From assembly GCF_001017655.1 (NCBI RefSeq), contig NZ_CP010904.1, positions 690,001 to 722,000 on the forward strand: a DNA stretch of 32,000 nucleotides, in the 5' to 3' direction. A model generated the notes under the pieces. The model was not told the origin of the DNA. It saw nothing but the letters and a program-made list of their open reading frames with translations, and ran no database searches. The first letter of the stretch is position 1. Each line of letters begins with the position of its first letter. The stretch comes from Kiritimatiella glycovorans (GTDB lineage: Bacteria > Verrucomicrobiota > Kiritimatiellia > Kiritimatiellales > Kiritimatiellaceae). The position numbers and the translations under genes are program-made. Positions 1 to 32,000 of the stretch are shown here, piece after piece.

Positions 1-76
1 GAGCGCCGGAGGCGCGATCCCATCCATCGATTCAAGGAATTCGAGTACGAGTACCGCTTTGCTGAGTACGAGCACG
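1..76 (+). repeat. Intergenic repeat family A, copy 1 (cut by window edge)
   Basis: GAGCGCCGGAGGCGCGATCC (GCGCC/GGCGC hairpin) followed by TTCAAGGAATTCGAGTACGAGTACCGCTTTGCTGAGTACGAG. Close copies lie at 3127-3185 (+), 9001-9080 (-) and 14897-14985 (-). Confidence 0.8.
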
Positions 77-169
77 GGGATGATTACGCCGGCGAGTAAT
101 CCGGGCTAGACCCGGCGGTCGGGTCTCTGCCATACTTCGCCCCCACTTTATTCACGGAGGGAACGCATC

Positions 170-1825
170 ATGGAATCACTGAAAAAACATCCCCGTTTCG
201 CGGGGGTTGAAGGTCCGGTCGTGCTGGTCGTCATGGACGGTATCGGCATCGGCAGACAGGACGAAGGCAATCTCGTCCACCGGGCGAAGACGCCGAATAT
301 CGACTGGTTGGCCGAACACGCCATCGCTTCGCAGCTCAAAGCGCACGGCACGGCCGTGGGGCTGCCCACCGACGGCGATATGGGCAACAGCGAGGTGGGC
401 CATAATGCCATCGGGGCGGGACGTATCTTCAACCAGGGCGCGGCGCGGATCAATACGGCCATCGAGGACGGCGTGCTCTGGGACGGAGAGGTCTGGCGGG
501 AGCTGACCGGCAACGTCAAGGAGCGGAAGTCGACGCTGCACTTCATCGGCCTCTTCTCCGACGGCAACGTGCACAGCCATCTCGATCACCTGCGCGCCAT
601 GCTCCGCCGCGCGAAAGACGAAGGCGTCGGAACCGTCAGGATCCACGCGCTCCTCGACGGGCGCGACGTGCCCCCGACGTCCGCGCTGGAGTATATCGAT
701 GACTTCGAGGGATTTCTCGCAGATCTCAATGCGGAACACGGGGTGGATTACGCCATCGCCTCCGGCGGTGGCCGGATGAACATCACCATGGACCGCTACG
801 AGGCCGACTGGGACATGGTCGCCCGCGGCTGGAAGATCCACGTGCGCGGCGAGGGACGCGCCTTCTCCAGCGCGCGCGAGGCGGTCGAAACCTTCCGCGG
901 AGAGAAGCCCGGCATCCTCGACCAGGACCTGCCCGGGTTTGTGATCGAACGCGACGGCGCCCCGGTCGGTCCGGTGCGCGACGGCGACAGCGTGATTCTT
1001 TTCAATTACCGGGGCGACCGGGCCATCGAACTGAGCCGGGCGTTCGACGAGGACCCGTTTGACAAGTTCGACCGCGGTCCGCGGCCCGACGTGAAATTCG
1101 CCGGGATGATGCAGTACGACGGTGATCTCGAGATCCCGAAAAAGTTTCTCGTCCCGCCGCCGCATATCGACCGCACCATCGGCGAGTATCTCTCGAAGAC
1201 CGGGGTGAAGCAGCTCGCGCTCAGCGAGACCCAGAAATTCGGTCACGTGACCTATTTCTTCAACGGCAACCGCTCCGGAAAATTCAATCCGGACTACGAG
1301 GACTACGTCGAAATCCCGTCCGACCGCTGTCCCTTCGAAGACAAGCCGGAGATGAAGGCGAAGGAGCTTACCGACAAGACGGTCGAGGCGATCGAAAGCG
1401 GCCGGTACCGCTTCATCCGGCTGAACTACCCGAACGGAGACATGGTCGGCCATACCGGCGTATTCGAGGCCGTCATCAGGGGGATCGAGGCCGTGGACGA
1501 GGGCGTGGGGCGGATTATGGAGGCGGTGAAGAAGACGAACGGAGCACTGATCGCCTCCGCCGACCACGGGAACTCGGACGATATGGCCGCACGCGATAAG
1601 AAGACCGGGGAAATCCTGCGCGACGAACACGGCCGGCCCAGACCGAAGACCGCCCACTCGCTCAATCCGGTTCCGGTCTACGTCTACGACCCCTCAGGGC
1701 AGTCGAACGCCCGGCTCTCCGGCCACCCGGATCTGGGCATCAGCAGCCTGGCCGCCACCAGCCTCGTGCTGATGGGCTACGAGCCGCCCGAGGACTATAC
1801 CCCGAGCGTGGTCGAGGTGGGGTGA
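170..1825 (+). CDS. gpmI: 2,3-bisphosphoglycerate-independent phosphoglycerate mutase
   Basis: 551-aa ORF. ATG 170 is preceded by GGAGGG at 154-159. Motifs VVLVVMDGIGIG, GNSEVGHNAIGAGR, NYPNGDMVGHTG and ADHGN are typical of cofactor-independent PGM. Confidence 0.95.
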   Translation: MESLKKHPRFAGVEGPVVLVVMDGIGIGRQDEGNLVHRAKTPNIDWLAEHAIASQLKAHGTAVGLPTDGDMGNSEVGHNAIGAGRIFNQGAARINTAIEDGVLWDGEVWRELTGNVKERKSTLHFIGLFSDGNVHSHLDHLRAMLRRAKDEGVGTVRIHALLDGRDVPPTSALEYIDDFEGFLADLNAEHGVDYAIASGGGRMNITMDRYEADWDMVARGWKIHVRGEGRAFSSAREAVETFRGEKPGILDQDLPGFVIERDGAPVGPVRDGDSVILFNYRGDRAIELSRAFDEDPFDKFDRGPRPDVKFAGMMQYDGDLEIPKKFLVPPPHIDRTIGEYLSKTGVKQLALSETQKFGHVTYFFNGNRSGKFNPDYEDYVEIPSDRCPFEDKPEMKAKELTDKTVEAIESGRYRFIRLNYPNGDMVGHTGVFEAVIRGIEAVDEGVGRIMEAVKKTNGALIASADHGNSDDMAARDKKTGEILRDEHGRPRPKTAHSLNPVPVYVYDPSGQSNARLSGHPDLGISSLAATSLVLMGYEPPEDYTPSVVEVG

Positions 1826-1859
1826 GCGAAGGCGAGGGGATGAAGAGGACCGATCCTCG

Positions 1860-2693
1860 TTACCCCTTCAGCGCCTTCGCGGGTTTGCTGACCTTCGGCC
1901 GTTCGGAGGGGAGCAGCTGACCGCCCATGGCCGAGACTCCGCCGTCGACGTGAATCGTCTGGCCGGTGATCTTCTTTGAATACTCGCCGAGCAGAAAGAC
2001 GACCGACTGCGCCACGTTCTCCTTGTCCTTGACGGGATCCCAGGGCAGGGGGCTCATCTTCTTCCAAGTGCGCGAGAGATGGGCGAAATGCGGGATCGAC
2101 TTGGCCGCCTTCGTGGTCAGCGGGCCGGCCGAGACGGCGTTGACGCGTACGTGTTCTTTGCCGTACTCGCGGGCCAGCGCCCGCACGGCGGCCTCGAGCG
2201 CGGCCTTATTGACGCCCATCCAGTTGTAGTAGGGGAAGGCGACCTGCGATTCGAAGGTGAGCGCAACGACCGATCCGCCGCGTGTCATGCGCTCCTGCGC
2301 GAAATGGGTCACCGGCGCCAGCGAGACGCAGCTGATGTGGAAGGCCTGCTTGAGATCCTCCCAGGAGTTCGTATAGAAGTGGTCGCCGAGGCACGTCTTG
2401 GGATTGGCGAACGCAATCGAATGGAGTACGCCGTCGATCGGCCCCGTCTTGTCGAAGAGGTTGCGGATCTCGTTCTCGACGGTCACATCGCAGTACTCGA
2501 TGCGCATCGCGTCCTTGTCCCGCTGCGAGAGACCGCTCGACCCGCGGTCGAAAAAGATCTTCCGCATCCGCTCGTTCTGGACCGTGTAGATCACTTCGCC
2601 GCCGAACTGCTCGATGGCGCGTCCCGCCGCATACGCGATCGAATCCGCATTGAGCAGTCCCATCACCACATACCGTCCGCCTTTGCGTATCAT
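1860..2693 (-). CDS. fabI: Enoyl-[acyl-carrier-protein] reductase (NADH), FabI type
   Basis: SDR fold with the FabI Y-x6-K motif (YYNWMGVNKAALEA) and SAGPLTTKAA. I prefer the internal ATG at 2693 (MIRKGGRYVV) because GGAG sits 6-9 nt upstream. The 311-aa track ORF (to 2795) adds an Arg-rich N-extension that looks non-coding. Confidence 0.85.
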   Translation of the reverse strand: MIRKGGRYVVMGLLNADSIAYAAGRAIEQFGGEVIYTVQNERMRKIFFDRGSSGLSQRDKDAMRIEYCDVTVENEIRNLFDKTGPIDGVLHSIAFANPKTCLGDHFYTNSWEDLKQAFHISCVSLAPVTHFAQERMTRGGSVVALTFESQVAFPYYNWMGVNKAALEAAVRALAREYGKEHVRVNAVSAGPLTTKAAKSIPHFAHLSRTWKKMSPLPWDPVKDKENVAQSVVFLLGEYSKKITGQTIHVDGGVSAMGGQLLPSERPKVSKPAKALKG

Positions 2694-2895
2694 TTCCACT
2701 CCTTCGCATTCCTGTCCGTTGCGTTGCTCTCGCGTGTTCCGACTCAACCTAACCGGAGAGGTTCCCCGGGTCGAGTCCATCCGTGTCATCGGCAATTCGT
2801 GGTCGAAAACACAAGAAAGTTCTCTCGCAAAGGCGCCGGGACCGCAAAGATAAATGAGAAGAGCACAGGCAAAGAGATCGTGCGCGCTCTCTTGC

Positions 2896-3123
2896 GTTCG
2901 TAGTAGGCCCGCAGGCCCGCGCAGCGGAAAAAGTTCGTAGTAGGCCCGCAGGCCTGCGAAGCAGGGCCAGGGCCGTTATCTTCACGCGCCTGGCCTGCCG
3001 GGGGCAGGCGTGCGACGCTACTACGAACGGATAACGCGCCTTGGCCCTTCGGGCGCGTGCGGCGCTACTACGAACGGTATCACGCGCCTTGGCCCTTCGG
3101 GTGCGTGCGGCGCTACTACGAAC
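2896..3123. repeat. REP/BIME-like cluster of GTAG-headed palindromic units in both orientations
   Basis: GTTCGTAGTAGGCCCGCAGGCC occurs at 2896-2917 and 2933-2954. The inverse core CTACTACGAAC occurs at 3018-3028, 3065-3075 and 3113-3123, each preceded by a GC hairpin (ACGCGCC-TTGGCCCTTCG-GGCGCGT). The last three form a 47-48 bp tandem. Confidence 0.75.
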
Positions 3124-3126
3124 AGG

Positions 3127-3185
3127 TCCATCCCCTGGTTCAAGGAATTCGAGTACGAGTACCGCTTCGCTGAGTACGAGTACGA
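3127..3185 (+). repeat. Intergenic repeat family A, copy 2
   Basis: TCCATCCCCTGGTTCAAGGAATTCGAGTACGAGTACCGCTTCGCTGAGTACGAGTACGA, nearly identical to 21-76. Confidence 0.8.
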
Positions 3186-3186
3186 T

Positions 3187-3218
3187 ATTCCCCCGGGGGT
3201 CCCCATGTGGAACTCAGG
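3187..3218 (+). repeat. 33-bp module D (ATTCCCCCGGGGGTCCCCATGTGGAACTCAGG)
   Basis: An inverted copy with about 2 mismatches lies at 5434-5466. It contains the CCCCCGGGGG palindrome. Confidence 0.7.
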
Positions 3219-3324
3219 AGTCCATCCGTGCCGTGCGTCTATTTCTGATCTTTGTCTTTCAACCGCGCGGTCTTTGTCGGAAAATGCCGTCGTCGGTGAC
3301 GGCATCAACCGAAGGAGGTCGATT

Positions 3325-3612
3325 ATGGGAGAGGAGATCAAAAGCGCCTACGAACTGGCGCTCGAACGCCTCGGCGGAGAGAAGTCCAGTCTCTCGGCGG
3401 GACAGAAGCAGGCGCTGGCGGAGGTCGATACGAAGACCGGGGCCCGCGTCGCGGAGCAGAGCATCCTCTACGACCAGCGGATACAGGATGCGCGTGCGAC
3501 CGGAGACCACGCCGCCGTCCAGGAACTCGAAGGGGCGAAAACCGCTGAAATCAACCGCCTCCGAGAAGAGGCCGAGGAAGAGAAGAACCGGATCCGCGGG
3601 GAGAAGGTATGA
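3325..3612 (+). CDS. Hypothetical small charged, probably helical protein (95 aa), translationally coupled to nadB
   Basis: ATG 3325 is preceded by GAAGGAGG at 3311-3318. Third codon positions are GC-rich, as in neighbouring genes. The stop TGA overlaps the nadB ATG (ATGA at 3609-3612). The upstream part of the track ORF (3010-3324) runs through repeats and is not coding. Confidence 0.65.
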   Translation: MGEEIKSAYELALERLGGEKSSLSAGQKQALAEVDTKTGARVAEQSILYDQRIQDARATGDHAAVQELEGAKTAEINRLREEAEEEKNRIRGEKV

Positions 3613-5273
3613 CCCCGCAGTCCCCCGGACGCCCGCCCCCCGCCGCGATGAAGACGCTCGATTGCGACTTTCTCGTGATCGGTTCCGGTTCCGCGGGTCT
3701 GCTGGCCGCGATTCATCTCAGCCGGCACGGCCGCGTGTTCGTCGTCTCCAAGCGCGCCCGCACCGAAAGCAATACGAACTACGCCCAGGGCGGGATCGCC
3801 TGCGTGGTCGATAAAGACGATTCGATCGGCCAGCACCTCCAGGACACCCTGCGCACCGGTTGCGGTTTGAGCGAGGAGTCCGTGGCCCGCGAAATCCTGG
3901 AGGCGGGACCGGACCGCATCCGCGAGCTGGAGCAGCTCGGACTCCGGTTTGCAACCCGCAAGGGACGCCATCCCGACGAGTACGACCTGGGGCAGGAGGG
4001 CGGACACTCGCGTCGCCGGGTCCTCCATGTGGGGGACATCACCGGCGGAGAACTGATCCGCGTCCTTCTCGGCCGGGTCAACGAAGAGCCGGACATCAAG
4101 GTCATCGAAAACTGGACCGCCATCGACCTGGTCACCACCGGATGGCTGGGACAGGACGGGCCGAACCGGTGCGTGGGAGCCTATTTCTTCAGCAGCGACA
4201 CGGGCGAGGTGCTCGCCGTCCGGGCGGGCGCCACGCTGCTGGCGACCGGCGGCGTGGGCAAGACCTATCTCTATACGAGCAATCCCGATGTGGCCACCGG
4301 CGACGGGCTTGCCATGGCCTGGCGCGCGGGGCTCCCCGTGCGGGATATGGAGTTCATCCAGTTTCACCCGACCTGCCTCTACCACCCGCACGCCAAGTCC
4401 TTCCTGATCAGCGAAGCGGTCCGCGGCGAGGGAGCGGAACTGATCGACGCCGCCGGACGGCCGTTCATGCATAAGTTCACCGGGCAGGGGTCCCTGGCGC
4501 CGCGCGACGTGACGGCGCGCGCGATCGACCACATCATGAAAAGCCGCGGCGACCCCTGCGTCTACCTCGACATTACGCACAAGTCGGAGGAGTTTCTCCG
4601 CGGCCGCTTCCCCAACCTCTACGAGACCTGCCTCCGGTTCGGTGTCGACATGGCGCGCCAGCCCATCCCGGTCGTGCCCGCCGCCCACTACTCCTGCGGA
4701 GGGGTCATCGCCGGCACCGACGGGACGACCGAAATGAAGGGGCTCTTCGCCTGCGGCGAAGTGGCCAGCACCGGTCTGCACGGCGCCAACCGCCTCGCAA
4801 GCAATTCGCTGCTCGAAGCGCTGGTCTGCGCCGGCCGAGCGGCGGAGCGCATGGCGGACTATGCCGCGGACGAGGACGGAACGATCGAGGACCGGATCCC
4901 GTCCTGGAAATACGGCGACGCCGTCCACAGCGACGAGGCGGTCGTCGTCGAACACAACTGGAACGAGGTGCGTTCGGTGATGTGGGATTACGTGGGCATC
5001 GTACGCTCCGACCGCCGCCTCGCGCGCGCCCGCAAGCGGATCACGACGATCCGCGAAGAGGTGCGCAACTACTACTGCGCCTACCTCATCACGCGCGACC
5101 TTCTCGAACTGCGCAGCGTCGCCGCCGTGGCCGAACTGATCGTCCGCTCCGCACAGCGGCGGCGGGAGAGCCGGGGACTGCACTACACCAAGGATTATCC
5201 GGAGCCCTCCCGCAAAACACCGGAGCATACGATCATCCGGAACACTCCCGGCGGCCCGCTGAAGACGGATTAG
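3609..5273 (+). CDS. nadB: L-aspartate oxidase
   Basis: FAD motif DFLVIGSGSAGL, plus HPT, SEAVRGEGA, HYSCGGV and GEVASTGLHGANRLASNSLLE. An alternative start is ATG 3648 (MKTLDCDF). Confidence 0.93.
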   Translation: MTPQSPGRPPPAAMKTLDCDFLVIGSGSAGLLAAIHLSRHGRVFVVSKRARTESNTNYAQGGIACVVDKDDSIGQHLQDTLRTGCGLSEESVAREILEAGPDRIRELEQLGLRFATRKGRHPDEYDLGQEGGHSRRRVLHVGDITGGELIRVLLGRVNEEPDIKVIENWTAIDLVTTGWLGQDGPNRCVGAYFFSSDTGEVLAVRAGATLLATGGVGKTYLYTSNPDVATGDGLAMAWRAGLPVRDMEFIQFHPTCLYHPHAKSFLISEAVRGEGAELIDAAGRPFMHKFTGQGSLAPRDVTARAIDHIMKSRGDPCVYLDITHKSEEFLRGRFPNLYETCLRFGVDMARQPIPVVPAAHYSCGGVIAGTDGTTEMKGLFACGEVASTGLHGANRLASNSLLEALVCAGRAAERMADYAADEDGTIEDRIPSWKYGDAVHSDEAVVVEHNWNEVRSVMWDYVGIVRSDRRLARARKRITTIREEVRNYYCAYLITRDLLELRSVAAVAELIVRSAQRRRESRGLHYTKDYPEPSRKTPEHTIIRNTPGGPLKTD

Positions 5274-5296
5274 AAGGCGGGGCAAGAAGGTGGGGG

Positions 5297-5433
5297 CAGA
5301 GTCAGGGTCAGAGTTAGAGTCAGAATCAGAGTCAGAGTTAGAGTCAGAATCAGAATCAGAGTAAGAGTGGGAGGTGAGTGAGAAACCTGAAACCTGAGTA
5401 AGATCTCAGAGTCAGAGGGAGTGGGAAGCCTGA
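5297..5433 (+). repeat. Repeat family B copy (purine-rich hexamer array plus core), sense to nadB
   Basis: (GAGTCA/GAATCA/GAGTTA) x about 11, then GAGTAAGAGTGGGAGGTGAGTGAGAAACCTGAAACCTGAGTAAGA and GAGTCAGAGGGAGTGGGAAGCCTGA. It starts about 24 nt after the nadB stop. Confidence 0.8.
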
Positions 5434-5466
5434 CCTGAGTTCCACATGGGGGCCCCCGGGGGAATT
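5434..5466 (-). repeat. Module D, inverted copy
   Basis: The reverse complement reads GAATTCCCCCGGGGGCCCCCATGTGGAACTCAGG. It sits at the centre of the nadB/polA convergent spacer. Confidence 0.7.
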
Positions 5467-5512
5467 CAGCCTTCAGCCTTCAGGTTTCAGGTTTCCCACT
5501 CCTCATTCTCTC
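5467..5512 (-). repeat. Repeat family B copy, sense to polA
   Basis: The reverse complement reads GGAGAGAATGAGGAGTGGGAAACCTGAAACCTGAAGGCTGAAGGCTG. It begins about 10 nt after the polA stop. Confidence 0.7.
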
Positions 5513-5521
5513 CGCCCGATC

Positions 5522-8293
5522 TCAATGTGCCTCGAGCCAGTTCGCTCCTGTGCCGGAGTCGACGACGACGGGCACGGAGAGCGGCAGGGCCTCGCGCATG
5601 ATTTTCTCGATCCGGGGGACCAGCTCGGTCTGTTCCTCGAGGTGGAGGTCGAAGACGAGTTCATCGTGGACCTGCAGGAGCATCCGTGAGCGCAGACCTT
5701 CGCGGTCGATCAGGTCCCGGACGCGGATCATGGCCAGCTTGATCATATCGGCCGCCGTCCCCTGTATGGGGGCGTTGATGGCGTTGCGTTCCGCGGCGCC
5801 GCGGACGGTCGCGTTGCGGACGTGGATGTCGCGGATATGCCGGCGGCGGCCCGTCTTTGTCTCCACGTAACCGGTCTCGCGTGCGGCGGCGACCGTGCGC
5901 TCCATGTATTCGCGCACGCCGGGGTATTGCGTGAAATACTGCTCGATGATTTCCGCGCCCTCCTCGCGGGGGATGACGAGTCGCTGCGCGAGGCCGAACG
6001 CCGAGATACCGTAGATGAGGCCGAAATTAACCGTCTTGGCGCGCCGGCGCAGCTCGCGGTCGACGGACGGGGGCTCGACCCCGTAGATCCGGGATGCCGT
6101 GGCAGCATGGATGTCCTCGCCCCGCTCGAAGGCCTCCCGCATCCCCGTATCGCCGCTCAGGTCGGCCATGATGCGCAGCTCCACCTGCGAGTAGTCGCAG
6201 GCCAGCAGGGTGAACTCCTCCGAACGCGGGACGAAGGCGCGGCGGATCTCCTGTCCCTCCTCGCGCCGGATGGGAATGTTCTGAAGGTTGGGTGTGTGGC
6301 ATGCCAGCCGCCCGGTCGCGGTGTTGGTCTGGGCGAAATGGGTGTGGACCCGCCCGGTGGAAGACACGACGTACCGGGGCAGGGCGTCGACATAGGTGCC
6401 CTTCAGCTTCATCAGCCGACGGTGTTCGAGGAGTCGCGCCGCGATTTCGTGTTCCGTCGCCAGGGACTCCAGCACGGCTTCGTGGGTCGCGTACTGTCCG
6501 GTGCGGGTCTTTTTCGGTTTGGCCTTTAGTTTCAGATGGTCGAACAGGACTTCGCCGAGCTGTTTGGGGGAGTTGAGGTTGAACTCCATCCCCGCCTCCC
6601 GGTAAATGATCCGTTCCAGTTCCCGAAGCTGTTCTTCGAGCCGGGCGGCGAAGCGTTCCAGCGCCGCGGTATCGAGCGCAATCCCCTCGCACTCCATTTC
6701 GGCGAGCACGGGCACGAGCGGGCTTTCGATCTCGTAGAACACGCGCCGCTGTCCGGCCTCCTCCAGCATGGGTTCAAGTCGGCGCCAGAGCTGCAGCGTG
6801 ATGTCGGCGTCCTCGGCGGCATACTCCCGCAGACGGTCCGCGGGGACGTCGCGCAGCGTCTTCTGTTCGCGGCCCTTTTCCCCGATCAGTTCGCGGATCG
6901 GGATCGGGCGGTAATGAAGCAGCGTCTCGGCGACGTGGTCCATGCCGTGCCGCTGGTCGGGATCGATCAGGTAATGCGCGATCATCGTATCGTAGCAGGG
7001 ACCGCGAACCCGGATCCCCTGCCAGCGCAGGACACAGAGATCGAATTTCAGGTTATGGCCGATCTTGATCAGACCGTCGTCTTCCAGCACCGGCCTCAGA
7101 AGATCCAGCACCGTTTCGAGGCTGGACGCATCCACCGGGACAAACCACGCCTCGTGCGGTTCGACCGCGAAAGAGAGGCCGATCAGCTCCGCCGTCTCCG
7201 GATGCAGCGAGGTGGTCTCGGTATCGAGACAGAACGCTCCACTCGCCTTGAGCGTACGGCGGAGCGCCTTGAGGTCCTCCTCCGTCGATACGGCATGATA
7301 GTCGTGCGGGGTGTCTGCGATGGTGCTCACATCCCGGGGTTCCCCGGCGGTCTCCTCCATGGCGAACAGCTCTGTCTGCGCCGCTTCACCGGTCTCGGCG
7401 GCGACCGGTTTCGGCGCCGGTTCCTCGCCGAAAAGCCGACGAGCGACGGATTTCAGCTCGTACTTCCGCAGGAGGGTCCGGAGTTTCGCGGCGTCGGGGT
7501 CCCGCCGCCGGAAGTCCTCGAGCCGCACCTGCAGCGGTACGTCGCAGCGGATGGTCACGAGCTGCTTGCAGAGCCGGGCCCTGTCGCGGTTCTCCTCGAT
7601 CTTTTCGCGCTGTTTGCCCTTCAGCTCGTCGGTATGCGCCAGGAGGTTTTCGACCGAGCCGAACTGCCGGATGAGTTTCCCGGCCGTCTTTTCTCCGATC
7701 CCCGGCACGCCCGGGATGTTGTCGGAGGTGTCCCCGGCGAGGCCGAGGATGTCCGCGACCTGTCCGGGGTTTTCGATGCCCCATTGTTCGCGGACGTCGG
7801 ACGCGCCGAGGATTTCGGGCGGACCGCCCTTGCGGCCCGGGCGGTAGAGGTGGACGTGGTCGTTCACCAGCTGTGCGAAATCCTTGTCGGCGGTGACCAT
7901 GTAGGACTCGTAGCCCTCTTCCGGCGCATGGCGTGCGAGCGTGCCGATCACATCGTCGGCCTCCACCCCTTCCTCCATGAGCACCGGTATGTGGAACGCG
8001 TCGAGCATCTCGCGGATAATGGGCACGGACTCGACAATGCCCTCGGGCGTCTCCTCCCGCTGAGCTTTGTACTCGGGAAAGACCTCGTGGCGGAAGGTGG
8101 GTCCCCCGGCATCGATCGCCACCGCGATGTGCGTCGGCTCCTGATTTTCCTGGATTTCGACCAGGGCGTTCAGGAAGCCGAACACGGCCGACGTGTTCAC
8201 CCCGTCGGAGGTGATCAGCGGATTGCGCAGGAAGACGAAATAGGCCCGGTAGATCAGCCCCATGCCGTCGATCAGAAAAAGTTTCTTGTCCAT
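5522..8293 (-). CDS. polA: DNA polymerase I
   Basis: 923 aa with a 5'-nuclease N-terminus (LFLIDGMGLIYRAYF), a 3'-5' exonuclease domain (FCLDTETTSL) and polymerase motifs (DYSQVELRI, RRAAKTVNFGLIYG, QVHDELVF). Confidence 0.97.
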   Translation of the reverse strand: MDKKLFLIDGMGLIYRAYFVFLRNPLITSDGVNTSAVFGFLNALVEIQENQEPTHIAVAIDAGGPTFRHEVFPEYKAQREETPEGIVESVPIIREMLDAFHIPVLMEEGVEADDVIGTLARHAPEEGYESYMVTADKDFAQLVNDHVHLYRPGRKGGPPEILGASDVREQWGIENPGQVADILGLAGDTSDNIPGVPGIGEKTAGKLIRQFGSVENLLAHTDELKGKQREKIEENRDRARLCKQLVTIRCDVPLQVRLEDFRRRDPDAAKLRTLLRKYELKSVARRLFGEEPAPKPVAAETGEAAQTELFAMEETAGEPRDVSTIADTPHDYHAVSTEEDLKALRRTLKASGAFCLDTETTSLHPETAELIGLSFAVEPHEAWFVPVDASSLETVLDLLRPVLEDDGLIKIGHNLKFDLCVLRWQGIRVRGPCYDTMIAHYLIDPDQRHGMDHVAETLLHYRPIPIRELIGEKGREQKTLRDVPADRLREYAAEDADITLQLWRRLEPMLEEAGQRRVFYEIESPLVPVLAEMECEGIALDTAALERFAARLEEQLRELERIIYREAGMEFNLNSPKQLGEVLFDHLKLKAKPKKTRTGQYATHEAVLESLATEHEIAARLLEHRRLMKLKGTYVDALPRYVVSSTGRVHTHFAQTNTATGRLACHTPNLQNIPIRREEGQEIRRAFVPRSEEFTLLACDYSQVELRIMADLSGDTGMREAFERGEDIHAATASRIYGVEPPSVDRELRRRAKTVNFGLIYGISAFGLAQRLVIPREEGAEIIEQYFTQYPGVREYMERTVAAARETGYVETKTGRRRHIRDIHVRNATVRGAAERNAINAPIQGTAADMIKLAMIRVRDLIDREGLRSRMLLQVHDELVFDLHLEEQTELVPRIEKIMREALPLSVPVVVDSGTGANWLEAH

Positions 8294-8334
8294 CCCGATT
8301 TATCTCCCGCGTTGGCGATGCTATATCCTACGGC

Positions 8335-8880
8335 ATGAAGACCGCCGAACAAAGTCAATCTCCCGGCCCCCGCGGCCGTAATGTGGTGCTGATCGGGATG
8401 CCCGGCTCGGGCAAGAGTACCGTCGGGGTGCTGCTCGCACGCCGCAGCGGACGGGGATTCATCGACACCGATCTGCGCATCCAGCAGGCGGAGGGCATGA
8501 AACTGCAGCAGGTGCTGGAGCGGCGCGGGCTCGACGGCTTCCGCAGGCTGGAAGAGGAGACCCTACGGGCGCTGCGTGCGGAACGATGCGTCATCGCCAC
8601 CGGCGGAAGCGCGGTCTACAGCGACGCCGCGATGACGCACCTGCGCTCGCTCGGCCCGGTGGTCTGGCTGGACTGCGGCGTGGACACGCTGCGGCGGCGG
8701 ATCGGGGAGGGCGGTCAGCGCGGCATGGTGCGTCGCCCCGGTCTCTCCCTTGAACAGCTCGCTCGCGAACGCCGCCCGCTCTACGAGCGCTGGGCCGACC
8801 TGCACATCGATGCCTCCGCCGGCTCCGCCGAGGAAGTGGCGGGGGAGATTCAGAAACTGAGCGGGAAGGCTGAGACCTGA
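8335..8880 (+). CDS. aroK: Shikimate kinase
   Basis: Walker A LIGMPGSGKSTVG followed by GFIDTD and ATGGSAV. 181 aa. Confidence 0.88.
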   Translation: MKTAEQSQSPGPRGRNVVLIGMPGSGKSTVGVLLARRSGRGFIDTDLRIQQAEGMKLQQVLERRGLDGFRRLEEETLRALRAERCVIATGGSAVYSDAAMTHLRSLGPVVWLDCGVDTLRRRIGEGGQRGMVRRPGLSLEQLARERRPLYERWADLHIDASAGSAEEVAGEIQKLSGKAET

Positions 8881-8928
8881 AGGCTGCGTGGGGGGAGAGA
8901 TTGAGGGAGACCGGAAACCTAAGTAAAA
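8865..8928 (+). repeat. Repeat family B copy (degenerate), overlapping the aroK stop
   Basis: GAAGGCTGAGACCTGAAGGCTG ... GAGAGATTGAGGGAGACCGGAAACCTAAGTAAAAG. Confidence 0.6.
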
Positions 8929-9000
8929 GTGGTTCTTCGTGGATTTTTGTGGAACGACTGAAATCGTAGCGGCTGGATTAGAAATCCGCTTGCGTCACAA

Positions 9001-9080
9001 CGTACGCATACTCGTGCTCAGCGAAGCGGTACTCGTGCTCGATCTCTTGAATGGGATAAAGGATCGCGCCTTCGGCGCTC
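9001..9080 (-). repeat. Intergenic repeat family A, copy 3
   Basis: The plus strand reads CGTACGCATACTCGTGCTCAGCGAAGCGGTACTCGTGCTCGATCTCTTGAATGGGATAAAGGATCGCGCCTTCGGCGCTC. This is the reverse complement of the family A consensus. Confidence 0.8.
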
Positions 9081-9081
9081 C

Positions 9082-9116
9082 GAGTACGAGTACGAGTACG
9101 AGTAAGAGTAAGAATG
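9082..9116 (+). repeat. Hexamer tract (GAGTAC)3-GAGTAAGAGTAAGAATG
   Basis: Direct reading of the sequence. It uses the same GAGNNN word set as families A and B. Confidence 0.7.
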
Positions 9117-9135
9117 ATGTTCACCCCTTCATGCT

Positions 9136-9167
9136 CTTCAGCCATCAGGTTTCAGCCCTCTCACTCC
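9136..9167 (-). repeat. Repeat family B core, degenerate copy
   Basis: The reverse complement reads GGAGTGAGAGGGCTGAAACCTGATGGCTGAAG. Confidence 0.55.
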
Positions 9168-9199
9168 AGACCCTCCCCCATGCCTCCCCGATTATGTTC

Positions 9200-9208
9200 T
9201 GGTAAAAT
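9200..9208 (+). promoter_or_regulatory. Possible extended -10 promoter (TGgTAAAAT) for the GH97 gene
   Basis: TGGTAAAAT lies in the only AT-rich patch upstream of ATG 9272. There is no good -35. SD AAGGAG is at 9259-9264. Confidence 0.3.
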
Positions 9209-9271
9209 AAAAGGTGAACGTGACAATACTCCTGCGTAGGTTTTCGTTTCCCGACCGTAAGGAGCGTTCGA

Positions 9272-11233
9272 ATGAAAAAGCTGCTGTGTGTGCTGCTCGC
9301 GGGGTGCTGGGTCACGGGGCTCCCGGCGGGGGCGATCGATCTCTCTCTCAGCGCCGGAATGGCTTATCCCGGCGTCTGGCCGCAATTCCGCGGCGAAGTC
9401 TACCGTCATACCGTCATCAGTCCGCTGGGGCGGGTCAGCGCCGAGGTGGACGTGCATCCCGGTGGCCAGCTCACGATTCAGGTGCAGCGCGGCTGGGAGA
9501 CGGTGCTCCAGCGCTCGCCGATCGGAATCACGGTCGACGGGGTGGAGCTGGGCGACGACGTGAAGCTGGAGGTACTGAATCGCTACGCGGTGCGCGAGCG
9601 ATACGACACGCGGGGGCGCGCTTCGCGGGCGCGCCATCACGCCGACGGCCTGAGGCTCAAGGTATGGCACTACCCTTACGACGAGTACTGGGTGCTCGAC
9701 GTGCGCGCCTACGACACCGGCATCGCCTGGCGCTATCAGATCCCGGGCGAGGGGACGCACCGGGTCGTCGGCGAGGTCACCGCCTTCGATTTCCCGAGAA
9801 AGACCGTGTTCTGGGCGCAGGACGATCCGCATACCTTTGAAGCCGAATGGCGGCGCTGGCGCCTCGATCAGCATAAAGATCAGAAAACCGAATTCGGTCT
9901 TCCGGTGACGGCCGAGCTGCCCGACGGCCGGTTTGTGATGATTGCCGAGGCCGACGTGCTGCGTTACAGCGGCATGAGTCTGAGGCTGGATGAGGGCGGA
10001 CTGCTGCAGAGCCGCTTCATCCACGACCCGCAGGGCTGGACGATGGAGGGACCGTTCACGTCGCCGTGGCGCGTGGTGCTGGCGGCCGATCACCTCGATC
10101 AGCTCGTACAGTCGCGGGTGATCCATCACCTCGCTCCCGAACCGGACCGGCACCTGTTTCCCGAGGCGATGCGCACCGGGTGGCTGGAGCCCGGGACCTG
10201 CTACCGGCCGGAATGGGTTCATGGACGCGAGGGCGCCCGCTGGAACCGGCAGAAGGCGCTGGTGGATGAAGCTTCCTCTCTGGGGTGCGGGAGTTTCAGG
10301 GTCGGCGCGGGCTGGGAAGATCCGGAATTCGGCTGGGGGCGCGGAGACCGGCGCTGGGAACGCCTCCGCGAACTGGTGGAATATGCGGGCAACCGCGATA
10401 TCGGAGTCTGGATATCGGTGAGCACGGAAGAAGACCGGCGGTCCCGCCTTGAGAGTGCGGATGAGCGGAAGGCGTTCTTCGACCGCTGCGGGAAGGCGAT
10501 GGTCGAAGGGGTCACCTTTAACGGGTTGAGCGGCGAATCTCAGGACACATTGGCGTTGAGCATGCAGCTGCTCCGGGAGGCCGCGGCGCGGGAGCTGATG
10601 GTGAGTTTTCGTGATACGGGCAAAGCGGCGGGCCAGATGCGGACCTGGCCCAACGAGATGACGCGCGAAGCGATCCGGGGCCTCGATCACAACCGAAACG
10701 AGGGCTACGCGTTGCCCGCGTCGCAATACTGCGTGTATCCGTTCACCCGGCTCATCGCGGGTCCGGCCGACTTCAGTCCGATGACCCTGCGCCCGGACCG
10801 TATGGGCGATACCACGGCGGGACTGCAGTTCGCCTCGGCGGTGATTTTCAGCTCGCCGGTGCACGCCTGGGCGGATTCAACGGACGTCTATCGCGAAAGC
10901 CTCGCCTTCGACATGATGCGTGCCATGCCCGTGAGCTGGGATGAGACGCGGGCGATCGCGGGAAGCGAGATCGGGCGGGTGGCGGCGTTCGCGCGCCGCA
11001 AGGGCGAAGAGTGGTGGGTAGCGGTCATGAACGGCACCGACGAGGCCTTCGAGTATTCGCTCGGCACGTTCTTCCTGAAAGACGGCCACTGGCAGGCCAC
11101 GATCCTGCATGAAGCCGAGGACGACCCGCATAAGCTGGCCCGCGCCGTGACCGAAGTGCGGGCCCTGCATGACCCGCTGCTGATCAAGGTCCACGCCCAC
11201 GGCGGATTCGTGGCGCGATTCGTACGGAAATAG
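9272..11233 (+). CDS. Glycoside hydrolase family 97-like protein (secreted)
   Basis: Signal peptide MKKLLCVLLAGCWVTGLPAGA. The N-domain pattern (SPLGRVSAEVDV..GQLTIQV, SPIGITVDG, LDVRAYDTGIAWRYQIP) and MTREAIRGLDHN resemble what I recall of GH97 signatures. SD AAGGAG is upstream. Confidence 0.7.
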   Translation: MKKLLCVLLAGCWVTGLPAGAIDLSLSAGMAYPGVWPQFRGEVYRHTVISPLGRVSAEVDVHPGGQLTIQVQRGWETVLQRSPIGITVDGVELGDDVKLEVLNRYAVRERYDTRGRASRARHHADGLRLKVWHYPYDEYWVLDVRAYDTGIAWRYQIPGEGTHRVVGEVTAFDFPRKTVFWAQDDPHTFEAEWRRWRLDQHKDQKTEFGLPVTAELPDGRFVMIAEADVLRYSGMSLRLDEGGLLQSRFIHDPQGWTMEGPFTSPWRVVLAADHLDQLVQSRVIHHLAPEPDRHLFPEAMRTGWLEPGTCYRPEWVHGREGARWNRQKALVDEASSLGCGSFRVGAGWEDPEFGWGRGDRRWERLRELVEYAGNRDIGVWISVSTEEDRRSRLESADERKAFFDRCGKAMVEGVTFNGLSGESQDTLALSMQLLREAAARELMVSFRDTGKAAGQMRTWPNEMTREAIRGLDHNRNEGYALPASQYCVYPFTRLIAGPADFSPMTLRPDRMGDTTAGLQFASAVIFSSPVHAWADSTDVYRESLAFDMMRAMPVSWDETRAIAGSEIGRVAAFARRKGEEWWVAVMNGTDEAFEYSLGTFFLKDGHWQATILHEAEDDPHKLARAVTEVRALHDPLLIKVHAHGGFVARFVRK

Positions 11234-11286
11234 TGAATCGGGCTATTCCAGGGGAAGAGTCATTCCAAAAAAATGGACTCCGTCTT

Positions 11287-12549
11287 TTACGCGGACGGCC
11301 GGTTATACTCGCGCACGGCGTCCAGCATAGCGACGAGGTTTTCCACGGGGGTCCGCGCCTGGACATTATGGATCGTATTAAAGACGAATCCGCCCTGTTG
11401 GCCGAAGATCCGGCAACGTTCCGCCACCTGCCGCCTCACGTCCTCCGGTGAGCCGAAGGGCAGCGTGTGCTGGGTATCCACGCCCCCGCCCCAGAAAGTC
11501 ATTTGATCGCCGTACGAATCCTTCAGGTGCTGCGGGTCCATGCCTTCGGCGGAGCACTGCACCGGGTTCAGAATATCGAAGCCGGATTCGATCAGGTCGG
11601 GAATCAGCGGGTCCACCGCCCCGCATGAGTGCTTAAAAGTCTTCCAGGGGGTGTGCTCGTGAATCCAGTCGTTCACCCGCTTGTAGTAGGGGAGCCACAG
11701 TTCGCGGTAATCCTCGCGCGAGCAGAACTGGCCCTTCTGCGTACCGAAGTCGGTGCCGCAGATGAAGACCGCATCGACCTTGTCGCCGGCCACCGGCGCG
11801 AGCTTCTCCAGGTTGCCGATGGCGATATCGCACTGCTTCTGAAAGATTTCATGGACATAGTCCCGGCGGATCACGAGTGACATGTACCATTCCTCGATAT
11901 CGCGGATACCCTTCGGGTGCTTGAGCATGGGGCCGGGGACCAGTGCGATGTCTCCGAAGGCGGTGCCGCCGAAATTCGCGATCACGGACCGACCGGTCGC
12001 GGCGGCGCGGTCGATCTCGCCGCGCCAGTATTCAAGATCCTCTTCGCCGACGGGGGCGAACTCCTGAAGGTTGTCCTCGGGATTCAGGCGGTCGTCGTCG
12101 ATCTCCTCCTGGCGGATGATCGTGTCGAAAAAGAACGCCGCGTTCGCCATTTTCGCACAGGGTGGCGCGGAGGTGTCTCCTTCGGGATATATGAGGATGT
12201 CGCCGTTCGGCTCCGTCGTGGTGTTGAAATCGCCGGGCACCAGGACATCCTGCCCCCAGGGGGTACGCCATTCCTTCCAGTTCCCCGCAGGGAATCCGAA
12301 CATGGTTCCGCTGGGCGCCGCGGGCACGACGTCCACATCCAGCACGTCCATCAGGTCCGGTTCGATTTCGCCGAGCATCTGGTAGGGTTCAGTGACCCTG
12401 ACCGGATGGCGATCCAGTCCGAAATGTTCACGGAGCGCCGCCACCACGGAGACGTGGATTCCGGTCACCGCCGTAGCTCCGAAGTCCACCGGCAATTTTT
12501 CCGGAGTCCGGTGATTCAATGCATCCTGTACACAACGCCGACGATCCAT
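11287..12549 (-). CDS. Uroporphyrinogen decarboxylase (URO-D) family protein, function unknown
   Basis: The C-terminal half (HSCGAVDPLIPDLIESGFDILNPVQ, FWGGGVDTQHTLPFGSPEDVRRQV, GGFVFNTIHNVQARTPVENLVA) fits the URO-D/MtaA-like TIM barrel. ATG 12549 is preceded by AAGGAGAG. The track start at 12552 is GTG. Confidence 0.75.
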   Translation of the reverse strand: MDRRRCVQDALNHRTPEKLPVDFGATAVTGIHVSVVAALREHFGLDRHPVRVTEPYQMLGEIEPDLMDVLDVDVVPAAPSGTMFGFPAGNWKEWRTPWGQDVLVPGDFNTTTEPNGDILIYPEGDTSAPPCAKMANAAFFFDTIIRQEEIDDDRLNPEDNLQEFAPVGEEDLEYWRGEIDRAAATGRSVIANFGGTAFGDIALVPGPMLKHPKGIRDIEEWYMSLVIRRDYVHEIFQKQCDIAIGNLEKLAPVAGDKVDAVFICGTDFGTQKGQFCSREDYRELWLPYYKRVNDWIHEHTPWKTFKHSCGAVDPLIPDLIESGFDILNPVQCSAEGMDPQHLKDSYGDQMTFWGGGVDTQHTLPFGSPEDVRRQVAERCRIFGQQGGFVFNTIHNVQARTPVENLVAMLDAVREYNRPSA

Positions 12550-12785
12550 CACAATCTCTCCTTTTCAGCGGTTCATCCTGTAGAAACCGGGCGCCCATTA
12601 TCCTTTGCGGGACCGACCGGGTCAAGCCCGCACGCTTTTCGGGAGTTTCCCCGGAAAAAACCGCTTCATTCCAAAAAGACTGGATCACGGTTGTGGGACA
12701 TGGTAGTCAGGAACGCTTCACCCGATCACGAGCCGACGTCTCACGCGAGGCGGTAGAGTGGAACATTCAACCCCGGATATCGACC

Positions 12786-13424
12786 ATGCAGATTGAGACC
12801 CTCGCCACCGGACCTTTCGAAGTCAACTGTTACCTGGTCACGGGGGACGATACCCACGCACTCGTCATTGACCCCGGTGCGGGAGGGGAACGCATCGACC
12901 GCGTGCTCAGGGAAAAGAAATGGGAGGTTGCGGCGTACCTGATTACGCACGGTCACGCCGACCACCTCAACGCGCTCGGCGGACTCCACCGTCGCCGTCG
13001 CGCCCCTGTGGCGATGCATCCCGCCGACGCGGAGTGGGCCTTTGACGACCGCAACCAGATCCCGGGGTATTACGGGGTTCCGGAGCGGCCGGACACCATC
13101 GAACGCGAATTGGCCGACGGTCAGATCTGGGAAGACGCGGGACTGCGCTACAGGATCATAACGACCCCCGGCCACTCCCCCGGCGGAGTATGCTTTCACT
13201 TTGAGGATGAACAGGTACTCTTTTCCGGCGACACGCTGTTTCAGGGCAGCGTCGGGCGGACGGACCTGCCTTCCGGCGATGCGAAGGTGCTGAGCGATTC
13301 GCTGAAGAAACTGCTCGCCCGGGTCGGAGACCGGTGCCGCGTCCACCCCGGTCACGGCGCCCCCACCACGATCGGCGCCGAGAAAAAAAGCAACTTCTTC
13401 CTTCAGCGCCTGCCGGCGATCTGA
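12786..13424 (+). CDS. MBL-fold metallo-hydrolase (glyoxalase II-like)
   Basis: MQIETLATGPFEVNCYLV and the ITHGHADH metal motif, then TPGHSPGG and GDTLF. The part of the track ORF upstream of ATG 12786 overlaps the divergent promoter region. Confidence 0.85.
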   Translation: MQIETLATGPFEVNCYLVTGDDTHALVIDPGAGGERIDRVLREKKWEVAAYLITHGHADHLNALGGLHRRRRAPVAMHPADAEWAFDDRNQIPGYYGVPERPDTIERELADGQIWEDAGLRYRIITTPGHSPGGVCFHFEDEQVLFSGDTLFQGSVGRTDLPSGDAKVLSDSLKKLLARVGDRCRVHPGHGAPTTIGAEKKSNFFLQRLPAI

Positions 13425-13556
13425 TCGCCCGGAACAGCTTTCTGTTCATACATGCGTGATCGTTAACGAAGTCCGCGGCTCTCCTCAGCGAGGGGCGCGG
13501 AGGATGCCGGGCGGGACGGGCGAACGCCGCCCGTCCCTGTGGCTGAACCTTCGCGT

Positions 13557-14753
13557 TCAGCCACCGACCGGGGCACGGAGCGCGAGCCCCATGATCAGCG
13601 CCAGCACGGCCAGCACGACCGCCGTGCCGCCGGCGACTTTCATGCTATCCTTGATCGTCCTGCCCTCGCCGCTGGAGATCGCGCCCATCCACGCCGGCAG
13701 GAAGATCGCGCCGACCAGCCCCACCGCGAAAATCAGGCCGAAGGCCGAACCGCGCAGCTCGGCGGCGGTACGCGAGAGTGTGACGCCGATCACCGTGGGA
13801 AACACCGGAGCGAATACCAGTCCGGTTATGATCACGGCAAGCGAGGCTGCGCCGAGCGCATGGATTTTCACCATGGAGAACAGGGTGATTGCGGCGACAA
13901 GGCCCAGCCCGAGAATGAACCACGGTCCCGCGAGATCCAGGCTCGTTCCCATGCCGATGAAGATTCGCGCCACCACCAGCGAAGCAAGCAGGCGTCCGGC
14001 CATGACGGCGACCCAGAAACCGGACAGGGCGCGCGAGGCGCGTTCTTCCGTCGCGCCCAGGTGACTCATATAGGTGGTGATCCAGCCCCCCATGGATACC
14101 TCGAGGGCGATGTAGCACATCAGCGCGAGAGCGCCGAGAATGATGTGGGGTTGCATAATCAGTTCCGCCGCCTTGGCCATGCTGAATCCGGTGGGCGGCT
14201 CGGGAAAGGTCCCGAAGATCGCGAACACCACAGGCACGAGAATAATGCAGGCCAGTGCCGTCAGGGTGGCGGCATACGTCGTTTTGCGGAACAGCCAGGC
14301 CGTGATCAGCGGCACGCAGAAGGCGCCGATACCGAAAAAGACATTACCGAAATTATTGGAGGTGCTGGCGTCTTCGAAGAGGATCGATTCGTACGTGAGC
14401 ATGGTGTTGCCCACGGAGTTCATGAACATGCCGCCGATTCCGAGCAGCACGCAGCCGAGGATCGCGGCGCCGTATTTGTTTGCCTTGCCGAACAGAAAAA
14501 TAGCCAGCGCGCCGAGCACATACCCCATAATCGCCACGGCCTTGAACCCCATCTTGTCGCACAGCATGCCCGCCAGGAGCACGAAGATCAGGTTGCTGAA
14601 ATTGTAGACCGAAAAGAGTCGCCCCATGCGGGCATCGTCGATGCCGAGGTTCCGGGTCAGTCTGAGTTTAACCGAGCCCAGCAGCGCCATGGTCATTCCC
14701 AGGCCGAAAACGCTGGTAATCGCCACAATCGTCGCAAATAACATCGAATCCAT
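13557..14753 (-). CDS. MFS transporter
   Basis: About 12 hydrophobic segments and an MFS-type loop (LLAGMLCDKMGFK). ATG 14753 is preceded by GAAGGAGG. The track start at 14777 is TTG. Confidence 0.85.
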   Translation of the reverse strand: MDSMLFATIVAITSVFGLGMTMALLGSVKLRLTRNLGIDDARMGRLFSVYNFSNLIFVLLAGMLCDKMGFKAVAIMGYVLGALAIFLFGKANKYGAAILGCVLLGIGGMFMNSVGNTMLTYESILFEDASTSNNFGNVFFGIGAFCVPLITAWLFRKTTYAATLTALACIILVPVVFAIFGTFPEPPTGFSMAKAAELIMQPHIILGALALMCYIALEVSMGGWITTYMSHLGATEERASRALSGFWVAVMAGRLLASLVVARIFIGMGTSLDLAGPWFILGLGLVAAITLFSMVKIHALGAASLAVIITGLVFAPVFPTVIGVTLSRTAAELRGSAFGLIFAVGLVGAIFLPAWMGAISSGEGRTIKDSMKVAGGTAVVLAVLALIMGLALRAPVGG

Positions 14754-14837
14754 CTCACCGCCTCCTTCTTTGAACAAGCAGGGTATTTCCTGCCTTTTGG
14801 AAGCGGGAGTCTAAATCGTGTGCCGAATATTTACAAA

Positions 14838-14843
14838 TTATAA
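14838..14843 (-). promoter_or_regulatory. Possible -10 box (TATAAT on the minus strand) for the MFS gene
   Basis: A perfect TATAAT lies in the AT-rich patch GAATATTTACAAATTATAAACTGAAA, about 85 nt upstream of ATG 14753. I found no convincing -35. Confidence 0.3.
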
Positions 14844-14896
14844 ACTGAAACCCCGTTGTTCCTGAATTCAACATTGGGACAGCCCGGTAATATCGG

Positions 14897-14985
14897 ACTC
14901 TTACTCAGCGGAGCGCTTCTCGTACTCGATTTCTTGAATCGGGGCTGTGGGATCGCACCTTCGGCGCTCCGAGTACGCGTACGTA
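14897..14985 (-). repeat. Intergenic repeat family A, copy 4
   Basis: The plus strand reads GACTCTTACTCAGCGGAGCGCTTCTCGTACTCGATTTCTTGAATCGGGGCTGTGGGATCGCACCTTCGGCGCTCCGAGTACGCGTACGTA. This is the reverse complement of the family A consensus. Confidence 0.8.
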
Positions 14986-15150
14986 TCATGTGCTCTATGA
15001 CCCGGAGGTGAAGCCCGGTTTCGATTCTATTTTACTCTGATTCCTCCTCCTCCCCGAACCAACCTACACGTGCACCCCCTGGAGGCTGTGTTTTTGGGTA
15101 AAGCCTTGATTTCCCGGTCTGAATCCGTACCCTGACGACTCATTTTCTAC

Positions 15151-15207
15151 GGTGGATGTAGCTCAGTTGGTTAGAGTCCTGCTGTCCAGCAGGATGGCCT
15201 TGGAGGC
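15151..15207 (+). pseudogene. Truncated, diverged tRNA-His copy 1 (acceptor 5' strand and D-arm, foreign hairpin, remnant of anticodon 3' stem and variable loop)
   Basis: GGTGGATGTAGCTCAGTTGGTTAGAG matches the real tRNA. It is followed by the hairpin TCCTGCTGTCCAGCAGGA and then TGGCCTTGGAGGC (real tRNA: TGGCCCTGGAGGC). The T-arm and acceptor 3' strand are absent. Confidence 0.8.
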
Positions 15208-15272
15208 TGTGTTTTTGGGTAAAGCCTTGATTTCCCGGTCTGAATCCGTACCCTGATCGATTCATTTTCTAC

Positions 15273-15329
15273 GGTGGATGTAGCTCAGTTGGTTAGAGTC
15301 CTGCTGTCCAGCAGGATGGCCTTGGAGGC
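15273..15329 (+). pseudogene. Truncated, diverged tRNA-His copy 2
   Basis: Identical in sequence to copy 1. Confidence 0.8.
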
Positions 15330-15348
15330 TGTGTTTTTGGGTAAAGCC

Positions 15349-15376
15349 TTGATTTCCCGGTCTGAATCCGTACCCT
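15349..15376 (+). promoter_or_regulatory. Putative sigma70-like promoter TTGATT-N16-TACCCT for tRNA-His (also present in each repeat unit)
   Basis: TTGATT is at 15349-15354 and TACCCT at 15371-15376, about 19 nt before the tRNA. The same pair occurs at 15106-15133 and 15227-15254. Confidence 0.4.
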
Positions 15377-15394
15377 GATCGATTCATTTTCTAC

Positions 15395-15472
15395 GGTGGA
15401 TGTAGCTCAGTTGGTTAGAGCGCCAGGTTGTGGCCCTGGAGGCCGCGGGTTCAAATCCCGTCATTCACCCCA
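15395..15472 (+). tRNA. tRNA-His (anticodon GTG) with encoded G-1 and CCA
   Basis: Hand-folded cloverleaf. Acceptor is GTGGATG/CATTCAC. D-arm is GCTC-AGTTGGTTA-GAGC. Anticodon arm is CCAGG-TTGTGGC-CCTGG. T-arm is GCGGG-TTCAAAT-CCCGT. The extra 5' G (15395) opposite discriminator C is the tRNA-His hallmark. CCA is at 15470-15472. Confidence 0.93.
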
Positions 15473-15497
15473 TGTTCCTCAACGGTTCGATCCAGCC

Positions 15498-15758
15498 GTG
15501 TATTTCGTATATATCCTCTACTGTCCGGAGACGGGCTTGTCCTACGTCGGGCACACCAGCCACCTGATCCTTCGCTACTACGAGCATCGGGACGGGATGA
15601 GTCGTTGGACGCGGCGGATGCGATCGCCTTTCCTGGTCTACTGGGAGCATTTTGAATCGCGTTCCGAGGCGATGCGCAGGGAGAAGTATTTCAAGCACGG
15701 CTGCGGTTTCCGTGTGCGGGGGGAGATTATTCAGCGGTTTACGGTGGAGTGGATGTAG
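15498..15758 (+). CDS. GIY-YIG domain protein (COG2827/UPF0213-like small putative nuclease)
   Basis: YFVYILYCPETGLSYVGHTSHLILRYYEH..G and a later RREKYFK fit the GIY-YIG core. The only in-frame start after the tRNA is GTG 15498. The part of the track ORF from 15396 overlaps the tRNA. Confidence 0.7.
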   Translation: MYFVYILYCPETGLSYVGHTSHLILRYYEHRDGMSRWTRRMRSPFLVYWEHFESRSEAMRREKYFKHGCGFRVRGEIIQRFTVEWM

Positions 15759-15821
15759 CTCTCACGCATCGCGCGCAAAAATCGGATTCCAACCGCGTCC
15801 GGGATGCATTAAGTTCGATCC

Positions 15822-16955
15822 ATGGATCGACGGCCCTATGTCCTGCACGTGATCACCCGTATCGACGGGGGCGGTTCGGCCGTCAATACGATGCTCAGCA
15901 TCGACGGGTTGTCGCAACGCGGCCGGCGCGTGAGGCTGATCACGGGATCGGCGCCGCCGGAGACGGCGCGACGCGGGGACGTGACGATCCTTCCCGCCCT
16001 TCGACGCGATATCCATCCGTGGCATGACCTGCGTGCGCTTTTCGGTCTCGTGCGCCTCATCGGCCACGAACGTCCCGATATCCTCCACGTGCATTCGTCC
16101 AAGGCGGGGCTGCTCGGAAGGATCGCGGGCCGGTGGTGCCGCGTGCCCCGCATCGTCTATACGCCGCACGGGCACGTCTTCGGCGGCTATTTCTCCCCGC
16201 CGGTCGCGCGTTTCTATCTCGCACTCGAACGCTGGGCGGCGGGATTCACGGACCGGCTGGTCGCGCTTACGGCCACGGAGCGTGACGAGGAACTCGCACT
16301 GAACATCGGACGGGAATCCCGGTACGCCGTGATCCCCAGCGGGGTGGACCTCGGGCGCTATGCCGGACCGGGGCCCGGCCCGGAGGCGCGGCGGCGCTTC
16401 GGCGTGCCGGAGGACGCGACGGCGTTCGGAACACTTGCACGCCTGGAACCGGTGAAAGGCGTGGACATCGCGCTTCGCGGGTTCGCCGCCGCACGCGAGA
16501 AAAACCGGGATCTCTTCTTTCTTGTGGCGGGCGACGGGGCGGAACGCTCCGCGCTGGAACGCCTCGCGGATGAACTGGGCGTCCGAGATCACGTTCTCTT
16601 CACGGGTTGGACCGGTGACCCCCGCGCTTTTTTCGGCGCGATCGACGGGTTCGTGCTCGCCTCGCGCAACGAGGGGATGGGCCGGGCCGCCGTCGAGGCG
16701 TCGGCCGCCGGTCTGCCGGTCATCGCCTCCGCAGTCGGAGGGCTCAACGACGTGGTGGCGGGCGGGGAAACGGGGCTGCTGTTCCCTCCGGAGTCGGCGG
16801 ACGAACTCGGGGCCGCCATGCTGGAACTGGCGGGCGACCCGGATCGGAGGCGGAAGATGGGCGCGGCGGGCCGGGCCCGGGCCGGCTTGTTCAGTCTGGA
16901 GGCGATGATCGACGGGCTGGAGCGGCTGTACGACGATCTGGAGCGCGAACGATGA
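15822..16955 (+). CDS. Glycosyltransferase family 4 (GT-B)
   Basis: N-terminal VLHVITRIDGGGSA, HVHSSKAG, and the C-terminal EGMGRAAVEASAAGLPVIASAVGGLNDVV..GETGLL (E-x7-E region). Confidence 0.88.
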   Translation: MDRRPYVLHVITRIDGGGSAVNTMLSIDGLSQRGRRVRLITGSAPPETARRGDVTILPALRRDIHPWHDLRALFGLVRLIGHERPDILHVHSSKAGLLGRIAGRWCRVPRIVYTPHGHVFGGYFSPPVARFYLALERWAAGFTDRLVALTATERDEELALNIGRESRYAVIPSGVDLGRYAGPGPGPEARRRFGVPEDATAFGTLARLEPVKGVDIALRGFAAAREKNRDLFFLVAGDGAERSALERLADELGVRDHVLFTGWTGDPRAFFGAIDGFVLASRNEGMGRAAVEASAAGLPVIASAVGGLNDVVAGGETGLLFPPESADELGAAMLELAGDPDRRRKMGAAGRARAGLFSLEAMIDGLERLYDDLERER

Positions 16956-18064
16956 GAGTGCTCGTCGACGCGCGCGAATTCGTGCCCGGCCGGATCACGG
17001 GGATCGGGCGCTACCTGCTCAACATCCTCCTTCCGCTGAAAGACCAGGGGGATGCTCCCGAGTGCATCCTGGCGGGCGACCCCGCGGCGATGCCGCCGGA
17101 ACTGGCGGGACCGCGGTTCCGCCGGGTCGCGGTCCCGGTCCGCCAGACGCAGCTCGCGGATCAGTGGGGTCTGCCGCATCTGGCCCGCCGATGGGAGGCG
17201 GACATCTTCTTCTCGCCGTACTACAAGGCCCCCCTGCGGTGTCCGGCTTCGGTCGTGCTGAGCGTTCCGGATGTCGCCTTTCTCCACCTCCCGGACGGTC
17301 CGCGCGGATTGAAGCGCGCGCTGGTGAAGGCCCAGCTCAGGGCGTCGCTGCGCAGGGCGGTGCGGGTGATCGCGATCTCGGACTGCACGCGGCGCGATCT
17401 CATATCGTTCGAACCCTCGGCGGCCGGAAAAATCACGGTGGTATACAATGACTACCCGGCGGCGTGGGACCGCCCGCTTCCGGGGGGGTCCCCCGTGGAC
17501 CGACCATTCATGCTCTACGTGGGTACGTTCAAACCGTACAAGCACGTCGACACGCTGGTCCGGGCCTGCGGTCTGCTGCGTGAACGGTTCCGGGAGCGGA
17601 GATGGAAGCTGGTGCTCGTCGGCGGCGCACCACCGGAAGAACGCGCGAAGATCGAGGCGCTGATCCGGGAGAAGGGTTTGGAAGACCTGGTCGAGCTGCG
17701 GTCGGGGCTGCCGGACGACGAACTGCGCCGTCATTACGCCCACGCGCGGTGGTTCGTGACGGCGTCGGGCTACGAAGGGTTCGGCCTGCCGCTGCTCGAA
17801 GCCATGGCCGCGGGTTGTCCGGCGGTCTATCACCGCGCCGCGTCCATGCCGGAGGTGGTCGGGGACACGGGGATCGCGTTCGACGATCCTTCGCCGCAGA
17901 CGGCGGCCGAGGCGATGGCGCGGGCCATGGACGAAGACGAGGCCGGGCGGGACGCGCTCGGACGCCGGGCGAGGGAACGCGCGGAACGTAAGTTTGCGCC
18001 GGGCAGCTGCGCCGCGGGGACGTGGGACGTGATAAGGGATGCCGTCGGGGGAGGGGGGGGGTAG
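16952..18064 (+). CDS. Glycosyltransferase family 4 (GT-B)
   Basis: ATGA overlap with the upstream GT. ITGIGRYLLN and EGFGLPLLEAMAAGCPAVYHRAASMPEVVGDTGIAFD. It ends VGGGGG-stop within a G5-A-G9 tract. Confidence 0.88.
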   Translation: MRVLVDAREFVPGRITGIGRYLLNILLPLKDQGDAPECILAGDPAAMPPELAGPRFRRVAVPVRQTQLADQWGLPHLARRWEADIFFSPYYKAPLRCPASVVLSVPDVAFLHLPDGPRGLKRALVKAQLRASLRRAVRVIAISDCTRRDLISFEPSAAGKITVVYNDYPAAWDRPLPGGSPVDRPFMLYVGTFKPYKHVDTLVRACGLLRERFRERRWKLVLVGGAPPEERAKIEALIREKGLEDLVELRSGLPDDELRRHYAHARWFVTASGYEGFGLPLLEAMAAGCPAVYHRAASMPEVVGDTGIAFDDPSPQTAAEAMARAMDEDEAGRDALGRRARERAERKFAPGSCAAGTWDVIRDAVGGGGG

Positions 18065-18065
18065 T

Positions 18066-19100
18066 TTCGTGGCAACAACCCGCTTCGCGGGTTTCGTGAA
18101 AGTCGGGGGGGGAGATCGTGGCAGGCCCTTACGGGCTTCGTGGCAGTCGGGGGGAGAGTCGTGTCAACGGCCCATACGGGCCTCGTGGCAGTCGGGGGGA
18201 GAGTCGTGGCAACGGCCCTTACGGGCCTCGTGGCAGTCGGGGAAAGCTCCGTTCCTCCGAGGCGCGCAGCGCCGTTGCCCCGAGCGCAGCGTTGTCCCGA
18301 GGCGCGCAGCGCCGTTTTCACGAGCGAAGCGTGGGGGAGATCGTGGCAGTCGGGAAAACCGTGTCAACGGCCCATACGGGCCTCGAGGCAGTCGGGGAAA
18401 GCTCCGTTCCTCCGAGGCGCGCAGCGCCGTTGCCTCGAGCGCAGCGTTCCCACGAGGCGCGTAGCGCCGTTTTCACGAGCGAAGCGTGGAAGATCGTGGC
18501 AACAACCCGCTTCGCGGGTTTCGTGAAAGTCGGGGGGAGAGTCGTGTCAACGGTCCAAGGGCCTCGTGGCAGTCGGGGACGTGCCGTTTCCCCGAGCGCA
18601 GCGTTGTCCCGAGGCGCGCAGCGCCGTTTTCACGAGCGAAGCGTGGGGGAGATCGTGGCAGTCGGGAAAACCGTGTCAACGGCCCAAGGGCCTCGTGGCA
18701 GTCGGGGAAAGCTCCGTTCCTCCGAGGCGCGCAGCGCCGTTGCCTCGAGCGCAGCGTTCCCACGAGGCGCGTAGCGCCGTTTTCACGAGCGAAGCGTGGA
18801 AGATCGTGGCAACAACCCGCTTCGCGGGTTTCGTGAAAGTCGGGGGGAGATCGTGTCAACGGCCCATACGGGCCTCGTGGAAGTCGGGGGAAATGCCGTT
18901 CCACGAGCGCAGCGTTGTCCCGAGGCCGAAGGCCGTTTCTCCGAGGCGCGCAGCGCCGTTGCCTCGAGCGCAGCGTTCCCACGAGGCGCGTAGCGCCGTT
19001 TTCACGATCCCCCCCGAGGCCGAAGGCCGTTGCCACGAGCGCAGCGTTTCCACGAGGCGCGCAGCGCCGTTCCCACGAGCGAAGCGTGGAAGATCGTGCC
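18066..19100. repeat. About 1-kb mosaic array of short GC-rich hairpin modules with a 312-bp higher-order repeat
   Basis: Recurring modules are TCGTGGCAGTCGGGG (about 12x including variants), CAACGGCCC-ATAC-GGGCC, ACCCGC-TTC-GCGGGT, GAGGCGC-GCA-GCGCCGTT, CACG-AGCGAAG-CGTGG and GGCC-GAA-GGCC. 18281-18592 is repeated at 18593-18903. 18391-18540 and 18701-18850 read identical. Confidence 0.9.
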
Positions 19101-19156
19101 CTCCATTTGATCCGTGCTCGTGCCGGAATGGAAAGCCATCAACGCAGACCTGATCT

Positions 19157-19540
19157 TCAATCCGCCATCAGCCCCCGCAGGGTCTGCTCGAACGATTCGA
19201 TCGTGAATTCACCCTTCTGCACGACCGCGTCGCAGGAACCGGACAGTTTTTCCGTCTCCTGCTCGGAGGTGTTGGCGCCGGTGAGGATGATCGTTTTCAT
19301 CTGTTCAAAAAGGGGATTCTGCCGCACGTAGTCCAGCAGGTCCCACCCGGTCAGTTTCGGGAGCAGAAGGTCCACGATCATGATCCGGTAGAGGCCGGGC
19401 GAGGAGTCCAGTTTCTTCATCGCCTCTTCGCCGTTGCCCGCCAGGTCGTATTCGAGGTTCATGCGGCGGAGCAGCTTGGAGAGCAGCTGCTGGACGGGTC
19501 GCTCGTCCTCGACGATTAAAACTCGCTTGGGCCTTTCCAT
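19157..19540 (-). CDS. Single-domain response regulator (CheY-like receiver)
   Basis: VLIVEDE, the phospho-acceptor context IMIVDLLLP, and a conserved T (ILTG) and K (VQKG). ATG 19540 is 16 nt downstream of the ATPase stop. Confidence 0.85.
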   Translation of the reverse strand: MERPKRVLIVEDERPVQQLLSKLLRRMNLEYDLAGNGEEAMKKLDSSPGLYRIMIVDLLLPKLTGWDLLDYVRQNPLFEQMKTIILTGANTSEQETEKLSGSCDAVVQKGEFTIESFEQTLRGLMAD

Positions 19541-19556
19541 GATATTCCCTTTCGCT

Positions 19557-20372
19557 TCAGTTCAAGTCCCTGCAGGTCTCCTGCAGAAGGTCGAGGTCGA
19601 TCTTCCTGGAATCCGCCATGGCGGCGGCGGTCAGCGCCAGGTCACAGATCCTGTTGATCTCGCGCGGGTTGCCCCGCGATTCGGTGGCGATGACTTCGTA
19701 GCAGGCGGGATCGAAGACATCGGTCGGTCCGTCGGCCTTCCGCAGCCGGTGACGGATGTAGGGCTCGGTTTCGTCGGGATCGAGCGGGGGCAGGTGCCAC
19801 TTAAGTTCCAGCCGCTGGGCGAGGGGCGGCACCTTTTTGAGCTGTTCGCCGAGTTCGGTCTGGCCGAGGAGCACCACGGTGATCAGCGGCCGGTAATCGG
19901 GCTGGTAGTTCAGCAGCATCCGCAGTTCCTCGAAAACGCGCGCGTCGGGGATCAGGTGCGCCTCGTCGATCGCCAGCACGATATGCCGTCCCGCCGAAGA
20001 GGTGCGCTGAAGCAGGTCGTTGATCCCGTGCACCACGTCGTATTTGGTTTCCCCCTTCAGTTCCCAGCCCAGGCAGAAGGAGATTTCGCGGAGGAGTTCC
20101 ACCGGTTCGAGCAGCGGATTGACCACCTGGCCGGTGACATACCGCGCCGCATCGAGCCGGCTTGAAACCCAGTTCCAGAGGAGGGTCTTGCCGGTGCCGT
20201 AATCGCCCGTGAGAAGCGTGAAGGCGTGCTGCTTCTCGATAGCCAGCCGCAGCCGCACCTGGGCCTCCTCGTGCCCCCGGCTCTCGAAGTAGATCCGGGG
20301 GTCGGTATGATTGGCGAACGGCGCCCCGGAAACCCCCCAGAACTCGCATAGATCAGGCATTACCGTGCTCAT
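19557..20372 (-). CDS. ExeA/GspA-like AAA ATPase (type found in PEP-CTERM/EPS loci)
   Basis: FWGVSGAPF, Walker A LTGDYGTGKT, Walker B VLAIDEAHL, LLGQTEL and GNPREINRICD. The start is taken at ATG 20372 (MSTVMPDL). The track start at 20444 is a GTG inside the family B repeat. Confidence 0.8.
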   Translation of the reverse strand: MSTVMPDLCEFWGVSGAPFANHTDPRIYFESRGHEEAQVRLRLAIEKQHAFTLLTGDYGTGKTLLWNWVSSRLDAARYVTGQVVNPLLEPVELLREISFCLGWELKGETKYDVVHGINDLLQRTSSAGRHIVLAIDEAHLIPDARVFEELRMLLNYQPDYRPLITVVLLGQTELGEQLKKVPPLAQRLELKWHLPPLDPDETEPYIRHRLRKADGPTDVFDPACYEVIATESRGNPREINRICDLALTAAAMADSRKIDLDLLQETCRDLN

Positions 20373-20432
20373 GGCTCGGACTTTACCCGGGCCCGTCGGG
20401 GAATTCAAACTGTTTGTTCTGGTCTCAAGTTG

Positions 20433-20504
20433 CAGGTTTCTCACTCCCTCTTACTCTGACTCTGACTCTGACTCTGACTCTGATTCTGATTCTGATTCTG
20501 ACTC
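20433..20504 (-). repeat. Repeat family B copy, sense to the wecA-like gene
   Basis: The reverse complement reads (GAGTCA)(GAATCA)3(GAGTCA)4 GAGTAAGAGGGAGTGAGAAACCTG. It covers the last 17 codons and the stop of the upstream gene. Confidence 0.85.
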
Positions 20505-21656
20505 CGCCCCTCTCCTCTTCAGAGCGGCGTGTTCCAGCATAGCCACGAAGACGTACAGGAGGACGACCTGGAGAGCGATGACCAGCGATTCGAGCAGGGT
20601 CGAATGGATCAGTCCCAGGGCGTCGAGGGCGATGGAGAAGTTGAGCAGCCAGACGACCAGCACGGTTTGCGTGTGGCTCCATCCCAGCATATTGAAGCGG
20701 TGATGGATGTGGTCCCTGCCGGTGTAGTTGATCCACTGCCGGACGGTCCGCACCCGGCCGTCCGCGATGCGCGCGACGGTGGTGAAGATCATGTCATAGA
20801 TGGCGACATTCAGGATGACGACGGGAACCAGGAACGAGGTGATGTTCTGGCCCCGGGACTCGGACCACGTTCCGAGCAGGCCCAGCGCCGCGAGCATGAA
20901 TCCGATCGTGGTGCTGCCGCTGTCGCCCAGGAAGATGCGTCCCGGCCGCGTGTTGTAGCCCAGGAAGATCACGCAGGCGGCGCCCAGTGCCGCCGAACAG
21001 TAGGCCAGCGCGGGCTGGTTGAGCATCAGGGCCAGCGCGGTGAAGGCGAACGCGCTGCCCGCGCCGAGGCCGGAGACCAGTCCGTTCATTCCGTCGAGGA
21101 AATTGACCGCGTTGGTGATGCCCACCACCCAGAGCACGGTAATTCCCAGTTCCAGCGCATGACCCCACCACGTCGGCGGAAGGAACGTGACGCGGATTCC
21201 GCCCGCGATCAGGATGAACGTCGCGGCGAGCTGCACGAGAAAACGCAATCCCGCGCGCACACTTACATAGTCGTCGATGACACCCACAAGAAATACGGGG
21301 GCGGTGGCGAGCAGGACGATGCGCACTTCGAATATCGAGTGGTAGCCCGACAGCACGCCGATCAGGATGCCCGCATACAGCGCAATGCCGCCCCAGCGGG
21401 GCACGCTGTATTCATGAATCTTGCGCGAACCGGGGTCGGGGATGTCCAGTGCGCCGAGACGCCGGCCGAGTTGAATTACGGGCGGGGTGAGCACGAACAC
21501 CGCCGCCGCGGTGACGAAGGCCACGAGGGTTACATGACGAAGCCCCGTCCAGGCGAAACGGGTAATCAGCGCGGCGAGCGCGAAAAGCACGAGGCACCCG
21601 GTGCCGCCGATCGTCCCCCCCGTGAAAAAAGGCAGTCTCGAATCCTCTTCGCTCAC
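20451..21656 (-). CDS. Polyprenyl-phosphate HexNAc-1-phosphate transferase (MraY/WecA/WbpL family) with an (ES)8E tail
   Basis: Multi-TM protein with NAVNFLDGMNGLVSG and FLGDSGS motifs. The start is GTG 21656, overlapping the DegT stop (GTGA), with AAGGAG 8 nt upstream. The longer track ORF (to 21986) overlaps degT out of frame. Confidence 0.85.
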   Translation of the reverse strand: MSEEDSRLPFFTGGTIGGTGCLVLFALAALITRFAWTGLRHVTLVAFVTAAAVFVLTPPVIQLGRRLGALDIPDPGSRKIHEYSVPRWGGIALYAGILIGVLSGYHSIFEVRIVLLATAPVFLVGVIDDYVSVRAGLRFLVQLAATFILIAGGIRVTFLPPTWWGHALELGITVLWVVGITNAVNFLDGMNGLVSGLGAGSAFAFTALALMLNQPALAYCSAALGAACVIFLGYNTRPGRIFLGDSGSTTIGFMLAALGLLGTWSESRGQNITSFLVPVVILNVAIYDMIFTTVARIADGRVRTVRQWINYTGRDHIHHRFNMLGWSHTQTVLVVWLLNFSIALDALGLIHSTLLESLVIALQVVLLYVFVAMLEHAALKRRGAESESESESESESESESE

Positions 21657-22708
21657 AGATGCAGCTCCTTTCGGGCCGCGCTGAGCGTCCGGCCTGTAAA
21701 GTCCGCCTCTTCTTCCGTCAAAGCGGCGTAGAGCGGAATGGAGAGGTAGCGCTCGAAGGCGTCCTCCGTTCGGGGACAGCGGTCGCCGGTGGCCCGGTGG
21801 ACGGGGCGGCGGACGGGCCGGCGGGCCGCGATGCCGCGGCGCTGGAAGAAGTCCTCGACTGCGCGGGCCCGCTCTCCGCAATCGAGAAGATAGCGGAAAC
21901 AGAGGGTCTGCGGCGCAGGTGTGCCGCTCATCCGCCGCCGGAGCGAGAGCGGGCCCGCGGCCTCGTCGTAGCGGTCCGCGAGCCATTCGCGCCGCCGCCG
22001 GCGGGTTTCCAGGGTGTCCACCGAGCGGCGGGCGAGCGCGGCGTGGAGGTCGCTCATCTTGAAATTGAAGGCCCGCGGGTCGGGCTCGCCCTTATCGCAG
22101 TCCCGCAACCGCCGCAGCTCCTCCGCGCAGCCGTCGTCGTTTACCAGGACCGCTCCGCCCTCGCCGCCGGGCGCCAGCTTGGTGGCGTAAAAGGACAGGA
22201 TGGCGAACGATCCCGCCATACCCATGGGCCGGCCGCCGGGCAGGGCGCCGCCCAGCGACTGGGCGCAGTCTTCGATGACCGGAAGGCCGCAGTCTGCAAG
22301 TGCCTCCACCGGCGCGGCGAATCCGCAGGTGTGGGGGAGGATGACGGCGCAGGTGCGGTCGTTGATCCGGGAGGCGACCGCCTCCGCCCGGGGGACGACG
22401 CCGGTGGGGGGCAGATCGACGCACACCGGGCGAAGGGCGGCGTGATGGGCGGCGGCGTAAAGCGAGTGACAGGTGAAGGAGGGCATCAGGACTTCGCCCT
22501 CCGGACTCCGCGCAACGACCGCCAGGGCCAGGTAAAGCGCAGCCGTCCCCGAAGAGACCGCTACCGCCCGGCGACCCTGAAACCGTTCCTCGAGCTGCCG
22601 TTCCAGCGCTTCCGTTTCAGGGCCCTGGCCGAGCCGGCGGCCCCGCAGCGCCTCCGCGACGGCGTCTTCCCCGGCGTCGTCCGTTTCGGGCCTGGAGTGC
22701 GGGATCAT
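21653..22708 (-). CDS. DegT/DnrJ/EryC1/StrS-family PLP-dependent sugar aminotransferase
   Basis: SSGTAALYLAL and SFYATKLAPGGEGGAV (PLP lysine context). ATGA overlap with the upstream gene. Confidence 0.85.
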   Translation of the reverse strand: MIPHSRPETDDAGEDAVAEALRGRRLGQGPETEALERQLEERFQGRRAVAVSSGTAALYLALAVVARSPEGEVLMPSFTCHSLYAAAHHAALRPVCVDLPPTGVVPRAEAVASRINDRTCAVILPHTCGFAAPVEALADCGLPVIEDCAQSLGGALPGGRPMGMAGSFAILSFYATKLAPGGEGGAVLVNDDGCAEELRRLRDCDKGEPDPRAFNFKMSDLHAALARRSVDTLETRRRRREWLADRYDEAAGPLSLRRRMSGTPAPQTLCFRYLLDCGERARAVEDFFQRRGIAARRPVRRPVHRATGDRCPRTEDAFERYLSIPLYAALTEEEADFTGRTLSAARKELHL

Positions 22709-23556
22709 GATTCCGGGCCGTCGTCGGCCGTCATCTCCACGATACGGTCTTCGAGTTCCGTGTAGCGGCGGAAAAAATTGAGCCAGAACGTGCCGGCGTC
22801 GAACCCGTACAACCCGTCGAACGGCGCTTTGCGCCGCTTATCGCCGCGGCTGCCGTCGAACACAAAATAACCCTTGCCGAGCGGAAGCTCGCCGAAGACC
22901 GCCAGCCCCGATTCGCGGAAGACGGTCCGGAAGGCCTCTTTGGCATAGTCCGAATGCGGGATGTAATACCCGTGACGCACCATGCGGACGCGGTAGACCC
23001 CGATGTTGAGCGGGTGATAGGGGATTTCCTGGTGGTCGGAGGCCAGGTTCACGACCCGGGCCAGAAGGACGTCGGGGGCGTCTTTTTTGGGGAGCGCCAG
23101 CCAGCGGATGCCGAACGCCGATTCAAACGAACAGTCGCCGCGCATCCACAGGATGCCGCCTTTCTCAACCCAGCGGGAGAGCAGATTGCGCTCCGTTTCA
23201 CCCAGGTCGTGCGAGGTTACCGAGGTCATCTCCACAATACCGCGCGGTCCCGCCTGCTCGAGGTGCTGTTCGAGATTGGGCATTTCCTCCGCGGTCACCT
23301 TGGTGACCGGAAGAAGCGAGTAGATCTGCCACAGGGTCTCGGCGGAAGGCGTGGCGGTCGTGAACGGCGCGACATCCTTGTCCCAGCTCTCGCGCAGCCG
23401 GGTGGCCGCCGCGGGATTGAGCGCCTCCGCGTTCGGGGGGGTGACTTCCGGGGGGCGGTTGATGCACGAGACGAGCGCGAGGGCGGCAATCGCCGGCGCG
23501 GACAGTTTGAGTGCGGTCAACATAACGACTCTCCCGTTGAGGATGGCGGCGCGCAT
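22705..23556 (-). CDS. Hypothetical lipoprotein, no family recognised
   Basis: Lipobox LALVSC after a hydrophobic h-region. AAGGAA lies 6 nt upstream of ATG 23556, and ATG 23523 is an alternative start. Codon usage matches the neighbours. It sits inside the operon between the PIG-L and DegT genes. Confidence 0.6.
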   Translation of the reverse strand: MRAAILNGRVVMLTALKLSAPAIAALALVSCINRPPEVTPPNAEALNPAAATRLRESWDKDVAPFTTATPSAETLWQIYSLLPVTKVTAEEMPNLEQHLEQAGPRGIVEMTSVTSHDLGETERNLLSRWVEKGGILWMRGDCSFESAFGIRWLALPKKDAPDVLLARVVNLASDHQEIPYHPLNIGVYRVRMVRHGYYIPHSDYAKEAFRTVFRESGLAVFGELPLGKGYFVFDGSRGDKRRKAPFDGLYGFDAGTFWLNFFRRYTELEDRIVEMTADDGPES

Positions 23557-23592
23557 ATCGTTCCTTATGCGATGAGGTTAATATAAATGCGT

Positions 23593-24204
23593 TCAGAGGG
23601 GAAGCATTACGCGCAGCGGATCGAAGGCCTCCGCGTAGCGCACTTTGGCGACGAATCCGTAGTACATCGCCAGGGCGCGGACGCTGGCGCACATGTCCAG
23701 CCCGGCCGGATTCGGTTTGCCGGTCTGAGAGGCGTGGGCGGAGAGCAGATCGACCTTGCGCCCGAGGACCTCGCCGATGTCCACGAACGTGTGACCGCGG
23801 AAGTCGATCGAGGTGTAGTCGTGGTAATAGAGAAGGTTCTTCACGTACCGGCACGCAGCGGAGGTGCTTTTGGCAAGGGCGCGGTGATCCTGGTGTGAGT
23901 CCTCGGGGGAGTTGACCAGCACGAGGTCCGGCTCGATCCGTTCCACGGCCGACTCGACCACCGTAATCAGTTCGCGGCCGTAGACGAGCGAGGTATCCCT
24001 GAATCCGCCCCAGTTCAATTCCGCGCCGAGCAGGTCTGCCGCGCGTTCCTGCTCCTGCTGCCGGACGCCGGCGGTGGCCTCGTCGATGCCGCACGTCATG
24101 ACGAGCAGGTGGATCCGGTGGCCCGCGTCCGCCGCCTTGAGCAGCGTACCCCCGCACCCGTATTCGATGTCGTCAGGATGAGCCCCGATGGCCAGCAGAT
24201 TCAT
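23593..24204 (-). CDS. PIG-L/LmbE-family deacetylase
   Basis: LLAIGAHPDDIEYGCGGT and a later HQDH. ATG 24204 is preceded by GGAGG and overlaps the wbqC 3' end by 32 nt. Confidence 0.85.
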   Translation of the reverse strand: MNLLAIGAHPDDIEYGCGGTLLKAADAGHRIHLLVMTCGIDEATAGVRQQEQERAADLLGAELNWGGFRDTSLVYGRELITVVESAVERIEPDLVLVNSPEDSHQDHRALAKSTSAACRYVKNLLYYHDYTSIDFRGHTFVDIGEVLGRKVDLLSAHASQTGKPNPAGLDMCASVRALAMYYGFVAKVRYAEAFDPLRVMLPL

Positions 24205-24931
24205 ACGCCGCCTCCTTCCGGTAGGGTTTCGCCGTTCCCGAGCCGACGATGAGTTCGCGGCCCCGTTCGGGCCCGGCATTGAAGAGCAGGTCCAGCGCCG
24301 ACATGCACGGCTCGAACTCCTGTTCCGCGCCGGCGACCACCTGGGGGTACGCCGGATGCTCGAAGTGCTGAAGATGCAGGTCGAGCCCCTCTTCGTCGAA
24401 GGCGCCGGTATCCATGTAGTGCGGGCCGTCCTTCCCGCTGAGGTACGTGTCGCATCCGAGATGACGGCAGAGGTCGATCAGGCGACGCGTGGGTTCCCTG
24501 CGCGTCTGCGGGAGGGCCGAGGCGGTCTCGAAGGCGGTCTCCAGCCCGAACGCGTCGCACAGCCAGCGCACGGTGGCCTCGTTGAGCTGCGCCAGGTCCC
24601 GCCAGGGGCGGTCGATCAGCTCGTGGAGCGAGTCCCGGTATTCCCGGTAGTAGGGCGCCTTCCCGTAGCTCGTGCTGATCGCGGTCAGGACCTTGCGCCG
24701 CCAGGGTTCTCCCGCGGCGGGCTGCACGTCGTGGATGGGATCGCCGAAGTGGAAGCGCACGGGCACCGTCAGCCACATCCACCCGCCGGGGGTGCGGATG
24801 CGGTTGCGGTTCTGGTACTCGTTCTTCTTGAACTGGACGTGATCGAGGAACACGAATACGTCCGCGAGAGCAATCTTGTTCAGATACCCGAGCCAAGGCA
24901 TGAACTGCGGTTGGTGTATCGCGCAACGCAT
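24173..24931 (-). CDS. WbqC-family protein
   Basis: MRCAIHQPQFMPWLGYLNKIALADVFVFLDHVQFKKNEYQNRNRI is the characteristic WbqC N-terminus. GGAGG lies 9 nt upstream of the start. Confidence 0.85.
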   Translation of the reverse strand: MRCAIHQPQFMPWLGYLNKIALADVFVFLDHVQFKKNEYQNRNRIRTPGGWMWLTVPVRFHFGDPIHDVQPAAGEPWRRKVLTAISTSYGKAPYYREYRDSLHELIDRPWRDLAQLNEATVRWLCDAFGLETAFETASALPQTRREPTRRLIDLCRHLGCDTYLSGKDGPHYMDTGAFDEEGLDLHLQHFEHPAYPQVVAGAEQEFEPCMSALDLLFNAGPERGRELIVGSGTAKPYRKEAAYESAGHRGSS

Positions 24932-25020
24932 TACGGCAGCCTCCGGGAGCGAGGATAAGTGGACATTTCGCCTTCCTCAAGCAAACAAAGCCGACTATTG
25001 TGCGGGAGACGGGAGGGCCT

Positions 25021-26469
25021 ATGAGATCGCGCCGTATCGCAGCCTTCATGGTAGGGATCGCGCTGGCCGCGGGGTTCGCCCGTGCGGACGACTACCGTTG
25101 CGCCGTGCATATCCACTCCCGGGCCTCGTACGGAGGCGTGTACGGGCTGGAGGAGCTTTCCGCCCTCGCGGAGCGGCGGGGTATCGACGCCGTGTTCCTG
25201 ACGGACAGCCACGCGCTGCAGGCGGAATACGGTCCGCCCCCCTTCCGCCACCTCGCCGCGGTCCGCTACAATCTGCCCTCCGTGATGACCCTGGGTCCGC
25301 GCCGCTACCTGCGGGAGATCCGGCGTTATAATGAGTCCGGCTCGGGGGTGCTGTTCGTGCCGGGGGTCGAAGTCATCCCGCGCCACTACTGGGACGACCG
25401 CATCGCGCCGCCGCGCTGGACCCTGCACAACACCCAGCGCAATCTGATGCTGCTGGGGTGCGAAAAACCGCGGGTGATCCGCCGCATCCCGGCCACGCTG
25501 GGATTCCTGCCCCGTCGCGACCGCGCGGCCCGGGGGCTGGTGGCCCTGCTCGTGGGTGCTGTCCTGGTGCTCGCGAGCGGATACCTGTGGTTCCCGGCGG
25601 CGGCCTCGCGCTGGGACCGTCTCTCGCTGCGCGCCTGGAAAGGACGGTACCTCGTGCTCGCCCTGCTGCCGCTGATCGCCGCGGCCGCAATCCTGGAGAT
25701 CGTGTTCGGCTCCTTCGATCGGTACGACCTGTACGGCGCGCGCAGGGACTGCGATACGGAACAGCGGGTGATCGATTACGGTCAGCGCCACGGCGCGTTT
25801 GTCTACTGGGCGCACCCGGAGGCCTTCGATCACCACGAATGGGGCCCGCTGACCATGGATACGCGTCCGTATCCCGAAGTGCTCAGCAAAACCCGCGGCT
25901 ACCACGCCTTCGGCGTGCTCTACGAACAGGAGACCACCCTCTACCGCGAAGGGTCGCGCTGGGATACGGTGCTCCGCGAGGTGCTCCAGGGCGCCCGGAT
26001 GCGCCCCGTGTGGGGCATCGGCGAAATGCTCTACCGCGAAGAGGGCCATGCGGGCAAGCAGCTCGGAAATGTCGACACCGTCATCCGCGCCCCCGCGCTC
26101 ACCCGCGACGCCCTGATGGGTGCCCTGCGTCGCGGCCGCTTTTACGCCAGCCGCCGCAATCCGTCGACGGACGAACGACTCACCCTCCGCGACTTCACGG
26201 TGAACGGCGTGTATTGCGGGGGCTACGCGCGGACCTCCGACGGTGCGGCGACCGTGCAACTCTCCGTGGGCGGCAGCGCGACGAATGAACCCGTCCGCGT
26301 GGCCGTGATCCGCGACGGAACACTCTGGCGGGAAGAGCATGCCACGCCGCCGTTCGAGCTGGCGTGGACCGACGACGAAATTCGCTCCGGCGAACGGCAC
26401 TACTACCGCTGTTATGTCGAAGGCGCCTATCCCGTGCGCCTCGTCGCCAACCCGGTGTTTGTGGAATAG
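25021..26469 (+). CDS. PHP-domain-like membrane protein
   Basis: Signal/anchor segment, then CAVHIHSRASYG...GIDAVFLTDSH (PHP motifs I/II). Two hydrophobic helices follow (LVALLVGAVLVLASGYLWF, YLVLALLPLIAAAAILEIVF), then VYWAHPE. ATG 25021 is preceded by GGGAGGG. Confidence 0.6.
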   Translation: MRSRRIAAFMVGIALAAGFARADDYRCAVHIHSRASYGGVYGLEELSALAERRGIDAVFLTDSHALQAEYGPPPFRHLAAVRYNLPSVMTLGPRRYLREIRRYNESGSGVLFVPGVEVIPRHYWDDRIAPPRWTLHNTQRNLMLLGCEKPRVIRRIPATLGFLPRRDRAARGLVALLVGAVLVLASGYLWFPAAASRWDRLSLRAWKGRYLVLALLPLIAAAAILEIVFGSFDRYDLYGARRDCDTEQRVIDYGQRHGAFVYWAHPEAFDHHEWGPLTMDTRPYPEVLSKTRGYHAFGVLYEQETTLYREGSRWDTVLREVLQGARMRPVWGIGEMLYREEGHAGKQLGNVDTVIRAPALTRDALMGALRRGRFYASRRNPSTDERLTLRDFTVNGVYCGGYARTSDGAATVQLSVGGSATNEPVRVAVIRDGTLWREEHATPPFELAWTDDEIRSGERHYYRCYVEGAYPVRLVANPVFVE

Positions 26470-26685
26470 AGCCGTATCCAAAGGGTTATTCGTAGAATGT
26501 TTTGTCCGCGAGCGGGGGGCGGCCGCAAATCACCCGACAGCACGGGCGCGGCTTCAAAATCGATACCGGCACCCGTCATGGAGACAGGAAGGACATGATG
26601 GCTGATCGGGAAGGACACCGCGAAGCGCGCGCGAAAGGTCACGCGATCGTCGACCCTCCGATTATTTCCTGCGGCGAAACCCTCG

Positions 26686-27147
26686 TCACGTCGATGAAAG
26701 GGCGTCGACGAGCGCTTCGAGCGCGAGTACGTAGCCCAGTCCTCCGAATCCGGCGATCTGTCCGATGCAGGCCGGGGCGGTCAGGCTCGCGTGGCGCACG
26801 GGTTCACGGGCCTGGATGGACGTGAGGTGTACCTCCACGGCGGGGACGCGGTCGGCGACGGCCTTCAGGGCGTCGGCGAGAGCCAGACTGGTGTGCGTGT
26901 ACGCCGCCGGATTGATCACCAGCCCATCCGCCTGCCCCGGCGCAGCGCCGATCCAGTCGACCAGATCGCCTTCGTGGTTGGACTGACGGAACTCGAGTCC
27001 GATCGGTTCATCGAGCTGCTCCGCCAGCTCGCCCGCGCGCTCCTCCATCCGGGTGCGGATGGACTCCAGCGTCTCCACGCCGTACAGCTCGGGCTCGCGC
27101 GTGCCCAGAAGCTGCAGGTTCGGTCCGTTCAGTACGAGGATGTTCAT
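26686..27147 (-). CDS. aroQ: Type II 3-dehydroquinate dehydratase
   Basis: MNILVLNGPNLQLLGTREPELYG, QSNHEGDLVDWI, INPAAYTHTS and VEVHLTS. ATG 27147 is preceded by GGGAGG. The 340-aa track ORF is an N-terminal artefact. Confidence 0.93.
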   Translation of the reverse strand: MNILVLNGPNLQLLGTREPELYGVETLESIRTRMEERAGELAEQLDEPIGLEFRQSNHEGDLVDWIGAAPGQADGLVINPAAYTHTSLALADALKAVADRVPAVEVHLTSIQAREPVRHASLTAPACIGQIAGFGGLGYVLALEALVDALSST

Positions 27148-27304
27148 TCCGCCTCCCTTGCTGCGGACGCATATTGCCGCGGCGCCGGGGCGGTGTCGAG
27201 TCCGCAGTGTCCCGGCCCCCGTTTGTGTGTGACAAAGGTGCGCGCGGGTGCTTAGATGCGTCCGGCGCGGCAGTAGCGCGGTCATTGTCAGTGCGGGAGG
27301 GGTT

Positions 27305-27634
27305 ATGGACGTCGAAGCACAGCGGACGCAATTCATCGAGGTGCCGTTCGAACATCTCGACGCAGCCAATACGGAAGAGGTCAAGGACTTCGTCCGCGGC
27401 GAGATGGAAGAGGTGAAGGGAACCCGCGTGGTGCTCGATATGCACCGGGTGCGGTTCGTCGACAGCGCCGGTCTGGGCGTGCTCCTCGCTCTTCTCCGCT
27501 GCACGGCCCAGCAGGGCGGCGATCTCGCGGTCTGTAACCTCGTCAAACAGGTGCGCTCGCTCGTGAGCCTGGTGAAACTCGAAAGGATTATCCGCGTGTA
27601 CGGGTCGCGGGAGGAAGCGCTGGGAACCGCCTGA
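27305..27634 (+). CDS. STAS-domain protein (anti-sigma-factor antagonist-like)
   Basis: VVLDMHRVRFVDSAGLGVLLAL, which contains the conserved serine context. ATG 27305 is preceded by GGGAGGGG. Confidence 0.8.
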   Translation: MDVEAQRTQFIEVPFEHLDAANTEEVKDFVRGEMEEVKGTRVVLDMHRVRFVDSAGLGVLLALLRCTAQQGGDLAVCNLVKQVRSLVSLVKLERIIRVYGSREEALGTA

Positions 27635-27656
27635 CCCCGCCGCGCGGAAGATAGGT

Positions 27657-28325
27657 ATGACGGAGTCCGTAATCGGCGCCGGGGTGCTGCTGGTCGATGA
27701 CGAACCATCGGTCCGCAGACTGTGCGAAAAAATGCTCCGCGACGCGTGGGAGGTGCGCTCGGCGGGGAGCATCGCGGAGGCCGAGACCGTGCTGGAGCAG
27801 TTTTCGCCCAAGGTCGCGGTGTGTGATTTCAAACTTCCCGACGGCGACGGGTGCGCGTTCCTGAAAATGCTTCTGGAACGCGACGCCAAGATACAGCGCA
27901 TCCTGCTTACGGGCTATACGGACCCCGAAATGATGCGGCGCGGGATCAATGAGGCGCGACTGTTCCGGATGATCGGGAAGCCGGTGTCGACCGCGGAACT
28001 GCGTGCGGCGGTCGAATACGCAGCGCTGGAATACGACATCCTCGATACCGCGGAGTACGTCGCGGCGGAACACGACCGGTTCAAGCAGGAACTGGAGAGC
28101 TGGCCCTGCCGCGCCGAACGCTGGGCCCGCTTTCTCAACCGCAGCCTCGTCCAGTTCGGCCGCTTCCTGGTGCGCGCGACGGCCCTCGTCACCGTCGCCG
28201 TCGGGATCTGGATCGCCCTCGGATTCTTCGGTATCGTGTTCCTGTATTTCATGAAATCCTGGTTCGGCGTGGATCTCCTGCCGCATGCCCACATTGAGAA
28301 TCTCGTGCGGGGGATCATGCGGTGA
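27657..28325 (+). CDS. Response-regulator receiver domain with a C-terminal transmembrane tail (no recognisable output domain)
   Basis: LLVDDEPSV, VAVCDFKLPDGDG, ILLTGYTD and GKPV form the receiver. The C-terminus carries the hydrophobic helix ALVTVAVGIWIALGFFGIVFLYF. Confidence 0.8.
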   Translation: MTESVIGAGVLLVDDEPSVRRLCEKMLRDAWEVRSAGSIAEAETVLEQFSPKVAVCDFKLPDGDGCAFLKMLLERDAKIQRILLTGYTDPEMMRRGINEARLFRMIGKPVSTAELRAAVEYAALEYDILDTAEYVAAEHDRFKQELESWPCRAERWARFLNRSLVQFGRFLVRATALVTVAVGIWIALGFFGIVFLYFMKSWFGVDLLPHAHIENLVRGIMR

Positions 28326-28578
28326 GGAAGAGGAAGAGGAAGAATCAGAATCAGAGTCAGAGTAAGAGGGAGTGAGAAACCTGAGACCTGAGACCTGAGT
28401 AAGAGGGAGTGAGAAACCTGAGACCTGAGACCTGAGTAAGAGGGAGTGAGAAACCTGAAACCTGAGACCTGAGTAAGAGGGAGTGAGAAACCTGAAACCT
28501 GAGACCTGAGTAAGAGGACAGAGTCAGAGGAAGAGTTTGAAACCTGAGACCTGAGTAAGAAACCTGAGACCTGAGTGG
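28326..28578 (+). repeat. Repeat family B, largest copy: purine hexamers plus four 37-bp tandem units and a degenerate tail
   Basis: (GAGGAA)n and (GAATCA)2 GAGTCA come first. GAGTAAGAGGGAGTGAGAAACCTGAGACCTGAGACCT then starts at 28360, 28397, 28434 and 28471. The array starts at the stop codon of the receiver gene. Confidence 0.9.
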
Positions 28579-28634
28579 GTTAAAGTTCACCACACCGGAG
28601 ACTCCGGGGATCGGCGCGGAAGGGCGGCGTGACG

Positions 28635-29213
28635 ATGACGAATGCAATCGACAAGTGGCGTGAACTCTGGCGCGAGGAATGCGGACCGGTCTCGCCGCGC
28701 TGGGGTCTGGCGAGCCTGCTGGAGGCCCCGCTGCCCGCGGGCGCGATGGGGCGGCTGCGCTCGCGGCTGTACCGGTGGGCCGGGATGAAGATCGGCCGCG
28801 GAACGGTCGTGCTCGGCCCGATCCGGCTCAGGGGCGGGGCGGGGCGCGTCGGTCGGCTCACCGTGGGGCGCGACTGTTTTTTGAATGACGGGCTCTACTT
28901 CGATGCCGCGGCGCCGATACGGGTCGGGGACGGCGTTTCGCTGGGCATGGATGGTCTCTTCACGACGGTGGGCCACGCGGTCGGAGCGCCCGGGTTTCGC
29001 GCGGGCGAGCGCTCGCCCCGGCCCATCACGATCGGCGACGGCGCCTGGCTCGCGGCGCGGGTCACGGTGCTCCCGGGGGTGACCATCGGCCCCGGAACCA
29101 TCGTCGGCGCGGGCGCCGTGGTGACGCGCGATCTCCCCGCCCACGTGTTCGCGGCCGGGGTTCCGGCGAAGACGGTGCGTTCTCTCGAAGGGGAGCAGAG
29201 CGATGAGGTTTAG
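28635..29213 (+). CDS. Hexapeptide-repeat (LbH) O-acetyltransferase, WcaF/Mac-like
   Basis: ITIGDGAWLAARVTVLPGVTIGPGTIVGAGAVVTRDLPAHVFAAGVPAK. ATG 28635 is used here, and GTG 28629 (the track start) is an alternative. Confidence 0.85.
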   Translation: MTNAIDKWRELWREECGPVSPRWGLASLLEAPLPAGAMGRLRSRLYRWAGMKIGRGTVVLGPIRLRGGAGRVGRLTVGRDCFLNDGLYFDAAAPIRVGDGVSLGMDGLFTTVGHAVGAPGFRAGERSPRPITIGDGAWLAARVTVLPGVTIGPGTIVGAGAVVTRDLPAHVFAAGVPAKTVRSLEGEQSDEV

Positions 29214-30816
29214 TCCCCGCCGGAGATGGATTGCGGCGCTCGGAATGCTGGCGGGGTTCAGCGCGGCCTGCGGGGATCCGGACGCGGTCGCCGGATGGCA
29301 TGCGGTGATCCGGCCGAATGAGGACGCTCGCCCCATCTCCGAACGGATCTACGGAGTCGCGGCGGCGGATGAGGACGATATCGAACAGCTCGCCATCCCG
29401 TTCGTCCGCTGGGGCGGCAACACGGCGTCGCGCTACAACTGGGAACTCGGCAACGCCTGGAACACCGGCGCCGACTGGTATTTCGAGAACGTGGCGGTCG
29501 AGAGCAACGCCTGGCGCCGTTTTCTGCGTCGCTGCCGCGACCACGGAGCCGCCGCAATCGTGACCGTCCCGCTCGTCGGGTGGGTGGCGAAGGATACCTC
29601 GTCGTACAGCTTTCCGGTCGAACGCTACGGGCCGCAGCGAAAGACCGATCCGCACCGGCCCGACGCCGGTGACGGGGTTCGTCCCGACGGCTCTCCCGTT
29701 CCTCCCGGCGATCCCTCCCTGACCTCGCGGCCCATGACCCCGGATTTCGCCGCGCAGTGGGTCCGCGCGATGCGGCGCGAGTTCCCGGAGATGTTCGCGC
29801 AGCGCCGCATCGTGCTCGCCCTCGGCAACGAGCCGATGCTCTGGGACAAGACCCACCGCGACGTCCATCCCGAGCCGGTGTCGTACCGCGAATACCTGCG
29901 GCGTTTCACCGATATGGCCGTGCGGCTCAAGGACGAGGCGCCCGACACGCCGATTGCAGGTCCCGAGTTATGGGGATGGCCGGCGTGGTTCGAGTCGGCG
30001 CGCGACCGGGAATCGGCCGGCGCTCCGGACCGGCGCGCGCACGGCAGCGATTTCGTCCCGTGGTTCCTGGAGCGGATGCGCGAATACGAGCGCCGGCACG
30101 GCACCCGGCTGCTGGACATCCTGACCCTCCACTACTATCCCCAGGCGGAAGGCGTGTTCTCGAAGCGCAACGACCCCGCCACCTCGGCGCGGCGGCTGGA
30201 GGCGCCGCGCTCGCTGTGGGATCCCGAGTACCGCGATCCCTCCTGGATCGGCCGGCGCGTGCGCATGATTCCCAGGATGCGCGCCTGGGTGAGGGATCAC
30301 TATCCGGGCACGCGGATCGGCGTCACCGAATACAACTGGGGTGGCGAACAGGCCTTCAGCGGGGCGGCGGCGCTGGCCGACGCGCTGGGCATTTTCGGCC
30401 GCGAGGGTCTCGACGCCGCCTGCTACTGGACTGTGCCCCCCGCCGATTCCGCCGCGCGCCGGGCCTTCAGTCTCTACCGCAATGCCGACGGGAAGGGCGC
30501 GAAGTTCGGCGATACCTCCCTGCGGGTCGAATGGCGCGGAGCCGGGCCGGAGTACGACGAACTCACCCTCTACGCCGCCGCGAGCGGATCGCCCGGCGCG
30601 TTCACCGCCGTCGTCGTAGGCAAGTCGCCGCACCCCGCGCCATTGCGGCTCTCGATGCCTGAAATTGACATCGTAAGCATGCGCGGGTACGTTTTCGGAG
30701 AAACACGGCCGGAAATCCTTCCCCTTGGGGAGGAACGGATTGAGGTCGTAGACGGGTCCGCCCGATTATGGTTGCCGGGAATGAGCATAATACATCTTCG
30801 ATGGGCCGCGCAGTGA
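29203..30816 (+). CDS. Clan GH-A glycoside hydrolase, GH44-like lipoprotein
   Basis: Lipobox FSAAC. FVRWGGNTASRYNWELGNAWNTGADWYFEN resembles the GH44 N-terminal signature as I recall it. The NEP (LGNEPMLW) and TEYNWGGE motifs fit the acid/base and nucleophile strands. It overlaps the upstream stop by 11 nt. Confidence 0.6.
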   Translation: MRFSPRRRWIAALGMLAGFSAACGDPDAVAGWHAVIRPNEDARPISERIYGVAAADEDDIEQLAIPFVRWGGNTASRYNWELGNAWNTGADWYFENVAVESNAWRRFLRRCRDHGAAAIVTVPLVGWVAKDTSSYSFPVERYGPQRKTDPHRPDAGDGVRPDGSPVPPGDPSLTSRPMTPDFAAQWVRAMRREFPEMFAQRRIVLALGNEPMLWDKTHRDVHPEPVSYREYLRRFTDMAVRLKDEAPDTPIAGPELWGWPAWFESARDRESAGAPDRRAHGSDFVPWFLERMREYERRHGTRLLDILTLHYYPQAEGVFSKRNDPATSARRLEAPRSLWDPEYRDPSWIGRRVRMIPRMRAWVRDHYPGTRIGVTEYNWGGEQAFSGAAALADALGIFGREGLDAACYWTVPPADSAARRAFSLYRNADGKGAKFGDTSLRVEWRGAGPEYDELTLYAAASGSPGAFTAVVVGKSPHPAPLRLSMPEIDIVSMRGYVFGETRPEILPLGEERIEVVDGSARLWLPGMSIIHLRWAAQ

Positions 30817-31823
30817 AGCTCTCGCTGATGCTGCTCTCCGTTGCGCTGCTGACGGCGGGCGCCGGATGCCGGCACGCCGGGACTCCGTCCGTGGAGGAGA
30901 TGGTCGCCAGTTTCGAGTCGCAGGCGGCCGCGGAAGAGGCGCGCGACGGCCACTCATTCGATCCCTCGCTGCTCGAGGTGTCCCGCGAGCGCTACAAGCT
31001 CGGTCCGGGTGACGTCATCGAGATCTTCGCCACCGACATCCCCGAGCTGAACCGCAAGTACACCCTCGGCCCCGACGGCCGCCTCACGCTCCCCGCCGTG
31101 GGGGTGGTCGACATCGACGGCCTCACGCGCGAGGAGGCGTCCAGGCGTATCGAAAAGGATCTGCAGCCCTTTTACCGCAACCCGCGCGTCGACATCCTCG
31201 TCGCCGAATATCTCAATAACCGCATCTACGTGCTGGGCGAGGTGCGCAAGCCCGGCGAATTCAATTTCAAGGGGCGGCCGATGCTCCTTTCCGCGCTGGC
31301 GCTCGCCCAGGGCCTGACCGATCAGGCCGACATGCGGGCGTGCACCATCGTGCGGGGCAAGGACGTGATGATCCAGGTGGACCTCTACGAACTCCTCCGC
31401 AGGGGCAACCGCTCGCTCAATCTTCCGCTGATGCCGGAGGACACCGTGTACGTGGGGAGCAATCAGGAGGACATGTACTACGTACTCGGACAGGTCCAGA
31501 GTCCGGGCGCCTTTCCGCGCACGCGGCGCGTGGATGTGGTGCGGGCGGTCGCCAAGGCCGGGGGGCTCACCGAAAATGCGATCAAGAAGGAAGTGCGCCT
31601 GATCCGCCGCCGGCAGGGCCGCGACCCCGAGATCAAGGTGGTCAACCTCGCCGCCATTCAGCGCGCGCGGACCGGCGGGGAGGAAATCGCGGTGATGAAC
31701 GGCGATATCATCTACGTGCCCCGCCGCGCGCTGGCCACCTTCAACTACGTACTGCGCCAGGTTACGCCTTCGCTCAACCTCTTTTTGCTGGGGGACGCCA
31801 TCCTGGGCGACGATGAAGACTAG
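30768..31823 (+). CDS. Polysaccharide export protein (Wza-like: Poly_export plus SLBB domains)
   Basis: YKLGPGDVIEIF, LGPDGRLTLPAVGVVDIDGLT and VLGEVRKPGEF/VLGQVQSPGAF (SLBB). The likely true start is ATG 30801, which gives the lipoprotein signal MGRAVKLSLMLLSVALLTAGAGC. Confidence 0.85.
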   Translation: MVAGNEHNTSSMGRAVKLSLMLLSVALLTAGAGCRHAGTPSVEEMVASFESQAAAEEARDGHSFDPSLLEVSRERYKLGPGDVIEIFATDIPELNRKYTLGPDGRLTLPAVGVVDIDGLTREEASRRIEKDLQPFYRNPRVDILVAEYLNNRIYVLGEVRKPGEFNFKGRPMLLSALALAQGLTDQADMRACTIVRGKDVMIQVDLYELLRRGNRSLNLPLMPEDTVYVGSNQEDMYYVLGQVQSPGAFPRTRRVDVVRAVAKAGGLTENAIKKEVRLIRRRQGRDPEIKVVNLAAIQRARTGGEEIAVMNGDIIYVPRRALATFNYVLRQVTPSLNLFLLGDAILGDDED

Positions 31824-31845
31824 GCTGAAGGATTCATAAAATACG

Positions 31846-32000
31846 ATGATCGAACGGCAGCCAGCAAATGTGGAGCGGAAGGATGACGAGAGCGGCTTCC
31901 GGCTGGGGGATTTCAGTGTGAAGTTTTTCCTGGAGATCTTTTTCCGGCGCAAACGGTACTTCCTGATCCCCCTCGTCGCCGTGCCGCTGCTCAGTATCCT
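31846..32000 (+). CDS. Probable chain-length determinant (Wzz/GumC-like) protein, 5' fragment running off the window
   Basis: ATG 31846 gives MIERQPANVERKDDESGFRLGDFSVKFFLEIFFRRKRYFLIPLVAVPLLSI. This charged N-terminus followed by a first TM is typical of PCP proteins directly downstream of wza. The ORF is open to the window end. Confidence 0.5.
   Translation, partial: MIERQPANVERKDDESGFRLGDFSVKFFLEIFFRRKRYFLIPLVAVPLLSI

Follow-up and report, generated by a model that had tools for sequence, protein, structure and literature searches.

A hierarchical box-and-hairpin repeat array, possibly of REP/BIME-like kind, in a convergent gap of the Kiritimatiella glycovorans polysaccharide locus

The gap between two convergent genes in a polysaccharide locus of Kiritimatiella glycovorans is filled by a non-coding repeat array of ~1 kb (18067-19093; coordinates are those of the window, that is, the whole 32-kb stretch of DNA that was analysed). 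The array is built from a single type of unit, a short box joined to a small hairpin, which is repeated head-to-tail in blocks of alternating orientation and was recently duplicated at a higher order. We give an even chance to the explanation that it is a lineage-specific, non-coding hairpin satellite of a REP/BIME-like sort that grew in place, through slippage, template switching or unequal recombination; it would be no more than a candidate member of the REP family. The array is a curiosity and not a conserved part or regulator of the EPS locus.

Anatomy of the array

The genes on either side and the right edge of the array are as follows.

16952-18064, + strand: GT4-family glycosyltransferase gene, left flank (Pfam Glycos_transf_1 / Glyco_transf_4)
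19094-19103, + strand: degenerate last forward box (TCGTGCCCTC), right edge of the array (box table)
19157-19540, - strand: CheY-like response regulator gene, receiver-only, right flank (Pfam)

The CheY gene is the final gene of a WbqC / PIG-L / DegT / Glycos_transf_4 / AAA_22 / CheY operon. An earlier sequence-only reading had placed the repeats inside an EPS locus, in the convergent gap that separates the second GT4 gene from a CheY/ATPase operon, and had taken this whole gap to be one repeat structure. The Pfam assignments (CheY and AAA_22, in a polysaccharide locus) and the extent of the repeats bear this out. The array begins 2 nt past the GT4 stop codon (18062-18064) and ends 63 nt short of the CheY stop codon at 19157. 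The GT4 protein is 100% identical to one recorded for K. glycovorans. Compared with its homologs, it has an extended C-terminus with an extra Gly tail (..AVGGGGG), and the last ~6 codons of the gene (..AVGGGGG*) come from a G-run resembling the G-run module of the array; therefore, the left edge of the array extends into the GT4 gene.

The same reading had described short modules recurring in shuffled order. Instead, each module is an instance of one unit type of ~20 bp, composed of a degenerate 10-nt box (TCGTGGCAAC; reverse complement, GTTGCCACGA) and either a perfect full-length palindrome or a C/G-run, and these units are grouped into ten blocks whose orientation alternates. What look like two sets of modules are linked through the reverse complement of the one box. 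About 51 boxes can be placed in the array, at an irregular unit spacing of 17-27 bp. The box pattern matches 22 times in the array and once outside it, and chance alone would give 3.2 +/- 1.8 matches over the whole window, so the array lies far above chance. A constant linker, TCGTGGCAGTCGGG, had been counted 12 times, and its exact copies number seven. All five of the hairpin modules named earlier are present: GGCGC-GNA-GCGCC (ten copies), GGCCC-N2-4-GGGCC (seven), ACCCGC-TTC-GCGGGT (three), GGCC-GAA-GGCC (two) and CACG-AGCGAAG-CGTG (five).

The grammar of the unit is clearest in the 41 within-block spacers from box to box, which are given here in the sense of spacer then GTTNNCNCGA.

GGCGCG(C/T)AGCGCC: 10 copies
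GCGCAGC: 8 copies
GCGAAGC: 5 copies
GGCCGAAGGCC: 2 copies
GGCCC-GTAA/GTAT/TTG-GGGCC: 7 copies
AACCCGCGAAGCGGGTT: 3 copies
C-run (CTCTCCCCCCG and variants): 7 copies, plus one fused to a GGCCGAAGGCC hairpin

Among these 41 spacers, 35 are hairpins, and 32 of the 35 are perfect palindromes over their full length; the remaining three are near-palindromic variants of GGCCC-loop-GGGCC in which a G faces a T (G-T or T-G) or the edge of the box is displaced. When read from the hairpin towards GTTNNCNCGA, the loops are GCA, GAA, GTA, GTAA or GTAT, so that nearly all of them are GNA or GNNA in one reading sense and are closed by a C-G pair. The hairpins are flanked by NCGA on the 5' side and by GTT on the 3' side.

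The ~51 units run head-to-tail within the ten blocks, between which the orientation switches nine times.

18067-18250: block F1, 8 units in forward orientation, each a hairpin or G-run preceded by the box TCGTGGCAAC or TCGTGGCAGT
18251-18340: block R1, 5 reverse units, hairpin then GTTNNCNCGA, with a 40-bp super-unit
18341-18405: block F2
18406-18493: block R2
18494-18585: block F3
18586-18652: block R3
18653-18715: block F4
18716-18803: block R4
18804-18896: block F5
18897-19093: block R5, terminal, ~10 reverse units, more diverged, including 2 GGCCGAAGGCC hairpins
18281-18592: higher-order repeat copy 1, parts of R1 and all of F2, R2 and F3
18593-18903: higher-order repeat copy 2, R3, F4, R4 and F5

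Periodicity is found at several levels. In F1, Tandem Repeats Finder detects a 45-bp super-unit in 3.3 copies (18094-18242, 89% match); the hairpins of R1 are GGCGCGCAGCGCC, GCGCAGC and GCGAAGC; and R5 has sub-periods of 40 bp and 71 bp (18941-19087). One forward and one reverse block together make an intermediate period of ~155 bp, and offset analysis gives the nested series 20/23, 40/45, 155, 310 and 465 bp. A nearly perfect twofold repeat of a 312-bp unit, with an identical stretch of 150 nt, had been noted earlier; Tandem Repeats Finder reports a period of 310 bp in 2.1 copies with 95% match (18271-18938), the two copies agree in 302 of 315 alignment columns (96%), and the longest identical run is 154 nt (18387-18540 = 18697-18850). 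The 96% identity of the two copies, together with the hierarchy of periods, indicates a recent tandem duplication, which had been suggested along with ongoing conversion.

Distribution and origin of the array

The CheY operon is conserved in the relatives L133-L137. The closest of these and the only syntenic one is L137, a JGI contig with a GT4 that is 50% identical; it has the same convergent arrangement of GT4 and CheY-AAA_22, and its GT4 and CheY genes overlap by 14 bp, with no gap. The array is absent from this syntenic relative, and the 14-bp overlap marks it as a lineage-specific gain. In the more distant L133-L136 (AAA_22 ~50% identical), the operon is kept and fumarase or another gene directly follows CheY. 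A further contig with ~92% DNA identity (L132, from ENA sample ERZ10759774) ends within the CheY gene.

Searches beyond the array gave no relative of it. Neither units nor modules of the array recur elsewhere in the 32-kb window (0 matches). A two-unit pattern, GCGCCGTTNNCNCGAGCGNAGCG, had no Kiritimatiella match among 185,579 species genomes, a collection that may lack the rest of this genome, and 40 single matches to it in unrelated high-GC taxa, which came without clustering of boxes, were rejected as chance. A three-box pattern that was agnostic to the hairpin matched 91 metagenome loci; these are unrelated simple tandem repeats that match the pattern by construction and were discarded as relatives. 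Among these loci, AT-rich marine arrays have a common box, TCGTGGGAAC, that serves there as the loop of another hairpin, and at the three box positions left free they agree with the array no better than chance would predict. The three-box pattern also matched one viral contig; the plasmid and phage collections held no related array. A single metagenome locus, L065, repeats GTTCCCRCGAGCGAAGCGGCTGC and has 19 nt in common with one unit type; it is the only such locus.

A separate, GTAG-tagged REP-like cluster lies at 2896-3125 in the window, which indicates that the K. glycovorans genome hosts REP-like elements. An eyeballed 15/20 match had raised the idea that the array units are homologous to this cluster; in a BLAST comparison with 200 control segments there was no excess similarity, and the idea was dropped. 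No RAYT or other transposase is encoded in the 32-kb window; the K. glycovorans genome is reported to have 75 transposase genes, of unspecified type (PMC5148204). A literature search for repeats, REPINs or RAYTs in Kiritimatiella found nothing.

If the array is a REP/BIME-like satellite, ~20-bp units, each comprising a box in the GTTGCCACGA sense and a short perfect GC palindrome, would have been multiplied head-to-tail. A forward and a reverse block would then have formed an inverted composite of ~155 bp, and this composite would have been re-duplicated in tandem to give 310 bp, with the two 96%-identical copies as the latest product. The likely engine would be strand slippage with mispairing, or a switch of template, where very stable single-strand hairpins form, together with unequal recombination or gene conversion; a RAYT-type single-strand-specific HUH nuclease is a possible participant. 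The site of the array, the 3' gap of two convergent operons, would be one at which insertions are tolerated. Transcripts reading through from either operon would contain GC hairpins in series, and the array probably supplies 3'-end hairpins to both convergent transcripts. As such hairpins would hinder 3'-5' exonucleases and may impede RNA polymerase, the array would stabilise or insulate the 3' ends. We infer the amplification mechanism and any effect at the RNA level.

The main rival, which we regard as somewhat unlikely, is a tandem satellite that is purely local and neutral. Replication slippage and unequal crossing-over would have amplified a palindrome that resembled a terminator and lay in the convergent gap, and no mobility, dedicated enzyme or relation to REPs would be implied. 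The restriction of the modules to one locus within the window fits this explanation, as do the lack of a related array in the genome, metagenome, viral, plasmid, phage and protein collections searched, its absence from the syntenic relative and the lack of significant similarity to the GTAG cluster; moreover, a hierarchical higher-order structure is typical of satellites. However, six different palindromes keep perfect complementarity and a strand-specific GNA/GNNA loop sense beside one and the same box. This regularity exceeds what the copying of one progenitor would produce and suggests a constraint or mechanism that operates on single strands. In addition, both orientations are present, so that inversions or template switches would be needed besides slippage.

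The palindrome core of the unit is the GCGNAGC / C-GNA-G mini-hairpin motif, and the array contains 25 exact copies of the GCGNAGC heptamer, of which 22 lie on the + strand and 3 on the - strand. This is a density of ~24 per kb; the remaining 31 kb of the window have 51 copies, or 1.6 per kb. GCGNAGC/GCGNNAGC is known as the "mini-hairpin DNA" motif, which is reported to be exceptionally thermostable and nuclease-resistant and to depend for its stability on a C-G closing pair (PMC13037366; PMC3201870). By nearest-neighbour energies, the 7-nt hairpins have little stability (-0.5 to -2 kcal/mol) and the longer hairpins reach -3 to -8 kcal/mol; standard nearest-neighbour folding misses the special stability of mini-hairpins, which is taken here from the literature and not from calculation. 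It is conceivable, but in our estimation quite improbable, that the array represents an undescribed repeat class acting as single-stranded DNA, with the strand-specific box and GCGNAGC mini-hairpin as its unit. The lagging-strand template would be where such a unit is recognised or arises, for instance through an HUH nuclease, a primase (as at ssi-type sites) or fork stalling; head-to-tail self-amplification in situ would then yield a centromere-like higher-order satellite, which might also be a replication or transcription barrier between the convergent operons.

Protein binding, RNA and coding capacity

A protein-binding array next to the response regulators was among the three roles proposed at the outset. 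The ~50 copies of the 10-nt box would then be an iterated putative binding site, with gyrase or IHF sites at BIMEs, the 43-bp centromere-like repeats of sopC or a locus-specific regulator site as analogues. E. coli BIMEs are known to bind proteins (PMC2817692). In favour of such a role, the box is the most conserved element of the unit and the palindromes are variable, and the spacing of ~20-23 bp approximates two helical turns. Nevertheless, the box is degenerate, only 5 of the 51 copies being exact, and the adjacent CheY is receiver-only and carries no DNA-binding domain. Both flanking operons have the array at their 3' ends, so that it cannot be their operator, and the neighbouring genes yielded neither ParA/ParB nor a DNA-binding regulator. 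A reading of TGGCA...TGC as a sigma-54 promoter (TGGCA-N6-YTGC) was rejected with 0 matches. The syntenic relative has neither the array nor a gap to hold it. The proposed link to the response regulators finds no support, and we consider a protein-binding array highly doubtful.

The second proposed role, a structured multi-hairpin RNA, finds room in these results only as a by-product of read-through. Shuffled controls fold less well than either strand of the array (z = -4.6 and -5.8 for the two strands), and two stem variants give G-U wobbles on the + strand, which would suit an independently transcribed structured ncRNA gene or a regulatory RNA sponge. However, excess folding on both strands is the trivial outcome of inverted blocks, and two wobble cases are too few to be meaningful. 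No sigma-70-like promoter site was found in 15-21 kb. Rfam gave no match to the array, with 17900-19300 empty even at E <= 1 and tRNA-His as the only match at gathering score in the whole window, and there is no conservation in relatives. A consensus scan detected no intrinsic terminator in the array; its ACCCGC-TTC-GCGGGT hairpin is followed by just TTTCGTGA. The chance that the array is an RNA gene is accordingly remote.

The array is non-coding, as had been claimed. Its periods of 310, 40 and 23 bp are not those of a protein-coding tandem repeat. No Pfam family was above threshold for the array ORFs (Collagen reached 19 bits vs a 27-bit cut-off), and the six-frame translation, a 1004-aa concatenate, had no homolog among 5.8 billion proteins, those of K. 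glycovorans included. As no K. glycovorans protein matches the translation, no array-internal ORF call is on record. All six frames had been described as open; each does contain long stop-free stretches, of 100-224 codons, but not every frame is open throughout. That the array is an assembly artefact or a mis-called protein-coding repeat is barely credible: such repeats can be mis-assembled from short reads and long stop-free frames are present, but the genome was assembled from >10-kb PacBio libraries at 265x and verified with Illumina reads (PMC5148204), which makes an artefact unlikely for an array of just 1 kb, and the 310-bp period is not a multiple of 3, no Pfam family exceeds its threshold and none of the 5.8 billion proteins is homologous. 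The earlier exclusion of a CRISPR array is also upheld. CRISPR arrays combine constant repeats of 24-48 bp with unique spacers of similar length and usually lie near cas genes; here the spacing of 17-27 bp is irregular, unique spacers are lacking, the apparent "spacers" of 5-21 nt are themselves repeated palindromes, and no cas domains occur within the 32-kb window.

Relation to known repeats and significance

If the REP/BIME-like explanation is true, the array would be the first element of this kind described for the phylum Kiritimatiellota, according to the literature searched. It is unusually large and hierarchical for hairpin repeats and would be an unusually clean case of a bacterial hairpin repeat growing to a hierarchical satellite (20 -> 40/45 -> 155 -> 310 bp). 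Its dense and strand-consistent GCGNAGC motifs would offer a natural test bed for hairpin-driven repeat expansion or for the protection of mRNA 3' ends. In practice, the array would serve as a hypervariable typing marker, and it is a pitfall for short-read assembly and for ORF callers. It provides no evidence of a new regulatory system of the EPS locus.

The remaining proposed role, a BIME-like super-cluster, is the closest in kind, although strict alternation, a GTAG/CGTC tag and copies outside the array in the window are all missing. REPs are short (20-40 bp) GC-rich extragenic palindromes, and the 35 hairpin units of the array, at 17-27 bp including the box, are of this sort. REP families are recognised further by >100 dispersed copies and by a cognate RAYT (Y1 HUH transposase) flanked by repeats. 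The REP tag is an unpaired GTAG (GYRG) or CGTC at one end of the stem (PMC3733652); neither abuts the array stems, and GTGG/GTGN is found inside the box in 34 of the 51 copies, 4 nt off the stem. BIMEs are regularly spaced REPs of alternating orientation with conserved linkers between them (PMC2817692), whereas the array has nine flips among ~51 units and a head-to-tail order inside its blocks.

REPs are located mostly between convergent or unidirectional ORFs, a REP cluster mixes several subtypes, and a link between REP amplification and clustering has been described; REPs abound in PVC bacteria such as Opitutus terrae, arrays of REPs flank EPS genes in Thauera, and a head-to-tail order of REPs is rare (PMC3733652). 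The array resembles REP clusters and BIMEs (PMC3733652) in its short, GC-rich palindromes (~20-35 bp), which are extragenic and have a flank that is conserved and unpaired, in its position between convergent genes, in the several sequence subtypes within one cluster and in its inverted neighbours, which in the array stand at the block junctions. Like the array, REP clusters are built by tandem reiteration of dimers with flanking DNA, occur in PVC bacteria and adjoin EPS genes. In contrast to them, the array has units that are mostly head-to-tail in blocks of 3-10 and do not alternate, stems of only 2-7 bp, no GTAG/CGTC tag at the stem and a higher-order repeat of 310 bp.

Other repeat systems share single aspects of this organisation. 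The dRS3 of the Neisseria NIMEs is CGTC-1 in PMC3733652. NIMEs, in which RS blocks are flanked by the 20-bp dRS3, are, like the array, intergenic mosaics that form large clusters and in which variable modules are interspersed with a short constant repeat; unlike the array, their modules are 50-150 bp long and non-hairpin, the dRS3 sequence is unrelated, and they are dispersed genome-wide. The sopC-type centromere of the F plasmid has 12 repeats of 43 bp, and the tandem ~45-bp units of block F1 are similar to these in that every unit contains a short inverted repeat; the array differs in being at a chromosomal locus without nearby partition genes and in mixing orientations and modules. Finally, the array is allied to the mini-hairpin motif of Hirao and co-workers (PMC13037366) by its exact GCGNAGC heptamers and by the CCGAAGG and CCGTAAGG variants, which are hairpin cores of the array in one sense relative to the box. 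The natural examples known of that motif are single sites in phage and plasmid single-strand origins and in promoters, whereas in K. glycovorans it is spread over a kilobase.

Left edge of the array

The 3' end of the GT4 gene (plus strand), which borders the box-plus-hairpin array on its left, carries a G-run (GTCGGGGGAGGGGGGGGGTAG, 18041-18064) that is similar to the G-run module of the array and encodes an ..AVGGGGG tail that homologs lack. The single syntenic relative detected, JGI contig L137, has no intergenic DNA at this point: its GT4 and CheY genes, likewise convergent, share 14 bp (contig positions 3194-3207).

Other repeats in the window

Several repeats elsewhere in the window were also recorded. 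A REP-like cluster distinct from the array, flanked by two plus-strand genes, is built with a tandem period of 48 bp from a GTAG-tagged sequence, GTTCGTAGTAG, followed by GC hairpins with GCA or GAA loops; on comparison with the array, no significant similarity was detected.

2896-3125, GTAG-tagged REP-like cluster
2896 and 2933, forward copies of GTTCGTAGTAG (two)
3018, 3065 and 3113, reverse copies of GTTCGTAGTAG (three)

At tRNA-His there are 2.8 copies of a 122-bp unit, 99% identical to one another; each comprises the tRNA-His upstream region and approximately the first 24 nt of the tRNA, after which come a hairpin and a T-run. The last copy alone runs on into the intact gene, which is followed by a small GIY-YIG ORF. 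The repeat looks like what remains of successive rounds of integration or duplication at tRNA-His.

15080-15472, 122-bp repeat
15396-15472, intact tRNA-His
within 15396-15758, GIY-YIG ORF, after the tRNA

A family of hexamer and heptamer microsatellites is scattered in both orientations over several intergenic sites, with the hexamer (CAGAGT)n (complement (CTCTGA)n), the heptamer GAAACCT/GAGACCT (complement TTCAGGT) and a 37-bp composite present five times. One of its tracts (20448-20504) spans 66 nt here versus about 16 nt in L132, a 92%-identical relative.

5297-5495, microsatellite family
8895-9165, microsatellite family
20448-20504, microsatellite family
28324-28576, microsatellite family

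Metagenome repeats matched by the search pattern

The three-box, hairpin-agnostic pattern also matched other repeats in metagenomes. A 24-bp tandem repeat, CCGTTCTCRCGAGSAAYAAGTA, was seen on 24 or more separate contigs with a GC content of 68-74%, the majority from ERZ772/773 assemblies (L042, L049, L050, L056, L057, L059, L066, L074, L082, L083, L087, L091, L092, L102, L110, L111, L113, L115, L119, L122-L124, L127 and L129). Its copies form a dispersed family from some high-GC organism; apart from the search pattern, nothing connects this family with the array. Five AT-rich contigs (L044, L045, L077, L109 and L125) carry head-to-tail arrays of TCGTGGGAAC and GAGATAnnTATC, in which the apparent box is the loop of an ATCTCG/CGAGAT hairpin; with this search pattern, its resemblance to the box of the array is no closer than chance allows.

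Contig L065 (Ga0114931_10017977; 69% GC) bears an intergenic 23-bp tandem repeat, GTTCCCRCGAGCGAAGCGGCTGC, in about six copies at 7333-7460. One of the array's unit types shares 19 nt with this repeat, a GCGAAGC mini-hairpin among them, and the repeat could be a convergent or distantly related element.

Follow-up and report, generated by a model that had tools for sequence, protein, structure and literature searches.

Downstream of a response regulator gene in Kiritimatiella glycovorans, a purine-rich tandem array begins at the stop codon itself. Is such an array a local microsatellite that happens to follow a gene, or is it one copy of a dispersed element with a preferred place and a preferred orientation relative to coding sequences? 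The original prediction had proposed the latter, a stop-codon-adjacent family with a conserved core. We addressed the question in a 32,000-nt stretch of the forward strand (NZ_CP010904.1, positions 690,001 to 722,000), which is denoted as the window and to which all coordinates refer. The chromosome of K. glycovorans L21-Fru-AB is 2,949,723 bp long with 63.31% G+C (PMC5148204). Genes in the window were called by third-position G+C and checked with Pfam and one homology search.

The receiver gene (response regulator, 27657..28325, +; Pfam Response_reg, E = 5.9e-19; GC3 = 0.82) ends in a TGA (28323-28325) that overlaps the first GAGGAA of a hexamer leader, (GAGGAA)3(GAATCA)2GAGTCA (28324..28359, +), recovered both as hexamer pattern matches and as two rows of the TRF output (28324-28343 and 28341-28368). 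The leader is followed by four 37-bp units (28360..28507, +) that start at 28360, 28397, 28434 and 28471, each composed of a 16-nt core, GAGTAAGAGGGAGTGA, and then three heptamers of the type GARACCT. The unit at 28360 equals the unit at 28397 exactly; the units at 28434 and 28471 likewise match each other throughout, one base apart from the first pair. TRF reports period 37 for 28360-28560, with 5.2 copies, 93% matches and a score of 302, and continues into a decayed array tail (28508..28578, +) with extra motif copies at 28533 and 28553. The next gene, a hexapeptide-repeat transferase by Pfam, starts at ~28629 on the same strand (+) as the receiver. The anatomy proposed from the letters, a hexamer leader, four 37-bp units and a degenerate tail, is thus borne out by the TRF score and by the comparison of the units. 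A CRISPR array was considered and rejected, as the 37-bp units stand head to tail without spacers.

We searched the window for further copies. The 17-mer core of the original prediction, with up to 3 mismatches, gave 9 matches in the window (0.10 expected). A consensus 22-mer derived from an alignment of eight copies, GAGTGRGAARCCTGARACCTGA, gave 11 matches at 6 loci of the window with up to 3 mismatches (0.00 expected in shuffles): 5376(+), 5480(-), 8859(+), 9145(-), 20425(-) and six within 28370-28574(+), where the four 37-bp units match with 0 mismatches. The copies at 20425 and 28360 have an exact string of 33 nt in common, TCAGAGTCAGAGTAAGAGGGAGTGAGAAACCTG, and 23 nt are common to the copies at 28360 and 5376. 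Up to three modules make up a copy: a hexamer run (GARTMA/GAGGAA), a core of ~16-22 nt (GAGTAAGAGGGAGTGAG…) and a heptamer run (GARACCT). The core is preceded by GARTMA-type hexamers at 5299-5370, 20445-20504 and 28330-28371, and a (GAGTAC)n run related to them occupies 9088-9117; the hexamer pattern matches 27 times in the window (0.04 expected). Besides the 37-bp period, TRF finds period 6 with 12 copies (5297-5368) and with 9.5 copies (20448-20504), as well as runs of period 7. Flanking modules are also common to copies, GGGGCRGAGTCAG on the 5′ side and TGAATTCCCC…GGGCCC on the 3′ side. The recurrence of the 22-mer at six loci, together with the shared 33-nt and 23-nt strings, argues for a dispersed family with a unique core and not merely for independent microsatellites. 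Within the window the family is real, beyond chance and statistically solid. Pieces resembling the family also form a mosaic with other dispersed modules in the window.

Two copies face each other in the convergent spacer between a nadB-like gene (L-aspartate-oxidase-like flavoprotein, 3609-5273, +; Pfam FAD_binding_2; TAG at 5271-5273) and the DNA polymerase I gene polA (5522-8293, -; identified by homology search). On the nadB side, a hexamer array of 12 copies of CAGAGT/CAGAAT/TAGAGT (5297..5370, +; TRF) is followed by two core copies found in the motif scans, GAGTGAGAAACCTGAAACCTGA and GGGAGTGGGAAGCCTGA (5376..5438, +). The predicted closeness to the nadB stop holds for the hexamers, which start 24 nt past it, but not for the core, which lies 103 nt downstream. 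The polA-side copy (5467..5521, -) comes directly after the polA stop (5522-5524), with the motif from 21 nt downstream; it had been ranked as a weaker copy at 5467-5512(-), and 5480-5501(-) is in fact a perfect match to the consensus. Between the two opposed copies lies a GC-rich palindromic module to which no strand is assigned (…GGGGGCCCCCGGGGG…, 5434..5465), which recurs at 3187-3218 over 32 nt with 97% identity by self-BLAST.

At aroK (shikimate kinase, 8335-8880, +; Pfam SKI) the copy extends over 8859..8928 (+). The final 22 nt of the ORF, TGA included, are the motif itself (8859-8880, a 22-mer with 2 mismatches), and a weaker purine-rich piece comes after it. The best copy is therefore not the one proposed at 8895-8928, which corresponds only to sequence after the motif. 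The remaining copy of this region is an orphan (9136..9166, -; 22-mer at 9145 with 2 mismatches) with no same-strand gene upstream. It is situated ~105 nt upstream of a GH97 gene, on the non-coding strand of that gene.

The copy at 20425..20504 (-), identified by translation and by motif and hexamer scans, is fused to the end of a WecA-like GT4 gene (WecA/MraY-family glycosyltransferase by Pfam, ending at 20451, -). This ORF has no stop ahead of the repeat: GAG TCA GAA TCA … is read as …LKRRGA-ESESESESESESESESE, the hexamers encode (ES)8E, and the core provides the stop codon, a TAA (20451-20453). Among 1.84 billion representative proteins, homologues align to query residue ~370-384 and end 5-15 residues later with unrelated hydrophilic tails, and since they end there the (ES)8E tail is derived from the repeat. 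The element had rightly been located at this gene end, but the gene does not end upstream of it. Three genes (receiver, aroK and WecA-like) owe their stop codon to the element, which is a point for annotation: such repeats provide both stop codons and low-complexity protein tails, as in the (ES)8E of the WecA-like transferase. The identities that had been given to the neighbouring genes agree with Pfam and with the polA search.

Placed against these genes, five of the six loci have their purine-rich strand as the sense strand of the gene just upstream, as predicted. The distance from the stop to the 22-mer is 103 nt at the nadB-like gene, 21 nt at polA, -22 nt at aroK, 6 nt at the WecA-like gene and 46 nt at the receiver, and the composite element including its leader runs starts 0-25 nt past the stop or ahead of it. 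The predicted gap of 0-25 nt thus describes the composite element and not the core, which is up to 103 nt away. In a permutation over the 6,086 nt of non-coding sequence, a random site and orientation lands at most 110 nt downstream from a same-strand stop with P = 0.109, and at least five of six copies do so with P ~8e-5, a value that is only indicative because the threshold was set after inspection of the data and the gene calls are our own. Together with the 22-mer matches, this permutation upholds the proposal of a dispersed, oriented, stop-adjacent family in the window. The conclusions on orientation all come from six loci in 32 kb, too few for a genome-wide claim. No full copy occurs in those spacers of the window that are classed as divergent. 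Where copies follow stop codons, 50-75 nt separate the element from the next start, and most gene 3′ ends in the window have no element.

Tandem repeats with comparable habits are known from other bacteria. Heptameric simple sequence repeats (SSRs) of the units GGGAATC and GGGGA(C/T)T have been described in Xanthomonas and Nostoc (Rehm et al. 2015, PMC4692102). [quoted passage not shown] They differ in the unit, GARACCT/GARTMA without quadruplex-capable G-tracts as opposed to GGGNATC with at least four G-tracts, in a composite build (hexamers, unique core, heptamers and a 37-bp higher-order repeat) and in a sense strand rich in stop codons. A G-quadruplex was accordingly rejected for the array, where G-tracts are too sparse (one GGG per 37-bp unit). 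The Kiritimatiella family would be a second, sequence-unrelated case of the Xanthomonas/Nostoc rule that the G-rich strand is on the coding strand just past the stop, and two independent cases would argue for a general constraint or mechanism rather than for G-quadruplex biology.

The family can also be set beside the long SSRs (LSSRs) of prokaryotes surveyed by Mrazek et al. (2007). According to the summary of that survey in PMC4679880, heptamers are the commonest, slippage is the proposed origin and the phylogenetic distribution is sporadic. As far as that summary describes the class, the Kiritimatiella arrays share its head-to-tail units of 5-11 nt in longer-than-chance runs; unlike the class so summarised, which implies neither a dispersed unique core nor a strict orientation relative to genes, the family has both. 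The suggestion that the element is not a described one therefore needs to be divided. It stands for the sequence, with no Rfam match and the core absent from the collections scanned, but not for the class, which is already described in other bacteria in the form of heptamer SSRs (PMC4692102).

The reading we prefer, with a probability of about 0.5, is that of a lineage-specific, non-coding composite SSR family, grown by slippage, with a core that has been copied about, and kept only beside ORF ends in one orientation. Arrays would grow and shrink by replication slippage, and at 28360 the core and three heptamers would have been amplified as a 37-bp higher-order unit. The core and its flanking runs may be copied between sites by recombination or another form of mobilisation, as the 33-nt identity between two loci suggests. 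Copies would then persist where they are harmless, directly past or overlapping a stop and away from the start region of the next gene and from divergent promoter spacers, a selection filter that would also keep the orientation: the stop-rich, G>C strand would be on the mRNA and the C-rich, G-poor complement out of the sense transcript. In this orientation an element would terminate whatever frame ran into it, with no more than a short tail such as (ES)8E added to the protein, and its unstructured, purine-rich RNA would presumably lie in 3′ UTRs or between cistrons. A positional bias of this strength is also compatible with selection for a function. If the family is only a tolerated one, it is a modest addition to the known SSRs, and such repeats would be described for the first time in Kiritimatiellota. 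A phase-variation switch was rejected, as copies flank housekeeping genes and changes in unit number alter no reading frame except for the length of the (ES)n tail.

Slippage alone is not sufficient, since identical unique cores at separate loci are beyond its reach. A non-autonomous mobile element with gene 3′ ends as its target, whether MITE-like or mobilised in another way, would account for the unique stretches of 33 nt and 23 nt that separate loci have in common, for the common 5′ and 3′ flanking modules (GGGGCRGAGTCAG and TGAATTCCCC…GGGCCC) and for the mosaic of family-like pieces with other dispersed modules. The copies at 28360 and 20425 are without inverted repeats, however, no target-site duplication is evident on reading the flanks, where tandem runs of differing length obscure the ends, and a Pfam scan of 20 window ORFs found no transposase-type domain. 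Neither terminal inverted repeats nor such a domain thus points to a copying mechanism, and we regard a mobile element of this kind as distinctly improbable. REP/BIME and BOX repeats are modular, dispersed, lineage-specific 3′ intergenic elements with variable numbers of sub-units. The Kiritimatiella copies are like them in being modular and in co-occurring with other repeat modules in the window; unlike REP/BIME, which is an imperfect palindrome, usually with a GTAG-type head, they have no inverted repeats. Separately from this family, REP-like hairpin repeats are present in the window at 2890-3130 and 18065-19156.

The preferred reading assigns a role to stop codons, and the array is rich in them. 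The sense strand of 28326-28578 is 72% purine (G 0.34, C 0.15) and has 8, 8 and 11 stops in its three frames, compared with 3, 1 and 0 on the antisense strand. The claim of sense stops in all frames is correct, but the antisense strand is free of stops only inside the 37-bp units. An antisense protein-coding function was rejected, the antisense ORF over the array being absent from the protein collection and without homologues. In a genome of 63% G+C, in which out-of-frame stops are rare, the element might be a selected trap for read-through and frameshifting that halts ribosomes in all frames past the stop, as could be read from the density of sense stops in these 253 nt and from the position of the element at most loci, next to the stop codon or across it. 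Against such a trap, a single 10-nt three-frame stop would suffice, and most genes of the window lack the element. The hexamer runs, for their part, are free of stops on the sense strand, and at 20451 they are translated. Three-frame stops are moreover automatic for any heptamer repeat that contains a stop, because 7 mod 3 = 1, and are therefore not evidence of design. We consider selection as a ribosome trap very improbable.

Stops are also not enough, on their own, for the filter of the preferred reading: by our reading of its unit, the Xanthomonas GGGAATC repeat has no stop in any frame, yet it has the same orientation. A case in which stops have been invoked is that of the TAACTGA direct repeats of marine Beggiatoaceae, Cyanobacteria and Bacteroidetes (MacGregor 2015, PMC4679880). 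Their forward orientation reads as stops, so that only a brief overlap with ORF ends is possible, and coding potential has been argued to limit the sites and orientations in which they are tolerated (PMC4679880). The Kiritimatiella heptamers resemble them in containing a stop, in being unstructured as RNA and in being untranslatable in the forward orientation. They differ in unit and in having an associated unique core, which the TAACTGA repeats lack, and also in position, since TAACTGA repeats are mostly a few nucleotides upstream of starts whereas the Kiritimatiella copies lie past stops, 50-75 nt from the next start.

As RNA, the array folds no better than its shuffles (z = +0.38), and the same is true of the copy at 20425 (z = +0.36). 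Neither of these two copies contains inverted repeats, and the region 28100-28800 has 0 terminator-like or promoter-like sites. An intrinsic terminator was rejected on this evidence, as the original prediction had anticipated. Its broader statement that the element has no hairpin applies to these two copies but not to the nadB/polA spacer, where the opposed copies (22-nt arms, 95% complementary) and, at the centre, the GC palindrome fold into a long stem at 5417-5505.

An unstructured, purine-rich 3′ UTR could serve as a platform for an RNA-binding protein, CsrA-like on GGA or Hfq-like on ARN/AG, that controls mRNA stability or the translation of a neighbour. The 253 nt of array RNA offer 9 GGA motifs and one (ARN)6 run in single-stranded, purine-rich sequence, and the strictly sense orientation is as such a platform would have it. 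The GGA motifs are not in hairpin loops, however, there is no match to CsrB/Rsm-type or other Rfam families at E up to 10, and the flanking genes are functionally unrelated (nadB-like, polA, aroK, glycosyltransferase and receiver), so that we think this role quite unlikely. The comparison with the CsrB/RsmZ sponge RNAs is similarly unfavourable: these present GGA in hairpin loops and have their own promoter and terminator, whereas the array RNA is unstructured and neither site was found.

The other strand has a distinct composition. As proposed, the antisense strand of the array is C-rich and G-poor (C 0.34 vs G 0.15), with 28 YC per 100 nt vs 16 for the window, and the family loci are among the most G/C-skewed 80-nt windows of the 32 kb. 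By a test of composition only, this strand matches a rut tract (C>G, many YC, unstructured). It is conceivable, if unlikely, that the complement of the element loads Rho on polymerase that enters a gene from its 3′ end and so insulates the gene from antisense and convergent transcription. At convergent pairs, each gene's element would then be a Rho-dependent terminator for the opposite gene, and the G-rich sense strand would avoid premature termination in operons; the opposed copies in the nadB/polA spacer are arranged as this model needs. Stated more fully, the element would be a selected, orientation-specific 3′-end module, Rho-resistant in sense and Rho-loading in antisense, with its length tuned by amplification of hexamers, heptamers and 37-bp units, in a phylum seemingly poor in intrinsic terminators. 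Terminator-like sites across the window are indeed only about at shuffle level or modestly above (19 vs 10.9 ± 4.2 and 11 vs 9.2 ± 2.7 in shuffles), and the window scans place none inside the elements. Composition alone is nevertheless weak evidence for a rut site, and most gene 3′ ends in the window have no element. At the orphan copy, 9145(-), it is the 5′ region of the GH97 gene that receives the C-rich strand, an arrangement that would be harmful under this model. If Rho loading on the antisense strand is real, the family would give a sequence-defined handle on gene insulation and termination in a lineage with few recognisable terminators. The family would gain much in interest from transcript-end maps that connect its elements with antisense or convergent termination.

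To place the repeat units in a wider context, we turn to viral contigs of IMG/VR. The core is absent from these contigs, and (GAGTCA)n runs are common and generic among them. GARACCT arrays of at least three units occur in 28 IMG/VR contigs; two permuted control heptamers occur in 20 and 19, and GARACCT is therefore not special in viral contigs. We assigned the coding strand of flanking sequence with a codon-phase G+C classifier, which was right on 85 of 88 test segments from genes of the window. In high-G+C viral contigs, upstream coding sequence shares the strand of the GARACCT array in 9 cases and lies opposite to it in 2 (a small sample). A control heptamer bearing TGA gives same and opposite counts of 2/2 upstream and 5/8 downstream, also in a small sample. 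These counts warn against taking stop codons as the sole explanation of the orientation.

Searches beyond the window bear on the lineage restriction of the preferred reading, and the family is restricted to its lineage in the data scanned. An exact search of GTDB species representatives with the 17-mer, a strict pattern that within the window is present only in the 28360 array, returned 37 scattered single matches, which is about chance by our own estimate; the three that were inspected all lie in repeat-free, coding-like sequence. A 20-mer scan of JGI metagenomes for the core gave one chance match. Peptides predicted for ORFs that run on into the element, used as queries in a protein search, gave no match. 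At gathering thresholds Rfam reports only the tRNA of the window, and relaxing the search to E up to 10 adds nothing but noise; a known RNA family was rejected for the element on that basis. The best other homologues of the window polA are 59-61% identical and come from Kiritimatiellales and Pontiellaceae. No element like those of the window is present in ~60 kb around polA of Pontiella desulfatans and two Kiritimatiellales MAGs. Pontiella desulfatans carries intergenic decamer arrays of its own, of a different sequence, GATTAGTGAA.

Additional gene 3′ flanks in the window, at 1826-1859 and 31824-31845, are purine-rich or carry heptamer-like fragments, and these may be decayed copies of the stop-adjacent purine-rich repeat, or B element, which has up to three modules (a hexamer run, a core and GARACCT heptamers). 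Two such flanks are TGA-GCGAAGGCGAGGGGATGAAGAGGA 3′ of the iPGM-family (Metalloenzyme/iPGM_N) gene and TAG-GCTGAAGGATTC 3′ of the Wza-like gene.

Tandem arrays were also observed outside the window. The sequence around polA in Pontiella desulfatans contains intergenic decamer arrays, GATTAGTGAA, with many stop triplets (positions 9952-9979, 20165-20192 and 20578-20604 of that sequence). Two inverted decamer arrays flank a small PDDEXK_3 gene there, one of them starting exactly at the stop codon of the gene. Two viral contigs (L183, 7660-7850, minus strand; L178, 11950-12110, minus strand) carry (GAAACCT)n in long arrays that reach 18 units, and in L183 these arrays adjoin (TTAAGAG)n runs. The viral arrays are similar in style to the Kiritimatiella element but lack its core.

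The window also holds a second dispersed family of approximately 75-130 nt, CGGAGCGCCGAAGGCGCGATCC…ATTCAAGRAATCGAGTACGAGTACCGCTTCGCTGAGTACGAGTACGA, with (GAGTAC)n hexamers inside it and copies at 1-76(+), 3139-3185(+), 9009-9094(-) and 14860-14983(-) that are 81-96% identical to one another. Two of these loci have a purine-rich, B-like stretch upstream of the second-family copy on the same strand. We also identified a 32-nt G+C-rich palindromic module, ATTCCCCCGGGGGYCCCCATGTGGAACTCAGG, at 3187-3218(+) and 5434-5465(-) (97% identity); a related sequence, TGAATTCCCCGACGGGCCCGGG, follows a B copy at about 20390.

Two further regions of the window contain hairpin repeats. Between 2890 and 3130, CGTAGTAGGCCCGCAGGCC, composed of a GTAG head and a hairpin, is present twice and looks REP-like; these copies are followed by a 48-bp tandem repeat (2.4 copies, 3008-3123) that contains GGCCCTTCGGGC hairpins. 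The convergent spacer that separates a GT1 glycosyltransferase gene from a receiver gene is filled by a block of nested tandem repeats exceeding 1 kb (18065-19156), with periods of 20-71 and 310 bp; the 310-bp period has a TRF score of 1215. The block looks like a REP/BIME-like cluster and is made up of short stem-loops rich in G+C, among them GGCCC-TTAC-GGGCC and GGCGC-GCA-GCGCC.

Finally, a 122-bp tandem repeat (2.8 copies, 99% identity) spans 15080-15472. In the first and second copies, only the 5′ part of tRNA-His (GGTGGATGTAGCTCAGTTGGTTAGAG) is present and is joined directly to a hairpin and a T-run, and the intact tRNA-His at 15396-15472 is reached only by the third copy.
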